Virus record (IMG/VR): IMGVR_UViG_3300025154_000052
Span: 32,001 to 96,000 of that record
Length of the DNA stretch: 64,000 bases
Direction: 5' to 3' (one strand)
Source of the DNA: a virus
The notes below the pieces were generated by a model that was not told the DNA's origin, did not search any database, and saw only the letters and a list, made by a program, of their open reading frames with translations. This document shows positions 1 to 64,000 of this stretch, one piece after another (the stretch's first letter is position 1; the number at the start of each line of letters is the position of its first letter). The translations under genes were made by a program, and so were the position numbers.

Positions 1-96
1 GTGCGAGCCACGAAGGCGCAGTCTTGGAGAAAGCGTTCCTGCTCTTTGGTGGGGAACAGACGTATTCTGTGCGACCTTGATATGTTCACTTCCGCC

Positions 97-348
97 TCCA
101 CTCTACACTTTGCTACTCAGCATCCGCTGTCACGCGCCGGTGGTAAACAGATGGGCTGGATCGAGCAGCTCACAATGGTTCTCGCTACTCAGCATCCGCT
201 GTCACGCAGATCGGGGGGCGGTCATGATTACCAAACCTGTCACAATGGTTCTCGCTACTCAGCATCCGCTGTCACGTCTCTTTCCAGGCGGTTACGTCGC
301 ACACCTCTTCGGTCACAATGGTTCTCGCTACTCAGCATCCGCTGTCAC
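97..348 (-). CRISPR. Mini CRISPR array A: 3 full 37-bp repeats plus a degenerate trailer repeat, 3 spacers
   Basis: Repeat GTCACAATGGTTCTCGCTACTCAGCATCCGCTGTCAC at 169-205 (first base C), 239-275 and 312-348; partial copy 112-133. Spacers 35/33/36 bp. The reverse complement ends ATTGTGAC (class 1-type 8-nt handle). Leader on the right and decayed repeat on the left imply minus-strand transcription. Confidence 0.93.
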
Positions 349-520
349 TGCCTCACTAAATTTGTAAGGTGTAGCAACCATTTGCGAGCACGTAGCGCGA
401 ACCTTCGCGTTTCCAGTTGAGCGTCAACTATATCCGCGCTTATACCGATGTGTGCTCACCGGTAAATACCTGAAATCTATTGTTTATTTTTCTTGTCTAT
501 ACCTGCGCGAACCTGCCTGT
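349..520 (-). promoter_or_regulatory. Leader of array A
   Basis: Non-coding; GCGCGAACCT at 395-404 and 505-514; blocks shared with leader B; IHF-like site with 1 mismatch at 474-486. Confidence 0.7.
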
Positions 521-557
521 GTTTTGATGTTTGCTACAGGTCCGCGATCATTCTAGT

Positions 558-855
558 CACTCCCAACGATCAGCTATTGTCAGCCATTACCCATCTCATC
601 AGTGCCCTCAATGGCACTCCCAACGATCAGACATTGTCAGGTGTTGTGCACTGGTCGATCGGTTTTACCCAGACGCCCTCAATGGCACTCCCAACGATCA
701 GACATTGTCAGTGTTAGCTGTAAGTGAGGTTAAAGTGGCAAGTATCGTCCCTCAATGGCACTCCCAACGATCAGACATTGTCAGCCGGGACTGTGTCAGC
801 AGCAGCCGCACGCAGTGCGCCCTCAATGGCACTCCCAACGATCAGACATTGTCAG
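558..855 (-). CRISPR. Mini CRISPR array B: 4 full 36-bp repeats plus a degenerate trailer repeat, 3 full spacers and one 21-bp spacer
   Basis: Repeat CCCTCAATGGCACTCCCAACGATCAGACATTGTCAG at 605-640, 676-711, 749-784 and 820-855; partial copy 558-583. Spacers 21/35/37/35 bp. The reverse complement ends ATTGAGGG. Confidence 0.93.
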
Positions 856-990
856 GGCTGCCACCAAGACGCCAGCAATTCCAATGGCTTATGATCACGT
901 TTTCGAGCGCCTTCGCGTTTCCGGTTAAGGTTTAACCATTGACGCGCTTAAGCCGACGCTAAGTTCACCGGCTATCAACTAGTTGAACGT
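856..990 (-). promoter_or_regulatory. Leader of array B
   Basis: CCTTCGCGTTTCC at 910-922, at nearly the same distance from the repeat as in leader A; perfect IHF consensus TATCAACTAGTTG at 973-985. Confidence 0.7.
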
Positions 991-1107
991 CGTAACGTCC
1001 AATCCTGTATTCAGTTTTCAAAACTCGGTATAGACCATCTGGTCATGCGAGCGACCCCCGGGATCTGAGACATCGCCGGGCCGCTCGAAAAAGGATGTCG
1101 AAGGTGC

Positions 1108-1124
1108 TCTCATGAGTCATGAGA
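1108..1124. repeat. Perfect 8-1-8 palindrome TCTCATGA-G-TCATGAGA
   Basis: Read directly; lies between array B leader and the upstream gene. Confidence 0.6.
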
Positions 1125-1221
1125 ATTGGCCGATCACCGTAGAGCCTTAGCACCGACGACATGAACCCAGTCTAGCACGAATCATTAAACTAGTCTCTAA
1201 AATAATCCGTGCCAGGAGGTT

Positions 1222-1731
1222 TTAGTTCCCCATCGCCGCAAACGCCGCGTCGAACGGCGCTTCGTCCTCGGTCAACACGTCGATGTCGATCCACAGGCTC
1301 GAGTTCAGTCGATGGTAAAGAGCGTTCCACGTCGCCTCATCCAGTGCAGCGTCCACCTTGAATTCAAGGCAGGCGGACCCGCCCTGAACGAGGCACTTCA
1401 CCTTACCGGTAATGATGGCCTCGTTCAGGGTGATGACGGCGTGGTGAGTGTCCAGCGTGGCATGTAGACGAATAGTGAGAGGCGGGAAGGTGTCCTCAAG
1501 TTGGTCGTCCCAGCGGCGACCGTCAACACTGTCCTCGAGCCGCTGGCGAAGTCCTGGAAAGTGGGTCTCGACAGATTCGACGACCTCGTCCGGGACGTCT
1601 TCGTCGAGTTCAAGACGGAAGCCCATCTCCCCCCTGACTGCTCGCTCTCCCCGAAGTGGAGACACCTTGACCTTGTGGTGAGACCGAAACAAAGTGACCC
1701 GCACCCGCTTGAACGACTCGAACATATCCAC
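1222..1731 (-). CDS. Hypothetical acidic protein, 169 aa
   Basis: Clean ORF with its own promoter; no recognised motif. Confidence 0.75.
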   Translation of the reverse strand: MDMFESFKRVRVTLFRSHHKVKVSPLRGERAVRGEMGFRLELDEDVPDEVVESVETHFPGLRQRLEDSVDGRRWDDQLEDTFPPLTIRLHATLDTHHAVITLNEAIITGKVKCLVQGGSACLEFKVDAALDEATWNALYHRLNSSLWIDIDVLTEDEAPFDAAFAAMGN

Positions 1732-1756
1732 CCCACAGCAAAAAGACCACGGGTGT

Positions 1757-1784
1757 ATTATATCACGGGAGGGGAATGGATCAA
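1757..1784 (-). promoter_or_regulatory. Sigma70-type promoter
   Basis: TTGATC-N16-TATAAT with extended -10 TGn. Confidence 0.6.
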
Positions 1785-1835
1785 CAAAATTAAATGGTAG
1801 TTTAATCTATCCGTACATGCGGACAAAAAAAGGGG

Positions 1836-2333
1836 TCATGTGGTGATGGTCACTTCGATGCGTGCCGAGTCGGATTCGACCCACTCCCACGATCCCGCTC
1901 TCACCACACGAAGACGGTCATCCTTGATCACACCAGCCTTGACCATGGCGTCGAGCACGCTACCGATCGCGTTGTCGCCGTCACACGAACCAGCGCCACC
2001 GATGAGTTTCACATCCACGCGAACTCGCTCGAGTCGCATGGGTCCAGTCCATTGTGAAGTGATCTGCTTCTGTGCCTGCCTCAACCACTCGGTGTAATCG
2101 GCTGGCCGTCGAACGTCGATACCTCCTCCGTCGTCGATAAACGACCGTCCACGGGCTTTTCCCTTGGGTGGAAGGCTCAAGACAAGCATGTAGGTCTGAC
2201 CGCTCTCTACAACCGGGACAGTGGGCTTCCTGGCCGTGTTCGTTCGCCCGATCTTCCGGGTGTCGACCATCCGGAGATCTCCACCCGCCTCTTTCAGCAA
2301 CCGTCTGAACTCTTCCCGCGTAATGTCCGCCAT
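1836..2333 (-). CDS. rusA: RusA-like Holliday junction resolvase
   Basis: DGDNAIGSVLDAMVKAGVIKDD matches the RusA DxDN...D...G...DD motif. Confidence 0.8.
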   Translation of the reverse strand: MADITREEFRRLLKEAGGDLRMVDTRKIGRTNTARKPTVPVVESGQTYMLVLSLPPKGKARGRSFIDDGGGIDVRRPADYTEWLRQAQKQITSQWTGPMRLERVRVDVKLIGGAGSCDGDNAIGSVLDAMVKAGVIKDDRLRVVRAGSWEWVESDSARIEVTITT

Positions 2334-2428
2334 CGCTTCCGCTCCGATTTGTCGTGTAGAATCGGTCGTGATACAGTCGAATCTGTTGGAACCAACACAA
2401 CAGTCAATCCCTGTACAGGAGTAATTTC

Positions 2429-2761
2429 ATGGCTATCACAGTCGCAAATGATGCCGTTATCGGCGTCGTCCCGTCGTCCCCCAAGCGCACCATCCGTATG
2501 AAACTCACCGGAGACGCGACCTACGCAGCCGGTGGCTACACCCTCGGTCTCGGTGCGCGCGCCGGCTTCAAGGACCTGGGAACCGGCGTCAAGCCCAACA
2601 CCATCACCTTCGAGGGATGTACGGTGTTCACTCTGGCCGCCGCCTACGACCGGGCCAACGACAAGATCTACATCGTCGACTACTCGACCGGCGCCGAAGC
2701 GGCCGACAACCTGGGAGGCATCAACGGCGCGATCTTCTACTTCCAGGTGACCTTCGAGTAG
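2429..2761 (+). CDS. Small Gly/Ala/Thr-rich protein, possibly virion-associated
   Basis: AGGAG RBS; strongly C-ending codons; beta-rich composition; opposite strand to its neighbours. Confidence 0.65.
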   Translation: MAITVANDAVIGVVPSSPKRTIRMKLTGDATYAAGGYTLGLGARAGFKDLGTGVKPNTITFEGCTVFTLAAAYDRANDKIYIVDYSTGAEAADNLGGINGAIFYFQVTFE

Positions 2762-2763
2762 GA

Positions 2764-4137
2764 TCACCGTTCCAGATCCGAGAACCGCCCAGTCTCCTTC
2801 TCGAACATTACCTTCACGGTGCCAGTCGGGCCATTCCGCTGCTTTGCGATGATGATCTCGCACACCCCCTTCTGATCAGGATCGATGTCCTTGTTGTAGA
2901 CCTCGTCACGATACATGAACATGATGAGATCCGCGTCCTGCTCCAACGAACCACTCTCACGCAAATCAGACATAACAGGCCGTTTGTCTTGTCTACTCTC
3001 GAGACTTCGATTGAGTTGGGCCAGGGTGAGGCACGGCACCTCTAACTCTTTCGCCAGTCGCTTGAGTTCACGGCTACGCCGGGCGATCTCCTGCTCCCGG
3101 CTCCCGCCGATGTCGCTGTCATCCATCAACTGGATGTAGTCGAGGATGATCGCCTTGAGTTGGTACTTCTTGTGAGCGGCCCGGGCCTTGACTTTCAACT
3201 CTTCGATGGTTCCTGGCATCTCGTCGATGTAGATCGGCGCGTCGTAGATCCGATCTACGGCATCGTTCAGGAGTGCTGCTTCCTCGTCGGTCATCTGTCC
3301 GGTACGAACCGCCTGAGCATTGACACCGGACTCTGAACAGAGTAGCCGAAGGTGCAGTTGTAGCAGGCTCATCTCAACACTGAATATGGCCACCGGGTAG
3401 TTGTAAACCATCGCCATGTATCGGGCGAGGTACAACGCAAAGGCCGTTTTTCCCATCGACGGACGGCCCGCAAGGATGATCTGATCCGTGGGTTGAAGAC
3501 CAGCTGTAAGTCTGTCGAGTTCAGTCAACCCGGTGGGGACTCCGGTGATGGCTGCCTGATTATTCCGCAACCGCTGAATATGGTCCACGGTGGCCTGGGT
3601 GGCGTCAGCGATGGAGATCAACCCCTTCCCCGTCGTCTGCGCTTCCGCCAGTTCTTCACCGACCTGACTGGTGAAGGTGAGGAGTTCCCCCACAGGCGTT
3701 CCCATGTCGATAGACTTCTCGGAGAGACGCTTACCCGCGGCATATGCCTTTCTGCGAATGGCATCTTCCTTCACGGTCAAGGCATAGTGCCGGGCCCGGG
3801 ACGTGTCAGCGACATGCGTTGTAAGATCGGAGACATATTCCAGGCCACCCGCGACATCCACCCGATCCGCCTTTATCAGCGCTCGAGGTAGGGTTACTCC
3901 GTCGATGGGTGACGACTGGGCGTGCAACTCCACGATGGCCTGGAAGATCACCTGATGCCGTGGATTCCAGAAGTCAGCCGGCTTCACAAGGGTGAGCACA
4001 TCATCCACGACCGAATTGTCGATGATGATAGATCCGATCACGGCTCGCTCGGCAACTTCATCCCGGGGCAACGGGCTATTCGCTTCCGTCGTTCTGAGTC
4101 CTGGCCTTGTCCGCTCCCGCTTCTGCTCTTTCCTCAC
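2764..4137 (-). CDS. dnaB: Replicative DNA helicase DnaB
   Basis: ILAGRPSMGKT Walker A, IILDYIQL, LAQLNRSLESRQDKRPVMSDLRESGSLEQDAD, AKQRNGPTG. GTG start at 4137 overlaps the upstream stop, with a GGAGG RBS. Confidence 0.97.
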   Translation of the reverse strand: MRKEQKRERTRPGLRTTEANSPLPRDEVAERAVIGSIIIDNSVVDDVLTLVKPADFWNPRHQVIFQAIVELHAQSSPIDGVTLPRALIKADRVDVAGGLEYVSDLTTHVADTSRARHYALTVKEDAIRRKAYAAGKRLSEKSIDMGTPVGELLTFTSQVGEELAEAQTTGKGLISIADATQATVDHIQRLRNNQAAITGVPTGLTELDRLTAGLQPTDQIILAGRPSMGKTAFALYLARYMAMVYNYPVAIFSVEMSLLQLHLRLLCSESGVNAQAVRTGQMTDEEAALLNDAVDRIYDAPIYIDEMPGTIEELKVKARAAHKKYQLKAIILDYIQLMDDSDIGGSREQEIARRSRELKRLAKELEVPCLTLAQLNRSLESRQDKRPVMSDLRESGSLEQDADLIMFMYRDEVYNKDIDPDQKGVCEIIIAKQRNGPTGTVKVMFEKETGRFSDLER

Positions 4138-4886
4138 TGGTCGCCTCCCGAGAACGTTTTCAATTCGGCGCGATAGTTCGGGCCGGTAAAGGTAATTTGC
4201 TTGCCTTCGCACATCTGGAAGAGCCGATAAGCGACCCTTGCAGGGTAGACCTGTGCGACGTCTGCAAGGCTATGCTCAGACGTGACCACGGTAGGAAGCC
4301 GCCACAGAGCACGGTGGTCGATGATGTCGCAGATGAACGACTGGAGCCAGTCGGGGAGTCCTCCTTTCGTGCTGCCCAGATCGTCAATCACCAGTAGCCC
4401 GGCGTGTCTCCACTCCTTCCGAATGTCCGCCTTCGTTCCGGCATCCACGTCTGACTCTCGCATGAACCGGCCCGATCTCCCCGTGTGGCGAATGTGGTGC
4501 AGCAGTGCAGCTATCGCGGCAACAGTCTTCCCCCGCCCGGTCTTACCGCACAGATGGACAGACCCACCCGACTCAACGACCGACTGCAACTTCCTGAGTC
4601 GGTCCTCGTTCGTCTCGTTGATCAGACCATCCAATGTCAACGTCCAGAGATGGCTGGGCACACCAGACAGGGAGATCTCACGATGAACCGACTCTGCCCA
4701 TGCCTTGGCCGCTGTCTGCGCCTGCCGAGCCGCGCGACACGTCGAACAGGTCTGTAGTACCCACTGGCTTGTTGACAACGGCATCAGGCGATACTGGAGG
4801 GACGCTCCACACTCGCACTGAACCGGGTCAGGTTGCGGCGTGAGCGGGACAGCTCCTGCTTCCTTCCACCGTCGATACGATCCCAT
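4134..4886 (-). CDS. DnaC/IstB-like AAA+ helicase loader
   Basis: CGKTGRGKT Walker A, LLVIDDLG Walker B, PTVVTS, N-terminal Cys pairs; located between initiator and dnaB. Alternative TTG start at 4898. Confidence 0.85.
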   Translation of the reverse strand: MGSYRRWKEAGAVPLTPQPDPVQCECGASLQYRLMPLSTSQWVLQTCSTCRAARQAQTAAKAWAESVHREISLSGVPSHLWTLTLDGLINETNEDRLRKLQSVVESGGSVHLCGKTGRGKTVAAIAALLHHIRHTGRSGRFMRESDVDAGTKADIRKEWRHAGLLVIDDLGSTKGGLPDWLQSFICDIIDHRALWRLPTVVTSEHSLADVAQVYPARVAYRLFQMCEGKQITFTGPNYRAELKTFSGGDQ

Positions 4887-4911
4887 GTCAAAACTCAACA
4901 GCCTCCTCCTT

Positions 4912-6234
4912 TCACAATTCACGCACTTCGGGCATCTCGTCATGAATGTAGTACGTTTGGCCCTTTCGAATGTCGGGTAGGCGTTTTACAGGCTGTGCCG
5001 CCGCTTTTCTCCTGGCTATGGCCGCCTGGAGGTTGTCCATGCTTCCGAACAGCCGGATGAACGTGTACTTACCCTGTTCCTTCCAGTAGGTGTCCGCCGG
5101 AGCTCGCGCCCCGTCGATGTACTGGTCGCGAGGAGCGCCAGACGTGATCCACGCCTGTGCGGTCATGCGGACGGTGTTGTAGCCCCGTGCATCAAGGGCT
5201 GCCGGTTGTCCATGCGCTTCCGAGAACGCGACAAGGGAGTCGGCCACCAGCGAGAAGACATCTGGATCGGCAGGCTTGCGCTGGCACTCGGTGCCGTACC
5301 ACAGGCTGGACCACAACTTCACGAGTGACGAGTTTTTGAACCGCTCCTCGAGCATCGGCTTCGCCTTCCCGGTTCGGCGCTTCGTCGGCGTGGATGTGCC
5401 CTGTTGTGACTCTTCCATGGGCGGAACGGCATCCTCTCTGGCAGGCTCAGCCAATAACGAAACGGGCTCATCGTCAGCCGTAACGGGGGGTAGACTGCGT
5501 TCGCAGGACTGAGCGGCTGGGGTGGTAGCCGTTCGGGGGGGGCGGCCCGCTGACGGGGCGATATCGAGTCGGAGTTGCGGCCGGGCACGACGCGACGGGG
5601 TGGGTGCTATCCCCGATCCCGTTTTGGTTCCCGTTCCCGTATTCTCCCCCCGGTCCCCGACCTCTCTCTTCCCAGCGGTCCCCTCCCCGTTCCCCCGATC
5701 AGCCACGGTGCCCGCTCCGGGCTCGATGCCCCGATCCGCTACTGACTCGAGCGAAGCCGAGTCAGTTATTCCCCGTACCCTCTCCTCCCGAAGGGAGGAG
5801 ATATTGTTAGTAGGGTTAAGATCAGAAGAAGAAGTATTAATAATAGAATAGGTATTAGACGCGCGCGCGCGCGAGGGAGGTTTTTGGGAGGGAAGCGGGA
5901 GGAATTCGGGAGGGAGCGTGGAGGGATCAGGGCCTGAGAACCGCGCCATTACGGCATCGGCTGGGAGGAATGCTGGAGAAGTACTGGGAGGTTTTTGGGA
6001 GGGAAGCGGGAGGAATGCATTCGTATGTGCCAACCTTATGACTTGACGTGCTTTCCAGTCTGTCATCCCGGTGTGAGAAGAAAACCGCCGTCTACCCCAA
6101 TCGGCTTCATGTCCAGTGGCCAGAATCGCTTGATAGGCGATCTCGGCTAGCAGTTCATCGCATGGAGCGTCAGCGGTGTATCTGCCCGCAAGAAAGTGCT
6201 CGTATACGCGCTCGGCTTGAATAACGAGATGCAT
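4912..6234 (-). CDS. Phage replication initiator-like protein (lambda O-like)
   Basis: Position upstream of loader and dnaB; low-complexity linker with internal DNA repeats; GGAG RBS before ATG 6234. Confidence 0.7.
   Translation of the reverse strand: MHLVIQAERVYEHFLAGRYTADAPCDELLAEIAYQAILATGHEADWGRRRFSSHTGMTDWKARQVIRLAHTNAFLPLPSQKPPSTSPAFLPADAVMARFSGPDPSTLPPEFLPLPSQKPPSRARASNTYSIINTSSSDLNPTNNISSLREERVRGITDSASLESVADRGIEPGAGTVADRGNGEGTAGKREVGDRGENTGTGTKTGSGIAPTPSRRARPQLRLDIAPSAGRPPRTATTPAAQSCERSLPPVTADDEPVSLLAEPAREDAVPPMEESQQGTSTPTKRRTGKAKPMLEERFKNSSLVKLWSSLWYGTECQRKPADPDVFSLVADSLVAFSEAHGQPAALDARGYNTVRMTAQAWITSGAPRDQYIDGARAPADTYWKEQGKYTFIRLFGSMDNLQAAIARRKAAAQPVKRLPDIRKGQTYYIHDEMPEVREL
5801..6016. 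repeat. Probable replication origin: iterons, AT-rich tract and (CG)n run inside the initiator gene
   Basis: Identical 31-bp repeats at 5875-5905 and 5986-6016. GGGAGG at 5875, 5886, 5897, 5908, 5963, 5986, 5997 and 6008 (11-bp phasing). AT-rich 5801-5858; alternating CG ~5860-5873. Confidence 0.7.
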
Positions 6235-6244
6235 GATGTCTCCG

Positions 6245-6457
6245 CTACCGCTGACATGCCGGCTTATCGATACTGGACGTGCAACCGGAATTTGTTGCTG
6301 CATTCTCAATGGCTTCAATTGCCGCCAGTGGAATACGGATGGCACCACGCGGATGGAGTCGTATGGAGGGGATATCGCCGCGCCTGATAGCAGAATAGAC
6401 AACGCCTGGTTTAAGGTTCAGCCTGAACATCACATCTCTTGGTGACAAATACTTCAT
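6245..6457 (-). CDS. Excisionase/MerR-like HTH DNA-binding protein
   Basis: YLSPRDVMFRL...VYSAIRRGDIPSIRL...IRIP pattern (HTH_17-like). Confidence 0.75.
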   Translation of the reverse strand: MKYLSPRDVMFRLNLKPGVVYSAIRRGDIPSIRLHPRGAIRIPLAAIEAIENAATNSGCTSSIDKPACQR

Positions 6458-6602
6458 GTTTACCGCCTCCGCAAATCAGAGCTAATCGCAATCGAGATTT
6501 TACCCTGTGAAAAGGTGGCAGTCAATGAAAATAACTATCAAATAGTATTTGAATGATTGTCTTGGCAGGTAGGAGATGGCGATGGAAGAAGAGGATGATG
6601 GT

Positions 6603-7190
6603 CTAGAACGGGATGTCGTCGTCGAAGTTGGTATAGTCGCCATCGGACGGAGGCGGGGCATCGCCTGACACGGCGTCGGAGGACTGTCCGGAAGCCTGCT
6701 GTCCATCGTTCGGCTCTTCGGGGGCGAGTGGATCACCCAGTGCCGCGATATGCCGTTTCACGTCGAGGTAGTCCCCCGGTGTGATCTGGGCATAGGAGTA
6801 GGCGTCGATCTCCATGAACTTCGGGTTCTTGCCCTTCCGTATGGCGGCCTTGAACAGTCGGCCACCCATTGCGTCGAGAATCGCGTTGGCGTTATCGAAG
6901 TCAAACGGCTTATGGATTTGGTTCCCGTCCGCGTCTCGGTACGCGGCGCGGACCCAGTTGATGAATACCCAGCGCTGTTTTTCTGCCGCCGGGTTGAAAA
7001 AAGCACTGGTCTCCTGGTTGTGGATCAGCGCGCCCTTGTCGTTGTACCCGAAGCCGACGAAGATGCATTTCTTTCCTTGATCGTGCGGAATCACTTCCGC
7101 CAGGGCCAAGACGGCTGTCCCTTCGTCGCGAATGTACTTGGATTGTGTTGCAGAGTCGAATTTCGAATCGAACGGATCTTCTACTGTCAT
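6603..7190 (-). CDS. Single-stranded DNA-binding protein-like
   Basis: Acidic C-terminal DDDIPF tail; adjacent to recombinase. Confidence 0.7.
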   Translation of the reverse strand: MTVEDPFDSKFDSATQSKYIRDEGTAVLALAEVIPHDQGKKCIFVGFGYNDKGALIHNQETSAFFNPAAEKQRWVFINWVRAAYRDADGNQIHKPFDFDNANAILDAMGGRLFKAAIRKGKNPKFMEIDAYSYAQITPGDYLDVKRHIAALGDPLAPEEPNDGQQASGQSSDAVSGDAPPPSDGDYTNFDDDIPF

Positions 7191-7228
7191 ACTTTCTCCG
7201 AAAATGAATTGAGAACGTGAACTTGATA

Positions 7229-8122
7229 TCAGGTCAACCGCGAAACGGCACGTCTGCCGGTGCGCGGAGTAGATGAGGATGTCGTTTGTGAGACGTCTTC
7301 CCCTGTGGACCCGTCAAAAGCACCGGGCTTTTCATCCGTGATGGGGTGTACCTGGTCAGAGTCTTCCTTGTCCTGGCTTTCCCCTTTGATCCAAAGGGTC
7401 AGGAGGGACGCCACTTCGTCGCCCGGGTTGGCAAAGGTCTTGCCGTCCAGCGCAGGGACACGACACTTGCCGTTGAAGTGGAGCAGACGGCTGTCTTTCG
7501 TCTGTTCCAACTGGCAGATGATCTTGAACTGGTACTCATCCTCCGGGCGGAAGATGGCCTTTTCCCCGAGTTTCACGGGCACTGCCTTCTTGTTGCCACG
7601 GTCATCTACTCGTTCTTCGATCCCGGTCTTGATGGAACTCTTGGCGGTCACAAGTACAGGGAGCCCGAGTTTGTTCATTTCCTCGAGCAACCGTTCGTGA
7701 CGCGGTGTCATCACCGACCATGGGTTTGCGCGGGATGTCTCCTTGAGTTTGTCGATCTCCCGGAGGATGCCCCCGGACTCGTTCCATTCAGAACTCAGGG
7801 AGTCGATCCCGACTACCGAATAGCCGGCCGATTTCACCTCGTAGAGCGCCGCGATGAAGCGCTCGGGAGTGTAGGGTGCGTCAAGGGGGAGTACGTCGAA
7901 GTCGAAGTGCTCCTGATAGTCCAGGGTGGATGTGGATTCGGTATCGATCACGCAGAGGCGACCGTCACCGGGCTTACCATTGCCGCGTTTGAGCAGTGCC
8001 GCAAGCGGACACCCGATCTTCAGGAGGGAGAAGGTCTTACCCGACCAAGGAAGACCCCACATGAACATGACGAGATGTCGATACCGGTTGGTGCGCGCGT
8101 CCCGCGCTCTGATGATGGCCAC
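7229..8122 (-). CDS. AAA_24/Sak4-like recombinase ATPase
   Basis: GLPWSGKT Walker A, VIDTE, GIDSLSSEW. Confidence 0.8.
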   Translation of the reverse strand: MAIIRARDARTNRYRHLVMFMWGLPWSGKTFSLLKIGCPLAALLKRGNGKPGDGRLCVIDTESTSTLDYQEHFDFDVLPLDAPYTPERFIAALYEVKSAGYSVVGIDSLSSEWNESGGILREIDKLKETSRANPWSVMTPRHERLLEEMNKLGLPVLVTAKSSIKTGIEERVDDRGNKKAVPVKLGEKAIFRPEDEYQFKIICQLEQTKDSRLLHFNGKCRVPALDGKTFANPGDEVASLLTLWIKGESQDKEDSDQVHPITDEKPGAFDGSTGEDVSQTTSSSTPRTGRRAVSRLT

Positions 8123-8166
8123 TTCCGCCTCCGCTATAAGTTGTCGCCGTCGTCGTCAACAACAAT

Positions 8167-8208
8167 AGTGTACCATGCGGTAAGCGTAAATACAAACTAT
8201 TTTTTTAA
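8167..8208 (-). promoter_or_regulatory. Sigma70-type promoter with upstream A-tract
   Basis: TTAAAAAA-N5-TTGTAT-N17-TACACT. Confidence 0.6.
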
Positions 8209-8212
8209 TGGT

Positions 8213-9610
8213 TCAGACCTGCGGGGCAAAAAAATCATCGTCCCAGTTATCTTCGACCGGGGATTCGGGGATGTCTGACGGAATGGAGAACAGGCTGGAC
8301 AGGTTCGGGTGCTGGCTACACAGTTGAACGTATTCACACGTTCCTCTGCCCATGCACGCCCATGGCGCGGAACGTGGGAAGTCGAGCACCAATTCTGTGT
8401 CGGCGCTACTTGCCAGTTTCTCGAGCGTGACGCGGTTAGCCGATTTATAGTCTTCGACCTGCAGTCGTGCCCGGCCAAGGGATAACACATCCCGATAAGC
8501 CGCTATCTCGAACACCTCAATCTGATGATCCGTGACCGTTATCGGCTCGCGGTGGAAGAACCAGTTAGAGACCAGACCGTTGTACACGGACTGGTAGTCT
8601 TCGCTCTCCTCCAGAACGACCCCCAACTCATCCACAGCAGTTCGATACATCTCCGCTGTGGTGTCGATGGCAGCGGTGCTGACGGCTCGAGCCTTGGACC
8701 CGTCGAGAGACCTGCCGGAAGTCGTTCCGCACCGAGAACAGGGAACGGTATTTCCCTTCGCGTGTGTCATCGGACAGGCAATCAACTTCGGCTCGCCGGG
8801 AAGTTTCGTCCTGATGAGGTTGTAGATCACCTCGTTCGGACGGTCCTGTCGTCCCCACAGGCCATCACCGAAGGCAACGTAGGCGATGCCCTGTGTATCG
8901 AGCCGGTACATCTCCATGGCGGCTTCCCAGCGTCGGGAGATGGTAGTCTTGTGTTCGATGATCTTGATCCTGCCATCAGCCAGGTCCCGAACCACCAGAT
9001 CCCGGCGTCCTCGGTAGTATTTATCCCGGGCGAGTCGTCCGGTGGGAGTGTACACCCGGCCTGAGAACCATCCCTCTACGTCGATGATCTGATACCATTG
9101 GGCGTCGTGGTCGCCCCACGTCGCCCAATGGTTCCACATGAGGCTATCGGCCAGGTCCATCATGTCCTGCCGTGCCTCATGCGTCATTGGGATATCCTGC
9201 CGGTCGATCATCTCCCGGAGTACGATGTCCCGTTCCTCGAGCACGCCCATCCACGCACCTGTGACGTCGTTATGCTTGAGCCGAAGGAGTCGACACACAT
9301 CGTCCTTGTCCTTCACCCCAAGGAAGCTGAAGATGTCTCGGATATCGTCACCGGTCAGTCCTTCAGCGGTAGGTCCCCATGCGATGATCTTGAGTAGCGG
9401 TTCAATGGCCGCCTTCCTGGTGACCTTCTGGACGATGTACAGGCGTTGCAGGAGGTCGTGAACGAGTCCGCCAAGGTAGGCAGGTACTCGAGGTCGGGTA
9501 GGTTTGATGCCGAGTCCGTGGTTGAGTAGCCACTTGAACCGGCACTTCTTCAGTTCGACGAGTTGACTATGACTCGCCGTTATCGGTCTCTGCCGAACCT
9601 TCATCTTCAC
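8213..9610 (-). CDS. PD-(D/E)XK exonuclease, Cas4/AddB-like
   Basis: SHSQL..LKKC, G.LVH, RDLVV...IIEHKT, Q...Y; C-terminal C-x5-C-x5-C. Confidence 0.8.
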   Translation of the reverse strand: MKMKVRQRPITASHSQLVELKKCRFKWLLNHGLGIKPTRPRVPAYLGGLVHDLLQRLYIVQKVTRKAAIEPLLKIIAWGPTAEGLTGDDIRDIFSFLGVKDKDDVCRLLRLKHNDVTGAWMGVLEERDIVLREMIDRQDIPMTHEARQDMMDLADSLMWNHWATWGDHDAQWYQIIDVEGWFSGRVYTPTGRLARDKYYRGRRDLVVRDLADGRIKIIEHKTTISRRWEAAMEMYRLDTQGIAYVAFGDGLWGRQDRPNEVIYNLIRTKLPGEPKLIACPMTHAKGNTVPCSRCGTTSGRSLDGSKARAVSTAAIDTTAEMYRTAVDELGVVLEESEDYQSVYNGLVSNWFFHREPITVTDHQIEVFEIAAYRDVLSLGRARLQVEDYKSANRVTLEKLASSADTELVLDFPRSAPWACMGRGTCEYVQLCSQHPNLSSLFSIPSDIPESPVEDNWDDDFFAPQV

Positions 9611-10100
9611 GCCACCCCTCCAGGAGAGCGGCCGGATATCCGATCGCATCTCGAAGTATTTCGACTGGCAACCCGAGTTGCGCTGTCACCGGCACCAGTT
9701 TTTCATCGTTCGCCTCATGCGGCGACCGGAGCCACTGGGAAACCGACCGCTGCGGCAGGCTGATGAGATCGGACAGCCGCTGTACCGATAAGTCGATGGC
9801 CGCCATCCGAACGCGGATACGGTCCTTCGTGTTCGCTTCGTGCCGGAGCCCTTCCTCGTAGTTCTCGAACAGGTAGTCGCCCAGATCAGGGCGGAACCAG
9901 TAGTCGAGGCTTGAGAGACCCAACACCGAAGTCAGCATCGACAGTCGCTGGAGTTCGGGAAACTGCCGTGACTTCATGGAGTGGTAGGCTTGAGGCGTGA
10001 AGCCCACCTCGCGGCAGAGCCAGGTGAAACTTCTATCGAGAGCCGCCAGCCGTATCGCCACCTTCTTGTGAAAGTGCTGGACGGGTTTTGGTTTTGCCAC
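9567..10100 (-). CDS. Tandem XRE-like HTH transcriptional regulator
   Basis: Two HTH-like repeats (FTWLCREVGFTPQAY; VQRLSDLISLPQRSVSQW). Confidence 0.65.
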   Translation of the reverse strand: MAKPKPVQHFHKKVAIRLAALDRSFTWLCREVGFTPQAYHSMKSRQFPELQRLSMLTSVLGLSSLDYWFRPDLGDYLFENYEEGLRHEANTKDRIRVRMAAIDLSVQRLSDLISLPQRSVSQWLRSPHEANDEKLVPVTAQLGLPVEILRDAIGYPAALLEGWREDEGSAETDNGES

Positions 10101-10140
10101 AGAAAATCCCTTTCTATATTGAACGTTACCGACTAACGCT

Positions 10141-10169
10141 AACATATCAGCGTTATTTTAAGGTGTCAA
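10141..10169 (-). promoter_or_regulatory. Sigma70-type promoter
   Basis: TTGACA-N17-TATGTT upstream of the tandem HTH gene. Confidence 0.6.
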
Positions 10170-12048
10170 ATCGAGTGCTAAGGTGTTGTGCTATCTGCAC
10201 AATATCTGCTTGGGTGTTTCCGTCAGACGTCGCGCTGACAATGCCACGTTTGCGCTCGATCACATCCCATATGTCCTCGTAGATAGTGCCCTTCCCTACG
10301 AGATAGTAAGCCGTGACCGGGTGCGTCTGGCCGCTACGCCAGCTCCTATCTTCCGCCTGATCGTGGGCGGTGGATGTCCAGTCGAGATCAACGAATAACT
10401 CATTCGGCCCAGCAGTGATATTCAACGCCTCTCGGCCTGCTTTGAGCGAGATGACGATCATCTGCGCTGCCGGTTCGGCCTGGAAGCGCTGGACCTGAGC
10501 GAACCGTGTGGCCGGTGAGTCGTCCCCATGAACTCTCACAGAGATGTCACGAAAGCGCTCATATATCGCCTGCTGAACGTCTCTACTCAGAGCAAAGACC
10601 AGCAACTTTTGGCCCGACTCGAGGAAGTCGGTAATCCATTGGATAGCTACCGGAATCATCGCCTTTGAGGCCAGACTACGCAGCGTTCCAAGCCTGACAA
10701 GGGTCTCAGCCGGAGAAGGCTGCATCGACAGCCAGGATGCGGTTTCTTGCTCGGCTTTCCGGTATTCCTTGGGAAGATCGAGGTCGACCAGCACCTTAAC
10801 CCGGGTCTTCGGCGGAAGGTCCTTGAGCACATCGATCTTACGGCGTCGGATCATGCAGGTACTGCGTAGCACCTCGTTGAACTCGCGCAGATGTAGCGCT
10901 TCCGGGTCCGCGTCGGGATGGACCCATCCCCAGTTTGCTTGGTACGCCCCGCAATAGCGCTTCGTCATGGTGTGCCAGCCACCAACGTCATCCAACCGTC
11001 CAAGAATCTTCAGGATCGGAATCCACTCCTTCACCTGATTGTTGATCGGCGTGCCGGATAGGCCCAATCGGACACGAAGTTTAGCACCCAGGATCTTGAC
11101 CAGATCCATGATGGCGCTGGTGCGTTGGCTCCCCGGGTTGCCGAGATAATGAACCTCGTCAAGGACAAGCCCAGACAGTCCCTGTTGAATGAGGTTTTGA
11201 AGTATGGCCGATAGCGCGACTCGTCGCCCCTTCTTCTCGACTCGCCAGGGTTGTTCCTTTGTCGCCTCATTGAATGTGCGTCTGGCCGTTGGGCTGATAA
11301 TGCAGTTGCGCAGACGTCGCGCTGGACGGTCGTATCCACCGACTACGATACCGAGGGATTGAAGGAGCTCTCTCGCTTCACGTTGCGCCATGCCTTCGGG
11401 ATGGAAGATCGACGCAACATCCATCCAGCCATCGGCCAGCAGGTCGTAGTTGATCACGGTGATGTCGGCTGGAGTCGTATTCCCCTGTCCCGAGTTGATC
11501 ACGTTAACGCTTCTGTGAGGAAGCGCAATAGCCAACTCGTCAGCCCAGTTGTACTTTGCGCTGGCAGGACAGACGACCAGTGCTGGGTAGGCTTGAGCCA
11601 GTTCGACTGCTGCGATGGCTTGCAGAGTTTTCCCAACGCCCATCTCGTCAGCAATGATGACACGGAAGTCGGCCATCTGGCAGTAACAAACGCCGGCGCG
11701 CTGGTACGGCCTGAGTTTTCGGCGAAGTCCCGGGACATCAACTGATGCGTCAACGGCTCGAGAAGCCGCGAGCAACTTGCGCCCATTCCCTTCAAGCGAG
11801 ACAATCTTATCCATCGCTACCCGCTGACACAGGAAGTTGTGCTTCCTTCCGAGTAGCCGGACAGCGATGGCAGCAGATCTTGAAGTAGCAGGGACGGTCC
11901 AGATTCCACGGGACGGGTCGTATTCTCGGCCTGGCAAGTCATGCACGTCGGCTATTAATGCCTGACTGGGCGTGAAACCCACATGAAACGTGTCTGCCGA
12001 TTTGTCGTATCCAATCCATCTCTCTGGTGCCAATCGTGCTACCTCCAA
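10153..12048 (-). CDS. SNF2/SMARCAL1-like helicase
   Basis: IIADEMGVGKT, VLDEVH, LSGTP, motif VI QAEDRSWRSGQ. Confidence 0.9.
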   Translation of the reverse strand: MEVARLAPERWIGYDKSADTFHVGFTPSQALIADVHDLPGREYDPSRGIWTVPATSRSAAIAVRLLGRKHNFLCQRVAMDKIVSLEGNGRKLLAASRAVDASVDVPGLRRKLRPYQRAGVCYCQMADFRVIIADEMGVGKTLQAIAAVELAQAYPALVVCPASAKYNWADELAIALPHRSVNVINSGQGNTTPADITVINYDLLADGWMDVASIFHPEGMAQREARELLQSLGIVVGGYDRPARRLRNCIISPTARRTFNEATKEQPWRVEKKGRRVALSAILQNLIQQGLSGLVLDEVHYLGNPGSQRTSAIMDLVKILGAKLRVRLGLSGTPINNQVKEWIPILKILGRLDDVGGWHTMTKRYCGAYQANWGWVHPDADPEALHLREFNEVLRSTCMIRRRKIDVLKDLPPKTRVKVLVDLDLPKEYRKAEQETASWLSMQPSPAETLVRLGTLRSLASKAMIPVAIQWITDFLESGQKLLVFALSRDVQQAIYERFRDISVRVHGDDSPATRFAQVQRFQAEPAAQMIVISLKAGREALNITAGPNELFVDLDWTSTAHDQAEDRSWRSGQTHPVTAYYLVGKGTIYEDIWDVIERKRGIVSATSDGNTQADIVQIAQHLSTRFDTLK

Positions 12049-12053
12049 ATCTT

Positions 12054-12095
12054 AATCTAACTCCGGATGCACAAACTTTCAACTGATTTTTTATT
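12054..12095 (-). promoter_or_regulatory. Sigma70-type promoter with upstream A-tract
   Basis: AATAAAAA-N5-TTGAAA-N17-TAGATT. Confidence 0.55.
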
Positions 12096-12173
12096 GATAC
12101 GAGACAACGGCGTGAATTTGCCCACATCGATCAAATAAGACACGATGGATCAATCAGTCATTTTGGAGGAGTC

Positions 12174-12860
12174 ATGGACGAGCAAGACAAAGATCTTGAA
12201 ACGCATAGCGGAACCGCCAGGTCATGGAATCGTCAGCCCGGGGAGACATCGAAAGCATGGGCGCTATTCAAGTTGTGGCTTCGAGATCCGAATCACAGTT
12301 TTACCACTGCGGCTCGTAAGTACCGTGAGATCAACGGGCTGAAAAATCCGCCAAAAAATCCATGGATCGGTTGGATGCAGGATGCCCGGCTGAAGTGGAA
12401 GTGGGAGAAAAGACTTGATGATTACGAGGCACACCTTGATCAGCAGCGGGCTGCACTCGAGGCTGAGCAGCAGCGCGCACAGGTAAACATGTGGTTCGGG
12501 CGTGATCCGGCGTGGAGGGAGGAGCGCTACAAGATGGCTGAAGCCCTCGTGGATCGAGTGAAACAGATGCTCGCTATCCCGCTGGTTGAGACAGTCAGTG
12601 AGACGACAGAGGCACTTCCGGATGGACGGACACTTAAGCGTGTGACCATCCTTAAACCGGTGCACTGGCGGCATTCGGACATCCCCAGTTTTCTGGCCGT
12701 GGCAGATAAACTGGCGGCGCTGGCACTTGGCAAACCGACCGACCATACCAAGGTGGAGACCAACAACTACGCTGAAATGTCAGAAGACGAACTCGATAGA
12801 CTCATGGAGAAAAAGATCCTTGAACTCAAGGGTCTCACCGTCCCAGACATGGTCCAGTAG
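12174..12860 (+). CDS. Terminase small subunit-like protein
   Basis: RQPGETSKAW..F..W...W..RL.DY pattern recalled from phage TerS-like HTH proteins. Confidence 0.55.
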   Translation: MDEQDKDLETHSGTARSWNRQPGETSKAWALFKLWLRDPNHSFTTAARKYREINGLKNPPKNPWIGWMQDARLKWKWEKRLDDYEAHLDQQRAALEAEQQRAQVNMWFGRDPAWREERYKMAEALVDRVKQMLAIPLVETVSETTEALPDGRTLKRVTILKPVHWRHSDIPSFLAVADKLAALALGKPTDHTKVETNNYAEMSEDELDRLMEKKILELKGLTVPDMVQ

Positions 12861-12876
12861 CTTCCGACCGCGAAAC

Positions 12877-12918
12877 ATTAAAATAGCCGTTGACTCTGGT
12901 GCAATTCCGGGCTACGAT
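12877..12918 (+). promoter_or_regulatory. Sigma70-type promoter with ATTAAAAT element
   Basis: ATTAAAAT-N5-TTGACT-N17-TACGAT. Confidence 0.7.
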
Positions 12919-12959
12919 CTCCTCTGCGGTACTGGCGTGAACGCTGACAGGAGATACGC

Positions 12960-14582
12960 ATGCCCGGAATGGAAGCGGTACGGAGTCTTTTTGGTCGGTT
13001 GGATAAACCGGCAGTAGCCGTGGGGTTCTGCGGAATCGGCGGAGCATGCAAGGGCATTCAGGACGCCCTTGGTGTGGCCCCGCTGGTTGCCGTGAATCAC
13101 AGCCGGGCGGCCATCGCTGCCCATGCAGCCAACTTTCCGGACACGATCCACATTCAGGAGGACATCTTACAAGTTGCCCCGCTTCGCGTGACCCGTGGCC
13201 GCAAGGTAAAGTACGGCTGGCTTTCCCCGGATTGCACTCATCATAGCCGGGCCAAGGGAGCAAAACCGCTCGATTCTGGGCGCCGCTCGCTTGCCAACGT
13301 AGCCATTGACTGGGTTAGAGACCTCGGGCTCGACGTACTTTTCCTCGAGAACGTTCCGGAGTTTCGGCAGTGGGGGCCGTTGTATCCGGACGATCATCCG
13401 GACCCGGCGTTAAGGGGACGGCCGATCAAGGAGCGCGCCGGCGAAGACTTCCGCCGATGGTGCGGTGAACTCGAGGCGCTCGGCGGCCATGTGGAGTGGC
13501 GGGTTCTCCGGGCGTGCGACTACGGTGCTCCGACCAGCCGAGAGCGCCTCTATATCGTGGTGCGCTTCGACGGGATTCCCTTCCGATGGCCAGAGCCGAC
13601 GCACGGACCCGGTAGAGTATACCCATGGCGCACCGCTGCATCCTGCATTGACTGGTCGATTCCGGAGCTCAGTATCTTCGCCTCTCCGGAAGAGGCACGG
13701 GCCTGGGCGAAGGCAGTTGGCGCCGATGGCGTGCCCAAGAGGCCGCTTGCCGATGCGACCCTGCGCCGGGTGGCTACGGGGCTGGTGCGGTTCGTGATCG
13801 AGAGTCCACGGCCGTATATCATCCCTTTGAGGGGCACATCTCTGAGTCACCGATCGGCTCATAGTATTGATGTCCCTTTATCCACCGTGACTGCCGGCGG
13901 GACTCATCACGGACTCGTTTCCCCGCTACTCATCAACACGCGGAACGGCGAGCGGATCGGCCAGGCTCCCCGGGTGTACGACATTCAACAGCCATACCCA
14001 ACCGTAACCGCTCAGGGCAGTCAGGGTGCGCTTGTGACCGCCCACCTGACGAGTTTCTATGGCCAGTCAAAAGGGTCGTCTCTCGATGCTCCGTGCCCGT
14101 CGCCGATGGCGAACGTGAACCACGAAGCGCTTGTGACCGCCTGGCTCGCCAAACATTACACGGGCGTCGTCGGCTCGAGCCTGACCGACCCGCTCGGCAC
14201 CGTGACCGGGATCGACCATCACAGCCTCTGCCAGGCCCACCTTGCCCCGGCAGAGATCGCAGGCGCCCGCCGTGTGGCGTCATTCCTATGCACCTACTAC
14301 GGCCAGTCGATCGGCCAGGACCTGCGCGAGCCGATGGCTACCGTCACCGGGCATGACCGGTTCGGGCTTGTGACCGTCGACATCCGTGGGGAGCCGTGGG
14401 TGGTTTATGACGTGTCCTTACGGATGCTCCAGCCGCGAGAGTTGGCAAGGGCGATGGGCTTTCTGGACACCTACAAACTCATCGGCACCAAAGCGGAGCA
14501 AGTGGCAGGGATCGGGAATGCGGTCAGCCCTATCATGGCAGAAGCGCTGGTGCGATCTCACCTGGGCCTGACTGTACAGTGA
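12960..14582 (+). CDS. C5-cytosine DNA methyltransferase
   Basis: GFCGIGG (motif I), SPDC (IV), LENV (VI), YGAPTSRERL (VIII), QVAGIGNAV (X). Confidence 0.93.
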   Translation: MPGMEAVRSLFGRLDKPAVAVGFCGIGGACKGIQDALGVAPLVAVNHSRAAIAAHAANFPDTIHIQEDILQVAPLRVTRGRKVKYGWLSPDCTHHSRAKGAKPLDSGRRSLANVAIDWVRDLGLDVLFLENVPEFRQWGPLYPDDHPDPALRGRPIKERAGEDFRRWCGELEALGGHVEWRVLRACDYGAPTSRERLYIVVRFDGIPFRWPEPTHGPGRVYPWRTAASCIDWSIPELSIFASPEEARAWAKAVGADGVPKRPLADATLRRVATGLVRFVIESPRPYIIPLRGTSLSHRSAHSIDVPLSTVTAGGTHHGLVSPLLINTRNGERIGQAPRVYDIQQPYPTVTAQGSQGALVTAHLTSFYGQSKGSSLDAPCPSPMANVNHEALVTAWLAKHYTGVVGSSLTDPLGTVTGIDHHSLCQAHLAPAEIAGARRVASFLCTYYGQSIGQDLREPMATVTGHDRFGLVTVDIRGEPWVVYDVSLRMLQPRELARAMGFLDTYKLIGTKAEQVAGIGNAVSPIMAEALVRSHLGLTVQ

Positions 14583-14589
14583 GGATGCA

Positions 14590-15114
14590 ATGGCGAATCG
14601 AAAGCGGACCACTTCACGCGAGCAGAAACCATGTCTCCATTGCGGAACGATGTTCGAACGCAAGCCGAACGTGGGCATGCCAGTGTTCAACAAGCAGAGG
14701 TTTTGTAGCCCACGATGTGGACGACTATGGAACGAAGCACAGAAGCCTCCGCTGGAGCAGCGAGAGCGAAAGTGCAGCACACGGTACTTTAAGACTAAGG
14801 TTGCTGGTAGGACTATCAACGTGCACCGCTACGTGATGGAACAGAAACTGGGCCGGAATTTGAAACCGGATGAAATTGTCCACCACGTCAACGGGGACAA
14901 GCACGACAACAGTCCGGAGAATCTCGAACTGACCACTGCAAAAGATCATTCTCATCACCATAATCAGAAGCACCCGTTGACATCAACCTGCACGGTTTGC
15001 GGGAATGAGTTCACGCCATCTCCGACGAAGCGAGCCAGGGCGAAGACCTGTAGCCCGGCGTGCAGGGGCAAGGCCATTGGTAGAGCACAGTCTGCCCGCT
15101 GGAGTGCCGAATGA
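14590..15114 (+). CDS. HNH endonuclease
   Basis: VHRYVM...IVHHVNGDKHDNSPENL plus Cys knuckles. Confidence 0.9.
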   Translation: MANRKRTTSREQKPCLHCGTMFERKPNVGMPVFNKQRFCSPRCGRLWNEAQKPPLEQRERKCSTRYFKTKVAGRTINVHRYVMEQKLGRNLKPDEIVHHVNGDKHDNSPENLELTTAKDHSHHHNQKHPLTSTCTVCGNEFTPSPTKRARAKTCSPACRGKAIGRAQSARWSAE

Positions 15115-15319
15115 AACAACTTGGATTGGTTCAGGAAGATAAGTTCTAAGGGGTGGAAGCCCTAAAGGTGCGATGTCTTTGCGGGTCAATAGCCAGTAAT
15201 GAGGTCTGGGTACGAGACGGAACCTTTATCGACTGGACGGAGCACCGTGTGATGCCGGTGTCGTGCGATCAGGCTAACGGATGTGCCTGAGTTGAATAAC
15301 TTCCAATGGGAGATCGAGC

Positions 15320-15832
15320 ATGAAGGTTGAACGTTCGACCGTCACAAAGTTGACGATCAAAAACATCCCGCATTTGGATCCGGTGAGTGTCATCCTTGAA
15401 GACATCGGACTACGGCAGGGCAAGGTCATCATCGAGTGCTTCGGGGAGTCGTGGACAGCCAATTGGGGTGGTATAGGAGCCAGGACAGTGCAGCAGTTTT
15501 TCGCGTCCTGCTCGTCTGGCTACCTTGTGGGCTGTCTCGATCGTGGGTGTTCTGCCATCATCACTGACAAAAGCCGGCTCCAGGATTGGCTGAAGGAGAC
15601 GGTTCTGCAGCGACGTCGAGATGGTGATTTCACCCGTCAACAAGCGCGGGAGTTGTGGGACGAGGTCAATGACCGTCGTCCAGATGATGTGGATCACTAT
15701 GACGATCTGATCGAGTCGGTCGTTGGCCCCGAGTGGTGGCATTGCCTGCCACAGTGCGAGAACCCACGATACGTATATCTGACACGCATCGTCAAGGCGG
15801 TACAGGAGGCGATGAATGCGAAAACTGTTTGA
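15320..15832 (+). CDS. Conserved phage hypothetical protein
   Basis: LDPVSVILED...G.VIIEC.GESW...WGG pattern recalled from prophage proteins; RBS present. Confidence 0.7.
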   Translation: MKVERSTVTKLTIKNIPHLDPVSVILEDIGLRQGKVIIECFGESWTANWGGIGARTVQQFFASCSSGYLVGCLDRGCSAIITDKSRLQDWLKETVLQRRRDGDFTRQQARELWDEVNDRRPDDVDHYDDLIESVVGPEWWHCLPQCENPRYVYLTRIVKAVQEAMNAKTV

Positions 15833-15881
15833 TGTGTGCCGCCATGGTGTCGGTGCTGATTTTGATAATCGTGAGGTGAGT

Positions 15882-16250
15882 ATGAGTCTGATCGAAACAT
15901 GGGAAGCCCGGACACGCGACCCAATGACGTCCGTCGAAGAGCGGCAGCAGGTCACGCGCTGCATTGACGACCTCGAGGATGCCACTACGCCCCGCGCCCC
16001 GCGTCCGGAGTGGTTTGAGCAGTGGGATGCGTGGTGGTTTAAGGACATAGGGGTGCTCCTCGATGTTGAATACGATCGGAACGGCATATCCGGAGGCACG
16101 CGGGAGAGTTGGATCTATGGGACATGGGACGATGGCGCCCGGGTTGGATTTCCTGCTGACAGGTGCACAGCCTGCATCCCCGTTCGTCGTCCGCCAGATC
16201 CCCCGGCGATGGACGTCGGTTGGGGCGTGGTTGGAGGGGTGAGATGCTGA
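15882..16250 (+). CDS. Hypothetical protein
   Basis: GAGGT RBS; operon context. Confidence 0.6.
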   Translation: MSLIETWEARTRDPMTSVEERQQVTRCIDDLEDATTPRAPRPEWFEQWDAWWFKDIGVLLDVEYDRNGISGGTRESWIYGTWDDGARVGFPADRCTACIPVRRPPDPPAMDVGWGVVGGVRC

Positions 16251-16618
16251 CGACGGCTCATGCGCAGATCGGCACCATGTACCGGCTACCGCCCTCTCGA
16301 CTCGAACGCATCGAGTCGGAGGTAGAGGTTTTTCTGTCGCGGTTTTCAAGCGTCGTTGCGGCTGTGAAAGACACTGGAGGAATGGGGTTGTGTGAGTTCT
16401 ACTCACGCTCGCTGGCCGCATGGCTCAGGCATCGCGGTCACTCTGCATACGTAGCATGGGTGACGCGTGAGCAGGTGTCATATCCGTATGATGTCGCGGT
16501 GAACGGTGATCCAGAAGTAGACCACTACATCACTGTAGTTGGTGATGTACGAATAGATTTGACCGCACGCCAGTTTGATAGCCTCGCCCCGTTTCCGATG
16601 GTTTGGAGGACAAGATGA
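16244..16618 (+). CDS. Small transglutaminase/papain-fold-like protein (Cys-His-Asp), paralog of 47233-47694
   Basis: GLCEFYS.SLA.WL, HY, RIDLTARQF..FP. Confidence 0.6.
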   Translation: MLTTAHAQIGTMYRLPPSRLERIESEVEVFLSRFSSVVAAVKDTGGMGLCEFYSRSLAAWLRHRGHSAYVAWVTREQVSYPYDVAVNGDPEVDHYITVVGDVRIDLTARQFDSLAPFPMVWRTR

Positions 16619-16938
16619 AAACACACATCGGCCCGTTTCCGCCCAATGACGGCAAGGAATGGGATTACCAGTGCGCCAGGTGCGGATCTACTGCTGACTT
16701 CCTCGAGTGCGAGGCGTGCGGAGGGGAGGGCGTATCTGGTCACGACTGCGGAGAGGATTGTTGCTGTTGCGAGGACCCTGAGGACAACATCCGTTGCGAC
16801 ATCTGCAACGGTGCATGCGGTTGGTATGTCTGTCTATCCACTGAGGAATGGTGCGAGCAGAATCCGTATACCGATCCACCCCGGGGGCGAGGGCAGATCG
16901 AGTGGTTTTGTCTGGCAGAGGAGGATAGCTACGAATGA
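16615..16938 (+). CDS. Cys-rich hypothetical protein (CxxCxGxG repeats)
   Basis: CARCGS, CEACGGEG, CDICNGACG. Confidence 0.6.
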   Translation: MKTHIGPFPPNDGKEWDYQCARCGSTADFLECEACGGEGVSGHDCGEDCCCCEDPEDNIRCDICNGACGWYVCLSTEEWCEQNPYTDPPRGRGQIEWFCLAEEDSYE

Positions 16939-17420
16939 AACACCTTCGAGACATGACCCCATGCGACCTATCGGAACTCGCCACACTCGACCCGGAGACC
17001 CCGGACGGGCGGGCGACGTTTAACCGCCTGGCGCATGAGATGAGGGGGCTACCGGACGCCGTTGTATGCCCAGAGTGCTTGGGCGTCGATTGGGATGAGC
17101 ACGAGGTGGAGTGGGACGATGGGTCAACCTCATGGCGCGATGCGTGTAGTTGCGCCCGGAATGAGGTAGGAGGCTACATCGTCGCCCCGATCCTCGACCT
17201 CTGCCACCCGGGTCCCTTCGACCCAGAGCCCGTCGTGGCAGCGGTGAGGGCGTGGACGGGGATGGACCTTCATCTCGAGATCGAGATCAACGGTCACGGA
17301 TACACCTTTGCGCGGTTTGTCAACGTCAGTGAGTCCGACTGGCAGACATCTCGCCACATGGCCCACGCCTGCATCTACGCGGGCATCATCGCCTGCGTGG
17401 TTTACGGGAGGGTGGGATGA
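16935..17420 (+). CDS. Hypothetical protein
   Basis: ATGA overlap with upstream gene. Confidence 0.6.
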   Translation: MKHLRDMTPCDLSELATLDPETPDGRATFNRLAHEMRGLPDAVVCPECLGVDWDEHEVEWDDGSTSWRDACSCARNEVGGYIVAPILDLCHPGPFDPEPVVAAVRAWTGMDLHLEIEINGHGYTFARFVNVSESDWQTSRHMAHACIYAGIIACVVYGRVG

Positions 17421-17776
17421 AGCCCGACACATGTAAGCACTTCACCGGCGTTCAGCATGACCGATGTGAGAGCGGTATTCGGTATCAGGAAGTGAGAGAC
17501 TCGAGCGGACCCGGTGCCTACCGGTGGCCATGCCTTCCGCCACATACGCCGGGCACGACATGTCAGACGACGTGTACCGCTCGGGAGTATCTGACACAAG
17601 CAGAGGTGTCCGCCTTCGACACGCAGGTTGAAGCGGCTGTCACTGCGGCGCTTTCCGCACTCGCGGACGGTAAGTGCCCGCACTGCGGCAACCCAATCGA
17701 GAGTAAGCAGCAAGTCGGACCGTGTGTCTATGCCCGTCCCTGCGGACACCGGATACGCCAGGGGACGGCGGCGTGA
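17417..17776 (+). CDS. Cys-rich hypothetical protein
   Basis: ATGA overlap; CPHCG and CGH zinc motifs. Confidence 0.6.
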   Translation: MKPDTCKHFTGVQHDRCESGIRYQEVRDSSGPGAYRWPCLPPHTPGTTCQTTCTAREYLTQAEVSAFDTQVEAAVTAALSALADGKCPHCGNPIESKQQVGPCVYARPCGHRIRQGTAA

Positions 17777-17967
17777 AGATCCAACCCTGCCGTCACTGCA
17801 ACCACAAGCCCACGTTGCAGAAAGTCGCTGGTCCGTCAGCCTCCGGGCTCTGGTACACCTACGTCTGCCGGTGCGGAGCGACACCGGACGTGTACGACGG
17901 TACCCGGCTCGAAGCGATCGAGCGGTGGAATGCCACGCATGGAGAAAGGAGTGGAGCGAATGACTGA
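17773..17967 (+). CDS. Lar-family restriction alleviation-like protein
   Basis: IQPCRHC...CRCGA...EAIERWN matches the Lar pattern. Confidence 0.6.
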   Translation: MKIQPCRHCNHKPTLQKVAGPSASGLWYTYVCRCGATPDVYDGTRLEAIERWNATHGERSGAND

Positions 17968-18253
17968 ATTCAGCAGCCGAGACCTGATCGACGCCCTGCG
18001 TCGTCTTCGTGACGTCAACGACCACGTCATGATCTACGTCGGACCCATCAGCGTAAACGTCCACCTGTACCCGTGGCGCGGTTGCCTGTCGTCGCTGTCG
18101 GTAGGTCCTCTCAGTGTCTGGTTCTGGCGTATTCACGAGCCCGGACGCAGACTCAAGTGGTGGTGGGAAGGGAAGGAGTTGAACGTTCAGGTCCGTTCAT
18201 GCCGGTTTGACAACGTCAGCCGCTGCGCGGCGCGCGCGGGGAGGGGGAGATGA
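17960..18253 (+). CDS. Hypothetical protein
   Basis: RBS and overlap context. Confidence 0.5.
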   Translation: MTEFSSRDLIDALRRLRDVNDHVMIYVGPISVNVHLYPWRGCLSSLSVGPLSVWFWRIHEPGRRLKWWWEGKELNVQVRSCRFDNVSRCAARAGRGR

Positions 18254-18588
18254 AACCGCCCAGCCCGGCTGCAGCATACGCCATCCTATACCCGCAGTTG
18301 GCCGAGATCGCACGCCATCATGGGTACACACTGGCTATCCACGGGTCGATGACTCGAGATCTGGATCTGATCGCTGTCCCGTGGGTGGACGACGCAGGCG
18401 ACCCGCAGGCGCTGGTTGCTGCCCTGACGGCCGAGATCGGCGGGTACGTGATCGGCAACACCAGGACAGCGGGTACAATTCCCCATCGAATTAAGCCCCA
18501 TGGACGCCGCGCATGGACGATCCACTGGGAGGCGAGTGGCGAGCACTACATCGACCTGAGTGTGATGCCCAGGTTGGAGGTGAGATGA
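18250..18588 (+). CDS. Minimal Pol-beta-superfamily nucleotidyltransferase-like protein
   Basis: HGSMTRDLDLIAVPW (GS..DxD) and distal IDL. Confidence 0.65.
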   Translation: MKPPSPAAAYAILYPQLAEIARHHGYTLAIHGSMTRDLDLIAVPWVDDAGDPQALVAALTAEIGGYVIGNTRTAGTIPHRIKPHGRRAWTIHWEASGEHYIDLSVMPRLEVR

Positions 18589-18986
18589 TTTGCGAATGCG
18601 GACAACGATTGTGCATGCCTGGGATTTTTCTGGGACAGACAGCACTATTGGTACCTATCGTCCAATTTCAGTGCCCGGCAGGGCATGTCACGCGAGTTTC
18701 ACTGGAGACCATGCGGCCCTACAATGCGCTACGCAGCGAGGTATTTCCCGCCCCGCGTGGCCAGTACAAGACTTGTGCAGACGGGCCGGTGTTCACCTGT
18801 CCTCTCTGCCCGCAAGGACTGATCCCTCTTAAACTCCCGGTGCACACCGTCCATGCTGACGGGAGGGTTACGCCGAGTGTCATTTGTCCGCAGGGATGCG
18901 GATTTCACGCCTACGTGACGCTGTCCGACTGGCGCCCACTCAGACTCGATGGTGAACCGTTAACCTTGGAGGACCATCATGGATGA
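18585..18986 (+). CDS. Cys/His-rich hypothetical protein
   Basis: CPLCP...VTPSVICPQGCGFH. Confidence 0.55.
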   Translation: MICECGQRLCMPGIFLGQTALLVPIVQFQCPAGHVTRVSLETMRPYNALRSEVFPAPRGQYKTCADGPVFTCPLCPQGLIPLKLPVHTVHADGRVTPSVICPQGCGFHAYVTLSDWRPLRLDGEPLTLEDHHG

Positions 18987-19464
18987 CACCCTGGCCCGCG
19001 CCGGTTGGCGCAGATGCCCAGACAAGGACATCATCAGATCGTGGGAGAAACCAAAGTCCGAAGGTGGACCAGGCGGGACCTGGCAGTGGATTGGCGAATG
19101 TGCCATCCCACAGTACGACATTAGTGGGTTGACGCCGTCAATGCGCGCAAGGATTCTTGTTCGTCCAGTCCATCCCGATGCCGGGTGGGATTACTGCCCC
19201 GAAGGATGGGGAGCACCTGCACCGGTCGCGACTGTCCAGGACCTCGGCAACGGCGTCACACTCACGACGACTGTGCAGATTGTCCCGTGCGCCGTTGTTC
19301 CGACCGAGCAGGGGTGGTGGTGGAGGCGGGACCGGGATGACCCGGTCAAGGTGTTCGCAACTGCCAACGGCGCGCTCCACTGGGCGCTACCTGACCACGA
19401 TTGGCGATGTGGAGTCACTGACGACGGGCAGTGGCTCGGACCATGCGTCAAGCCGGGAATGTGA
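18979..19464 (+). CDS. Trp-rich hypothetical protein, paralog of 49843-50307
   Basis: Shared motifs (see findings). Confidence 0.65.
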   Translation: MDDTLARAGWRRCPDKDIIRSWEKPKSEGGPGGTWQWIGECAIPQYDISGLTPSMRARILVRPVHPDAGWDYCPEGWGAPAPVATVQDLGNGVTLTTTVQIVPCAVVPTEQGWWWRRDRDDPVKVFATANGALHWALPDHDWRCGVTDDGQWLGPCVKPGM

Positions 19465-19488
19465 CACAAGGATAGGAATGGAGACGCT

Positions 19489-20040
19489 GTGCGGATACGA
19501 TTCAGGCGGATGCGGCCAGGCGCGATGGTTCCCACGAGACAAACGGAAGGGTCTGTCGGGTATGATCTTCATTTCTGTCCTGCTGATGGGAAGCCGGTAA
19601 CTATTCCGTCAGTGTGGACGTCTGTCTTCTGTTGTGTCGCTGGAATGGTCCCTACCCTGATCGATATGCGGCACAGTATCGAAGTGATCGGCCAGGTCCG
19701 CAAATACTGGCTTGATCGTTTGAAAGTCGGATCCACTCTCCTGTCTACTGGCATCGCCGTTGCAATCCCGCCAGGTTACGAAGGTCAGGTAAGATCCCGC
19801 TCTGGCTTGAGTTACAAACACAGTCTGCTTCTGATCTGTGGTGCCGGTACCATTGATCAGGACTATCGAGGGGAGATCTGTGTCCCGCTACTCAATCTTG
19901 GGCCTGTCCCTGTAGTTCTCCAGCCAGGTGAGCGTATCGCTCAGGTCATCATCGCCCCCGTGCTTACTCCGGAATGGGTGGAGGCGGATTTGGACGATAC
20001 CGCTCGGGGTAAGGGCGGATTTGGCAGCACCGGAATGTAG
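19489..20040 (+). CDS. dut: Trimeric dUTPase with an insertion
   Basis: GYDL, RSGL, GTIDQDYRGE, RIAQ, RGKGGFGSTG. Confidence 0.93.
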   Translation: MRIRFRRMRPGAMVPTRQTEGSVGYDLHFCPADGKPVTIPSVWTSVFCCVAGMVPTLIDMRHSIEVIGQVRKYWLDRLKVGSTLLSTGIAVAIPPGYEGQVRSRSGLSYKHSLLLICGAGTIDQDYRGEICVPLLNLGPVPVVLQPGERIAQVIIAPVLTPEWVEADLDDTARGKGGFGSTGM

Positions 20041-20046
20041 GGGCTG

Positions 20047-21801
20047 ATGATACCGCGTGAGATCATCGACGAAGTCCGGAATCGGATCTCCATCGTGGAG
20101 GTCGTGGGCCGTTATGTGGGATTGCGCCAAAAGGGTAAATCTCACTGGGGTCTGTGCCCGTTCCATACCGAGAAGACCCCTTCCTTCCACGTCAGCGACC
20201 TCAAGCGGATGTTCTACTGCTACGGCTGTCAGGCGGGTGGCGACGTCTTCAAGTTCGTCGCTCAGATCGAGAGTGCTTCCTTCATGGAAGTGCTTCAGGA
20301 CCTGGCCCGCCAGTGCGGCGTTGAACTCCCGCCAGCGTCCCCGCAAACGCAGCGCGTCCAGACTGAGCGTGAGCAACTTCTGAGCCTGACAGAGGTTGCT
20401 ACCAGTTGCTATGAGCGTGGCCTGGCCAGGTCGCCTACTGCACGAGCGTACCTCGAGCGGCGAGGAATACCGCCCGAGATTGTAAAGTCGTTCAGGCTGG
20501 GCTATGCGCCTCCGGGATGGGAGAACCTACATCGATACTTCGCCCGCCATGGACACTCGGTTGATGGTGGTGTCAAGACCGGGCTGCTGGTACGTCGTGA
20601 GGATGGCAAAGGCTGCTACGACCGGTTCAGGGATCGGATTATTTTTCCCATCTTCAACGTCTCCGGGAAGGTAATTGGATTCGGTGGGCGGATACTGGAC
20701 ACAGGCGAGCCAAAGTATCTCAACTCGCCTGAGAGCGTCCTGTTCAACAAGTCGAACGCTCTGTACGGGCTCGAGCAGGCACGGCGAGTCATCGCTCAGG
20801 AGGACTGTGCAGTCGTTGTGGAGGGCAACATCGATGCACTGTCGTTGCATGCGGCTGGTATCCGTCATGCTGTGGCGACGTGTGGTACTGCCCTGACGAA
20901 AGGGCATCTCCGGACGCTGAAGCGATACACCAGGCGGGTGCTACTCGTCTACGACGGTGATCGAGCTGGCCAGGCGGCGGCTGAACGTAGCCTGCCGATG
21001 TTTCTGGATGAGGACCTGTGGCCGTACTTCGTGTCACTACCTGTCGGTCAAGACCCGGATGACATAGTGCGTGCCGAAGGTGGAGACAGGTTCAAGACAC
21101 GGCTTGCTGGGGCTGTACCGCTGCTCGAGCACGTCATAGCGGTACATGCTAAGGGTGCAATCTCGTCGCCCATGAAACGTGAACAGGGATTGCGCGAGGT
21201 GATACCTCTCCTGGCCCGTCTGGCGGCTGAGCGGTGTGACTACTATGTCGGCTATACTGCGCAACTCTTCGGTGTCCGTGAGGAGTCGATACGCACGCTA
21301 CTGAGTGTTCAGGGTCCACGACAAGCGCAAGACATCCCTATCACGGCCAATCAGACACCCCTACCTGTGCAAGAGGAGTGGCTATTACAGTGGCTGCTCT
21401 GCTGTCCTGAATGCACTGAGACGGTGGACGAGATCAAGGTCATTGACTTCGTGTCTGATTGGCGTGTTCAGAAGATGGCTCGATGGATCGTCCGGCAACG
21501 ACTAGCCGGCAAGGTAGTCGAGTCGTCAACTTTTCTGGAGATGGTCAGGGACCAGGAAGTCAAGCAGCGACTGATTGAGTTGATCATGGAGGGTGTTGGA
21601 GATGGGGATGATCGACATTTTGAACAGATGGTTCTACGAATCAAACTAGCACGACTCCGACAGATCTCGAGCGAGGCTCAGGGTGAGATTCAGACGGCTA
21701 GTCGGGGTGCTACCCAGGAACGGATACTTGAGTTGATACAGCACAAGGTGCGGGTCGATCGAGAGGTTGCGGCAGTGCAGCGGATGCTGAAAGGAGACTG
21801 A
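20047..21801 (+). CDS. dnaG: DNA primase DnaG
   Basis: CPFH..KTPSF..CYGC zinc finger, KYLNSPE, TOPRIM VEG and YDGDRAG. Confidence 0.97.
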   Translation: MIPREIIDEVRNRISIVEVVGRYVGLRQKGKSHWGLCPFHTEKTPSFHVSDLKRMFYCYGCQAGGDVFKFVAQIESASFMEVLQDLARQCGVELPPASPQTQRVQTEREQLLSLTEVATSCYERGLARSPTARAYLERRGIPPEIVKSFRLGYAPPGWENLHRYFARHGHSVDGGVKTGLLVRREDGKGCYDRFRDRIIFPIFNVSGKVIGFGGRILDTGEPKYLNSPESVLFNKSNALYGLEQARRVIAQEDCAVVVEGNIDALSLHAAGIRHAVATCGTALTKGHLRTLKRYTRRVLLVYDGDRAGQAAAERSLPMFLDEDLWPYFVSLPVGQDPDDIVRAEGGDRFKTRLAGAVPLLEHVIAVHAKGAISSPMKREQGLREVIPLLARLAAERCDYYVGYTAQLFGVREESIRTLLSVQGPRQAQDIPITANQTPLPVQEEWLLQWLLCCPECTETVDEIKVIDFVSDWRVQKMARWIVRQRLAGKVVESSTFLEMVRDQEVKQRLIELIMEGVGDGDDRHFEQMVLRIKLARLRQISSEAQGEIQTASRGATQERILELIQHKVRVDREVAAVQRMLKGD

Positions 21802-22514
21802 TGAACATCCCTCTAGGACTTCGTGTCCCCAGGGGCGAGGCATGGCGCTTTGCTGACCTGATGATGAAGGAACTTGCACCTCACTGCGAGCGCATACAGG
21901 TAGTGGGCATGCTACGCCGGCACGGTCCGAAGAATGGGGGTAATCAGTTCCAAAGGTGGGTGGATGGGATCGACTTACTCATCATCCCAAGGATGGCGCT
22001 TTTACCTACCGGGTTGTATGCCGCAGGAAAGCCGATACTGACTCGACAACTGGCCCCAGTTGCATGGCTTAACGACGCGGTGCTTAGACGGTTGGTGAAG
22101 GTGCTGTCATGGGGCGATAAACACCTGTTGTTCAAGTACAAGTGGGCGCAGATTCGAGTATGGATGGCGGACGATCAGAACTGGGGACATCAGATGGTAG
22201 TCCGAACTGGGTCAACCCGCTATGTCGCTTGGTGGTACCTCAGAGCATTGAAACGGGCGGGCTATACGATCAAGGATGACTACGTCCGTAAGGGCAAGAC
22301 CATCATCCCTGTGGAGACTGAAGAACAGGCGTTCTCGCTGGCTGGTATGCCGGTGATCGATCCAGCCGATAGGAGACCCAACCTGTACAAGCCTAATCCT
22401 CGAAAGAAGAATCCTGGTCCCCGCAAACGCAAGAAGGTGCCCGTCAAGAAGGTCATTAAGAAGGTCGTCAAGAAGGTTCCAAAAAAGAAGAAGCGTAAGA
22501 AACAATTAAAATAG
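21801..22514 (+). CDS. Minimal family X DNA polymerase-like protein with Lys-rich tail
   Basis: CERIQVVGMLRR...GIDLLI, RTGS, ETEEQAF...GMP.IDP.DR (palm and thumb only). Confidence 0.75.
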   Translation: MNIPLGLRVPRGEAWRFADLMMKELAPHCERIQVVGMLRRHGPKNGGNQFQRWVDGIDLLIIPRMALLPTGLYAAGKPILTRQLAPVAWLNDAVLRRLVKVLSWGDKHLLFKYKWAQIRVWMADDQNWGHQMVVRTGSTRYVAWWYLRALKRAGYTIKDDYVRKGKTIIPVETEEQAFSLAGMPVIDPADRRPNLYKPNPRKKNPGPRKRKKVPVKKVIKKVVKKVPKKKKRKKQLK

Positions 22515-22546
22515 AGATTGAATGATACGTGCTTTTGTGATACGCT
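22505..22546 (+). promoter_or_regulatory. Sigma70-type promoter with ATTAAAAT element
   Basis: ATTAAAAT-N5-TTGAAT-N17-TACGCT upstream of dnaN. Confidence 0.6.
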
Positions 22547-22589
22547 GACCTATGCTGATTGCTGTCTTACCTACCAGAATGGAGTGGCT

Positions 22590-23702
22590 GTGGAGTTCTA
22601 CATCACGAAGAAAGTGTTTGAGCGGGCACTGGCTGAAGTAGTGCCTTTCATGGACATCAAGAATACCATCTCCAGGTTGTCGATGGCGCGGCTCGAGTTG
22701 AGCCAGGATGGTCTGACGATATCGGGCACTGATATGGAGATGGGATTCTCGAATCGGTACGAGGCCAGGTGCATTCTCCCCGGCGTCCTGCTTCTCGGTG
22801 GACGCCAATTGCTCGAGATCATCAAGGCTCTTCCCAACAAGGAGGTTCACGTCCGGGAGCTCGACAACTGGTGGATTGAGATCGTCTGCGGTAAGAGCTA
22901 TTTCAAGTTGGCTGGCCTGGACTCTACAGGCTATCCGGAGAGTCCAAAACTGGCCGGCGAGGATGTCACGCTGCTCAGCATTGGCGCCTCCAGGCTGGCT
23001 GACATGATCGATGATACCATCGTCAGTGTGGCCACCGATGACTCACGGTACGGGCTCAACGGCGCCTTCCTCGAGTCCGGCAACGACGACGACAAACACT
23101 TCGTCCGCATGGTGTCCACGGACGGACACCGGCTGACGCTCTACCACTCCGCCATGGACGCGCCGACCGGTGAATGGCTGCTTCCCCGCGTCGGCTTGAA
23201 ACTGCTCCAGAACTGGCTGCGTGGTGTGTCCGCCGATGTGGAGTTGTGTCTCGACTCCCGGACGCTCTCTATCAGACACGGGGATGTGTGCGTATGGATG
23301 CGGCTGTTGGAAGGCGACTTCCCCGACTATCGCCAGGTGATCCCTCAACGGTTCACCCGCACCGCTGAAGTGTCTCGAAGCGATCTCCTGTCTTGCATGA
23401 AGCGGGTAGCGCTTCTCTCGAGCGAGAAGACCCACTCGGTGAAGATCGAGTTGGGTGATGAGGGGATCATCGTTTCGACATCCAACCCGGATCTGGGGGA
23501 GTGTCGCGAGTCCGTTGACGCGACAGTATCGAAGCCTGATGGCGGGTTCTCCATCGGCGTGAACGCTCGGTACATGGTGGATCGACTCGCCAAGAGCACC
23601 GCAGTCCAAGTGACGCTCCGACTCCAGGATTCACTCAACCCGATCACCATCGTCGATGGCTCCGACACGATCGCAGTGATCATGCCAATGCGGCTTGACT
23701 GA
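22590..23702 (+). CDS. dnaN: DNA polymerase III beta sliding clamp
   Basis: SGTDME, STDGHRL, LLEGDFPDYRQVIP, GVNARYM, C-terminal VIMPMRL. Confidence 0.96.
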   Translation: MEFYITKKVFERALAEVVPFMDIKNTISRLSMARLELSQDGLTISGTDMEMGFSNRYEARCILPGVLLLGGRQLLEIIKALPNKEVHVRELDNWWIEIVCGKSYFKLAGLDSTGYPESPKLAGEDVTLLSIGASRLADMIDDTIVSVATDDSRYGLNGAFLESGNDDDKHFVRMVSTDGHRLTLYHSAMDAPTGEWLLPRVGLKLLQNWLRGVSADVELCLDSRTLSIRHGDVCVWMRLLEGDFPDYRQVIPQRFTRTAEVSRSDLLSCMKRVALLSSEKTHSVKIELGDEGIIVSTSNPDLGECRESVDATVSKPDGGFSIGVNARYMVDRLAKSTAVQVTLRLQDSLNPITIVDGSDTIAVIMPMRLD

Positions 23703-23950
23703 TGCCATGTAAAGACTGCTGCACTATCTACCATCGGTGGATCGGCCAGGCTCGAGAGTGGTCCCTCACCCATGGGCAAGACTTCTGGAATCTCCTGCTG
23801 GTTCGAGACCGCGTCTACCTGCATGAGATCGGTGGACAGCGGTGGATTCGAGGCGAGTGGAATGGTCGCGCATTGACAATGGAGTGTGCGCCATCTCTTC
23901 GACGGATTGTCCGTCAAGCACTGATGGAGACAGGGAATGAAGCCATCTGA
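23702..23950 (+). CDS. Hypothetical protein
   Basis: Translationally coupled between dnaN and ung. Confidence 0.5.
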   Translation: MPCKDCCTIYHRWIGQAREWSLTHGQDFWNLLLVRDRVYLHEIGGQRWIRGEWNGRALTMECAPSLRRIVRQALMETGNEAI

Positions 23951-24623
23951 TCCCATCTTCCCGCTCGGCTGGAGACAGTCACTCCCTCCAGCCATTGTGT
24001 CGTCAATGCTGTCGTTCCTGGCCAGCGACGTCCACGCAGGATATCTGTTGAATCCGTCTCCGTCGCTGGTGTTTCGGGCACTTCAGGAAGTGGATCTCCC
24101 AGATGTCCGGGTGGTGGTGTTGGGCCAGGACCCCTACCCGAATCATCTTGACGCCTGTGGCCTGTCGTTCAGCGTCCCGCCAGGGCGACCGGTCCCGGCT
24201 TCTCTGAAAAACGTCTTCAAGGAGATCTCCCGGGACACGCGGACGTCCCTTCCACCGTGGCAACGGGTGTCGGGTGATATCTCACACTGGGCGCAACAGG
24301 GCGTCCTTCTGCTCAATGCCGATCTGACGACTCGAGCGGGATATAGAGCAGCACACTTTGGCTATTGGCGGTCATTCACCAAAGCGGTCTTCGTGGCGCT
24401 CCGTCAGCACCGCCAGGGTGTGGTGTACATGCTCTGGGGGCGTAGTGCGAAAGACTGGGCTGAAGCCATCGACAAGCGGTGTAACCTTGTTCTCGAGGCC
24501 GCTCATCCCAGCCCGCTGGCCGGTAATACGTTTTCCGGCTGTGGTCACTTCACCAAGGCCAATGACTATCTGGCACAGCATGGCCACAAACCCATCGACT
24601 GGACATGGGCTGTGAACTACTGA
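23937..24623 (+). CDS. ung: Uracil-DNA glycosylase, family 1
   Basis: VVLGQDPY, GLSFS, QGVLLLN, AAHPSPL. Confidence 0.96.
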   Translation: MKPSDPIFPLGWRQSLPPAIVSSMLSFLASDVHAGYLLNPSPSLVFRALQEVDLPDVRVVVLGQDPYPNHLDACGLSFSVPPGRPVPASLKNVFKEISRDTRTSLPPWQRVSGDISHWAQQGVLLLNADLTTRAGYRAAHFGYWRSFTKAVFVALRQHRQGVVYMLWGRSAKDWAEAIDKRCNLVLEAAHPSPLAGNTFSGCGHFTKANDYLAQHGHKPIDWTWAVNY

Positions 24624-24633
24624 TGAGGATACA

Positions 24634-25023
24634 GTGAAAGTAAAGGTCACTGCTTTTGATCGTGAGCGAGTGATTAAGGCCATTCGAGACATCGATCGGC
24701 AGCACACCAAAGGCAAGATGTGCTTCGCTGCCATTATTGACGAGGCGCACGAAGTCGATCACGCTGTAGTGCGCGCAGTGATGAATGAACTGGCACGTCA
24801 GGGTGTGTTCAACGTCCAGTACTATCCAGTGCACAGGCACTGCGGACGAGTCATTGACGCCCCAGCCAAGACCAAAGCCACGATTCAGCGACGAATCGAC
24901 CAGGAGCACTACGGAAGGGTCTGCTTCCTCTGTCATGAGGATATGGATGGGAACCTCGAGGTGAGTCGACGACTCATCTACATCGGGCTGGAATCCTTCG
25001 ACAATGGAAGGGCATCATCGTGA
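24634..25023 (+). CDS. Hypothetical protein
   Basis: GAGG RBS, GTG start. Confidence 0.55.
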   Translation: MKVKVTAFDRERVIKAIRDIDRQHTKGKMCFAAIIDEAHEVDHAVVRAVMNELARQGVFNVQYYPVHRHCGRVIDAPAKTKATIQRRIDQEHYGRVCFLCHEDMDGNLEVSRRLIYIGLESFDNGRASS

Positions 25024-25565
25024 AGTTGGATATTGATCAGGTCAAGAAGGACACAACTCTCCGGACGCAGTTATCAGCAGGCTCACAGGTGAAGCGAGTA
25101 GAACAATATCTGTCCGATGAAAAGAGTGTAGTGAGACTCGAAGCACTCGAATGCCGGTCGTGTTTCTACCTTAAGTCCGGAGCAACGTCCGGTCAGGCTT
25201 TCAGTAACTACATCTGCAGTGTCTGCAGTAAACCCGACCAGTGGCCCAACACCCACGTTCCGAATATCTGCGCCGACTGTGCAAAGGAAAACCGGATGTG
25301 CCATCGATGTGGGGCATCCCTGGACTACGCTGACATTGAACTCGCGCCTCACAGCGACTGTACGCGCACTCAATACGGTTTCCGGTGGGGGAACATCAAT
25401 ATTTCTCGGATGTGCAACGATCCTCGTGCCGGGCGAGTGCTCTTGATCATGAGCCCGAAACATCATCTTCAGGTCAGGTTCACCAATTCGGGCCTGATCC
25501 GTTGCTTCTTGTCGAAATCGACGGAGGAGTCCATCGGGCCGCTCGATGTGGTGAAGTCGAAGTAG
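25020..25565 (+). CDS. Cys-rich hypothetical protein
   Basis: Multiple CxxC pairs. Confidence 0.55.
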   Translation: MKLDIDQVKKDTTLRTQLSAGSQVKRVEQYLSDEKSVVRLEALECRSCFYLKSGATSGQAFSNYICSVCSKPDQWPNTHVPNICADCAKENRMCHRCGASLDYADIELAPHSDCTRTQYGFRWGNINISRMCNDPRAGRVLLIMSPKHHLQVRFTNSGLIRCFLSKSTEESIGPLDVVKSK

Positions 25566-25566
25566 C

Positions 25567-26160
25567 GTGGTTTGTATCTACAGACGTGCGGATGAAAAGG
25601 TAGAGGCTGCAGTGGATCGTCACCCGGTATTCAATCTTGTCGCACCATGGATGACTGAACTTCTTGACGGACTAGATCATCCGTGGGCGGTCTGTGGTGG
25701 GGCTGTTCGTGACGTCATTCGTGGCAAGACTCCGCATGACATCGACATCATGAGTTTCGCCACGACGCGGGCACTCCTTGACGCGATAACCAGCAGGCGT
25801 AATGACGCTACGGTCAAAGCGCCGTATACGCTGGGTGGTAAGGGCAAGGTGAGGTTCCCTGCCGCTGGCTGGATATCCAAGGCAGATATCGAGCCCATCG
25901 TCATCGGCGCCGGCAACATGGAGGTCTGGTCTTGTCTCGAGTACGGGTGGACCGGGATCCCGAAAGGCAGGATCGAAGAGTTTGACTTCTCCTGTAACGC
26001 CATCGCCGCATGGTCGGACGGGACGCTGTCAGCTGATGACGAGGTCCTCCACCATATCAAGACCGGGCAGATGGCCATCCTCACGCCGAAGCGAGCACTA
26101 CGTCCTCATCGTGTGGGGCACATGCAGGCCAAGGGCTTCCGCCTGGTGAGCGCCGCATGA
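25567..26160 (+). CDS. Poly(A) polymerase/CCA-adding-like nucleotidyltransferase head domain
   Basis: CGGAVRDVIRGKTPHDIDI and FDFSCNAIA (DFxxNA). Confidence 0.8.
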   Translation: MVCIYRRADEKVEAAVDRHPVFNLVAPWMTELLDGLDHPWAVCGGAVRDVIRGKTPHDIDIMSFATTRALLDAITSRRNDATVKAPYTLGGKGKVRFPAAGWISKADIEPIVIGAGNMEVWSCLEYGWTGIPKGRIEEFDFSCNAIAAWSDGTLSADDEVLHHIKTGQMAILTPKRALRPHRVGHMQAKGFRLVSAA

Positions 26161-26513
26161 ACTCCTCAGAGATAGCCATGCTGATAGGCGGTTACCGCTA
26201 CACATTTCCCGATGAACAGGGACTGCAGGACGGTATTGAGCGTGTATTGACCGGAGCGGGAGTTACGTTCCAGCGGGAGGCGCAGTTGTCGGTTGATGAC
26301 CGGATTGACTTCCTGATTCAATGCGGGATCGGGCTCGAGGTCAAGGTGCAGGGACGGCCGGCCGACGTGACGCGCCAACTCCACCGGTACGCTCAGCATG
26401 ACTCGATAACGGCGCTCGTATTGGTGACCAGCCGTATGCAGTTGGCTCGCGTCCCCAAAGAGTTGAACGGTAAGCGGGTGGATGTGGTGCGGTTGATGGG
26501 GAGTATCTTTTGA
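26157..26513 (+). CDS. Small PD-(D/E)XK nuclease
   Basis: RIDFL...IGLEVK; adjacent to SNF2 helicase. Confidence 0.7.
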   Translation: MNSSEIAMLIGGYRYTFPDEQGLQDGIERVLTGAGVTFQREAQLSVDDRIDFLIQCGIGLEVKVQGRPADVTRQLHRYAQHDSITALVLVTSRMQLARVPKELNGKRVDVVRLMGSIF

Positions 26514-28192
26514 TAGAGCGGATGTACGGTAGGGTTGAACTGGCTGGGTCAAACTGGTGTATCGTCACCGAGCCCCAGGTGTCGCTTCGAATGAAGCGTG
26601 TCTTCCAGCGCATGGACAAGGGCCAGTTCGGGAAACTCTACCTGAGCGATACGATCGAGAACGCTCGAGAACTGGAGTGGTTCCTCGAGCGGTATCCGAT
26701 GGATGTCCATCCCCGAGAATACCTCTCCCAGCGCTCACAACAGCACAAGTCGCTGGCGGTCACTATTCACCACATCTTGACTGGGCACTACGAACCCACC
26801 CAGTTCCAACTGGCTCTCCCGCCTCGAGAGTATCAGCGTGTTGCAGCCGACATGGCTCTGGCTACGGGGAGCCTGCTTCTGGCTGACGATGTGGGGTTGG
26901 GTAAGACTTTATCTGCCATCTGCACGTTTTGTGACAGTCGTACCCTACCGGCGCTGGTCGTGTGCATGAGCCATCTCACCTGGCAGTGGCGGGATGAGAT
27001 CAAGAAGTTTGCGCCCGATCTGCGGACGCACGTCATTCGTACCGGCAAGGTTTATGACATCGCCCGCACCCGGGAGATGAAGGGCCAACTTCCTGATGTG
27101 TACATCATCAACTACCACAAGTTGAGGGGATGGGCCGATACGCTGGCCCCGATCATCAAGTCCGTGGTCTACAACGAGGTGCAGGATTTACGCACGGGTG
27201 AGGGGCTGAAGTACGCGGCTGCGAAACACATCAGCGATAACGTGGCGTTCAGGACAGCGCTCTCAGCCACCCCCTTTTACAATTACGGCGGTGAGTTTTA
27301 CAACGTGGCTGAAATCGTCCGACCTAGCGCGCTCGGCACGCGAGAGGAGTTCATCCGGGAGTGGTGTACCTACGGTGAGCAGAAACCGCGAGTGAAAGAC
27401 CCACGGGCGTTTGGGGTGTATCTCCGGGAGACCGGATTGATGTTGCGCCGGACGCGGAAAGAGGTAGGTCGTGAGTTGCCACCTGTTATCCGAGTGCCGC
27501 ACACCATCGAAGCGGATACGGCAGAACTCGAGCGGATCAAGTCCAGTGCTACCGAGCTGGCGCGGATCATCCTCTCCCAAGGACAGCAGGCACGAGGCGA
27601 GAAATTCCTGGCTGCTGAGGAGTTCTCCAACCTGGTCCGGCAGGCTACCGGCATCGCGAAGGCATCGTATGTGGCCGAGTTCGTCCGGCTGCTGGTGGAG
27701 TCGGGTGAAAGGGTGGTCCTCTTCGGGTGGCATCGCACCGTGTATGATATCTGGCTGGACCGGTTGCGCGACTTTATGCCTGCCATCTATACCGGCTCAG
27801 AATCGCCCCAGAAGAAGCATGCTGAGGCGAAGCGGTTCATGGACGGTGCTACCCCTATCCTCATCATGAGCCTGCGCTCAGGGGCCGGTATAGACGGTCT
27901 CCAGCATACGTCCAAAGTGACGGTGTTCGGAGAACTCGACTGGAGTCCGGGCGTTCACGACCAGTGTATCGGTCGTCAGGCGCGGGATGGTCAGGATGAG
28001 ACCGTTCTGGCCTACTACCTGGTGTCAGAGACTGGATCAGATCCTGTCGTGATGGATGTACTGGGTCTGAAGCGACAGCAGATCGAGGGGGTCAAGAATC
28101 CAGATCAGGACCTGATTGAGATGCTGGATTCGGGTGGGGCGGACAACGTGAAGCGACTGGCGCAGGAGTATCTGACCAGGCATGGAGCGTGA
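26510..28192 (+). CDS. SNF2-family helicase with variant Walker B (NEVQ)
   Basis: LLADDVGLGKT, LSATP, QCIGRQAR.GQ. Confidence 0.9.
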   Translation: MIERMYGRVELAGSNWCIVTEPQVSLRMKRVFQRMDKGQFGKLYLSDTIENARELEWFLERYPMDVHPREYLSQRSQQHKSLAVTIHHILTGHYEPTQFQLALPPREYQRVAADMALATGSLLLADDVGLGKTLSAICTFCDSRTLPALVVCMSHLTWQWRDEIKKFAPDLRTHVIRTGKVYDIARTREMKGQLPDVYIINYHKLRGWADTLAPIIKSVVYNEVQDLRTGEGLKYAAAKHISDNVAFRTALSATPFYNYGGEFYNVAEIVRPSALGTREEFIREWCTYGEQKPRVKDPRAFGVYLRETGLMLRRTRKEVGRELPPVIRVPHTIEADTAELERIKSSATELARIILSQGQQARGEKFLAAEEFSNLVRQATGIAKASYVAEFVRLLVESGERVVLFGWHRTVYDIWLDRLRDFMPAIYTGSESPQKKHAEAKRFMDGATPILIMSLRSGAGIDGLQHTSKVTVFGELDWSPGVHDQCIGRQARDGQDETVLAYYLVSETGSDPVVMDVLGLKRQQIEGVKNPDQDLIEMLDSGGADNVKRLAQEYLTRHGA

Positions 28193-28195
28193 GCG

Positions 28196-28384
28196 TTATT
28201 TTGTCTCGACATCTCGCCAGCCAGGAGCCTTCTCATCGGCCCACGCCTCGAGCGTATCCGCTACTCCGTGATGGACAAGGTAAGCCTTAAGTCGAGGGTC
28301 CACCTTGGTGTTTAAGGGGACCCGCTTAGGTCTTCCGGCGTTTCCTATGCCGGATTTGCGGCCACGGGGTTTGCGGTCAGACAT
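28196..28384 (-). CDS. Small putative DNA-binding (ribbon-helix-helix-like) protein
   Basis: GRP..VPLNTKVDP pattern. Confidence 0.5.
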   Translation of the reverse strand: MSDRKPRGRKSGIGNAGRPKRVPLNTKVDPRLKAYLVHHGVADTLEAWADEKAPGWRDVETK

Positions 28385-28643
28385 ACGATCTCCAATCAAG
28401 AGACTTTCCGTTCAACCCGGCCCGGGATGCCACCCAAACCATCTCCAGCGGGGTGTAATAGTCAGGGCATACCGCGCGTAGCGCCTCTGGCGTACCGTCC
28501 GTGCGTGCCGCAGCATCCACGATATCGGTGGGCGGTATGAAAGAGTAAGGGCGCTGATTCACGCAACACTGCGATAAAACGCACCACGTACCGTTCTCTT
28601 GCCTGCCTTTATGGGTACACTTTACTGCAGCCGGGCTTTCCAT
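28377..28643 (-). CDS. Hypothetical protein
   Basis: Operon fit. Confidence 0.4.
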   Translation of the reverse strand: MESPAAVKCTHKGRQENGTWCVLSQCCVNQRPYSFIPPTDIVDAAARTDGTPEALRAVCPDYYTPLEMVWVASRAGLNGKSLDWRSYV

Positions 28644-28671
28644 GGTCTCTCTTCCCTCTGCCTCCTGCGAT

Positions 28672-28926
28672 TCATCGCGGAGACTGCGTAGCAAACTGCT
28701 CTGTATGCGCCTTCAATGCGTTCCAGTCGGCCCGGCTCAACGCACTGCCGGACACGCGAGAGCCTGCACGCTGATATCGTTTTGATGTCCAACGGCCTTT
28801 TTGCCGATAAACTACCACCGGGCTTGACCACAACTCAAACCACCCTACGAGGTCCCCGTTATGTTCACGCTTGAGCAGCCGCGCAGAGAGCTCGAGACCT
28901 GATGGCAATGTGATCGTGGTCACCAT
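28672..28926 (-). CDS. Hypothetical protein
   Basis: AAGGAG RBS. Confidence 0.6.
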   Translation of the reverse strand: MVTTITLPSGLELSARLLKREHNGDLVGWFELWSSPVVVYRQKGRWTSKRYQRAGSRVSGSALSRADWNALKAHTEQFATQSPR

Positions 28927-28971
28927 AGTCTCCTTGTGCCCGGGATATCCGCCGGGGTTCGGGTGTAGCGG

Positions 28972-29166
28972 TTATGCCCAATCAAAAATCCACACTCCGG
29001 CAGGGCAGCGCAGGACGAAGATGTCAGCGTAGTCCTCCGGAAGAACCCCACCGTCCTTAATCGCCTGCTGGATAATCTTCAGCAGGTTGCCTTCGATCAC
29101 CGCGTTCGTGTTGTTCATCCAATCGGGCTTGATCACCATATCCTCATCCTCCGTCCGGCCGTTCAT
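28972..29166 (-). CDS. Hypothetical protein
   Basis: Downstream of a TTGACG/TATATT promoter near 29185-29215. Confidence 0.5.
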   Translation of the reverse strand: MNGRTEDEDMVIKPDWMNNTNAVIEGNLLKIIQQAIKDGGVLPEDYADIFVLRCPAGVWIFDWA

Positions 29167-29277
29167 CGACCGTCCATGTAGATAATATAATACCTGGATT
29201 TGATTAACGTCAAGACGTTTATTGAAAATAATCGCTCGGGATGAAAAAATAATCAGTGGGGATTTGCAAACTACTCG

Positions 29278-29306
29278 TTGACACTGGTACCGGGTAGAGC
29301 TATTGT
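29278..29306 (+). promoter_or_regulatory. Promoter facing antisense into the HTH gene
   Basis: TTGACA-N17-TATTGT with no credible plus-strand ORF downstream. Confidence 0.45.
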
Positions 29307-29322
29307 TCCGGTGCAGGCACCA

Positions 29323-29841
29323 TTACGACGCTCCGAGTTCCTGCACAGCACCCGTTAGCTGTTCCACGTCCCCTGTAGTGACGGGGTGGGGGATGTGGCC
29401 CCATTCATCCATCCACTTTCCCGCACCTAAAGCCGCAAGAAAGCCGCGGCATCCACTCTCGATCCGAAACATAATCGCTAATTCTCTAGAGGTTTGCTTA
29501 GATGCTCTTGTCGCACCAGTGACAAGTTGTGAAATGGCGCTTTGCGAAATCTGTGCCGCGTCCGCCAGTACACTCTGAGTGAGCCCGAAGATCTCCAACA
29601 GGTACTTCATCTGCGGCCCGAGAATGATGCCCTTTGTCTCAATTATCCAGTCACAGAAGATCTGGACCTGTAGTTTCTCGAGGCGCTCATCCTCGCCCGG
29701 TTTCAAGATGACATACAGATCCGAATCCAGCACATCTGCCCGGCAGGCATGAGTACCCAGTGGGGTATTCATCACGTAGTCCTCGATGGTTTTCCAATTC
29801 AGGCTGTCCACCGGGACGGGAACGAAATCTTGGCGCGCCAT
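29323..29841 (-). CDS. XRE-HTH protein, HigA/MqsA antitoxin-like architecture
   Basis: LGPQMKYLLEIFGLTQSVLADAAQISQSAISQL..G. Confidence 0.7.
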   Translation of the reverse strand: MARQDFVPVPVDSLNWKTIEDYVMNTPLGTHACRADVLDSDLYVILKPGEDERLEKLQVQIFCDWIIETKGIILGPQMKYLLEIFGLTQSVLADAAQISQSAISQLVTGATRASKQTSRELAIMFRIESGCRGFLAALGAGKWMDEWGHIPHPVTTGDVEQLTGAVQELGAS

Positions 29842-29848
29842 ATGTACC

Positions 29849-29882
29849 TCGCTACATTATAAGTCACTTATCAGTGTAGCGA
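29849..29882. promoter_or_regulatory. Nested inverted repeat over the -10 box and RBS of the HTH gene
   Basis: TCGCTACA/TGTAGCGA arms with inner ATAAG/CTTAT; minus-strand TATAAT at 29856-29861. Confidence 0.55.
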
Positions 29883-29896
29883 TGCGGATGGGTTGG

Positions 29897-30256
29897 TCAA
29901 GAAAAAGTGGCGCGCAATTGGTCCAAGGCGCTTGTCACGAACGGCTCGAGTCCCCACGCAAACAGCAGTTTCCCATTCTTGGCCGCCCCGCACGGTGTAG
30001 CTCCCGCCGCCAGATAGAGGGCTCCATCGTGCCCGGCCGCGGGATCCGCGTAACTGATGAGCAGGCGAGGCTTGGCTATCAGTTTATGGTCGCACTTCTG
30101 CCGCTCCCAGACATCAGCCAGAGACGGCAGGCGGTCACCACACATGCACCAATCTGGTAGCCAGTGGATGATCGCGCGTTTCAGCGCCATATCGTGACCT
30201 GCCGCCAGTGGGCAGTGTGGCTTGTGCCGCTCCCCACGGATTACCCTGCGAAGCAC
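29897..30256 (-). CDS. Mom-like acetyltransferase, C-terminal half only (possibly truncated)
   Basis: LLISYADPAAGHDGALYLAAG motif; the N-terminal HHY motif is absent. Confidence 0.55.
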   Translation of the reverse strand: MLRRVIRGERHKPHCPLAAGHDMALKRAIIHWLPDWCMCGDRLPSLADVWERQKCDHKLIAKPRLLISYADPAAGHDGALYLAAGATPCGAAKNGKLLFAWGLEPFVTSALDQLRATFS

Positions 30257-30293
30257 CTCGGGTGTGAAGTCGGGTGCGACCGATGGTGTGAGG

Positions 30294-30944
30294 CTACTTG
30301 TGATGCCCCCACATTAAAGGGGTCTCTAGCGCTTTTGCAATACTCCAGCCTCTTTTAAGCCGTGCGGAGATACAATCCGATCTAAGTCCATATCTTTCCG
30401 CCCATTCACTCAAACAGAGCGTCTCGCCATTGAACTCCATACGTCTATTGCTACGCATGTTCCTCGTTTGTGTTGTTATCGTGGCCCATCGACAATTACC
30501 AGGTTCGTAGTTTCCATTGACGTCGATTCGATCTAGAGTACTATCATTTGGCCTAGGCCCCATGTCTGACAGAAACGCTTTGAAACTGGCCAACCAGTTT
30601 TCGCAAATTGAGATGCCACGGCCACCATAATTGTGGAACTCGGGGTCGTAAACATTTGTGCAGCGTGCTTTCATGCTAAGCCATGACGAGTACTCTGGCG
30701 TGCTATGACCTCCTCGTTTAGCTCCGTGCGTTATGTTCCAGTTGGAGTGCATTTCCTGTCTCAGGCAACCGCAGGATTGACTGTCACCGCTGGTTAGCAC
30801 ATGCTTCGGGAGTTGACGCTCTATACCGCATTCACATTTCACATGCCATAGTTGTACCCTTGCTGGCGAGCGTTGTCCTTTGCCTAATACGGTCCATCGA
30901 CCGAACTTAGATCCAATAAAATTGGTAAGGTCATACTTTGGCAT
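30294..30944 (-). mobile_element. Free-standing HNH homing endonuclease gene
   Basis: YGGRGI.IC..W..SF..F..DMG.RP...TLDRID.NGNY.P.NCRWAT; visibly AT-richer than its flanks; own promoter TTCTCA-N17-TATACT at 30980-31008. Confidence 0.85.
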
Positions 30945-31009
30945 AATGTGGTTCCCATGTAAGTAGTGATACTGTGTATAGTATAGCATCAACAGAACAT
31001 AATGAGAAG

Positions 31010-31816
31010 CTACTCCGTGTAGGAGAACTTCGGATAAGGCAGGGCGGTCCAGTGCCTATCGACATGTCGCCTATCACGCCGATTCAGCACCCATGCATAC
31101 TTGTGGTTTCCCGGGTGTCTGAGCGGCCTGGTAAGCTTCGGAAGCCAGTAGTTGAGCCATACGTCAGAAGGCTCGAACAGTGGCCCCTGATAGGCTGTGG
31201 CGCCATGTTTTTCGAGGAGGGCGCAACTGTACTTCCACCCACGCTCGAGACTACGAATTTTGGAGATCGCACGGTCGCTCATGACGGTGCCGTCTGGCAA
31301 GAGTCTTAGCCGGCGAGATGTCCCCCTGCCCAGGTAGGTTGCGTTATGCCCTTGGTATATTCCCCCGATGTGGCCCGCGAACACATGGTGTCCGTCGATA
31401 GATTCTCGAGGCATAGGGTCGCTAAACGACAGCACCCCGACCATATCCCTCTTCCGAAGCAACTCCCAGCACCTGGCCAACATCCAAGTTTCACCATTCC
31501 CAGGAACATCGTCCAGAAGGACGAAGCGTCCGAGCTCGACGGATTGAAGTCGCTCCCCCGGAAAAATGGAGAGCAACCTGTCATTCGTCGGGTGGGAGAA
31601 CACCGCTACGCCAACCAGAGATCCAGCACGGTACAGACCGAACCTGAAGCGTGCCGCTGGATAACTGGCGCTGTAGTGATGGGTCTCTACGAAGGCTCGA
31701 GCAATTGTGTCACCGGGGATCTCAGCCACCTCGTAGTGGCTGGTGTTGATGACTTCATCTGCGGGACGATACACGCCTCTGCGTTCCCGCCAGCGCTGCG
31801 CTACCGCTGTGATCAC
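31010..31816 (-). CDS. Mom-like (GNAT) DNA modification protein
   Basis: FVETHHYS, GVAVF, VELGRFVL, GETWMLAR, LSFSDP, GHIGGIYQ. Confidence 0.8.
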   Translation of the reverse strand: MITAVAQRWRERRGVYRPADEVINTSHYEVAEIPGDTIARAFVETHHYSASYPAARFRFGLYRAGSLVGVAVFSHPTNDRLLSIFPGERLQSVELGRFVLLDDVPGNGETWMLARCWELLRKRDMVGVLSFSDPMPRESIDGHHVFAGHIGGIYQGHNATYLGRGTSRRLRLLPDGTVMSDRAISKIRSLERGWKYSCALLEKHGATAYQGPLFEPSDVWLNYWLPKLTRPLRHPGNHKYAWVLNRRDRRHVDRHWTALPYPKFSYTE

Positions 31817-31824
31817 TTCAACCT

Positions 31825-32034
31825 CTACTTTTGGCCGAGTCGTCGTTCCGCTACCTCGTCCCAGTCGATGTCGTCGTGCTTATCCTGACATCCCTGGCAC
31901 CAAGGACGGCCCAAAACATCTTTACGAATGGTGCCGTCCTTCTCAGTCGAACCGCTGTCCTTCCATCGCCCGATGGTTTCATCGGTCAGGTAAACACCGC
32001 ACATTGGGCACTTGCCCCACGGTGGTAAAATCAT
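31825..32034 (-). CDS. Small zinc-binding hypothetical protein
   Basis: CPMCG and CQGC. Confidence 0.55.
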   Translation of the reverse strand: MILPPWGKCPMCGVYLTDETIGRWKDSGSTEKDGTIRKDVLGRPWCQGCQDKHDDIDWDEVAERRLGQK

Positions 32035-32396
32035 TTTTCCTCCCGGGTCGATTCGATCCGATCACAGGTTCGGCAGAGCGCCAGCCCGTCATAGCGCTCA
32101 TGAGTCTTGACCGTACTGTCCACATTGAGCGGGACGGTACGAGCCGTGATGGGACGGTTACAACGAGGGCAATGATCGTTGGGTACCGGGCCCACCCAGC
32201 GACAGCCGATGAAGTCCATGTAGATGGGGACGACGGCCTGGAGCGCATCGTCCATGGGCTCACCCGGGCACTCAGTAGGCAGACTGAAGTCCTCCAGCCC
32301 GTCACACACCCTGCAATGGTGGACGTGCCCATCACAGTACGGGCAGTTCCCGGGACTGCAACACTGGCCCTCACATTTGTGCCAAATGTGGTTCAC
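32031..32396 (-). CDS. Cys-rich hypothetical protein
   Basis: GTGA overlap; CRVCDG...LPTECPG. Confidence 0.55.
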   Translation of the reverse strand: MNHIWHKCEGQCCSPGNCPYCDGHVHHCRVCDGLEDFSLPTECPGEPMDDALQAVVPIYMDFIGCRWVGPVPNDHCPRCNRPITARTVPLNVDSTVKTHERYDGLALCRTCDRIESTREEK

Positions 32397-33208
32397 GCCA
32401 GCACCTCCACCACGATAAGTGTGAGATTGTCGGAGGGGTCGCATTCGGCCAGCCGCATGCTGGAATCAGCAACCGAATGACCTACCAGTCGACGACCGAT
32501 CTCGTCGTCGTCGAGTTTCCCATGCAGTCCATCGCTGCACAGAAGGAACCGGTCGTGTGGCTCAACGCGGATAGTGGAGACGTCGGGAATCCCGTCGCCA
32601 CTACTGCAACCGATGAGCCGCCCGAGCCGGTGCCCGATGCCGTGGTCGATGGTCAGCCTGTGCAGTTTTCCCCACCGCGCCAGGTAGCAGCGGGAGTCCC
32701 CGATGTGAGCGATAGTGGCCTTGTAGCGACCGTCAAAAAGCGACAGTCGCAGTGCTACGGCTGTCGTGCCCGGTGCCTTGGACCATCCCTCACGGGGAAT
32801 CGCCTTGACCGCTTCGTTTGCCCGGCGAAAACCGAACCGCAGATTGGGCGCGCCGGAGATATGCTCGACCGCTACTCGGGAAGCCTCCTCCCCTTTGGCA
32901 TGTCCTCCCATCCCATCGGCCACAATGAATAAGCCGGTAGTACTGTCAGTGTGAAAAGCGTCTTCCTGGTTCTCACGCTCGCCAAGAAGATTCTCCGTCG
33001 ACACATCCAGGAACATAGTGTTGGGATTTCTCAGGGCGTAGACATTGTCCTTCACCCCGAGAACTCCCTGCGATGCCAGGGAGTCGATGGTCTTGGTGTC
33101 GACCCAGCACCGCTCGTCTGGGCTAGAGAGAAGGACAAGGTTTGCCTTGACCAGCCGACAAGGTCCGCGTCGGATCAACTGCAAGGCCGCGGCAGCATTC
33201 GAGTGCAT
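32393..33208 (-). CDS. PP2C/PPM-family Ser/Thr protein phosphatase
   Basis: RENQED, VADGMGG, GTT, HIGDSR, TIDH, LCSDGL, DNLT. Confidence 0.93.
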   Translation of the reverse strand: MHSNAAAALQLIRRGPCRLVKANLVLLSSPDERCWVDTKTIDSLASQGVLGVKDNVYALRNPNTMFLDVSTENLLGERENQEDAFHTDSTTGLFIVADGMGGHAKGEEASRVAVEHISGAPNLRFGFRRANEAVKAIPREGWSKAPGTTAVALRLSLFDGRYKATIAHIGDSRCYLARWGKLHRLTIDHGIGHRLGRLIGCSSGDGIPDVSTIRVEPHDRFLLCSDGLHGKLDDDEIGRRLVGHSVADSSMRLAECDPSDNLTLIVVEVLA

Positions 33209-33235
33209 GTTTCACCTCCAGATAAGTCTGAGGTA

Positions 33236-33277
33236 AGAATAACATGACCGTGCATACTGATCAACTAGTATTTTAAT
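33236..33277 (-). promoter_or_regulatory. Sigma70-type promoter with ATTAAAAT element
   Basis: ATTAAAAT-N5-TTGATC-N17-TATTCT. Confidence 0.7.
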
Positions 33278-33287
33278 CAATACGCAA

Positions 33288-33734
33288 TCAGAACAAGGAA
33301 AGTTGAACGACAGCAATAGATGGTAGTGCGGGCATGGGAAGAGGAAGGATGTTCGGTGACTGCTCTTGTCCAGATATATGCTGCTGGCACAAATCCCACG
33401 ATTCGTCATCCAAGGGAATTACGCCAGCCAGCGCAGCGACACAGATGAAGTGGGCCACCGCGCGTTGTGACTCCATGCCTGGCATTCGTCGTGACATGAT
33501 AACGCAACATGACCCTCGCCCTGGGGTTACCTGCCTGACGACTTCCCCTCCTTCAGAAGCCGCTATCACGTCCAGCGCCTCCCAGGAGACGAGAGGTTGC
33601 ACCGTGTTCCATCTGTCGATTGCCTCCCGTGCCCTGTCTCGGCTTCTGCCACTGTAAAGGATGGGGCGATAATTCTCGTTCGGGTACGCTCCGAAGTGTC
33701 CCGGCGCCAGTTCATGAATGATGTAGTCGCTCAT
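33288..33734 (-). CDS. Hypothetical protein
   Basis: Operon fit. Confidence 0.6.
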   Translation of the reverse strand: MSDYIIHELAPGHFGAYPNENYRPILYSGRSRDRAREAIDRWNTVQPLVSWEALDVIAASEGGEVVRQVTPGRGSCCVIMSRRMPGMESQRAVAHFICVAALAGVIPLDDESWDLCQQHISGQEQSPNILPLPMPALPSIAVVQLSLF

Positions 33735-33736
33735 CG

Positions 33737-34051
33737 CTAATCCTTGATCTTGGGCACTCGCTCAGCGGGGAGTGTATCGGCTGGGATGATGGCCATGCGC
33801 TCGATGGAGACGTAGTTGTCACCCTGGCTGCTGTTGTGGATCAACTCGTACAGCGCCCGTGAGAGCGACATCCGGCAGGCGTGATCTGGCCGGTTGTACC
33901 ACTCGCCATGCCTGAACCACATGTTGAGTAGTCCATTCGTCGCTCAAGAAGGCCGATACTTCTCCTGTGAAGCCGGCGCAGTATCGGCCTTCTTGAGCGC
34001 TACCAGTGCTGCTTCAGCGGTTTGGAACTGGATGATCTCACGCCTCTTCAT
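33737..34051 (-). pseudogene. 105-codon frame interrupted by one in-frame TGA inside a perfect inverted repeat
   Basis: ATG at 34051, TGA at 33946-33944, same frame continues to TAG at 33737. Confidence 0.45.
33941..33999. repeat. Perfect 20-bp inverted repeat with a 19-nt loop
   Basis: CGCTCAAGAAGGCCGATACT (33941-33960) and AGTATCGGCCTTCTTGAGCG (33980-33999). Confidence 0.9.
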
Positions 34052-35549
34052 ACTCCTCAACCTCGTGAATGTTTGTGCCGAGCAGACCCAGTTGGGCCTG
34101 CTCGCGAATCTGGTTCACCTCTCTCAGATACGCGAGTGCGTCTTCTTCGTTCACGTACTTGGTGCGCACGAGTACGTTCTCAAGTGCGTCATACAGGCCC
34201 GCACGTCGGACGGAAGTTCTGTACGACGCTTCAACGTGAAGCAGGTTCCGAATTCGCTCGTACTCCATGGGGTCGCTGCAGCACTCCTTGAGAAGCCCCA
34301 GCGCGTCTTTCTCAAAAGGAATGTCTACAGGTCCGAGAATGTCTCGGTCTGGATAGGGATGTCCAATCTCTTGCTCGTAGATACCGGGTAGGAGGTCTTC
34401 TATCTCGTGTTTGTCGAGCACCCAGATACGGCGGATTTCCCGAAGTTCATCCATGGAGATCAACTCGAGCCGTTCGCCGGCCGGTGCGTATTCGCTCACC
34501 TCGCGTTGAGTGCGCAGGAGTTTCCGTAGCCAGTCGGCTCGAGCCTGTTGAGTATATGGACCGGGGATCGTTCGGTCGTGGAAGAGTTGCACGCGGCCAT
34601 TCATGCGCCTGAAGTCGCGCAGATGGCGATCCTTCTGCATGGCCAGATCGTCACGCAAGCCAAGCAGTGGTTCCATCCACTCCTTTTCCGTGTCGTGCTG
34701 GATCATGGCAGCCATCGACTTGTCTTTTTCGACCAGCGTGCAGACCCAGCACCCGAACCGGCTCGAGCCGCATGACGGCGTTCCCGTATCGACTACCAGT
34801 GGACACTCTCCGGAGTCAGATCCCGCCGCGTACATCCTGAACAGTGCCCGGTTGTGCCACCCCCACGGGTTCGGCACCTGGAAGAGGAACGTCCACACAT
34901 CGTCGTTAGACCAGTCCTCGATGGGCGAGTAGACCCATGAGCCGGGTAGCGACTTGTTCGGGCTCAGGCGGTCACGTATACGCCCTTTCTCGGCTGCCTC
35001 CATGGTACGCCGGCGACTCGCACTCTCAGCCTTGCGAGTACCCAGGCACAGGATGGCCTCACCATGACGGCTGACGACGTTGGTGATGAACTTGTTGGAT
35101 GGCTTGATCTTCAGCCGTTCGGTACACCAGCGCATACCGGGCATGCGAGGGGAGCAATAGCCCTTGCCGATCAGGCATACCCAGAAGCTATCAAGCAGCT
35201 CCGGAGTGAGTTTGTGTGGCTTGATGGGCATTCCCTGCTTGTCAGCAGCAACGCCCATCTGCTCGAGCGACTTACCAACCCAGGCAGCGACCACCGGGTT
35301 CTCGACAAGCGTGTCTGTGCTGATGACGTGGACTGGCTTCTTGATGTCGGCTCGAGGCAGTTTGGCCAGCGCCGTCCAGACGAGTTGTAGTGTCGCAGAG
35401 CTGTCCTTGCCTCCGCTATAGCCCAACACCCATGGAGTGCCATCCTCGAGGTACAGGGTGCGGATCTCCTCCTGCAGGTCAGCGATGGACTGGGCCAGGC
35501 TTACCTTGTCAGACGATTCTTCTTGTTGCAGAAGCGATAACTGACTCAT
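34038..35549 (-). CDS. dndC: DNA phosphorothioation protein DndC
   Basis: PWVLGYSGGKDS, STDTLVENP, RWCTERLKIKP, GTRKAES, SPIEDWSNDDVW, GECPLVVD..TPSCG.SRFGCWVCT, PGPY. Confidence 0.92.
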   Translation of the reverse strand: MSQLSLLQQEESSDKVSLAQSIADLQEEIRTLYLEDGTPWVLGYSGGKDSSATLQLVWTALAKLPRADIKKPVHVISTDTLVENPVVAAWVGKSLEQMGVAADKQGMPIKPHKLTPELLDSFWVCLIGKGYCSPRMPGMRWCTERLKIKPSNKFITNVVSRHGEAILCLGTRKAESASRRRTMEAAEKGRIRDRLSPNKSLPGSWVYSPIEDWSNDDVWTFLFQVPNPWGWHNRALFRMYAAGSDSGECPLVVDTGTPSCGSSRFGCWVCTLVEKDKSMAAMIQHDTEKEWMEPLLGLRDDLAMQKDRHLRDFRRMNGRVQLFHDRTIPGPYTQQARADWLRKLLRTQREVSEYAPAGERLELISMDELREIRRIWVLDKHEIEDLLPGIYEQEIGHPYPDRDILGPVDIPFEKDALGLLKECCSDPMEYERIRNLLHVEASYRTSVRRAGLYDALENVLVRTKYVNEEDALAYLREVNQIREQAQLGLLGTNIHEVEEYEEA

Positions 35550-35839
35550 CGATCCCATGGCTCCGAGCCAGCCCGCTCCGCGAGTTCTGCCTGGTAGGTT
35601 CCGTATACGTCCCGGCTCACCATGATATAGGCGCGGAGTATGTCGACAATGGCCACCTGTGCTTCTGTAAGGCCTGTCAGAGCGTTATCAACTAATATCT
35701 CGATCAATGTGTCGGGTGTTATGCTCAGCGACGACGCCAGGGCGTCTAGGTGCGCTTTGAGCCGCGCTACGAACGCGGTCTCGAGCGGCTCCAGTGATTG
35801 GGATGGCTTGTTGCGAATGTGGTGGAGTAGAGTGGTCAC
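35546..35839 (-). CDS. Hypothetical protein
   Basis: Coupled to both neighbours by 4-nt overlaps. Confidence 0.55.
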   Translation of the reverse strand: MTTLLHHIRNKPSQSLEPLETAFVARLKAHLDALASSLSITPDTLIEILVDNALTGLTEAQVAIVDILRAYIMVSRDVYGTYQAELAERAGSEPWDR

Positions 35840-36666
35840 GGGTTGGTTCCTTTCGCCAGATTCGCACTGATGGCCGGTCGTGCCCAGAGTCGTTGAAAAC
35901 GAGCCCATTCTTGAGAGACGTTCCCATGTCTGTTACGCCAAACCATGGCCATGGGCCAGAAGCCTGCGTCAACCACCTGTCTCATCCGTTTCTCGGCCGC
36001 TTCAAACGTATCCTTGGCATACCCGCAGAGCACGTATGCTCTCAGGTGATGATTGTTGCGACCATAGCCCGCCTGTTGGAACAGACGACCAGCATCCACC
36101 AATGGCTCGAGGTCGTCGGGCGTGTCGTAAGCGAAGAAGACAGATTCGGGAGCCAGCTTTCGGATCTCTTCCACATGCCAGGGCTGAAGTTTCGCAGCCT
36201 CGAGCCCGCCCGTAAACTCGGCACGGTGACCGACCCGCTTCTGTCGGTGAAGCATGGCGAACACCGCCCTGATGTGCTCCTCAGGGCATGCCAGTAGGTT
36301 GTCGTCGAGGATATTCCAGCCATCGGTGATGGCGAGTTCCCGTAGAGCGCCCTCTCGTTTTGGGACCGAACAGAACCAGCAGCGATTCGGGCAGCCGCGA
36401 GACGTGATGACGTAGCCTGGCTTGAGGTACATACCGGGTGTGAAGTTTCCGCCACGCTCACCAGTCGCTGGCCCACCTATTCTGACCGGTGCGACGTGCC
36501 GCCAGAGATTCTCGAGTCGCTCGGCCACCGGGAGATCCCAGATAAACGCCACGCTGATGTGAACCTCGTCGGCTTCGTCGAACAGGCCTGGCGGGCAATC
36601 GACGCGCACAAGGGCGTCATTCGGTGTGGCTGTGGTTCGTCTCGGGAAGAGTCGGATGATTTTCAT
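35836..36666 (-). CDS. Radical SAM protein
   Basis: TSRGCPNRCWFC (CxxxCxxC), DDNLL, FAYD, YVLCG. Confidence 0.88.
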   Translation of the reverse strand: MKIIRLFPRRTTATPNDALVRVDCPPGLFDEADEVHISVAFIWDLPVAERLENLWRHVAPVRIGGPATGERGGNFTPGMYLKPGYVITSRGCPNRCWFCSVPKREGALRELAITDGWNILDDNLLACPEEHIRAVFAMLHRQKRVGHRAEFTGGLEAAKLQPWHVEEIRKLAPESVFFAYDTPDDLEPLVDAGRLFQQAGYGRNNHHLRAYVLCGYAKDTFEAAEKRMRQVVDAGFWPMAMVWRNRHGNVSQEWARFQRLWARPAISANLAKGTNP

Positions 36667-36681
36667 GCTACTGCACCGAGT

Positions 36682-37170
36682 TCAGCGACCTTCGCCGTCA
36701 ATCTTCGCCTTCCACTCCCACATCTCCATCTGCGTGGGCAGTGGAGCGAGTGGGCGAAGACGGGATCGAGTCGATGTGTAGTTCACGGCGTGCTGGACAC
36801 GTTCGAGAATGGTCAACTCCCAGCGGCGGTCAGACCGGCAGTCCTCGGGCTTGATGATGAGACAATCATCACTCTTTCGCTCGAGGATCGACCACGCATG
36901 CTGGTTGATGACCACGATGAGCGGGTCCTGCCACACCTCGCCCGTGAAGGTGAGCCCATCCATCCCGGCTTCAAAGAACGCGTAGCAGGGACGAGAATAG
37001 GACTTCGGTGGAGGCTCGGACCACGCCTTCTTCCCCTCCAGCAGATAGCCAAGCAGGCCACCTCGAGCGCTATGGCTGGCATCCATGGCAAAGAAGATGG
37101 GGTTGACTGGCTTGCCTTCAGCCTGCCGCACCATGAGCCACGTCTGGATCTTCTCGTACTCGGCGCTCAT
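36682..37170 (-). CDS. Hypothetical protein
   Basis: ATGA overlap. Confidence 0.6.
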   Translation of the reverse strand: MSAEYEKIQTWLMVRQAEGKPVNPIFFAMDASHSARGGLLGYLLEGKKAWSEPPPKSYSRPCYAFFEAGMDGLTFTGEVWQDPLIVVINQHAWSILERKSDDCLIIKPEDCRSDRRWELTILERVQHAVNYTSTRSRLRPLAPLPTQMEMWEWKAKIDGEGR

Positions 37171-37424
37171 TGCAGTCTCCGCACTGGACACCTTGGCTTG
37201 AGGTCACAGTTTCCGCACCGGCCCGTCTCGGCCAGTTCTTGACATGATGGCTCGCTGTCGTCGTCCATCAGCATGTCGATGTCAGGCACATCATAGCCAC
37301 GCTCCTTCAACGCCTGGGTGACGGCGTCCACACCCAGTATCTCGATGATCCGATTGGCGAGCTCCACGCGGGCATGGTGGGCCTCGAGCATGACGGCGAC
37401 TGACTCAGTGGTGATGGGCTTCAC
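37167..37424 (-). CDS. Hypothetical protein with C-terminal Cys motif
   Basis: Operon fit. Confidence 0.55.
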   Translation of the reverse strand: MKPITTESVAVMLEAHHARVELANRIIEILGVDAVTQALKERGYDVPDIDMLMDDDSEPSCQELAETGRCGNCDLKPRCPVRRLQ

Positions 37425-37846
37425 TTCCCCTCCACGACGGCGAGGAAGGCTTCGGTCTCTGAGAAGCGTGAAAAATTGGCCCGGGTCGCTCGAGATATAA
37501 CCTCCTTCCGTCGCTGCTCTGGTGTGAACGTGCCGACGTAGATACGATCAATCTCTTCCTGGGAGAGAGCGCGCCAGTCAATGGAGCGTAGACGGTGGCG
37601 CACATCCTGTTCGTACTTTTCCTGTTGACGTATTCGCTCGAGCCGCTCCAGGTTTTCATGATAGCGCTTCGTCGTCGATTCATTGATCGGCTCGAGGGAT
37701 TCCCCTCCACCGTAGCGCCTACCCATCGACGTGAACCGTTTACCGTCTACGTACATCTGGCCCGATGGTGTGATGCGCTCGATAGTGCCGACACTCTCGG
37801 GGTCGCCATGACCCATGTAGACCTTGTCACCGACTTTCCAACTCAC
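37421..37846 (-). CDS. Hypothetical protein
   Basis: AAGGAGG RBS. Confidence 0.6.
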   Translation of the reverse strand: MSWKVGDKVYMGHGDPESVGTIERITPSGQMYVDGKRFTSMGRRYGGGESLEPINESTTKRYHENLERLERIRQQEKYEQDVRHRLRSIDWRALSQEEIDRIYVGTFTPEQRRKEVISRATRANFSRFSETEAFLAVVEGK

Positions 37847-38144
37847 TAGTTTCCTCCTTTCTCATCTCCTGCCATCGCAACAACGTGTCGATGGCATCCT
37901 GAATGTCTCGGGTGATGTCTTTGCCCCCACCACGTCCACCGGCCACCAGCAACTTCTTGATGGCGTGCTGAAGGCATGGGTCAGTCACGCCGAGCAGAAG
38001 CAGCACGCAAGCAGTCGAGTCCTTACCACCGGAGAACGCGACGATGATCCGGTCGTAATCGTCAAACAACCACGGCGGCATTACTTCGGGCGGTTCTGTT
38101 ATCAGCGACAACTGCTTCGGCTTCACGTCAGCCCCCATACACAA
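37827..38144 (-). pseudogene. Chimeric ORF: PAPS-reductase-family N-terminus fused to an unrelated phage domain
   Basis: DYDRIIVAFSGGKDSTAC followed directly by VTDPCLQHAIKKLL..G.RG..KD...DIQDAID. Confidence 0.55.
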
Positions 38145-38152
38145 CTGAGCTG

Positions 38153-38194
38153 AGTATAGCAGGCTGGTAGCAACAATTCAACGGGTATTTGATT
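38153..38194 (-). promoter_or_regulatory. Sigma70-type promoter with upstream A-rich element
   Basis: AATCAAAT-N5-TTGAAT-N17-TATACT. Confidence 0.65.
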
Positions 38195-38236
38195 GATTCT
38201 TGAGAGTTGAAGGCGGGCCGGACGTGTAGTAGCCGT

Positions 38237-38467
38237 TCATGGCTGCTTCGGGCGGGTGGACCATCGCCGCGTTCGTCGGCTTTGTGTCAACTGCTTGCGG
38301 GCACAGTCGCTACACTGCCTGGAACGGCCCTGCCGCAGGCTATCCCCTCGCACGAGGTGGATGGTTGCGCATGCCAGGCAGCGGCATTGGAATGTTTGTT
38401 CGCCAATGTATCGGAGAACGTCCCAGCCAGCAATACTGGTTCCTTCGAGTTTACGGCGATGGTTCAC
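38237..38467 (-). CDS. Zinc-ribbon protein resembling the N-terminus of the 30294 HNH family
   Basis: G..IAGWDVL...CRC..C....V....L..G.S..C..C. Confidence 0.5.
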   Translation of the reverse strand: MNHRRKLEGTSIAGWDVLRYIGEQTFQCRCLACATIHLVRGDSLRQGRSRQCSDCARKQLTQSRRTRRWSTRPKQP

Positions 38468-38469
38468 AG

Positions 38470-38733
38470 TTACTCCACGTTGGTTTTGGTACAGTCGGCG
38501 ATGACCTCGCCCTTCTCATCGAAGTACCGGATACGCCATGTGGGATGACAGTTCATCGGGTGTTTGCCATGTTTGAGTCGGTTAGCAAACATCACGTCAA
38601 GGTTGGCGCTTTGATTCATCCCGATGATGGTTCCCACATCCCCATCGACTTCGACCATCATTCCAAGCCGGGCGAAGTCGATGCCCCGGCATCGTTTCAT
38701 GTCGTCGATGAATTGTTTTTCCTTCTGAGTCAT
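38470..38733 (-). CDS. Conserved phage hypothetical protein
   Basis: GMMVEVDG..GTI.G...SANL.V.F...NCHP.W. Confidence 0.6.
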   Translation of the reverse strand: MTQKEKQFIDDMKRCRGIDFARLGMMVEVDGDVGTIIGMNQSANLDVMFANRLKHGKHPMNCHPTWRIRYFDEKGEVIADCTKTNVE

Positions 38734-38776
38734 GAGATCTCCAAGGAGGCAAGGTTTATCCGGCCAGGGAAGACGG

Positions 38777-39103
38777 TTACCAGATATGAATGCCAATGTG
38801 CCACGACGGCTTGACGTCCAGTCCGAGCACATCGGCGCACTTGGCCAGGGCGTCCAGATGCTCAGGCTTGATCGGGCTCGGATCTGCCGTCATCTCGACG
38901 TGTGGACCGAATACCGTGTCTTCATCGCCTTGGTACGCGGAGCCGATTTCCGCGTACCACCAGTTGACCTCGAACGTAGCTTTCAGGAAGTCATCAAGCG
39001 AGTCTGGGCCGTCGTCGATGTCGAGCTTCGCGCAGATCTCATTCAGTTGCTCAGCCGTGAAGCGGAAGCCATACTTCACCACTGCCGTGTAATCGATGCT
39101 CAT
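38777..39103 (-). CDS. Hypothetical protein
   Basis: Operon fit. Confidence 0.6.
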   Translation of the reverse strand: MSIDYTAVVKYGFRFTAEQLNEICAKLDIDDGPDSLDDFLKATFEVNWWYAEIGSAYQGDEDTVFGPHVEMTADPSPIKPEHLDALAKCADVLGLDVKPSWHIGIHIW

Positions 39104-39113
39104 CTGATTCCCC

Positions 39114-39311
39114 CTACTGGTCCACGCCGATGATGCTCATCATCTCGGCAACGAGGTCTCGAGCCGCCCGTTCGACGTCCGCGGATGACGGCTTGTCGAG
39201 TTCGCCGTCGTTGTCTACATCAACGGCGTCGATCATCTCCTGAATGGCTGACTCGGCCGCGTGGCGAAGCGCCTGATCTTCCGTACTCGTCGTCTGTGCT
39301 TTGAAGTCCAT
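39114..39311 (-). CDS. Small acidic hypothetical protein
   Basis: AAAGGAG RBS. Confidence 0.6.
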   Translation of the reverse strand: MDFKAQTTSTEDQALRHAAESAIQEMIDAVDVDNDGELDKPSSADVERAARDLVAEMMSIIGVDQ

Positions 39312-39328
39312 AGGCTCCTTTCGCTGTT

Positions 39329-39383
39329 GGTAGGTTCAAGGGATGCTCCGTAGCGCCAGAGCATCCGGTTGAGCCTGCCTTTG
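39329..39383 (+). terminator. Long intergenic hairpin that pairs best as plus-strand (antisense) RNA
   Basis: GGTAGGTTCAA/TTGAGCCTGCC (two G-U pairs) around GGATGCTC/GAGCATCC, followed by TTT. Confidence 0.45.
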
Positions 39384-39411
39384 TACCATTCTCCCGACGC
39401 CGGGAAGATGG

Positions 39412-40152
39412 TCAGTCGTTGTGGCTGTAGTAGGTGTCGTAGTCGTCCGGGTCGGTATCGGGAACGATCACGATGGTTCCGCCCGCGTACATCTGGAAGA
39501 GGCGCCGAGCGAAGCCGTACATGGCCGTGGGGAGGAAGTCCTTAGTGGACTTACTGGCATACCCGCCGAACCAGATGAACTGTAGGGAGTAGCCGCCATC
39601 GGACTTCTGCATGTGCAGATGGATCTCGCAGTCATTGACTTTGGTGATGGACTTCTTGCTACTTGAGTAACTGGAGATGTCGCGCTTGTGGGGAGCAGGA
39701 TTCAAACCGATGCTTAAATTTTTGTCTCCCTCGATCTCGATGAGCAGCCCGATGCATTCCGCATCGTCACGATTGGTGTCGTCCGCCTTATCTTCCTTGT
39801 AGGCGTCGATCAACTCCTGAAGGGCGATCGTCTTCGGGGGAGCCTTGAAGATTTCCTCCAGCCGCTTGGTGAGTACCGGGTGAGTCTGCTCGGTCACGTA
39901 CCGGTTGACGGCTCCCTCGACGAGATGTCCCATACCCAGCATGGCGGTCTGCAGGTTGACCTTGATGAGTTCGATGCCGATGGCCTCTTCGACCTTCTTG
40001 GTGAGAGCCTTGCCCATGTCGCCGTAAGGGCGAAGTGACTCGACGATGACGCCCTCGATGGTCTTCTCCAGATGTTTGGCCACCAACTCGCGCACCTTAC
40101 CGGAGTCGACCATCTTTGCCAGTTCATCTGCCACTACTGCGTTGAAGTCCAT
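39412..40152 (-). CDS. Hypothetical protein
   Basis: Long ORF with RBS. Confidence 0.7.
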   Translation of the reverse strand: MDFNAVVADELAKMVDSGKVRELVAKHLEKTIEGVIVESLRPYGDMGKALTKKVEEAIGIELIKVNLQTAMLGMGHLVEGAVNRYVTEQTHPVLTKRLEEIFKAPPKTIALQELIDAYKEDKADDTNRDDAECIGLLIEIEGDKNLSIGLNPAPHKRDISSYSSSKKSITKVNDCEIHLHMQKSDGGYSLQFIWFGGYASKSTKDFLPTAMYGFARRLFQMYAGGTIVIVPDTDPDDYDTYYSHND

Positions 40153-40190
40153 GTGTTCCTCATAACTGAACTGTTTACTGGAAGTGTTGC

Positions 40191-40700
40191 CTACTTGGCG
40201 AAGTGCGCCGTGACGATATCGGTCATGGCCTTGGACACTGCCGCCTTGAACTCATCGCGAAGTGCGTTGATGATCCGCTGTATGTCGAGTTTGAACGTCT
40301 CGCTCACCACATCCGTCATGACCTTCTTGGCCACGTATTCGGCCCGGGGAATAGCCTTGCTGCCGTAGTTGTGGACGTCGGGATTACCTTTGCTATCCAC
40401 CTTCACCGCCCACCATTCCCTGGCAGCATCCACGAACATCTGCCGGATCGATGTGGGTTTGCCGTTCTCCTCGCCCCACGATGTGAGCGGTTGAAACCGC
40501 CCCTCAAGCGCTTTGGTCGCCTCGTCGTTGATGATGGCGGTAACCTTCTCACGAATGCCTTCGAGTGAGATACGCCGCACCTCGTCCCGGACGTCCCGAG
40601 CGCTATCATTTCGGTACTCTTCGACCAGAACAGTCACCGCGTTGTCTACAATTCGGTCGATGATGTCTTCCTTGGAGATCCCAAGTGCTTCAAAGTCCAT
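40191..40700 (-). CDS. Hypothetical protein
   Basis: GAGG RBS. Confidence 0.7.
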   Translation of the reverse strand: MDFEALGISKEDIIDRIVDNAVTVLVEEYRNDSARDVRDEVRRISLEGIREKVTAIINDEATKALEGRFQPLTSWGEENGKPTSIRQMFVDAAREWWAVKVDSKGNPDVHNYGSKAIPRAEYVAKKVMTDVVSETFKLDIQRIINALRDEFKAAVSKAMTDIVTAHFAK

Positions 40701-40708
40701 AATGTTCC

Positions 40709-41701
40709 TCATTTCAGGTTAAATAGGCTGATCTGTTGAGCTTTTCGCGAATCAGGGATGGGTTCGCGTGAGCTGATAACTACTTGAGATAGGGATGGCT
40801 CCACCACCGGCTCGAGCCGGTGGATGGTGTCGAGAAGGTTGCGGAAGCGCCCTACCTGCTCGGTCAGGAGTCGTGTGTTGTCGAAGATGTCGTCAGGAAT
40901 AGGGACCAGCCCCCATGGCACATAGAGCGCCATGTTGATACGAGATGCCAGAAGCACCGTCGTGTCAATATCTGCCCCCGTAAGCCGCATAGTGTAGTTG
41001 GAGGCGGACAGAAGCATTCGCCCAGTGCCACAGCACGGGTCAAGCGTCCGTAACGCCCGGGTATCGCCTGCTTGCCGAGCGTCATGGAAGACCATTTCGG
41101 CCTTGGCATTGCACACGCCTTGGGGAGTCGGGAAGAATGCGTTCGGCCCGCCCCCGAACCGCTGGGAGATGAGTGTTCCCAGATAGTCGCCAGCGGCCAC
41201 CAGAAGATGACGCAGGTTCACCTCACGGTAGAGTGTTTCGCAGACGTTCTCTCGAAGTTCAGGAGGGCTGTCATGAACGCCCAGCGACCAGCCCAGCCAC
41301 TCGAGCAGCGATACCAGCGCCCGCCATCCGCCCCCGTCACGCTCAATAATGGACACCCATCGCTGAACCTGAGCGAAGGCAGGCTTAGCCGCTTCCTGGT
41401 AGGGTTGATGGAAGGTCACCCATGGGATGCCCTCAGACGGGAGCACCCCATGCATGAGCGTGTCAATGAGATAGCCCCATCGCTGCGGGATTGCCGGCGC
41501 ATTGCAGGTCTGGAGCAGAATGACGTAGTAGAGCGACCAGCCCTTGTACATCCATGGCCGTGGTGTGTCTTCAAAGGAAGGCATGCGCCCATGAGTGCGA
41601 CAGAACGCCAGCCATTCAGGAGATATAAGCCCAGTACCAGTCATAGCAGCGTCAGCGTCCACAATCCACCCAGCAAGATGGTCAGTCGATACGCGCACCA
41701 T
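40709..41701 (-). CDS. N6-methyltransferase-like (HsdM-type N-terminal half) protein lacking motif IV
   Basis: FFPTP, LDPCCGTGRMLL, GADID..V....INM; no NPP(F/Y) motif. Confidence 0.7.
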   Translation of the reverse strand: MVRVSTDHLAGWIVDADAAMTGTGLISPEWLAFCRTHGRMPSFEDTPRPWMYKGWSLYYVILLQTCNAPAIPQRWGYLIDTLMHGVLPSEGIPWVTFHQPYQEAAKPAFAQVQRWVSIIERDGGGWRALVSLLEWLGWSLGVHDSPPELRENVCETLYREVNLRHLLVAAGDYLGTLISQRFGGGPNAFFPTPQGVCNAKAEMVFHDARQAGDTRALRTLDPCCGTGRMLLSASNYTMRLTGADIDTTVLLASRINMALYVPWGLVPIPDDIFDNTRLLTEQVGRFRNLLDTIHRLEPVVEPSLSQVVISSREPIPDSRKAQQISLFNLK

Positions 41702-41927
41702 CTTCAGAGGAGTCGGAATGAGACTCCTCTGATTGAATCCAAGTGTTGAGTTGATCGCGGAGCGCTTTGGCCGTCTCGACGTCGAACGAACCGAGCAAAA
41801 AGAGGTCAGTGGTATGTTTGTGCGGCTTGATACACATCAGGGTAAGAAGTCCAGGGTACCAACGGCTTTCGCCGACGGCATAGGTGTTCTTTTCGTTGCT
41901 ATGGTCTCTGCAAATCTTGAATGGCAC
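41682..41927 (-). CDS. Hypothetical protein
   Basis: AAGGAG RBS. Confidence 0.55.
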   Translation of the reverse strand: MPFKICRDHSNEKNTYAVGESRWYPGLLTLMCIKPHKHTTDLFLLGSFDVETAKALRDQLNTWIQSEESHSDSSEDGARID

Positions 41928-41937
41928 AACGCTCCTT

Positions 41938-42450
41938 TCAGCCTATACGCTCGAAGTATTCGCCCTCGACGTATACGGGCGAACAGATGAGGACGCCGTT
42001 GATGTCCTCGAAAAGTACATCCACGCCCTCAGATACGAATCGCCCGACGATGTAACTACCACCCACCGCTATGTGGTATATCCACCTTCCAGGATAAACC
42101 TTGTCGGGCCAGCAATGTAGCCGTGTCGGTTCCTCCCCGTGAACGCACTCCTCAAGGCTGGAGACGTCCAGTCCCCGATTCCGAAGAGCGTCAACTACAG
42201 CAGCCATCGGGATCGTACTCAGGAACCGCTCACACGCCCTGACCATGCTGTCGTGATGGCCGATCCACCCCTCGATGTCGCAGAGGTCGGAGGGCGCATC
42301 TTCGCCGTCGCGCAGGAGTAGTGCCAGAGCCAGCATATCGGACTGGCCAGCCGACAACACGTACTCATCCGTGTCGCAGTCGATGAGCACCTGGTCTTGC
42401 TCGGTAATGACGGTGAGCCGGTGCCCACGGGCGTCATTGATGGCTATCAT
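41938..42450 (-). CDS. Hypothetical protein
   Basis: ATGA overlap. Confidence 0.55.
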   Translation of the reverse strand: MIAINDARGHRLTVITEQDQVLIDCDTDEYVLSAGQSDMLALALLLRDGEDAPSDLCDIEGWIGHHDSMVRACERFLSTIPMAAVVDALRNRGLDVSSLEECVHGEEPTRLHCWPDKVYPGRWIYHIAVGGSYIVGRFVSEGVDVLFEDINGVLICSPVYVEGEYFERIG

Positions 42451-43241
42451 CGCTTCGCCCCTTTTGCCCGTCTGGCCTCGAGCGACCGCACACCGGCATG
42501 ACATCGTGCCCATTTGCCGTTGCACCGCTGGGACGCCGGCAATGTGGGATCACACTCACATGTGATCTGCCTGGCTTCGAGCTCGCCCACCCTGGCAGAC
42601 AGCGCCGCATTCTCACGCCGGAGACGGGCGATCATGGCCTGACTGTCGTCATCCACCACCGGGAGGACAACCCGGGCCGGTGCCAACTCCGGCCACCCAC
42701 GATTGATGATGTGACTAACGACGGTATGCCACCCGATGATCTCCACCACAGCGAGAAGACCGGGATCCCCGGGAGAGTCACCCTTCATCCATGTGGCCAG
42801 CGCCGCCTCGGGGTGTATGCCCCACGGCTCCTTCAGAGCGATGCTCCAGCCGTTGCTCCGAAGTCCACAGGTGTAGCCAGGCTCTACGTCAGAACTACCC
42901 ATACGATGTTTGATTTCGTAGGACCTCGGGTGCTCGAGCGCTCTGAACTGGTCGTAACTCAAAGAAGCAGGGTAGACCCGCCCCGCCGCCTTGACGATAC
43001 GGGTGTTGTGCGAGATGAATTGGTCATCGAAGGTGACCCGCCACCCAGTCTTGACGTCGATATGCCGGGTGGCATACTCCGATCGAAACACCGTCGCGCC
43101 CTCGTCCCGGTAGGGATTCCCCTGCTGGAGAGTGTCCCGCACCAGATACGGCCGATGATTCACGGTGTACACGAGCACACCGTCTCCCAGATCCGACCAG
43201 TCGTCGTCAGTCTGGAAGATCTCTCCCAATGGACCACTCAC
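42447..43241 (-). CDS. Hypothetical protein
   Basis: AAGGAG RBS, GTG start. Confidence 0.65.
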   Translation of the reverse strand: MSGPLGEIFQTDDDWSDLGDGVLVYTVNHRPYLVRDTLQQGNPYRDEGATVFRSEYATRHIDVKTGWRVTFDDQFISHNTRIVKAAGRVYPASLSYDQFRALEHPRSYEIKHRMGSSDVEPGYTCGLRSNGWSIALKEPWGIHPEAALATWMKGDSPGDPGLLAVVEIIGWHTVVSHIINRGWPELAPARVVLPVVDDDSQAMIARLRRENAALSARVGELEARQITCECDPTLPASQRCNGKWARCHAGVRSLEARRAKGAKR

Positions 43242-43555
43242 AGTCGCTCCTTTCCGAATCTGAGCGTCAGCATCAGCCGCTCGCCCAATCCACCGTTCTC
43301 ATCCGTAAACTGCTCACGAACGAACACCCGCCGTACATCGTTATCCAGCCGCAAAACCGCCGATCGAAGCGCCTGCTCTGTGACAGGAAGCGGATCAAGT
43401 ACCACCACCCGAATCATTCCCCGCCCCTGAACACGCACCGCCGCCTCGAGCGCAGGGGGAATCATCACCTGAAACTCCCCCGTAAACCGCGCCACGTCAG
43501 ACCATGTATCCCCGCCATCAGGAGACACCGATACCGTAGAGTCGAAGTCATGCAT
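43238..43555 (-). CDS. Hypothetical protein, first gene of the leftward operon
   Basis: GGAGG RBS. Confidence 0.6.
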   Translation of the reverse strand: MHDFDSTVSVSPDGGDTWSDVARFTGEFQVMIPPALEAAVRVQGRGMIRVVVLDPLPVTEQALRSAVLRLDNDVRRVFVREQFTDENGGLGERLMLTLRFGKERL

Positions 43556-43651
43556 AGCTCAATCCTCCGAACATCTTTCGGGAAAATATGTACCACCATC
43601 ACAACCCGATGGCGGCATCCACACAAGCACTCAAGTACATCGTCCAGAGTA

Positions 43652-43692
43652 ATTCTATCACAGCTAACACAACTTTCAAATGTTATTTTACT
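43652..43692 (-). promoter_or_regulatory. Promoter of the leftward operon
   Basis: AGTAAAAT-N5-TTGAAA-N16-TAGAAT with extended -10. Confidence 0.65.
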
Positions 43693-43693
43693 G

Positions 43694-43736
43694 ATTCCAG
43701 TATTTTCTCACTACGATATACCGCAAATACTGGAAT
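43694..43736. repeat. Perfect 12-bp inverted repeat with a 19-nt spacer
   Basis: ATTCCAGTATTT / AAATACTGGAAT, directly upstream of the promoter. Confidence 0.8.
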
Positions 43737-44245
43737 GAAAGTACATAAATGCTGTACTACCGGCAGTTTTACACTTAAGGATCTGGCTACTAGCAAAATG
43801 GCGCAAGTCCTCAATATATCACTTTATGCTATATGACAAAAGTGCTCACGATTTTGGAAAAGACAAGCATTCCAATATGTTACAAGTTGGCGTTTATTCG
43901 ACAGTTTCTGACACGGTGTCAGCGATTGACAGCGTGTCAGAAACTCATGGGCGGGGTAGCGGATTCAAGGACGGGAAGAGCAAGGTTGAGCCGTGTGGTA
44001 GAACGCGATAGAGAGACTGGTGTAACGGCGAGAGTGAAGGGGAGGAGAGTAGGGACAGTAATGTAAGGGATCGGGAGAGCGATAAGGGGACAGACGAGGG
44101 AAAAGGGCAGAGATCGCGGGAGAAGTGACCCACCCGCCGCCCTCACCGAGCCACCTCTGGCCCAAAATTCACCCCATCCGCCACTCCACCATCTCAGCCA
44201 TCCAATTATACTTGACTGTTCACCCTGTTGATTCCGTAAAGTACC

Positions 44246-44570
44246 GTTTAAAGGAATGACGTAAAAAGCCGGGAAAACACCACTCTTCGCAAAAACACGA
44301 ACAGTCAACGCTATCTTGACGTACTGAAAAACACTGAAACCATCAATCCTGGCGTGATAATCTGGCATCTCACCCGGTGATATGGCCCCTGTTCTCCCTC
44401 TCCAGGAGGTCTCACCGTACCTGTCCATGCCCAGAATCAGCCTTAATTCGACTCTCCAGATAACTACTGACTAGTCGTATTGTTGAAATAGACAAACAAC
44501 GCTTTAAGGAATGACGCTTAAACCCGGGAAAATACAGCACTTTGCAAAAGGGCGAGATTCAGTAGCCTAC
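44246..44570. repeat. Two degenerate ~55-bp direct repeats
   Basis: TTT(A)AAGGAATGACG..AAA.CCGGGAAAA.AC...CTT.GCAAAA at ~44246-44300 and ~44501-44555. Confidence 0.7.
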
Positions 44571-44632
44571 TGGATGAGTGGATATTGCTGAGACATAGGC
44601 TGGTGCTCACCCCAGAACACGGCTCTGGAGCG

Positions 44633-44660
44633 TTGACAGCGGCGCTGGCTGCGTGATAAT
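44633..44660 (+). promoter_or_regulatory. Sigma70-type promoter with no downstream ORF
   Basis: TTGACA-N16-GATAAT. Confidence 0.5.
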
Positions 44661-44666
44661 AGGAGT

Positions 44667-44790
44667 GTCCGGAGCTGATAAAACTGAGACACTAGCCTGG
44701 CTGCGATGTCTCCATCAAGGCCCAGTGTAGGGCGAGATACCCAGTGAGTTGAGGTTCCGATCGTTCATGGATTGTGAATCACCAGCTATT
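44667..44790 (+). ncRNA. Candidate structured ncRNA
   Basis: Follows the promoter; hairpins GAGACA/TGTCTC, GCCC/GGGC and TGGATT/AATCCA enclosed by AGCTG/CAGCT. Confidence 0.25.
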
Positions 44791-45711
44791 CAAAGGGAGT
44801 CTACAAGGACGTGTAAAACCGTACCACTCCGTAAGCCTCTGTACTTCAATGGCATTATTGCCAGGTGCCTACTCGCTGCAAAGGGTCATAAGTTGTCATA
44901 ATGTATGTTATCAGACGTAGGTTTGAGCCGTGTTTTCCCGATTATCGACGTAACTACTTGACAACACACATGTATCATAATGGTCAAGTGAAGCTTGATA
45001 TCCATGCGTAATCAAGAGTGAACATGCAACCCGCACCTGGAATTATCATGCCCAGGTTGTACCAGGAAGGGACGTCCATCAAGCGCTCGCCGTCTCCCCC
45101 TACCTGATGATGATGTGGTTTGCTCGGCCATAGAGGCTGCCCAGTGTCCGAGTTGCGTTATCACCGGCCCGACGATCGCCACACAGCAGCGCTGCATACG
45201 AGTTCGTCATTCTCCGAGGGTGTCTCATTCTCTGGCCTGGCTCTCCTCCTTCGTCACGCGTACCACGCTACGAACCAACCATCTCCTGGACGCCGGAGCA
45301 GTTCATACCTCACCCGGAAAGCGTAAGACAGACGTAAGTGCTCGCTATGATTAAAGATTGTACCATTTTGGGTAAGTGCCTGATTTTTCTACAGAAATTA
45401 GGATTTTCCACAGCGCCGGATGTTTACTCGACCCCTCTCGCAAATTTGTCCATTTTTCCTGGAAATCAGCCCACAGTCTAGTTACACCATACCGCCATAA
45501 GTTAACCATACCTCCCGTGTCCGAGATTCCCTCCCCTCGCGCATCCCCATTTCTTCAGAACCTGCCCCCGACTACTTGTACTTGTTCCTTGTATCATTGT
45601 CTCACCCGCATATACAAGCCGCTGCCCCTCACTCCACCCGATCACTGTTCCCCTGCCGAATCCTGATTCCGAATCGTCCAGAAAAATTTTCCCAGGTTCC
45701 GCTCAAAATCG

Positions 45712-45741
45712 TTGCAAACCATTAAAATAGTGTTGTATAAT
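45712..45741 (+). promoter_or_regulatory. Promoter of the rightward operon
   Basis: TTGCAA-N18-TATAAT, with ATTAAAAT inside the spacer. Confidence 0.6.
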
Positions 45742-45768
45742 AATCACACCACGACGGAGGTGCTTCAC

Positions 45769-46155
45769 ATGACGACTTATCGGCGCCTGGGTATCAACGA
45801 CGACGTAGACTCCTGCGATTGCTGTGGGAAAACTGGCCTGAAGCGGGTGGTCTGGCTTGAGGACGAGCACGGGGCGGTAACCCATTTCGGTGTGAACTGT
45901 GCGGCTCGAGCCCTGGGGCTTTATGGAAGCTTCAAGACCAGTCAGGACCTGAAGGACGCGTTCGACCGTGCCCAGACGGATCGTCAGGCGTATGAAGCAA
46001 CTCGTACCCAGTGTACTGAGCAGACGGCCCGCACTGGTGAGGAGCATGTCATTCTGCGTAGCCGTAGCGGGCATGGGGTTCGCTACCTAGTCATCCGCGA
46101 GAAGGCGTTCAACGCCGCTCCTGAGCGGTACCGTAACTGTTCATTCATGAGGTGA
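45769..46155 (+). CDS. Hypothetical zinc-binding protein
   Basis: GGAGG RBS; CDCCGK..LK...GVNCA. Confidence 0.7.
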   Translation: MTTYRRLGINDDVDSCDCCGKTGLKRVVWLEDEHGAVTHFGVNCAARALGLYGSFKTSQDLKDAFDRAQTDRQAYEATRTQCTEQTARTGEEHVILRSRSGHGVRYLVIREKAFNAAPERYRNCSFMR

Positions 46156-46157
46156 GT

Positions 46158-46688
46158 ATGAACTACATCAATCCCGAGAGTACAGAGATCGGAATGGGAG
46201 AGCGTGTTCTTTACCAGGCGCTCGAGCACAACACGCGCCATGGGTTTTCACTGGCGCTCACACAGACACTCGAAATGCTACTGGGCGCACTGTCTATATT
46301 GCGCGGCCAGACGCGGCGACAGTTGGCCGATGATCTCAGGCGAGCGGGAAGTCAACTCGCTGATGAACTCGAGCGCATCGCCCGTTGCGGCCCGTGGATC
46401 GACGGGTACAGATGGCGGGCGGTTAAGGGCGCCGTCTATCGTGCCGACGTCGATCCCACGCCCGAAGAACGAAGCGAGTGGAACGTCGGGGCAGATGACG
46501 TGTTGCCTCTGCTTCGCATGGTTTACACCAGGCCGGTCATCCGGCGTATCCCTGCGGAAATTCAGGCTTACCTTGAGTCCGAGGGTCTGACTGCCAATCA
46601 GGCGACCGATGCGCCGTGGATTGGTTGGTTCAACTCTGCGGGTGAGATCGTGGCGGTGGTCGCGCCAATCGAGGAAGATGGCGAGTAA
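46158..46688 (+). CDS. Hypothetical protein
   Basis: GAGGT RBS. Confidence 0.65.
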   Translation: MNYINPESTEIGMGERVLYQALEHNTRHGFSLALTQTLEMLLGALSILRGQTRRQLADDLRRAGSQLADELERIARCGPWIDGYRWRAVKGAVYRADVDPTPEERSEWNVGADDVLPLLRMVYTRPVIRRIPAEIQAYLESEGLTANQATDAPWIGWFNSAGEIVAVVAPIEEDGE

Positions 46689-46780
46689 ACGGCGCAGTTA
46701 ACCATTCATGAGGTAACAGAGACATCTGTACCGAGCGTGGGATTGACTGGAAGACGGCGATCGCGTAGTTGGAGGCTGTA

Positions 46781-47236
46781 GTGGGAACCAAGGCACACCT
46801 GTTTATCTTCCGTGGGCTTCCTGCGAGTGGGAAGAGTTCGATCTCTCAGTCCATGCTCGACGCGGGATTGCTGGATGTGGTCGTTACCCGGGATGACATC
46901 CGGCAGGAGATCAAGCCGGGTCGGAAGTTTGTTGATCGGGATCTGCAGTCCGATGCCGATCGTGAATTCGAGCGGATCGTTCTTGAACGACGGAACACGC
47001 TGATTACGAGAGCGCTCTGCGCGGGCATGCGCGTAGCCTGTGCTGACACGAATCTCTCGGGGACTGCGTTGCGGGAGTTACATACTCTCGCCGGCAACAA
47101 TTGTGCCGAGGTGACCATCATCACAGTGGACACTCCTCATTGTATCTGCATCGAGCGGGACAGTGCCCGGGTACGCCCTGTCGGCGCGAAGACAATCCAG
47201 CGGATGTCCCGCGATTGGCACTGGCAGCGTAGGTGA
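46781..47236 (+). CDS. P-loop kinase, T4 PNK kinase-domain-like (AAA_33)
   Basis: RGLPASGKS, RDDIR, DTNL, CIERD..R...VG...I..M. Confidence 0.8.
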   Translation: MGTKAHLFIFRGLPASGKSSISQSMLDAGLLDVVVTRDDIRQEIKPGRKFVDRDLQSDADREFERIVLERRNTLITRALCAGMRVACADTNLSGTALRELHTLAGNNCAEVTIITVDTPHCICIERDSARVRPVGAKTIQRMSRDWHWQRR

Positions 47237-47694
47237 TCATGTCCCTGCTGGCTGACATCACCAGGATCATAGCGGTTCCGTGGTATTCGCCCGGCTTCCC
47301 GGAGGCGTGGCGCGAGTATGCCGACTCCGTGCAGCGGGCCAGGGCGTGTGATGTCTCCAACAGGGAGGTCCGCCAGTTGGTGGCGGTTTTTCTCAAGACG
47401 CCGACTGGATGCCGGGTCACGGAAGTGGTGCAGGACTGTGACGGGCTGGGGTTGTGTCTGAACTACTCGTGTCTGCTGGCCGATTGGCTGGTGGAGCGTG
47501 GCTACCCGGCGTTCGTTGAGTACATCGAGGTGCGACGACGGCCCCATTGGGTAGCGATATTGGGTGAAGTGCGGATCGATCTGACGATGCGTCAGTTTCG
47601 GCAGAATGCCGCATTCCCGTACTTCTCTCGGGTGGCTCGTTTTCAGAGTGCTGACATCACAGAATGCTTGAGCGGGCGTGTTACCGCATGCTGA
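47233..47694 (+). CDS. Small transglutaminase/papain-fold-like protein, paralog of 16244-16618
   Basis: GLCLNYS.LLA.WL, HW, RIDLTMRQF..FP. Confidence 0.6.
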   Translation: MIMSLLADITRIIAVPWYSPGFPEAWREYADSVQRARACDVSNREVRQLVAVFLKTPTGCRVTEVVQDCDGLGLCLNYSCLLADWLVERGYPAFVEYIEVRRRPHWVAILGEVRIDLTMRQFRQNAAFPYFSRVARFQSADITECLSGRVTAC

Positions 47695-47700
47695 CTTATC

Positions 47701-49116
47701 GTGGAGGCTGTTGTGAACGAGTTGATTCCCCGAACGACCGTGACCGAGATCTGCGCTCACCGTGGCGCTGCGATGTCCACCATGCGTGAAGCCGTGGCTG
47801 CTATGGTCCACGGTATTGAACTGGTTGAGAAGTCCGAATATCACGCTCAACATGCGTATGGAGCGGCGCACTTTACCCTTTCTGACCGGAGTGAGTTGAC
47901 AGCATACAAGCGCCTATTCGAGGGGATCGACGCTGTTGCATCTCTCAAGGCGTATCGCCAACAGGTCGACGCCCGGGTGTGGATGAATCTCCTCGCACTG
48001 ACCGGTATGGAGAGCATGATGGACCGGACGGCCAAGGATGAACTCTATAAGCAGCTCTGTGGCGACGTCCCCGAAGTCACCGAGGACACCGTCTGGTCGA
48101 CGTTCGATTCTCTCGCGGGCCAGGCGAAACTCATCTTCCAGCGTGGCCTGGCTCGAGCCTTCATCGACCTTGACCGGCGATTCCGATCACACGACGGCTT
48201 CAAGATTGGGAGCCGGATCATTCTGACCCGCGTCTTTGATGACTGGGGCAGTTGGTCCCACTGGAACGGGACGCGAGATACCATCTGCGACGTTGAGCGA
48301 GTGTTCGCGGTGCTGGACGGCAACAAGCCGAACCCGCGGGGACTGATTGCGGCCATTGATGACAGCAGGGGCGGCAGATACGGGAAACGCCAGTCATACA
48401 TGGAGAGCGAGTATTTCCGTATCCGCACGTTTCAGAACGGCAATGCTCACTTATGGTTCACCAGGGACGAACTCGTCGAGAAGGCCAACCTTCTCCTGGC
48501 CGAGTATTACGGCGAAGTGCTCCCGGACGGTGTCCCGGACGATGTCACCGCGAAGGACATCAAGCAGTGCACAGCGCTCTGCAAGGACCTGTCCTTCTAC
48601 GCCACCCAGGAACCGGTCGTATCGACCATTCTTGACGGTGTCTACTTCCCAGACGGTGCCCATGTGCTCGAGCCATCTGCCGGGACGGGGAATATCGTCC
48701 GTGAACTGCTCCATCGGGGCATGCGGGTTGACGCTGTCGAGGTTGACCCTGGCCGCGTCCGGGTGCTTCAGGAGATGGAGCGGCAGATTCACGGGTTGAC
48801 CGTCACACATGCCAACTTCCTGCAGATGGTTGCTCGGCCCATCTACACCCATGTCGTCATGAACCCGCCGTTCCACGGCACCCACTACATGCAGCATGTC
48901 ATGCATGCATTCGACTTCCTGGCACCTGGCGGGGTGCTCGTCTCCATTCTCCCCGCAACAGTCGAGTTTGGGGAGAGCAAGAAACATGAGGCGTTCCGCA
49001 AGTGGGTGGAGCAGCACAAGGACAACTACTCCGCGTTCCGGGATCTGCCGATCGAGTCGTTCGCGAGTTCGGGAACGCGGATCAACACCGTGTACGTCGT
49101 GCTGCACAAGAGGTGA
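47701..49116 (+). CDS. DUF4942-type domain fused to an N6-adenine methyltransferase
   Basis: YFRIRTFQNGNAHLWF; FYAT, VLEPSAGTG, VVMNPPF. Confidence 0.85.
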   Translation: MEAVVNELIPRTTVTEICAHRGAAMSTMREAVAAMVHGIELVEKSEYHAQHAYGAAHFTLSDRSELTAYKRLFEGIDAVASLKAYRQQVDARVWMNLLALTGMESMMDRTAKDELYKQLCGDVPEVTEDTVWSTFDSLAGQAKLIFQRGLARAFIDLDRRFRSHDGFKIGSRIILTRVFDDWGSWSHWNGTRDTICDVERVFAVLDGNKPNPRGLIAAIDDSRGGRYGKRQSYMESEYFRIRTFQNGNAHLWFTRDELVEKANLLLAEYYGEVLPDGVPDDVTAKDIKQCTALCKDLSFYATQEPVVSTILDGVYFPDGAHVLEPSAGTGNIVRELLHRGMRVDAVEVDPGRVRVLQEMERQIHGLTVTHANFLQMVARPIYTHVVMNPPFHGTHYMQHVMHAFDFLAPGGVLVSILPATVEFGESKKHEAFRKWVEQHKDNYSAFRDLPIESFASSGTRINTVYVVLHKR

Positions 49117-49118
49117 CA

Positions 49119-49490
49119 ATGGAAGACAACGAACTCGAGAAAATCGGGCGGGCGTTGCCCCCTGGCTGGCTGCTACAGATTCATGTTGGCCATGATGTAC
49201 TCGTCATGCTGCTCCCGCCCGGGAGCAAAAGGGACATGATTACGGGCTTCGAGGGAACGATCATCGAGCAACTTCAAGAGGCCGCCACAGAAGCGCACAA
49301 GATGCATCCCAATCCGTGGCCAATGGACTACGCGCATTGCGGCTCATGCCCTCACCAGTCTATCTATCGAGAGCATGAGAGCGGCACTTGCAAGTTGTTC
49401 GGTGAGAGTATCGACATCTTCCCGGTCACTGGCGGACGTGGCGCGATACGTAGCGCCCAGTGTATGAGACACCATGAAGATCCCTACTGA
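49119..49490 (+). CDS. Hypothetical protein
   Basis: GAGGT RBS. Confidence 0.55.
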   Translation: MEDNELEKIGRALPPGWLLQIHVGHDVLVMLLPPGSKRDMITGFEGTIIEQLQEAATEAHKMHPNPWPMDYAHCGSCPHQSIYREHESGTCKLFGESIDIFPVTGGRGAIRSAQCMRHHEDPY

Positions 49491-49839
49491 CAACTTCGAA
49501 CGCTTGGCTGATCGCCTCGAGCAGTGGGCGACTGAGTACGAAGCCCTTGCGGCGAAAGCGGACGCCGTGAAGGTTCACCCTCACAGTGCTACTCGCTGGC
49601 GTGGTCGTGCACAAGGCTACCGGAGCGCTGCACAACTCATCCGGGACGAGATCCGGCGCGAGAACGAGCGGATTCTATCCGCTGAATGCGGATGGTGTGG
49701 ACAGACTGCCGAGATGGACGCTACTGGTCGAATCCTCTCTCACCCGTTTCCGCCTGACTCTGGCCTTGATGGTCCATGCGACGGGGTGGGATTGACACTC
49801 GCTGAACAGTGGGAGCAGGCGACCTTTCGTGAGGAGTGA
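49474..49839 (+). CDS. Hypothetical protein
   Basis: Operon fit. Confidence 0.55.
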   Translation: MKIPTDNFERLADRLEQWATEYEALAAKADAVKVHPHSATRWRGRAQGYRSAAQLIRDEIRRENERILSAECGWCGQTAEMDATGRILSHPFPPDSGLDGPCDGVGLTLAEQWEQATFREE

Positions 49840-49842
49840 CAC

Positions 49843-50307
49843 ATGAACGAAGCACTTCAACGTGCCGGTTATCGCCCGATGCCAGAAGGCGAGGCACAAG
49901 AGGATGAGATCCTGAGTCCGTGGGAGGCGGAGGGCGGATTGTGGCAGTTTGTCTGTCCGCGCTATCAACTGCCTGACATTCTCTATCGTGGTGATTGGAT
50001 CGAGTGGCGAGGTCATGGCGCGTGGTGTCGTCCTGTCAATGCCGTGACCGGCGACTACGATCCAGCAGGTTGGAATGAGCCGATCGTGCCGGCTGAACCG
50101 GGGTGGTGGCTCTGGGATGCCGACGACGGGCGGCGGATGATCTTCCGGATCGACATACCATCGATCGGACCACAAGCGCTCTTCGCTTGGGGTCCGGAAC
50201 CAGTCGAGGACTACGACCTGGACCTGAGTGCCTACGTAGAACGGTTCTGCGTGATCAATGGCGGGCGATGGATCGGCCCCTGTCGCAAGCCAGGGTGTAA
50301 ACCGTGA
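49843..50307 (+). CDS. Trp-rich hypothetical protein, paralog of 18979-19464
   Basis: GAGGAG RBS; shared motifs. Confidence 0.65.
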   Translation: MNEALQRAGYRPMPEGEAQEDEILSPWEAEGGLWQFVCPRYQLPDILYRGDWIEWRGHGAWCRPVNAVTGDYDPAGWNEPIVPAEPGWWLWDADDGRRMIFRIDIPSIGPQALFAWGPEPVEDYDLDLSAYVERFCVINGGRWIGPCRKPGCKP

Positions 50308-50492
50308 TCCCTTTCTGGTGTACATCAGAAGATAGTGACCGGTGCGCCCGATGGCGACGTGTTGATGCCGAGATGACTCGTGTACCCGCGCAACTCACCG
50401 GGCATGTACCCGGCACCGACGACAGAGACTCCGGTGCGACCGGTGCCCTATTGGCAGCAGATAGCTGCCCGAAAGCGGCGGAAGGGATGACG

Positions 50493-51059
50493 ATGAGTAC
50501 CAGGCTAACCAAAGATGCGTTTAAAGCATTGGTGGATCAGGATCTTCAGTGGCTCAAGTCCATGCCTTCTTCGCTGGAGCGTCAGCACATCCTGATGATA
50601 CTGCTCGACGCCGTGGAACATTACTATCCGGATGCGCCCGACATCCGCCCGGCATCGGAGTTGACGCCCGAAAAACTGAAGGCGTGGCAGTGGTGGACCA
50701 TCGTGGGTCAATTCGGTACGGATACCCGGAGTGACCTGTCCATCATCGACGACAGCGACCCGGATGGACCGGCGCTGCATGATGGCGGGTTCGAGCGGTG
50801 GTATCTGGACCGCGTCAGAGTGTATCCCTGTCATGATGGCAAGCCGTGGCGCCCGGCTTCGTGGCCCGAAGTCGATCAGGCGATACACGCAGCGGAAGCC
50901 TCGAAGCGCGAGGAGGATACTACCGGAGAGTGTCTTTCCTGCTCTGATGCGCGGGAGGAAGAGGTCTGCCCGAAGTCGAAGCGGGCATGTAAGCACCACT
51001 GCAATCATTCGTGGTCCCATGACGAGTGTTGCTGGTGTGGACAGACGTGGGACGAGTAA
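50493..51059 (+). CDS. Hypothetical protein with Cys-rich C-terminus
   Basis: Start uncertain (frame open from 50304). Confidence 0.55.
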   Translation: MSTRLTKDAFKALVDQDLQWLKSMPSSLERQHILMILLDAVEHYYPDAPDIRPASELTPEKLKAWQWWTIVGQFGTDTRSDLSIIDDSDPDGPALHDGGFERWYLDRVRVYPCHDGKPWRPASWPEVDQAIHAAEASKREEDTTGECLSCSDAREEEVCPKSKRACKHHCNHSWSHDECCWCGQTWDE

Positions 51060-51061
51060 TC

Positions 51062-51358
51062 GTGCAGTATCAAGATGCCGTCTCCCAGTGGCTCGAGGAA
51101 GTGCGGGCTGTTGGAGCTCACGGAACACGACTCATTGACTACCTGGTCTGGACGTATCCCGGCAACGGAGCAGCAACGGACAGCGCTGACGGGCTACTCC
51201 GGGACCTTGTAGACATGGGCGCTGTAGTACCTGCCCGATGGAGTCCCACGACGTCACAGCGGGCGTTTATGGGCCTTGTTTATCCGGGTGGACTCCAGCA
51301 GGGTTTCGAAGCCGGTAAGCGTGCCTGCTGGTGGTATGAGGCTGTGAGTGAAGCGTAG
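51062..51358 (+). CDS. Hypothetical protein
   Basis: Operon fit. Confidence 0.45.
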   Translation: MQYQDAVSQWLEEVRAVGAHGTRLIDYLVWTYPGNGAATDSADGLLRDLVDMGAVVPARWSPTTSQRAFMGLVYPGGLQQGFEAGKRACWWYEAVSEA

Positions 51359-51572
51359 ATCGAACTGTCTCATCGCTGTCCTGATTCTTCGACGACGGCT
51401 GAAATGTGGTCGTGTCAAGATGCGGTGGTGGCCACGTCGCCTATTACCTCACTTCTTTCTTGAACTCTCTGACGGCTGGTCCATCCATTACACCTGGCCG
51501 ACAGAGAAGACTAAAAGTATCGGTTCGTGTTTGTGGTTTCGGGGCGAGTTTCGACTGGACAGATTCAGTTGA
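51348..51572 (+). CDS. Small basic hypothetical protein
   Basis: Operon fit. Confidence 0.45.
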   Translation: MKRRSNCLIAVLILRRRLKCGRVKMRWWPRRLLPHFFLELSDGWSIHYTWPTEKTKSIGSCLWFRGEFRLDRFS

Positions 51573-51586
51573 ACGCAGGAGCAGTC

Positions 51587-51822
51587 ATGAACTGGCTCGA
51601 GTACCTGAAGACGTGGTTCGTTCTCCCGGATGGGAGTAAGCGACGAGCCAGGTAGTCGGCGGTCCCTGGCTCGTGGTCCAGGTGGACGGCGGCGAGTGGC
51701 GGAATGTGGACTTCAAGTCGTCGCTAAAACTCAGGGCGACGATCTCAGCGTGCGATAACCTGGCGGAGATCGAGGCGTGGGTGGTCCATGGCTCGCAGTG
51801 GAGCCCGTTTGTGAAGGAGTGA
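51587..51822 (+). pseudogene. Probable frameshifted small gene
   Basis: AGGAG RBS; 22-codon ORF whose -1 frame continues (QVVGGPWLVVQVDGG...) to TGA at 51822. Confidence 0.4.
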
Positions 51823-51829
51823 GGAGATC

Positions 51830-52036
51830 ATGGGCGAAAAGAAACGTCGATTCAAACTGAGTGCCGAGTTGGTGGACGGTGACCATTGGACGATCCTGGA
51901 CCGTCCTGAAGATGTCCTGCAGATGGTGCAGGCATGGTGTGAGGAACGGCTCACGTACGGCGGAGCAGGCGAATCCTGCTCTATTGACGTAGTCGAGATG
52001 ATTGACGAAGAGGTCGCGGCACTGCCGGAAATCTGA
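51830..52036 (+). CDS. Small acidic hypothetical protein
   Basis: GAGGAG RBS. Confidence 0.6.
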   Translation: MGEKKRRFKLSAELVDGDHWTILDRPEDVLQMVQAWCEERLTYGGAGESCSIDVVEMIDEEVAALPEI

Positions 52037-52051
52037 AGGGATGAGGGGATT

Positions 52052-52597
52052 ATGCGAAAAGGTGACTGGTGCCAAACGTTCACGGGCCTGCAGTTCTGGC
52101 CGTTGGACCCGAGACCTGAGGAGATCTGTATCGAGGATATCGCCCATGCCTTGGCGCTCACATGCCGATTCAACGGGCACTGCCGGTGTTTCTATTCCGT
52201 CGCTCAACATTCTTACCTCGTAAGCCAGGAGTGCGGAGTTCTTGATCCTGATTGGTCCCCGATCGTGCAGTTGTGGGGACTCCTGCACGATGCGGCTGAG
52301 GCATACATTGGTGATATGGTGCGTCCTTTGAAACGGGACATGCCCGCCTTTAAGGACGCGGAGAGAGCGATCATGCGCGCCGTCTGCACGCGATTCGATT
52401 TGCCGATGGATGAGCCAGCGATTGTAAAACACGCCGACAACATTCTTCTGGCTACCGAAGCCAGGGATCTGATGGGTGCGCCTCCGGTCCCGTGGATGCC
52501 TCTGCCCGAACCGCTGCCGTTTCACATCGCGCCCGCGTCGCCCGACATGGCTGAGCGCATGTTTCTGAGCATGTTTAAGGGACTGAGGGAGGAGTGA
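52052..52597 (+). CDS. HD-domain phosphohydrolase (YfbR-like 5'-deoxynucleotidase family)
   Basis: IEDIAHAL...CRFNGH...YSVAQH...LLHDAAEAYIGD. Confidence 0.88.
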   Translation: MRKGDWCQTFTGLQFWPLDPRPEEICIEDIAHALALTCRFNGHCRCFYSVAQHSYLVSQECGVLDPDWSPIVQLWGLLHDAAEAYIGDMVRPLKRDMPAFKDAERAIMRAVCTRFDLPMDEPAIVKHADNILLATEARDLMGAPPVPWMPLPEPLPFHIAPASPDMAERMFLSMFKGLREE

Positions 52598-52598
52598 G

Positions 52599-52850
52599 AT
52601 GCCTGACGGTCTCTACCGCTGCGTCATCTACTACGCCGTAGCGGCGTTTGTGGTCGAAGGTGGCACCGTGACCCGGTGCGCGCCGATCCTGCGGCGATGG
52701 ACAAGAACGGCTCCAACGTGGTCCGAGCGACGAGGCGGGAGATCCGGGAGACACGGGAGCAGATCCGCTCAGCGATTCTGCGGGCGGGAGGTGTGCGTGG
52801 ATTCTGTGGGAGGTAAGCGTGAGAAACCGACGTTCGTCCGCTCAACCTGA
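52599..52850 (+). CDS. Hypothetical protein
   Basis: GAGGAG RBS. Confidence 0.4.
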   Translation: MPDGLYRCVIYYAVAAFVVEGGTVTRCAPILRRWTRTAPTWSERRGGRSGRHGSRSAQRFCGREVCVDSVGGKREKPTFVRST

Positions 52851-53280
52851 TCCCGATCTTCCACCGGTGGACCCCGTGCTCGAGTCGGTATTGCCCTGGG
52901 GATGGACACGGATCGAGCCAGAGGGGGGAGGCCCCGCATTCTGGATCGGGTTCGAGCCGCAGACAGGGGATGTCTGGTATGTGGACCCTGGTACCCGTGG
53001 ACAGCGTGAGGGATGGTGGATGGTACACGGCGCGGCAGGAGGGATCTCGTATACGTGGGGACGATCACCTGTGCAAGCGCTTCAGAGGGGGAAACGGCGG
53101 ATCGAGGTAGAAGCCCGGCAAGAGGCAGTGAGGGCGGAGCGGAATAAGCGGGCATGGCGTATCGGAGGAAGAGATCCGCTTGTGTCGACCTGGTGGCAAG
53201 CGCGATATGGTAGTAGGAAGCGCATGTACCGAGAGAGGGCGGCTATATGGCGCAAACTCCCTCGACGGAGGCTCCCGTGA
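52819..53280 (+). CDS. Trp/Arg-rich hypothetical protein
   Basis: GGAGG RBS. Confidence 0.55.
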   Translation: MRNRRSSAQPDPDLPPVDPVLESVLPWGWTRIEPEGGGPAFWIGFEPQTGDVWYVDPGTRGQREGWWMVHGAAGGISYTWGRSPVQALQRGKRRIEVEARQEAVRAERNKRAWRIGGRDPLVSTWWQARYGSRKRMYRERAAIWRKLPRRRLP

Positions 53281-53480
53281 CAACAGTCGCATTCTGGCTG
53301 TTCAACCTGCTCGCGCTCGTCTGGTCGCGGGACCACCGGGCATGGCTCGCGGTACCTGCGGGCACCCTGTCGCTCTTCGCGTGGGCGGCGGTAGTAATGG
53401 GTAGCCTCGAGCCGGTGCTATTTGCGGTAATGATGATCGGGATCGGGGCGATAATAGCGACAATGGGAGGTGAACGATGA
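53277..53480 (+). CDS. Small membrane protein
   Basis: Two to three hydrophobic segments; GTGA overlap. Confidence 0.55.
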   Translation: MTTVAFWLFNLLALVWSRDHRAWLAVPAGTLSLFAWAAVVMGSLEPVLFAVMMIGIGAIIATMGGER

Positions 53481-53677
53481 GTAGGCACCTTTGGACCGAC
53501 GTGGACGGCGACGAGGGGTATGTTGAGATCATCGGCAGGTCGATCTGGCTGTGGCTTGCGAACGAGGAGGATGACGCTGAGGCATTCCACCGACTGACCC
53601 CCAAGACTGCCCGACAGGTGGCGCGGTATCTGATCGAGGCTGCGAGTTCGATCGATGGAAAGGGCGGAGATGAGTGA
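53477..53677 (+). CDS. Hypothetical protein
   Basis: GGAGGT RBS. Confidence 0.6.
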   Translation: MSRHLWTDVDGDEGYVEIIGRSIWLWLANEEDDAEAFHRLTPKTARQVARYLIEAASSIDGKGGDE

Positions 53678-54068
53678 CGATACCTTGATCAACCGGCTGC
53701 GATGTCGGTATCCTATTGGACCCATCGGAGCCGACAGCGAGCCGGAGCAGCGGGCGGCAGCGATGACACTGGGGGGGGAGGCACGGGTGAAAGTCCTGTT
53801 GATCGGTGACAGTGACAGCGCCCGCGTGCAAGCGCTGATCGACGCAGCAAGGCAGCACGGCATCGACCTCACCGTCGAGACCGCGATCAGCGGTGTACCT
53901 CCGCGTATCCCCGGCGAACCGCGACACACCGAAGCAGCCAAGGAATCGCTCCGCGACGTGGCAATGATACTCAGTCGGCAGCCGGTGGAAGCCGTCGAGC
54001 TGATCAAGCAGGTGCCGCACTGGCAGGAGATCGGTGCTCGGAAGCGCCGGAAGTCGTGGCGAAGGTGA
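53670..54068 (+). CDS. Hypothetical protein
   Basis: Operon fit. Confidence 0.5.
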   Translation: MSDDTLINRLRCRYPIGPIGADSEPEQRAAAMTLGGEARVKVLLIGDSDSARVQALIDAARQHGIDLTVETAISGVPPRIPGEPRHTEAAKESLRDVAMILSRQPVEAVELIKQVPHWQEIGARKRRKSWRR

Positions 54069-54250
54069 AGCCAAGTATCCTGCTACCGCTGGCTTTCCTG
54101 GGGTTGGGCGACGTGTGGGCACGGTCTGATCAGCAGTCGACGCATCGACCGTCACAACCGTCATCTGCTCAGGTGATCGCGCGGAAAAAGCGCAAGAAGC
54201 GCAAGAAGCGCCGCGACCATGTGCGACGCAATCAAGGAAAGAAGCGATGA
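54056..54250 (+). CDS. Small basic protein
   Basis: Lys/Arg-rich C-terminus. Confidence 0.4.
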   Translation: MAKVKPSILLPLAFLGLGDVWARSDQQSTHRPSQPSSAQVIARKKRKKRKKRRDHVRRNQGKKR

Positions 54251-54349
54251 CTGAACTTCTCATCCCCATCGCTCTGATGGTCGGGCTTCCTCTCGCAGCC
54301 GCACTGGTAGGCGAGATCATTCACCGGATCGCCACACGGAAGAGTAAGC

Positions 54350-55636
54350 ATGAATCTGAATGAGCAGCAGCAAGCAGCGCTCGAGCAGATGGGAACGTTC
54401 CTGAAGGGGAAGGAGCGTCACTTCCTGCTGGAAGGATTCGCCGGCACAGGGAAGACGTTCTCCGTCCAGCAATTCCTGCTGTCTGCCAGGGTGAAAAAAC
54501 TCGCCATAGCTGCACCCACCAACAAGGCGGTGAAGGTAATCCGCGACTTCGGCAAGACGACGGGACTGGATGGTGCTCACTACGCGACGGTTCACCGGCT
54601 ACTGGGCCTGAAGGCACAGGTGGACCCTGACACCGGGAAACAGGTGTTTGTACCCGATCCATGGAACAAGACCACGCTCGAGAACTTCGACCTCGTTGTC
54701 ATCGACGAGGCGTCGATGGTCGGGAAGCCGCTGTACGATCTCGTCTGCCGGTACATGGGCAAGAAGACGAAGATCGTCTGGATGGGTGACCCGGCGCAAC
54801 TTCCGCCAGTTGGGGAGAAACACTCGCCTGTGTTCTCGACGTCCAACAGAGTACTTCTGACTCAGATCATGCGACATGGTGGTTCCATCCAGGGTGCGGT
54901 GAACCTCGTTCGTGACCGCATCGGGAAGGGTGTGTTACCGGAGTTCCTGTCCTGCAACGACGGGAATGAGGGCGTCTGGTCTATCTCGAAGCGACAATGG
55001 CTTCAGCGGCTGGAAACCGACTTCACGAGCCAATCGTTCAAGGCTGACAGCGACTTCGTGCGAGCTGTTGCATGGACGAATCGGGTAGTGGACTGGGGCA
55101 ACAACCGCATCCACCGTGCCATCTACGGCGACGATGCTAAGCCGTTCATGCCGGGACAACGAGTCGTCGCTCGAGACCCGGTCGTGGACGGTGAAGAGAT
55201 CCTGATGACCACGTCCGAAGAGGCGACGGTCATCACCGCAGAACCGACTACGGCGAAGGGACTGGCCGCCTGGGAACTCAAACTGGAGATCGAGACGGGC
55301 ACCGGCTCATCCATCATCTACGTTCATGCACTGGACCCATCCGCTGAGATGTCGTTCCAGAACGAACTCGAGCGACTCAGAGCGCGGGCACTGTCCGCTA
55401 CCCCGCGTGACAAGTCCAGTGCATGGAGGGCCTATTACGCCTACCTGCAATACTTCGCCCCGCTGGGCCCAATCTATTGGAGCACGGTACATAAGGCCCA
55501 GGGGAGTACCTTTACCCGGTGCTATGTCGCGTTGGGAGACGTGAAGCGTAACCCGAACCGACTCGAGCGAGACCGGTGCATCTACACGGCATACACCAGA
55601 GCGGCGAAGCAGTTGGTGATCCCGAGTGGAAGTTGA
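54350..55636 (+). CDS. Dda/RecD-like SF1B DNA helicase
   Basis: LEGFAGTGKT, APTNKA, VVIDEASM, MGDPAQLPPV, QIMRH, STVHKAQGSTF, YTAYTRA. Confidence 0.92.
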   Translation: MNLNEQQQAALEQMGTFLKGKERHFLLEGFAGTGKTFSVQQFLLSARVKKLAIAAPTNKAVKVIRDFGKTTGLDGAHYATVHRLLGLKAQVDPDTGKQVFVPDPWNKTTLENFDLVVIDEASMVGKPLYDLVCRYMGKKTKIVWMGDPAQLPPVGEKHSPVFSTSNRVLLTQIMRHGGSIQGAVNLVRDRIGKGVLPEFLSCNDGNEGVWSISKRQWLQRLETDFTSQSFKADSDFVRAVAWTNRVVDWGNNRIHRAIYGDDAKPFMPGQRVVARDPVVDGEEILMTTSEEATVITAEPTTAKGLAAWELKLEIETGTGSSIIYVHALDPSAEMSFQNELERLRARALSATPRDKSSAWRAYYAYLQYFAPLGPIYWSTVHKAQGSTFTRCYVALGDVKRNPNRLERDRCIYTAYTRAAKQLVIPSGS

Positions 55637-55663
55637 AGTGAAGCAACCAGAACAGGAGCAGTC

Positions 55664-56377
55664 ATGCAAGCACAACTGATAGCAGATGAAGCAACAATGG
55701 ATTGCCAGCGGGCATTCGTGCAGTTGGTACAGGTGGTTCAGCAGCAGACCGGTGAGCCGATGCGCTTTTCCGTCGAGCGATTGGCCAGACTTTCGCTTGA
55801 CAACGAACAGATCAACGAAGCGTTCTTGGTGCTCCGGCACTTCATGTACGTGAAAGGATGGACCGCCCAGGGGTTCTCCCAACGGTTCAAGAACGGTATC
55901 ACCTTGGATGGCGTATCTGTCGCGCTCGTTCCTTACGCAGCCGACAGGGATAAGCGGTGGCGCGTCGTCGACACCGTCCCCGAAGTGACACGGTGTCCCG
56001 ATGAGAAGCAGGATGTTCGTCACCTGCTCGATCGCATTGAGCAGGTGACGAACCAGTACGGGCGGGATGGCGCGGACATTGTCGAGTGGCTGAAGTTTGC
56101 ACTGGACGATCGGCTCGACTTCAGAGCGTCAGTTGGTGTCCTGGAAAACGAATTGCAGAGCCTGTGGACAAGGGCGCAAGACCTCGGTCTGCCCGTCGAA
56201 AGTGATGCCGGGAAGGTCGTGGACCAGATCATCAGTGAGATCGGCAGACTGCAGAAGAGCGCCGGCGTCGTCCGGAAGATCCGCAACCTCGTTCTGGACG
56301 TCGAAAGCGACGAACGGCCGCGAAGTCTCGCCACGGATGTGATCTCCGACATGTCAGACTCAGAGTGCCGTGTCTGA
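55664..56377 (+). CDS. Hypothetical protein
   Basis: AGGAG RBS. Confidence 0.65.
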   Translation: MQAQLIADEATMDCQRAFVQLVQVVQQQTGEPMRFSVERLARLSLDNEQINEAFLVLRHFMYVKGWTAQGFSQRFKNGITLDGVSVALVPYAADRDKRWRVVDTVPEVTRCPDEKQDVRHLLDRIEQVTNQYGRDGADIVEWLKFALDDRLDFRASVGVLENELQSLWTRAQDLGLPVESDAGKVVDQIISEIGRLQKSAGVVRKIRNLVLDVESDERPRSLATDVISDMSDSECRV

Positions 56378-56387
56378 TCTTTCCTCC

Positions 56388-56416
56388 TTGACCCGTTGCT
56401 TTCGCCTCGGTACAAT
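56388..56416 (+). promoter_or_regulatory. Sigma70-type promoter for the candidate sRNA
   Basis: TTGACC-N17-TACAAT. Confidence 0.7.
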
Positions 56417-56423
56417 CTCACCC

Positions 56424-56522
56424 AGCGACACCAGAGTTGAACCGGGAGCCCTGAACCGGGGTCCCCTCCAAAGTTAACTGGTGAAGCTATGCCCTTGGGT
56501 CGCGAGGCTCAGGGGCTTTTTT
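56424..56522 (+). ncRNA. Candidate ~99-nt small RNA
   Basis: Promoter, long 5' stem-loop (CACCAG/CTGGTG, inner GGG..GCCCT/GGGGTCCC), then a terminator; no ORF. Confidence 0.55.
56491..56522 (+). terminator. Intrinsic terminator
   Basis: GCCCTTGGGTC-GCGA-GGCTCAGGGGC (11 bp with G-U pairs, GNRA loop) followed by T6. Confidence 0.8.
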
Positions 56523-56541
56523 GTTTACACCCCACGGAAAC

Positions 56542-56583
56542 ATTAAAATGAGGATTGACTGATTCTCTAGCGTCGGCTATGAT
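56542..56583 (+). promoter_or_regulatory. Sigma70-type promoter with ATTAAAAT element
   Basis: ATTAAAAT-N5-TTGACT-N17-TATGAT. Confidence 0.7.
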
Positions 56584-56617
56584 CTCAGGTAGCTGTATAA
56601 CACAGGGAGGACATAGC

Positions 56618-56914
56618 ATGCGTAAGAATTTCGTTCCCTCAGATTGCATTCACTACGAAGAGCCGGGGCAGATCGAGCGGTTGACCTACCGCGAAATCGA
56701 CAACAGACGCCTATATCTGGAGCATCCCGCACGGATGACCCGGGCCGATATGCTGGCGGGCAAAGCCGCTGACTGGACCGATGAGCGGGTGGATGCATAC
56801 GCCGCCCAGTTCACCCTACCGGCGCCTTTCCGCATGCACTGCACGGTCCAGGGCCCGGCGAGCGCTGCGCCCAATGCCCCTATGATCGTCATCTGCGACA
56901 TCCGGAGAAACTAA
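56618..56914 (+). CDS. Hypothetical protein
   Basis: GGAGG RBS. Confidence 0.65.
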   Translation: MRKNFVPSDCIHYEEPGQIERLTYREIDNRRLYLEHPARMTRADMLAGKAADWTDERVDAYAAQFTLPAPFRMHCTVQGPASAAPNAPMIVICDIRRN

Positions 56915-56916
56915 CC

Positions 56917-58107
56917 ATGCCACGGGTGGAGGGCTACTGTCATCGGTGCGGAACGTGGCTTCGTATGGAGAAGGTTCCCGACCGTCGCACTGCCGACTGG
57001 CGATCTGCGAACCGCACCTTCACCTGTGATCCGTGCAAGGAGTTCATCAGACGAGAGCGTACGCGGATGGCAGCCAAAATCAATGCCGCTCGAGGCCGCC
57101 CTCCACTGGTAGGAAGCCAGTCCCAAATTGACTGGGCCGAGACAATCCGGCTCGAGGTTCTTCAGAAGGTGGAGGACGCCATCAATCGCATCTACATGGT
57201 GGACCCGGTGGCGAGTGCAGCAGACATATTCATGTGCCGCTCGCTTGGTGTGCAGGCGTGGGATCGGCTGCTGGTCGCCATCGAGGCGCTCGAGCAGCAG
57301 GACGATGCTCACTGGTGGATCGACAACCGAGAGTCCTTTCATGTCGGCATCATCGGTGAGATGGCTCGAGCCGTCCTGTCACCTGAGCAGGTGGAAGCCA
57401 AGGAGGCTCAAGAGGCGAACACCCAGGCCGCTATTGAGGATAGTACAATCGGTCCACCGATCGGTATCGCGCTTCAGTCTCCACTCCCCGTGGAGATTCG
57501 TGTTGGTTCGTCGATGGTGACCGCCCTTCTGCCTGACCGCCACGAGTCGTTCCGTGTACTGGTTCGGTCGCTCGGATACCGATGGAATCCAGACGTTCGT
57601 GTCTGGCAACGTCTAATCGATGATCGCAATGGTCCAAGCGATGACCGGGCCGTTGAACTTGCACATAGATTGCTGACGGCAGGCTTTCGGGTTTGTATCC
57701 ACGACTCGGTTCTGCGCCGACGAGTTGCCGCTGCCGAATTTATGCCTGAGCATACTCGGTGGATCATGCGCCGGGGCGAGGGCAAATATACCGGGTGGTT
57801 CGCCATCCAGTGGGCGCGTGGGGAGGATTACTACCAGCGCGCCAAGCGGCTGCCAGGCTCGAGATATGACAAGCCCTACGTTGTTGTGCCTTCGTCGGCT
57901 TACGAGTCGGTGGCAGATTTCGCGGAGTTGTATGACTTCAGATTCTCGGCTGTTGCCAATCAACTCCTTGAGCAGGCCGAGAAGGCGGTCCAGGCTACTC
58001 GCCTAGAGAAACTGGCCAAACGACTCGAGAAGCCAAAGCCGAAGGACGGGCTGAGAGAGATCCTGTCCACAACATCCGGAATCCCAGCCGAGTTACTTGA
58101 TGACTAA
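56917..58107 (+). CDS. Hypothetical helicase-partner protein
   Basis: L.GSQSQI.WA..IR motif; coupled to the downstream SNF2 gene. Confidence 0.7.
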   Translation: MPRVEGYCHRCGTWLRMEKVPDRRTADWRSANRTFTCDPCKEFIRRERTRMAAKINAARGRPPLVGSQSQIDWAETIRLEVLQKVEDAINRIYMVDPVASAADIFMCRSLGVQAWDRLLVAIEALEQQDDAHWWIDNRESFHVGIIGEMARAVLSPEQVEAKEAQEANTQAAIEDSTIGPPIGIALQSPLPVEIRVGSSMVTALLPDRHESFRVLVRSLGYRWNPDVRVWQRLIDDRNGPSDDRAVELAHRLLTAGFRVCIHDSVLRRRVAAAEFMPEHTRWIMRRGEGKYTGWFAIQWARGEDYYQRAKRLPGSRYDKPYVVVPSSAYESVADFAELYDFRFSAVANQLLEQAEKAVQATRLEKLAKRLEKPKPKDGLREILSTTSGIPAELLDD

Positions 58108-59533
58108 GACTGATCTCCTACCATTTCAGATTCCTGCCGTGGAAAAGCTTCAGCCGTTGCGTGTTGGGGCGCTCTTTATGGACATGGGGCTTGGCAAGAG
58201 CAGGGCCGCCATCGAACTCGTTGCGCGGCGGCAAGAGAAGATCAGTCGAGTCGTCTGGTTCTGTCCAGTCAGTCTGAAGGAGACGATTGAGTTTGAGATC
58301 CACAAGCATGTGGACACGGAGTCGCACCCGGTTTACGTCTTCGACGACAAGACACATCAGGGCGCAATCCCACGAGCGTTCTGGTACGTGATCGGGCTCG
58401 AGTCGATGGGTTCCAGCAGTCGAGTTATCCTGGCCGCTCGAGATCTGATGGACGAGAGCACATGTGTCATCGTGGACGAGTCGGACTTCATCAAGGGCCA
58501 CCGTTCGCAGCGGACCTGGTGGGTCACTGAGATCAGCAAAAACACTCGATATCGCCTCATCCTGAGTGGCACATCGGTTACCCAGGGTATCGTGGACCTT
58601 TACGCCCAGTTTCGCTTCCTATCCCCTCTCATCCTCGGGTATCGGTCATTCTACAGCTTTGCCGCGAATCATCTTGAGTACAGTGAGAAGTACCCGGGTT
58701 TGATCGTTCGGTCGCTCAACACCGGATACATCGCGGCGAAGATTGCGCCGTTCACCTATCAGGTGACGAAGGACGAATGTCTGACCTTGCCCAAGAAATT
58801 GTACGAGACGAGATATTTCGGAATGACACCACAACAGGAGATGACGTATCAGCAGGCGAAGTATGAACTCCTGATGGACGTGGACCCGGACGAGATGAAC
58901 TCGTGGGTCATCTTCCGGCTGTTCACGGCGCTCCAGCAGATCGTCTGTGGCTTCTGGAATCGACGGCCACCGCGAGAGAACCGGCGCGACCGTCCCGAAA
59001 TGGAGCACATCGATCTGCCACACTATCGTCTGGAGGTGCTTCAGGACGTGCTGGCGCGGATTCCAGGCGATGAGAAGGTGATCATCTGGGCCAAGTTCGA
59101 CTACGACGTACAGGGGATTATGGGCGCCTTAAACGCTCACTACGGAGCAAGCCAGGTCTCTCTGTTCTGCGGTAAGAACGCGGCGACACGAGATGAAGAA
59201 CTCGAGCGCTTCCGTGGTCCTGCCCGGTTCCTCGTTGCTACCCCGTCCAGTGGCGGGCGCGGTCTTACAGTCAACGATGCCCGATTCATGGTGTTCTACA
59301 ACAACGGGTTCAAATACAGCGAGAGGAAGCAAGCCGCTGATCGCAACTACCGGATCGGGCAGGATATGCCGGTCACGATTATCGACATCATCTGCAACGC
59401 TGGCATTGATCTCCGAATCATGGATGCACTGGCCACCAAACAAGGTGTGGTCCAGTCATTCCGACGTGAGGTCAAGAAACTTCGCGAGATGAAGGACGAA
59501 AAAAAATTCGCTGAGTTGGTCGCTTCGGTGTGA
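58100..59533 (+). CDS. SNF2-family helicase
   Basis: LFMDMGLGKS, IVDES, LSGT, QAADRNYRIGQ. Confidence 0.9.
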   Translation: MTKTDLLPFQIPAVEKLQPLRVGALFMDMGLGKSRAAIELVARRQEKISRVVWFCPVSLKETIEFEIHKHVDTESHPVYVFDDKTHQGAIPRAFWYVIGLESMGSSSRVILAARDLMDESTCVIVDESDFIKGHRSQRTWWVTEISKNTRYRLILSGTSVTQGIVDLYAQFRFLSPLILGYRSFYSFAANHLEYSEKYPGLIVRSLNTGYIAAKIAPFTYQVTKDECLTLPKKLYETRYFGMTPQQEMTYQQAKYELLMDVDPDEMNSWVIFRLFTALQQIVCGFWNRRPPRENRRDRPEMEHIDLPHYRLEVLQDVLARIPGDEKVIIWAKFDYDVQGIMGALNAHYGASQVSLFCGKNAATRDEELERFRGPARFLVATPSSGGRGLTVNDARFMVFYNNGFKYSERKQAADRNYRIGQDMPVTIIDIICNAGIDLRIMDALATKQGVVQSFRREVKKLREMKDEKKFAELVASV

Positions 59534-59540
59534 TTTCCTG

Positions 59541-59569
59541 TTGACGCCGAATATACGTAAGCGTATATT
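59541..59569 (+). promoter_or_regulatory. Promoter with a palindromic operator over the -10 box
   Basis: TTGACG-N17-TATATT; AATATACG-TAAG-CGTATATT at 59550-59569. Confidence 0.75.
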
Positions 59570-59601
59570 TAAGCCATACCACATCACATCGGAGATACAT
59601 C

Positions 59602-60018
59602 ATGGCCACCCAGATTAAGATTGAGCGCTTCGAAGGTCGGTCCCCTCGGTTCTGGTCCTTGATGGGACCGGTCTTTGCAGGTCGTGCGTACCGGAAGGAG
59701 TTCCCCCATCTGCACGACGATGAGGGCTATATCTGGTTCCTCGGTCTGGATGGTGACAAGGTGGCCGGTGGAGGCGCCTGTCACATAGTCGGCACGACCG
59801 GTCACCTTCACGGGATCTTCGTCATGCAGCCGTATGCCGGTGCCGGGCTGTATAGTCGACTGGTGAGCGAGCGGATCGATTTCATGCGCTCCAAGGGCGT
59901 CAAGGTAATCCGGATCAAGGCGTTCGCCTCGAGTGTTCCGGTGCTCGAGGCGCTGGGGTTCAAGGCCACAGGGAAGTTTGGGACGGTGGTCCCGATGGAA
60001 CTCAAACTGGAGGAATGA
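59602..60018 (+). CDS. GNAT acetyltransferase
   Basis: FVMQPYAGAGLYSRL...SVPVLEALGF. Confidence 0.75.
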   Translation: MATQIKIERFEGRSPRFWSLMGPVFAGRAYRKEFPHLHDDEGYIWFLGLDGDKVAGGGACHIVGTTGHLHGIFVMQPYAGAGLYSRLVSERIDFMRSKGVKVIRIKAFASSVPVLEALGFKATGKFGTVVPMELKLEE

Positions 60019-60183
60019 ATGATGTTGTCACAGGAACAGCATGCGGCCAGGTTCGCCTATGTCGCGAAGTATCCTCACCTTAATTCTATCCGCGACTGGA
60101 GGACATTCTGTCTCAATGCCAGCAGGTTGAGTTGCGCGGGTATCCCGGTTCGTCACTTGTTGGTGATTACGAGAGACTAGGCC

Positions 60184-60384
60184 ATGACGGTTCAAGAAGT
60201 TGCGGCACGACTCGGGACGTCGATCCGAGTCGTGCAGGACATGTGTAAACGCGGCGTGCTCGGTGCCGTTCCCCCTCGGGACTGGGATGTGTGCCCCTTG
60301 TGCCTCGAAGAGTATGTGCTGAGACCTCGGGGCAAGGGACGCCGGCAGCCGAAACAGGTATGCAGTCACAGGAAGGAAACGTGA
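60184..60384 (+). CDS. Excisionase-like HTH protein
   Basis: MTVQEVAARLGTS...VQDMCKRGVL.A. Confidence 0.7.
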   Translation: MTVQEVAARLGTSIRVVQDMCKRGVLGAVPPRDWDVCPLCLEEYVLRPRGKGRRQPKQVCSHRKET

Positions 60385-60551
60385 TGAGAGAAAAAGGAGC
60401 ATGGTACATCGAGACGTCGTCGGGGAGCATATATTACTACCACGTCAAGTTTGACGTGGCCGAACGGATGGCTCGTAAGATCGAGCGTGAGAGGGGTCTA
60501 CCTGAGTTCTCCCTGATGGTCCGGTGGTACGATGACTGGCAGAGGTGAGGT

Positions 60552-60845
60552 ATGCGTTTTCTTGTTGTACGCGCAGTGGCCCTTCTGCCGGATAATCTTC
60601 GGTTGGAGATTGAGGAGACCATCGAAGCGATTGGTTTCCATGGGATCGTCGAGCAGGTTGACGGGGTCGACTTCGATTACTCGACCATCCCAGGATTGGG
60701 CGATGGGTGCGTCATTCCGATTCCCGGCTTTCCGTTTGCGGATGCCGAGAACACTGAAGAGGCGATCACAGAGTACCGGCAGGGGCATAATGCCGGCGTG
60801 TTTGAGACCAGAGAGATGGCTGAGCGATTTACGAGGGATGAGTGA
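60552..60845 (+). CDS. Acidic hypothetical protein
   Basis: GAGGT RBS. Confidence 0.6.
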   Translation: MRFLVVRAVALLPDNLRLEIEETIEAIGFHGIVEQVDGVDFDYSTIPGLGDGCVIPIPGFPFADAENTEEAITEYRQGHNAGVFETREMAERFTRDE

Positions 60846-61495
60846 TGTATTACAGATGCACGTTCCGCGACTGCACGCAGATCCTGATGTGTCGGGATCT
60901 GGAGGACCCGCAGACGATAGAGGATTACCGCAGGTTGATGCCGCCTCGGGTACGACTGGTATACTCGGACCCGCCGTGGAATCCCGGAAATGCCACCTAC
61001 TGGCGCACGCATGCGCAGATGGCCCCTTGCCCGTCATACGACCGGTTTCTCGATGCATTCATCTCTGTGGTCGGGCTCGCGGTGGAGCGCGGCGCCTTTG
61101 ACCTACTCATTGAGCAGTCGATCAATGAGGCGCACAGCGATTACCTGCTACGGGCGCTCGAGCGCAATGTGGTGCTCATGCCTCTTCGTCGCAGATACGA
61201 GGTCATCTATTCGGGAAGACCGAATGCCCTGTTCCACTTCGGTATGCGTGACCTGCATACCGACCCGACCGGGATGTCGGAGGATGAGATGACTCTGCGC
61301 GCATGCGTAGGTGTATGGGCACCTGTCGGCTCGTGGGTCGTCGAACCATGCGTCGGCAAGGGCATGACAAGCCGGGCCGCTCACGCTCTCGGGTGGAATC
61401 TGATTGGCAGCGAGTTGGCCCAACACAGGCTCGATATCACGCTGAAATGGCTCGAGCGGCGTGGGTATCGTGTTGAGGAGCGGTATGATCCATGA
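60845..61495 (+). CDS. Small beta-class N4/N6 amino-methyltransferase-like protein
   Basis: YSDPPW (motif IV) precedes VVEPCVGKG (motif I) and IGSEL. Confidence 0.75.
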   Translation: MYYRCTFRDCTQILMCRDLEDPQTIEDYRRLMPPRVRLVYSDPPWNPGNATYWRTHAQMAPCPSYDRFLDAFISVVGLAVERGAFDLLIEQSINEAHSDYLLRALERNVVLMPLRRRYEVIYSGRPNALFHFGMRDLHTDPTGMSEDEMTLRACVGVWAPVGSWVVEPCVGKGMTSRAAHALGWNLIGSELAQHRLDITLKWLERRGYRVEERYDP

Positions 61496-61835
61496 CGCTT
61501 GGATGGTCTTGATAAGGCGCGAGTATTTTTTGAGGTCCTTCGCCCGCAAGATCGCCCAAGTGGACATAGTTTTTGAGTTCAACGGGGGCCCGATAGGTGT
61601 TTACTGCCCACATGTGGATAAGTCTGGCTTTTTCCGCGTCGGTCCGATATGGGTTCATCCGGACTATCGCGGCAAGGGCTATTGCAGCGCCTTTGTCGCA
61701 TCAGTGACGAAAGGTAAAAAGGCGCGCGCCCTGATCGAGGACACCAACGAGGCTTCTCAGCGGGCGTTCTCTGCCGCCGGATTCATACTCCAGGGAAGAG
61801 GGAATAGAATCAGTTCCTGGTGGGTGAAGCCGTGA
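61485..61835 (+). CDS. GNAT acetyltransferase
   Basis: IWVHPDYRGKGY and NEASQRAF..AGF. Confidence 0.85.
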   Translation: MIHDAWMVLIRREYFLRSFARKIAQVDIVFEFNGGPIGVYCPHVDKSGFFRVGPIWVHPDYRGKGYCSAFVASVTKGKKARALIEDTNEASQRAFSAAGFILQGRGNRISSWWVKP

Positions 61836-62698
61836 TCCACATCGGACTCGACACCGCCTCGAAATCTCGCGTGGTCGGGGAACTCTGCCAGCGCGAGGAT
61901 ATCAACCGCGTGGTTATCATCTCGACGATTGGCAGAGAGTTTCCCTGCGCTCACAGTCGCTACGAAGTGGTGACTTATGAACAAGTCATCCAATACGCTT
62001 ACTTCTATAGGCTTCTGCAGGAGATAGACAAACGGACGCTGGTTGTAGTCAACGAGTGCCTGCGGACGCAGAACCGGCACGACCTGACCTATAATTGCAT
62101 CCGCCACTTTTTGAACCAGGCCGGGCATGTACTGGTGTTCCAATACCTACCGCTGATCGACACCGCAGAGGACTTCAGTATCCTCTTCGACTTTGACACT
62201 CAGAGCCGGTGGAAGCGGTCGAAGTTCGCGGACCTGCCGCTCGAGGAAGCACGGCTGGAGGTGGCACCTCGACGGCTCGAGTTCAGCAACACCGACGTCC
62301 GCGTGTCGCCCTCGTTCCGTGCCCGCTACCTGGCCGAGAAGGAGCGGCTGTTCGCCAACCTGGGTGCCAGTGACCCCCACACGCTACCACGCAACCTGCA
62401 CCTGTTTACCGGCCGGCCCAAGTTGGGTGCTATGGATCCTTCGAGGCAGTACGTCTGTCGTAACGGGCGTTTCAACGAGCCCAGCCTGACCACCTATGAA
62501 AACGCCCAGCCCGGGCGGGAATACGCCATCTTCGAGTGGTGCCATCGATACATCGACTTCACCGACTTCCTTTGGACGACGGGCCAGGACCGATTTGATG
62601 TACTCAGCACGGACCTGCCGGTAGATCAGTGGTATCTGCAACGGTATACGGATTGGAGGGATAAGTTGGATGCCTGCTATTCAGCGATACAGCGATAA
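61832..62698 (+). CDS. Degenerate SF2-helicase-like protein
   Basis: LVVVNECLR resembles a decayed DExx box; no Walker A. Confidence 0.45.
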   Translation: MIHIGLDTASKSRVVGELCQREDINRVVIISTIGREFPCAHSRYEVVTYEQVIQYAYFYRLLQEIDKRTLVVVNECLRTQNRHDLTYNCIRHFLNQAGHVLVFQYLPLIDTAEDFSILFDFDTQSRWKRSKFADLPLEEARLEVAPRRLEFSNTDVRVSPSFRARYLAEKERLFANLGASDPHTLPRNLHLFTGRPKLGAMDPSRQYVCRNGRFNEPSLTTYENAQPGREYAIFEWCHRYIDFTDFLWTTGQDRFDVLSTDLPVDQWYLQRYTDWRDKLDACYSAIQR

Positions 62699-63797
62699 GA
62701 CGGTTTTGGAAGCTGCCAGGGAGCGCATCGCCTTTCTCTTCGATCACTACGAGACAATCCACGTTTCTATCAGTGGAGGGAAGGACTCGACGGTGCTTGC
62801 TCATCTGGCGCTGCTCGAGGCATATCGACGCGGGCGCAAGGTGGGCCTGTTCCTACTCGACGAGGAGGCCATGTACCAGAGTTCTGTGGACCAGGTCGAA
62901 TACCTGATGAGCCTGTTCCCGGAGAACTGTAATCGCCTATGGCTTCAGGTGCCGTTCTACCTGACCAATGCCACCAGTTTGACAGAGAGCCAGTTACAGG
63001 CATGGGAGCCAGGCAAACACAAGATCTGGATGCGTTCCAAAGGGGAGGGGAATATTAAGGCTCCTCCATGGGCTGGGCCTCCTAAATTCCGAACAGGTTA
63101 TTCCTGGCTGGATTTCTACGGCGTGATCGACAACTTCGAAGCCTGCTATGAGAACACAGTTTTTCTGGTCGGCCTACGAGCTGCTGGCGAGTCCCCCAAC
63201 CGGTGGCGCGCCGTCACCAAGAACCCGGTCACGGTGGCAGGTCAGGATGTCTACTGGGGCACTCAGAAGGGGCGAAATATCGCCTTCTACCCCATCTACG
63301 ACTGGAACTTCAGCGACGTGTGGAAGTACATTGCGATCAACGGATTGCGTTACTCCCGCGTCTATGACTGGCAGTTCAAGAAGGGATTCGGCATTTCAGA
63401 GATGCGCGTTTCGAGCCTCATTCACGAGCGCTCCTTCAAAAGTCTTGTAGAACTCCCGGAGTTTGAGCCGAAGACCTACGACCGGCTGTGCAAACGCATC
63501 AAGGGCATCCAGTTCGCTCAGGAGACCGGCAAGAACGCCAAGATGATGAAGTGTCGGAAGTTGCCGAAGAACTTCACATCCTGGCGCGTTTACCGGAACT
63601 TCCTGCTTGAAACCTACCCGGTAGCCGACCACAAGCCGACCTTCGAGCGGCGTTTTGCCCGACAACTAGATAACGAGTACGTGGCCAGGCAGCAGTGCCG
63701 ACAACTGGTACTCAACGACTACGAAAACAACCTTCATGTGGACAACAAGCCAGACCCACGTGAAGAGTTGATCGAATACTATCGGAGGGTGCTGTGA
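62670..63797 (+). CDS. IbrA/YbdN-like PAPS-reductase-family (PP-loop) protein
   Basis: HVSISGGKDS, LDEEAMY, VGLRAAGES.NR, YPIYDW...DVWKYI, MRVSSLIH. Confidence 0.88.
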   Translation: MPAIQRYSDKTVLEAARERIAFLFDHYETIHVSISGGKDSTVLAHLALLEAYRRGRKVGLFLLDEEAMYQSSVDQVEYLMSLFPENCNRLWLQVPFYLTNATSLTESQLQAWEPGKHKIWMRSKGEGNIKAPPWAGPPKFRTGYSWLDFYGVIDNFEACYENTVFLVGLRAAGESPNRWRAVTKNPVTVAGQDVYWGTQKGRNIAFYPIYDWNFSDVWKYIAINGLRYSRVYDWQFKKGFGISEMRVSSLIHERSFKSLVELPEFEPKTYDRLCKRIKGIQFAQETGKNAKMMKCRKLPKNFTSWRVYRNFLLETYPVADHKPTFERRFARQLDNEYVARQQCRQLVLNDYENNLHVDNKPDPREELIEYYRRVL

Positions 63798-64000
63798 AGA
63801 TTCTCTTCCCGTGTCTCAATACCTTCATGGTGCCACGTGTCCGCGTCGTGGCTAACAACTGGAATCCCAACCACGTGAGTTCGGACAAGATGCGGCTACT
63901 CATGCAGTCCATCATCGATAATGGTTGGTGTTTCCCTATTGTGACGGTTCATGATTCGGACGAAGACGTTTATCGTGTGGTCGATGGCTTCCACCGTTGG
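63794..64000 (+). CDS. IbrB/YbdM-like ParB/Srx-domain protein (partial, runs off the window)
   Basis: ANNWNPNHV..M.LL..SI..NGW.FPIV...VVDGFHR. Confidence 0.88.
   Translation, partial: MKILFPCLNTFMVPRVRVVANNWNPNHVSSDKMRLLMQSIIDNGWCFPIVTVHDSDEDVYRVVDGFHRW

Follow-up and report, generated by a model that had tools for sequence, protein, structure and literature searches.

DndC is an iron-sulfur sulfurtransferase that uses ATP and introduces phosphorothioate (PT) into the backbone of DNA, and genetics in Streptomyces and Salmonella reportedly show that PT needs DndC, DndD, and DndE, all three. To our knowledge, no activity has been demonstrated for any DndC encoded on its own. In the PT field, the timing and spatial targeting of PT writing are unsettled, as is the fractional modification of sites. 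Canonical DndC (or DptC), as in Streptomyces lividans and Salmonella Cerro 87, is encoded within dndBCDE(-FGH) loci. The DndC described here (P0001) is an equivalog match to these proteins, shares ~60% identity with them, and has the same PP-loop, cluster cysteines, and DndC-specific C-terminal half. Unlike them, it is carried by a phage and stands without dndD, dndE, dndB, or dndA in the record; its N-terminal SAF motif is replaced, the pentapeptide QLSLL sits at its tip, and it bears derived substitutions common only to one other protein, P0112.

Two further PT writers, SspD of the Ssp system (PMC12839542) and BrxP of BREX type 4 (PMC12914056), also insert sulfur by a PAPS-reductase-type module and work with partners other than DndD and DndE, which indicates that the catalytic module can change partners. 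Both have additional ferredoxin-like or DUF4007 modules and are without a cysteine pair that only DndC possesses (PMC12839542). The phage protein, in contrast, scores as DndC and has no such modules, and its gene neighbors—radical SAM, orphan, PP2C, and Mom-like genes—are not those of SspBC or BREX type 4. A Vibrio phage anti-Dnd protein (Piel et al., bioRxiv 10.1101/2021.05.05.442762; adnd_p0020) is likewise a Dnd-linked phage member of the PAPS-reductase superfamily; compared by description, it joins a ~170-aa PAPS domain to a Dam methylase, whereas P0001 is a full-length DndC without fusion. This fusion and a kinase that inactivates DndFGH are the anti-Dnd mechanisms that we found in the literature, and an anti-PT strategy based on a phage DndC, which an earlier sequence-only reading of this DNA had thought undescribed, is thus not wholly without a published relative.

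Clients of the bacterial beta sliding clamp include Pol II, Pol IV, Pol V, MutS, and Hda, whose N-terminal QLSLPL is a precedent for a motif at the N terminus. Eukaryotic DNMT1 is tethered to PCNA and marks new DNA as it is made. The latter is the closest functional analogy to what we propose below, and its proteins, motif (a PIP box), and chemistry are unrelated to P0001. Among phage proteins, MuC of phage Mu carries a clamp-binding motif (PMC12867686). None of the bacterial and phage clients listed here (Hda, Pol II/IV/V, MutS, and MuC) is a DNA-modifying sulfurtransferase; what P0001 appears to have in common with clients bearing a terminal QL[SD]LF-type motif is a similarly built pentapeptide at a terminus predicted to be disordered.

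An intact DndC without its usual partners

The dndC gene lies on the minus strand at 34038..35549 of the window, the whole 64,000-nucleotide stretch that was analyzed (positions 32,001 to 96,000 of IMG/VR record IMGVR_UViG_3300025154_000052, a large groundwater phage of 137,577 bp that is 87% complete), and encodes 503 aa plus a stop codon. Judged by its sequence, P0001 is a true, intact DndC orthologue. It scores 597.5 bits against TIGR03183, the NCBIfam DndC model, about twice the cut-off of 290.4, and 610 bits against NF005316 (cut-off, 536). The TIGR03183 match covers residues 26 to 461, the alignment with other DndCs runs to residue 471, and the DndC-specific C-terminal half is present beyond the PAPS-reductase domain, which Pfam recognizes as PAPS_reduct. 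The PP-loop SGGKDS (S45-S50) and C142, C249, C260, C267, and C270 are intact, and all columns invariant in an alignment of 20 DndCs are retained. P0001 shares ~60% identity with thousands of bacterial DndCs, and the survival of these residues at that distance speaks for an enzyme that is still active. The structure model predicts a PP-loop/PAPS-reductase fold, nearest to FAD synthase, PAPS/APS reductases, and the 4Fe-4S sulfurtransferases NcsA and TtuA, and searches of the 503 residues with Pfam and NCBIfam returned no methylase, ferredoxin-like, or DUF4007 domain. Support for the start at MSQLSLL comes from the sequence ATGA, in which the stop codon of the upstream open reading frame (ORF) overlaps the dndC start codon, and the identical 503-aa product appears in public gene calls on nine contigs; an alternative ATG lies 9 nt further upstream, with its GGAG just 2 nt away.

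Profile searches of the whole record found no match to DndA, DndB, DndD, or DndE at an E value of ≤1, and since the record is 87% complete, this absence is not absolute. The sequence-only reading had described a full-length DndC with PP-loop and Fe-S cysteines, no dndA, dndB, dndD, or dndE in the window, and a dnaN of the phage's own, and these observations hold up, the second now across the full record. A survey of phages for solo dndC, which the same reading had proposed, shows that the arrangement recurs across IMG/VR phages: among 29 records, DndC scores above the cut-off in 23, DndD in 3, and DndE in 1, and complete genomes occur among the records that lack DndD as well as DndE. Their solo dndC genes often neighbor DpdA, methylases, and helicases, as in a complete 75-kb phage (L005) where the gene adjoins DpdA and a Dam-type methylase. 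Such complete genomes are material for asking whether DndC alone modifies DNA. The requirement for all three proteins reported from Streptomyces and Salmonella counts against PT writing by a solo DndC. The common PT sites GAAC/GTTC are neither avoided nor enriched in the phage genome, and the ratio of 0.97 is uninformative.

A non-modifying protein would account for the missing partners differently: as a decoy or poison, the phage DndC could titrate or mis-assemble host DndD, DndE, and IscS, or DndFGH, and so block PT-dependent restriction. The solitary gene fits this view, as do the loss of the conserved N-terminal SAF motif and the departure of P0001 from 8 of 175 highly conserved DndC positions, against a median of 1. 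The Vibrio phage fusion of a PAPS domain to Dam gives Dnd escape, and overexpressed DndC plus DndD is toxic (review, PMC12707154). A decoy, however, has no need of a PP-loop and cluster cysteines, yet P0001 and P0112 have retained both over ~40% divergence, and it would not account for the terminal motifs, described below, that P0243, DpdA, and a methyltransferase-like protein bear. We therefore regard a decoy as unlikely.

The sister protein P0112 and the origins of solo phage DndCs

P0112 is the only well-supported sister DndC of P0001 (support, 0.95), and the signatures WVCLIG, FLFQ, and NRALFxMYA are derived characters common to the two. It keeps the PP-loop and every cluster cysteine, like P0001, and begins with MQLELL; a proline-rich linker separates this start from an SAF motif of canonical form. 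Searching IMG/VR and JGI metagenomes for the signature patterns yielded no further members of this subclade, and an alignment-based metagenome scan returned ordinary DndCs only. Beyond the subclade, WVCLIGKGY recurs only in L006-L008, whose DndCs group with that of the cyanobacterium Moorena (support, 0.999). We also considered whether the solo phage DndCs form one clade, a grouping that is unsupported (0.07); by their phylogeny, these proteins have at least two separate origins.

Clamp-like motifs at protein ends

The N-terminal QLSLL (residues 3 to 7; 35529..35543, minus strand) matches the beta-clamp-binding consensus, with L instead of F at the fifth position. The sequence-only reading had called this N terminus an addition; it is in fact no longer than those of bacterial DndCs and has been remodeled: SAF, present in 104 of 119 DndCs, is replaced, and the tip bears QLSLL. 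Residues 1 to 15 are modeled at a pLDDT below 50, and the first predicted helix begins at residue 18. About 190 other DndCs whose start can be trusted lack the motif, and among 120 database DndCs, no N terminus has it in the 118 besides P0001 and P0112; in 115 further DndCs read as longest ORFs, it occurs once in the N-terminal region, which is the level expected by chance. The strict form QL[SD]L[FL] has two matches in the 43,096-aa phage proteome (0.15 expected), and both are terminal and fall within one gene array: the DndC N terminus and the extreme C terminus of P0243 (33288..33734, minus strand), a 148-aa orphan two genes downstream that ends in the consensus clamp-binding pentapeptide QLSLF* and has no relatives in Pfam, PHROG, Atlas, or IMG/VR. 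Given the first, the expectation for a second strict terminal match in the dndC array is ~0.015. Between dndC and the P0243 gene lies a 61-aa ORF (33737..33922, minus strand), an ORF call only, with no family match in Pfam or PHROG. The pentapeptide RMPGM, found in both DndC and P0243, was rejected as a shared feature, because the codons differ and the sharing is thus due to chance.

Two more proteins of this phage have clamp-like ends: DpdA, whose C terminus is QMGLF*, and a 330-aa methyltransferase-like protein (40709..41701, minus strand) that ends in QISLFNLK* and has a motif-I-like DPCCGTG and a weak match to AviRa (E value, 0.003). Elsewhere, some mycobacteriophage DpdAs end in ELALF tails. 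The looser pattern Q[LMIVA]x[LM][FL] has eight matches in the phage proteome, four of them no more than 10 aa from a terminus (binomial P = 0.005); compared with other phage loci, the enrichment is modest, with a terminal match in 4 of 210 phage ORFs versus 12 of 2,182 (P = 0.045). DndC itself has a second clamp-like pentapeptide, QLGLL, in its variable C-terminal tail (residues 486 to 490; 34080..34094, minus strand). The pattern Q[LMAV]x[LM][FLIM] occurs in 18 of 120 DndC tails (shuffled mean, 0.9) and, in a second sample, in 7 of 73 (shuffled mean, 0.37), whereas a third sample gave 2 of 62, without significant enrichment; tail motifs are therefore not a general property of DndCs.

The phage encodes a candidate docking partner of its own, a 370-aa beta sliding clamp (dnaN, 22590..23702, plus strand; TIGR00663, 204 bits) with a GTG start preceded by GGAG. 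At the sequence level, this DnaN retains the conserved motifs of bacterial clamps: an alignment of 40 sequences shows little or no variation at TDGxRL, P245, V250, N325, and the C-terminal MP(M)R. The 137.6-kb record yielded no polymerase of the DnaE or PolA type.

All of these terminal pentapeptides could also be coincidences that bind no clamp, in which case dndC would be a captured gene, possibly reliant on host DndDE—one more accessory gene in a modification-rich phage. Short motifs arise easily, the fifth residue of QLSLL is not the consensus one, the enrichment over other phages is modest, and the statistics on QLSLL are partly post hoc, because the tests came after the motif had caught attention. 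Support from relatives comes from a single sister lineage (P0112/P0368), and P0001 has no supported place among the other solo phage DndCs (0.07). Against coincidence stand the second strict terminal match in the same array, the predicted disorder of the DndC tip, the terminal position of half of the looser matches, and P0112, in which the same motif is a clear add-on ahead of the proline-rich linker. Together, several results suggest that QLSLL, a candidate clamp-binding motif already picked out in the sequence-only reading, is a real one, and we think coincidence improbable.

A possible role at the replication fork

The reading that we prefer, tentatively and at slightly less than an even chance for the proposal as a whole, is that this phage carries a catalytically competent solo DndC, probably docked on a clamp, that marks phage DNA during replication. 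The phage lineage would have gained dndC long ago and retained it without dndA, dndB, dndD, and dndE. QLSLL, on a tip predicted to be disordered, would most likely dock DndC onto a beta clamp—the phage DnaN or that of the host—so that it could work on phage DNA at the replication fork or directly behind it. Other putatively clamp-tagged modification proteins (DpdA, the orphan P0243, and the methyltransferase-like protein) would operate there as well. Host IscS would supply the sulfur, and an assumed dnd-positive host, or the clamp together with phage factors, might take over the ATP hydrolysis and DNA handling otherwise provided by DndD and DndE. The purpose may be to keep restriction, PT-based or other, from acting on phage DNA. 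In short, the sequence features suggest that the phage could mark its own DNA while it is being copied.

If this is true, a clamp-tagged DndC without DndD and DndE points to replication-coupled marking, comparable to DNMT1 on PCNA, and to a phage route past PT-based restriction that is distinct from both the kinase and the PAPS-domain/Dam fusion. It is a more doubtful step to suppose that this phage, some others, and a minority of bacteria couple DNA-marking enzymes to the replisome by clamp motifs. DndC, DpdA, the methyltransferase-like protein, and the small orphan would then all be clamp-borne; the phage DnaN, with no phage polymerase to serve in the record, might be chiefly a platform for modification enzymes; QLxL[FLI] at the C termini of some bacterial DndCs and ELALF at those of some mycobacteriophage DpdAs might be the same device; and tethering to the clamp may allow DndC to write PT without DndD and DndE.

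Genes around dndC

Upstream of dndC, and on the same strand, lie a 97-aa orphan ORF, P0123 (35546..35839, minus strand), which public records likewise annotate as a gene, and a gene for a 276-aa radical SAM protein, P0122 (35836..36666, minus strand; phrog_9298), with CxxxCxxC at residues 92 to 99. P0123 overlaps the upstream stop codon by GTGA and the dndC start by ATGA. It has no homologues among 1.8 billion representatives, and by eye it resembles a ribbon-helix-helix protein. The idea that P0123 is a hidden DndE was discarded: there is no DndE profile match genome-wide, no relative in the PDB, and no homologue. P0122, in contrast to this orphan, has more than 6,900 homologues at ~65% identity, and its relatives are encoded at 356 IMG/VR loci; in the best 80 of these 356, there is no conserved neighbor, and neither DndC nor P0123 ever occurs.

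Stop/start overlaps run from the radical SAM gene through P0123 to dndC and raise the further possibility of a phage-specific pathway, in which DndC would join either with DpdA or with the products of the two translationally coupled genes to make a noncanonical sulfur modification of base or backbone. The predicted structure of P0122 is nearest to the sulfur-inserting RimO and MiaB, a review cites a proposal that Dnd uses a radical SAM mechanism (PMC12707154), the phage encodes DpdA, and the solo dndC of L005 adjoins both DpdA and a Dam-type methylase. Such a pathway is nevertheless quite unlikely. The radical SAM family is very large, its members stand alone in the 80 loci closest to P0122, and 33 DndC-bearing phage loci lack the radical SAM gene; a conserved module of the three genes was rejected on these last two grounds. 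In addition, P0123 is an orphan, tight gene packing is ordinary for phages, and, with a DndC match at equivalog level, it is simplest to assume that the reaction has not changed.

The leftward gene array that includes dndC also holds genes for a PP2C-type phosphatase (32393..33208, minus strand; PF13672, E value of 8.8e-10) and a Mom-like DNA modification protein (31010..31816, minus strand; PF25680, 80 bits; phrog_1384), in a phage already crowded with modification genes.

A complete DndC and its surroundings

In this analysis, we confirmed the observation of the sequence-only reading that the phage carries a solo, intact gene for DndC, the sulfurtransferase of DNA phosphorothioation (PT). 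The gene (window 34038-35549, minus strand) lies in a linear IMG/VR virus record of 137,577 bp with an estimated completeness of 87%, of which the window spans bases 32001 to 96000, and its 503-aa product, P0001, contains a Pfam PAPS-reductase domain and scores 597.5 bits against the NCBIfam DndC model TIGR03183 (cut-off, 290.4 bits) and 610 bits against NF005316. In a 20-sequence alignment, P0001 retains all invariant columns, among them the SGGKDS PP-loop and cysteines 142, 249, 260, 267, and 270; thousands of bacterial DndCs are about 60% identical to it, with none closer. In the AlphaFold2 model (mean pLDDT, 66), P0001 adopts a PP-loop/PAPS-reductase fold, with FAD synthase and PAPS/APS reductases as top PDB matches and the 4Fe-4S sulfurtransferases NcsA, TtuA, and LarE also among the matches; a sequence search of the PDB found no DndC structure. 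Profile searches of the whole record gave no match to DndD, DndE, DndA, or DndB at an E value of ≤1. A start at MSQLSLL is supported by the ATGA overlap with the stop codon of the upstream open reading frame (ORF) and by public gene calls on nine contigs, which give the same 503-aa product.

The gene sits within a long leftward array in the order radical SAM protein, the 97-aa orphan P0123, dndC, a 61-aa ORF, the 148-aa orphan P0243, a PP2C phosphatase, two small ORFs, a Mom-like protein, and an HNH endonuclease. The radical SAM gene (window 35836-36666, minus strand, 276 aa) overlaps P0123 through a GTGA, as P0123 overlaps dndC through the ATGA. We rejected the idea that these three genes form a conserved module: a search of 1.8 billion representatives gave no homologue of P0123, and the 80 closest of 356 IMG/VR loci encoding relatives of the radical SAM protein have no conserved neighbor and never include DndC or P0123. 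The radical SAM protein is a member of an unnamed, very large, and highly conserved phage family (>6,900 matches at ∼65% identity); its model is nearest to the methylthiotransferases RimO and MiaB, but a second cysteine triad for cluster binding is not apparent. The HNH gene (window 30294-30992, minus strand) has a distinctly low third-position GC of 0.49, compared to about 0.65 to 0.7 in its neighbors; together with its location immediately behind the Mom-like gene, this points to a recent insertion of the homing type.

A candidate clamp-binding motif

The sequence-only reading had described an added N-terminus on DndC resembling a motif that binds the β sliding clamp, DnaN. The addition was not borne out: the N-terminus of P0001 is no longer than those of bacterial DndCs in the 20-sequence alignment, and P0001 instead lacks the short [SAPT][AVSPL]F (SAF) motif that precedes the first helix in 104 of 119 DndCs and has QLSLL at residues 3 to 7. 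In the model, residues 1 to 15 have pLDDT values of <50 and lie ahead of a first helix that begins at residue 18.

The interpretation as a whole found partial support, and the clamp-binding idea itself was strengthened. The strict pattern QL[SD]L[FL] occurs twice in a greedy ORF set (210 ORFs; 43,096 aa), against 0.15 matches expected: once at the DndC N-terminus and once as the C-terminal pentapeptide (QLSLF*) of P0243, encoded two genes farther downstream. The same counts predict ∼0.015 strict matches within 10 residues of any terminus. Of the eight matches to the looser pattern Q[LMIVA]x[LM][FL], four lie no more than 10 residues from a terminus (binomial P = 0.005). The remaining two terminal matches belong to a 330-aa methyltransferase-like protein (DPCCGTG motif; C-terminal end QISLFNLK*) and to the phage's DpdA, and a fifth match, beyond the terminal four, is QLGLL in the DndC tail (residues 486 to 490). 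The enrichment over other phage loci is modest (4 of 210 ORFs compared to 12 of 2,182; Fisher P = 0.045).

The only well-supported sister of P0001, the database protein P0112 (tree support, 0.95), shares with it WVCLIG, FLFQ, and NRALFxMYA. It begins with MQLELL, followed by a proline-rich linker and a canonical SAF motif, so that here a QLxLL motif is a clear add-on. None of the remaining 118 database DndCs has the clamp-type motif at its N-terminus; of 115 further DndCs from genomes and metagenomes, with starts taken from the longest ORF only, one has it, which is chance level. Tails of bacterial DndCs contain Q[LMAV]x[LM][FLIM] in 18 of 120 cases (shuffled mean, 0.9; maximum, 4) and, in species genomes, in 7 of 73 (shuffled mean, 0.37); in a third sample, screened for a stricter pattern, 2 of 62 was not significant.

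The phage has its own clamp (dnaN, window 22590-23702), which retains TDGxRL, PDYxxV.P, N325/Y328, and a C-terminal MPMR(L), whose counterparts line the protein-binding cleft of the Escherichia coli clamp. DnaG primase is likewise encoded in the record, but neither a DnaE-type nor a PolA-type polymerase was detected in its 137.6 kb; the clamp may team up with a host polymerase or serve chiefly as a docking platform for other proteins. Taken together, the rarity and position of the motif, the phage comparison, the sister protein, the bacterial tails, the clamp, and the missing polymerase tip the balance slightly toward QLSLL being a functional clamp-binding motif. Our literature search found no paper linking DndC to the clamp, and neither the tail motifs nor the SAF motif was found discussed in the literature searched. 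The variable C-terminal tails of a minority of bacterial DndCs (P0002-P0120; L118-L197) carry motifs of the QLSLL, QLPLL, QLSLF, QMTLF, or QFDLF type, clearly more often than shuffling predicts in two samples.

The phage's DpdA (PF23859, 232 bits) lies ∼4.9 kb past the window end, at 100874-101821 of the whole record G000 (2875-3822 of its piece L198), and ends in QMGLF*, a tail that does not align to the mycobacteriophage DpdAs compared (L282, L284, and L283). ELALF occurs near the end of the Kashi_RDG1 and Dadosky phage DpdAs, in otherwise different tails, and the DpdA of Puhltonio lacks a tail. DpdA may be a recurrent carrier of a clamp-type motif in its tail.

Solo DndCs in other phages and their possible function

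An alignment-based scan of IMG/VR gave 33 contigs with DndC relatives, 29 of which were examined: DndC exceeded the NCBIfam cut-off in 23, DndD in only 3, and DndE in only 1. Among the records lacking DndD and DndE are genomes that are complete or nearly so, with sizes of 75 kb (bounded by direct terminal repeats), 92 kb, and 189 kb. The solo DndCs are flanked by DNA-modification or helicase genes, namely, DUF5131, a helicase, and DUF488 at locus L006, a helicase and an N6/N4 methylase at L009, and DpdA plus a Dam-type methylase immediately upstream at L005. In the last case, the 75-kb complete phage IMGVR_UViG_3300027985_001729, Dam-type methylase, DpdA, and DndC stand in a row (L005:7976-11500), DndC is 57% identical to P0001, and no DndD, DndE, or DnaN was found in the genome; the N-terminal extension of this DndC contains VSLPLF. 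The tree shows at least two origins for solo phage DndCs. A wider phage clade is without support in it, and the DndCs of three phage contigs, L006-L008, cluster with that of the cyanobacterium Moorena (support, 0.999) and share with it the tail motif KQL[SA]WA[DN]LKF (L006-L008 and L190/L191), pointing to an independent acquisition from cyanobacteria.

P0001 and P0112 alike keep every catalytic residue, which favors an active enzyme over a pure decoy. As currently understood, DndC needs DndD and DndE, and three possibilities therefore arise: the host may provide both, with the phage DndC targeting or boosting PT on phage DNA as it replicates; the clamp, together with phage factors, may stand in for them; or the phage DndC may interfere with host Dnd. 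As precedents, PAPS-reductase-type PT writers with other partners operate in Ssp and BREX type 4 (PMC12914056, PMC12839542). The putative antidefense role raised by the sequence-only reading is plausible and has a published relative, a phage PAPS-domain protein that defeats Dnd (bioRxiv 10.1101/2021.05.05.442762); in a further published mechanism directed against Dnd, DndFGH is inactivated by a kinase (PMC12345140). Our literature search found no description of a full-length solo DndC in phages.

In word statistics across the whole record, GAAC/GTTC is neutral, AGCT is strongly depleted (135 compared to 442 expected), GGCC has a ratio of 0.70, and CTCGAG is enriched, with 205 sites compared to 42 expected from base composition or 140 from a Markov model.

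Follow-up and report, generated by a model that had tools for sequence, protein, structure and literature searches.

The viral DNA analysed here (the window, 64,000 nucleotides) ends in a run of genes that brings together an SNF2-type motor, two acetyltransferases, a small methylase and an IbrA/IbrB pair, and thereby raises the question of whether these genes form one system and what such a system would do. An earlier note had described a tightly coupled DNA-modification pathway, and all the genes that it named were recovered (396-aa, SNF2, GNAT1, HTH, methylase, GNAT2, 292-aa, IbrA and IbrB), together with two small members missing from its list, orf53 and orf97 (Table 1). Comparison with 46 related viral or prophage loci, which are not independent in phylogeny and include near-duplicates, identifies the region as one variant of a widespread viral cassette with a fixed four-gene core: methylase, 292-aa protein, IbrA and IbrB. 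What the analysis shows directly is the gene content with its folds and motifs, the strict synteny, the fusions and the repeated exchange of partners. The cassette probably modifies nucleic acid, its likeliest role being an ATP-dependent modification for counter-defence.

Table 1. Features of the gene run, in window coordinates.
Feature	Position	Strand	Basis or remark
396-aa protein, accessory of the SNF2 ATPase	56917..58107	+	phrog_16123 only; no Pfam match
SNF2-family ATPase, motifs intact	58097..59533	+	SNF2-rel_dom 5.5e-14, Helicase_C 1.9e-9, phrog_62 8e-89
Promoter-like site TTGACG-17-TATATT	59541..59569	+	consensus scan, 10/12 matches
GNAT1, acetyltransferase fold	59602..60018	+	Acetyltransf_1 1.6e-10
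53-aa ORF (orf53)	60019..60180	+	no homologues found
Small HTH_17 protein	60184..60384	+	HTH_17 1e-5, 26.2 bits (cut-off 27)
97-aa ORF (orf97)	60552..60845	+	stop overlaps methylase start
Methylase, 217 aa, beta-class amino-methyltransferase	60842..61495	+	DPPW motif IV, C-terminal motif I
GNAT2, acetyltransferase fold	61461..61835	+	Acetyltransf_7 and Acetyltransf_1
292-aa protein, degenerate SNF2-like, two-lobe	61832..62698	+	no Pfam or PHROG match
IbrA1, PP-loop SGGKDS	62670..63797	+	PAPS_reduct + DUF3440; phrog_2302 5e-80
IbrB1, ParB/Srx fold	63794..64000, on to window-equivalent 64300	+	ParB_N 3.5e-5, phrog_2159 2.8e-43

Several genes of the run overlap, as do the SNF2 gene and the end of the 396-aa gene (11 nt) and IbrB1 and the end of IbrA1 (4 nt), but the coupling is not as uniformly tight as first described, since a gap of 68 nt, holding the promoter-like site, and another of 167 nt (60385-60551) interrupt it. 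A perfect 8-bp palindrome (AATATACG / CGTATATT, 4-nt spacer) covers the -10 hexamer of the promoter-like site and is, judged from its sequence, a candidate operator, the HTH_17 protein being a candidate regulator of the operon. None of 34 related loci has a counterpart of GNAT1, the HTH gene, orf53 or orf97, and tblastn detects GNAT1 in none of the 46 loci; the proposed membership of these genes in the system is accordingly unsupported, all four being specific to the present phage.

The absence of these four genes elsewhere, and the promoter-like site at 59541 that splits the run, would fit a reading in which all members are mere neighbours in a variable DNA-metabolism region, with no system beyond the IbrAB pair. 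As a general account this is hardly credible, and for the core it is excluded by the 46 syntenic loci, the overlapping start and stop codons and the natural fusions. Synteny and fusions refute it for the four core genes and for the SNF2 pair; for GNAT1, the HTH gene and the two small ORFs this reading is retained. More precisely, the 292-aa gene lies directly upstream of IbrA and IbrB in all 46 related loci, where these are long enough to show it, and since the three are contiguous in every sufficiently long locus, their grouping is not due to chance. The methylase adjoins this triad in 36 of the 37 loci with room for one and is present in all 24 loci complete on both flanks. Co-occurrence thus extends beyond the IbrAB pair, as the earlier note had supposed, with the methylase and the 292-aa protein as constant partners. 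Besides, packaging genes, not regulatory regions, are frequent neighbours of the cassette, several loci are prophage-borne (including L043, L044 and L056), and three (L009, L041, L042) carry a gene for an Rv2179c-like 3'-5' exoribonuclease placed between the IbrA and IbrB genes. A search of 50,697 cultured-phage records recovered neither the 292-aa family nor the present gene arrangement.

Upstream of the core, the SNF2 ATPase displays GTGKT, DES and the motif VI arginines (Q..R..R.GQ), all invariant in alignment A4, and is closest to the defence-system helicases ZorD and DpdE. The 396-aa protein begins with a Cys4 ribbon, followed by a helical stretch, a pair of small alpha/beta domains (residues ~189-264 and ~279-352) and, at its end, an acidic tail; its AF2 model (pLDDT 81.5) weakly matches the damage-recognition domain of XPB (Z 5.7, rmsd 2.2, 57 aligned) and the N-domain of T4 UvsW (Z 5.0). 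A HARP domain is absent from its fold-match lists and from its Pfam matches, the model containing two tandem alpha/beta domains. Like SMARCAL1 (HARP), XPB and UvsW, the pair would place small tandem alpha/beta domains for DNA-structure recognition before a motor, the two parts being encoded by separate genes in the present phage; unlike in those proteins, a second, degenerate SNF2-like protein comes after the motor. At least 12 related loci have a homologue of the 396-aa gene immediately before SNF2, the two proteins being fused in L025 and, with the 292-aa protein as a third part, in P0201 (hhalign E 6.6e-38), where IbrA, IbrB and the methylase follow, while P0184 and P0206 fuse SNF2 to the 292-aa protein. 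The assignment of the SNF2 pair to the system, which was part of the original proposal, is upheld by these fusions and by its occurrence in about half of the loci. SNF2 is also found directly upstream of IbrA/IbrB in the cultured phages CHPC1148 of S. thermophilus and FCL-2 of Flavobacterium (Pfam), and in phage PY4 of S. equinus the gene at this position is known by its annotation, 'DNA helicase'.

The SNF2 pair is, however, only one of two partners of the core. The ATPase is present in 18 of the 34 loci whose upstream sequence spans 3 kb or more. Genes of type IV-B CRISPR-Cas (csf1-cas11-csf2-csf3 plus cysH-like), namely Csf genes and one for a small CysH-like PP-loop protein, adjoin the same four-gene core in about half of the related loci (15 of 34). 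Among the 24 loci complete on both flanks, the 396-aa and SNF2 genes are found in 11 and Csf in 12, with both in one and neither in two, so that the two partners are nearly mutually exclusive. On a quick tree of IbrA, in which the rows L013 and L027 derive from faulty ORF calls, SNF2 and Csf loci are interleaved and well-supported branches force at least four partner switches. In the present phage the SNF2 pair occupies the position held elsewhere by Csf genes, and tblastn with queries from L003, L005 and L006 gave no Csf or CysH-like match in the whole 137.6-kb contig, a search that a divergent Csf could escape. The type IV-B complex is guide-less. It is conceivable, though rather doubtful, that the core is a self-contained nucleic-acid modification engine whose access module can be swapped between an SNF2 motor with its structure-recognition partner and a Csf ribonucleoprotein. 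If so, type IV-B CRISPR-Cas would gain a function, namely the delivery of a covalent modification instead of cleavage, and IbrA/IbrB would produce a DNA or RNA modification that is new, depends on ATP and needs no cysteine. The CasCysH protein of type IV-B was likewise reported to have no catalytic cysteine (PMC8175902); IbrAB, the methylase and the 292-aa protein were not found mentioned in the type IV-B literature consulted.

The 292-aa protein, whose ORF opens at 61820 and whose family start is the GTG at 61832 (288 aa), is a member of a large new unnamed family with at least 658 homologues in 215 clusters at 50% identity. Its AF2 model (pLDDT 87.3) resembles CSB (VIA, Z 17.1, rmsd 4.0, 284 aligned), SWR1 (VIA, Z 16.9) and INO80 (Foldseek, 4.6e-8), SNF2 clusters are listed by the Atlas structure search too, and its profile aligns with the SNF2 motif II-III region (hhalign, E 2.9e-4), so that two RecA-like lobes of SNF2-type topology are predicted. 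Pfam gives no SNF2 or Helicase_C match. The P-loop position reads G-x5-K, lacking the second glycine and the Ser/Thr of the canonical GxGKT, and motif II departs from DExx, being N-E-C in 24 of 26 sequences and D-E-C in two. The ATPase motifs are therefore degenerate, as had been noticed, but the term 'dead helicase' is too strong, given that the P-loop lysine and the motif II glutamate are invariant and that a GRxxR motif is present.

The methylase shows the order DPPW (motif IV) followed by ExCxGxG (motif I) near the C-terminus, the DPP being invariant or nearly so and CxGxG invariant in the family alignment. While the single sequence falls under the Pfam cut-off (PF01555, 19.8 versus 26.7 bits), the family profile matches M1.HpyAVI/DpnA (5hek, 3.5e-7), then 1g60 (1e-5), 6pbd (1.5e-5) and 1eg2 (1.8e-4), with MboIIA, CcrM and RsrI as named relatives, and motifs and matches together assign it to a small beta-class, N6-adenine-type group. 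Its length leaves no room for a separate target-recognition domain, in agreement with the earlier description. Both GNATs match only generic acetyltransferase families. GNAT2 lies between the methylase and the 292-aa gene, a slot also used in L021 and L026, and other GNATs are embedded in L018, L045, L032, L007, L011, L029 and L035; a GNAT2-type protein can hence be kept as an optional accessory of about a quarter of the loci, but not GNAT1, which is confined to the present phage.

IbrA1 and IbrB1 form an IbrA/IbrB pair, namely a PAPS_reduct-DUF3440 protein (PF01507 9.6e-10, PF11922 3.1e-9) with a coupled small ParB_N neighbour, which bears a DGFHR motif in the conservation analysis. As in other prophages and phages (YbdN/YbdM-type), a two-domain PP-loop IbrA of ~370 aa adjoins a small ParB_N protein; unlike there, the pair is locked in the present lineage to the 292-aa protein and a small methylase. 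Among cultured-phage records, 218-223 carry a homologue, at up to 39-43% identity. IbrA1 shares 60-70% identity with IbrA of most related loci and 54-57% with three divergent ones. Its SGGKDS motif is invariant across the sequences aligned, and among 42 sequences no cysteine reaches 90% conservation; since the PP-loop is kept without a conserved cysteine, sulfur transfer, and with it the thiolation step of the earlier proposal, is unsupported. IbrA was rejected both as a DndC/SspD (TIGR03183 22 bits against a cut-off of 290; PADLOC DndC 20-25 bits over short stretches) and as a CysH PAPS reductase (TIGR00434 22-26 bits against 165), the missing cysteine counting against each. Its best PDB match is CysD (E 0.012), and no solved or characterised close relative was found.

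According to database records, IbrA/IbrB were first described as co-activators of prophage gene expression, not as modification enzymes, and SNF2 ATPases are known to remodel protein-DNA complexes. A pair that, with SNF2, activates genes of the phage or prophage, for instance by dislodging silencing proteins, and makes no covalent change beyond methylation, would also suit an operon with its own HTH gene and operator-like palindrome. Nevertheless, the PP-loop ATP pyrophosphatase and the methylase are catalytic modules with no obvious part in remodelling, and the location near packaging genes speaks against regulation, which makes this explanation improbable.

Many PP-loop enzymes modify tRNA bases. 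A target of RNA nature (tRNA, mRNA or small RNA), modified by an IbrA resembling such enzymes and delivered by Csf or SNF2, is suggested by this and by the exoribonuclease genes that lie between those of IbrA and IbrB. Csf complexes of type IV-B form on heterogeneous cellular RNA (PMC7937560), so that the target could be RNA. Yet the homologues of the methylase family are DNA methylases, proteins of the ParB/Srx and SNF2 kinds usually act on DNA and the anti-Dnd precedent concerns DNA, so that an RNA target appears decidedly improbable.

In the Dnd/Ssp systems, PAPS-reductase-like DndC/SspD occur with the ParB/Srx-like DndB. The cassette shares with these phosphorothioation systems a PAPS-reductase-family ATP pyrophosphatase, a ParB/Srx-superfamily protein and a DNA-acting ATPase, but it differs by the cysteine-free IbrA and by the absence of a cysteine desulfurase, DndD or DndE nearby. 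An experimental precedent comes from Vibrio crassostreae podoviruses, in which a two-gene insert gives anti-Dnd activity and its larger gene, p0018, encodes a PAPS-reductase domain joined to a small Dam methylase (bioRxiv 10.1101/2021.05.05.442762). As in the present cassette, a phage PAPS-reductase-family domain is thus coupled to a small N6-adenine methylase (~178 aa in p0018), there within an insert of experimentally shown counter-defence activity, although p0018 is one protein of 479 aa, with no ParB, SNF2 or DUF3440 reported. Restriction evasion, as put forward in the earlier note, gains a precedent in this way, but for the present cassette it is a role that we infer.

The set of methylase, SNF2 and ParB-type protein likewise resembles restriction-like defence systems. 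An exclusion system against competing mobile elements, in which the methylase would mark self while DNA without the mark would be attacked by IbrB (as a ParB-type nuclease or NTPase), by IbrA and by the SNF2 proteins, would account for the invariable presence of the methylase with the core, a hallmark of self-marking, for the similarity of the ATPase to ZorD and DpdE, for the type IV-B Cas genes of half of the relatives, a CRISPR type tied to mobile-element competition, and for the prophage loci. It is nonetheless unlikely: beyond ParB/Srx no nuclease domain is recognisable, the core proteins reach significance with no PADLOC model, and the sole experimental precedent points to anti-defence. 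Moreover, IbrAB with SNF2 also occurs in FCL-2 and Moineauvirus, which we take to be strictly lytic, and defence cargo is unusual in strictly lytic phages.

Taken together, these data lead us to lean tentatively, with a little less than even confidence, towards a cassette directed at nucleic acid, with DNA as the likeliest target, that protects the phage genome from restriction-type defences. This explanation draws on synteny, fusions, the SNF2 genes before IbrA/IbrB in cultured phages, partner exchange, methylase homology, the invariant PP-loop, the anti-Dnd precedent and the DNA-modification genes of the surroundings; counted against it are the co-activator annotation of IbrAB, the distance of IbrA from any solved or characterised protein, the resemblance to restriction-like defence systems, the RNA binding of Csf complexes, the non-independence of the loci and the quick nature of the IbrA tree. 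An access module would open DNA or track along it; in the present phage this would be the active SNF2 motor together with the 396-aa protein as its structure-recognition partner, in other viruses a type IV-B Csf ribonucleoprotein. The 292-aa protein would couple this module to IbrA/IbrB. IbrA, a PP-loop ATP pyrophosphatase, should adenylate the substrate, and IbrB should bind DNA and use nucleotide, as a clamp, nickase or kinase. Together with the methylase, they would place a chemical mark on the nucleic acid so exposed, with an acyl group added by a GNAT in some variants, and the phage genome would thereby be shielded. We infer the substrate, the chemistry, the counter-defence role and the order of steps alike, including a multi-step pathway of adenylation, acylation and methylation.

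Finally, past the window end the run goes on with a second pair, IbrA2/IbrB2, which has diverged from the first (46% identity for IbrA, 44% for IbrB), whose IbrA2 gives 8e-15 and 6e-13 with the same two Pfam families and 5e-92 with phrog_2302, and whose IbrB2 is likewise coupled and of ParB_N type. The Dpd system of 7-deazaguanine DNA modification combines DpdA with DpdB, a ParB-like ATPase, and with genes for preQ0 synthesis. QueC, FolE and QueD were not found in the contig (87% complete), IbrB1 and IbrB2 matched no PADLOC model, and DpdA is near the core in only one of the 46 related loci. In the present genome, a DpdA gene (PF23859, 1.1e-68) stands ~5 kb further downstream, beyond IbrA2/IbrB2, and the surroundings of the cassette abound in DNA-modification genes, among them DpdA and one for a DUF4942 methylase.

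The run of genes that the earlier note had named was borne out by ORF listing and by Pfam and PHROG scans (see the table). It comes from a single IMG/VR viral contig (linear, 137,577 bp, 57% G+C, CheckV completeness 87%), of which the window covers bases 32001-96000, within a plus-strand block of DNA-metabolism genes, and every gene from 60552 on overlaps or abuts its neighbour. Ahead of GNAT1, the first of two acetyltransferase-fold genes, lies a promoter-like TTGACG-17-TATATT whose -10 hexamer is spanned by a perfect 8-bp palindrome, so that the genes for the 396-aa protein and the SNF2 ATPase (the SNF2 pair) may form a transcription unit of their own. Megablast with the region gave no match in cultured phages. 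A candidate small RNA lies just upstream of the SNF2 transcription unit, in an ORF-free unit that combines a promoter-like TTGACC-17-TACAAT with a strong hairpin of terminator type (11 pairs followed by a T-run). Besides, a 471-aa protein combining DUF4942 (7.6e-47) and a C-terminal SAM-methyltransferase domain is a second modification-type enzyme of the same genome region.

Features of the cassette, its surroundings and related loci (window coordinates unless a locus, contig or record is named)
Feature	Position	Strand	Remarks
DUF4942 protein	47701-49116
SF1 helicase	54350-55636		AAA_30 (2e-20), UvrD_C_2
ORF-free unit	56388-56523		hairpin at 56491-56516
396-aa protein	56917-58107	+	phrog_16123 only
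SNF2 ATPase	58097-59533	+	GTGKT, DES and motif VI arginines intact
Promoter-like site	59541-59569		5' of GNAT1
GNAT1	59602-60018	+
53-aa ORF (orf53)	60019-60180	+
HTH_17 protein	60184-60384	+
97-aa ORF (orf97)	60552-60845	+
DPPW methylase	60842-61495	+
GNAT2	61461-61835	+
292/288-aa protein	61832-62698	+	no family match
IbrA1	62670-63797	+	PP-loop SGGKDS, PAPS_reduct and DUF3440
IbrB1	63794 onward	+	ParB_N
IbrA2/IbrB2	L001:10267-11933 (window-equivalent 64267-65933)
DpdA 7-deazaguanine DNA transglycosylase	L001:14874-15821 (contig 100874-101821)		PF23859, 1.1e-68
Rv2179c-like 3'-5' exoribonuclease	L009:8304-8843		6.8e-53
Interrupted SNF2 gene	L032:6016-8478		820-aa ORF
Bergeyella porcorum CECT 9006 cassette	L044, NZ_JBHMFD010000012.1, 145670-166545		308-kb contig
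Terminase-linked IbrAB	L052, Mycobacterium phage Phlyer, 1-5489
Terminase-linked IbrAB	L053, Arthrobacter phage Waltz
Terminase-linked IbrAB	L037, phage FCL-2

Conservation of the neighbourhood was examined by tblastn in 46 related loci, gathered from four exact-protein look-ups, 30 viral contigs and 12 prokaryotic genome contigs, the latter spanning Chloroflexota, Acidobacteriota, Bacteroidota, Pseudomonadota, Myxococcota and Thermodesulfobacteriota; a scan of viral contigs for close relatives found nothing with the single 292-aa protein and yielded loci once based on an alignment. IbrA, then IbrB, directly follows the 292-aa gene wherever the contig extends, IbrA being 60-70% identical to the window's protein in most loci, or 54-57% in a divergent set of three, and IbrB 48-67% identical. 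The small methylase lies just 5' of the 292-aa gene or just 3' of IbrB in 36 of the 37 loci with room for it, and is found in all 24 loci having at least 3 kb on both sides. Of the grouping proposed in the earlier note, at least four members stay together across the set, and the comparison shows one IbrAB lineage locked to the methylase and to a previously unnamed SNF2-like family. Our literature search found no paper describing this four-gene core. GNAT-fold genes occupy the same slots inside the cassette as in the window in about a quarter of the loci. GNAT1 itself has no counterpart in the related loci searched; nor have the HTH gene and the small ORFs orf53 and orf97, nor the SF1 helicase further upstream, which is not conserved near their cassettes. 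In cultured phages GNAT2 has one match, in the Burkholderia jumbo phage FLC9, where the annotated neighbours are all hypothetical and the context is uninformative.

The partners of this core vary, the window itself showing the SNF2 form free of Csf genes. Among the 24 loci with both flanks, 11 carry an SNF2 ATPase, usually with the 396-aa gene, and 12 carry type IV-B-like genes (precomputed Pfam matches to Csf1 and Csf3, and a weak Cas6), one locus holding both sets and two neither. A small CysH-like PAPS-reductase is present in 11 of the 24, typically adjoining the Csf genes; reviews stress that the CysH-like partner of type IV-B lacks the catalytic cysteine (PMC8175902), and viruses with type IV-B genes have been reported (PMC10848311). 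On a quick maximum-likelihood tree of IbrA, in which two rows are ORF-calling artefacts, the SNF2 and Csf types interleave and well-supported branches force at least four switches. To judge from this tree and these counts, the two partner sets are near-exclusive and have been exchanged repeatedly. In one locus (L032), about 1 kb of extra sequence, probably an intein or other insertion, splits the SNF2 gene between query-alignment residues 35 and 34.

For the 292-aa protein, at least 658 homologues were found, almost uniform in length and about 45-54% identical; an exhaustive profile search gave 215 clusters at 50% identity. None contains a Pfam domain, and tblastn against 50,697 cultured-phage records gave no match. 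Conservation is extreme, with 54 invariant columns among 26 sequences. Its AlphaFold model (pLDDT 87.3) adopts the two-lobe fold of SNF2 ATPases, aligning by VIA-align with CSB (Z 17.1, rmsd 4.0 over 284 residues), SWR1 (16.9) and INO80 (16.7); Foldseek gives 4.6e-8 (to INO80), and an Atlas structure search concurs with SNF2, while every match of an ESM Atlas feature search stayed below 0.9 and was uninformative. Aligned profile to profile, the family and the neighbouring SNF2 proteins match marginally (E 2.9e-4), the segment VVNECLRTQ...FQYLP falling on SNF2 motifs II and III. From fold prediction and motifs, the 292-aa protein is identified as a degenerate SNF2 protein. The earlier note had called it a dead helicase: degeneracy is indeed seen in the P-loop, shrunk to G-x5-K, and in motif II, which reads NEC in 24 of 26 sequences, but since one lysine and one glutamate are still invariant and a GRxxR motif is kept, the protein is not demonstrably dead. 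As a rival reading of the whole cassette, a machine for remodelling and gene activation seems improbable.

Fused forms, which a word-index search had missed, were recovered by the exhaustive profile search in three proteins. An SNF2 ATPase is united with the 292-aa module in both P0184 (752 aa) and P0206 (787 aa). P0201 (1144 aa) begins with 377 residues that match the 396-aa family (hhalign E 6.6e-38) and continues with SNF2 and the 292-aa module; its gene lies in a prophage-like region with IbrA, IbrB and the methylase next. A further fusion, in locus L025, links SNF2 to the 396-aa protein's C-terminal half. The fusions show that the genes for the 396-aa protein, SNF2 and the 292-aa module act as one unit. 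In its model (pLDDT 81.5), the 396-aa protein combines a Cys4 ribbon and helices with two small alpha/beta domains, which bear a weak resemblance to the damage-recognition domain of XPB and the N-domain of UvsW; a candidate HARP identity was not confirmed by fold comparison.

Regarding the chemistry, 42 aligned IbrA sequences conserve SxSGGKDS along with numerous tryptophan, arginine and acidic positions. The thiolation step of the pathway formerly proposed finds no support: no conserved cysteine was found in this alignment, and sulfur transfer by IbrA was rejected because of it. The closest solved sequence is CysD (E 0.012), and scores against DndC, CysH and BrxP models were all far under the cut-offs. 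IbrB keeps a DGFHR motif and shares distant similarity with CTP-binding ParB/Noc proteins as well as with SerK, a serine kinase of ParB/Srx fold. PADLOC and NCBIfam returned nothing over cut-offs for the core proteins. By its family profile, the methylase matches small N6-adenine DNA methylases of the beta class (M1.HpyAVI/DpnA, 3.5e-7, then MboIIA, CcrM and RsrI), and such an enzyme could serve as self-marker in a restriction-like exclusion system; we hold this to be unlikely, the sole functional precedent found pointing to counter-defence. Two genes specific to one group of Vibrio podoviruses give anti-Dnd activity when both are transferred; one encodes a fusion of a PAPS-reductase domain and a Dam methylase of 178-aa type (bioRxiv 10.1101/2021.05.05.442762), pairing the same two enzyme types as the core. 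PAPS reductases in anti-CRISPR-associated operons are noted in a 2026 NAR paper, which cites Piel et al. 2022, the work of which this is the preprint. Taken together, these data lead us to favour, with somewhat less than even confidence, an ATP-dependent nucleic-acid modification machine for counter-defence, in which an exchangeable SNF2/Csf access module would serve a fixed catalytic core and the 292-aa protein is predicted to link the motor or ribonucleoprotein to IbrA/IbrB. That RNA is the target appears improbable next to the DNA methylase matches, even if an Rv2179c-like exoribonuclease gene between IbrA and IbrB in three loci (L009, L041 and L042, the first two near-identical) may hint at RNA or an adenylated intermediate.

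Past the window, as read in L001 (contig 86001-106000), the operon extends into another pair, IbrA2/IbrB2, trailing the first without a second 292-aa gene. With 46% and 44% identity to the first pair, it is, on sequence grounds, a divergent paralogue rather than a recent duplicate; a full second triad stands in tandem in two other loci (L034 and L035). Five unknown ORFs further 3' lies DpdA, which is ruled out as a general member of the system, being near the core in one of 46 loci. QueC, FolE and QueD were not found in the 87%-complete contig, the sole echo being a 12.7-bit PP-loop match on IbrA2, so that the phage may depend on host preQ0/preQ1.

Hundreds of cultured phages carry IbrA/IbrB pairs. 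In CHPC1148 (S. thermophilus) and FCL-2 (Flavobacterium), the gene directly 5' of IbrA/IbrB encodes, by Pfam, an SNF2 ATPase of compact size (about 400 aa), an annotated DNA helicase holds that place in Streptococcus equinus phage PY4, and Nebkiss has, by Pfam, a PD-(D/E)XK protein 5' of IbrA; hhalign of the 292-aa family against these genes of Nebkiss, CHPC1148 and FCL-2 gave nothing significant. In Arthrobacter phage Waltz the order is PAPS reductase, small protein, methyltransferase. Given the SNF2 genes of cultured phages, SNF2-IbrA-IbrB looks like a general theme that the uncultured lineage has elaborated by turning a degenerate SNF2 copy into a fixed adaptor. To our knowledge, type IV-B CRISPR-Cas has no known function, and neither it nor IbrAB has known biochemistry; the repeated SNF2/Csf swap of the core brings both questions within reach of tests on a single small cassette. 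Experimentally accessible sources are the prophage of Bergeyella porcorum CECT 9006, a cultured isolate whose cassette holds SNF2, 292-aa, IbrA, IbrB and methylase genes, and the S. thermophilus and Flavobacterium phages with the simpler form, which we take to be lytic. If the cassette made a novel DNA modification, this would matter for the resistance of phages to restriction and for how modified DNA is read in sequencing data. Finally, in several cultured phages the IbrAB genes adjoin the large terminase or sit between terminase and portal, a location that suggests action on DNA around packaging.
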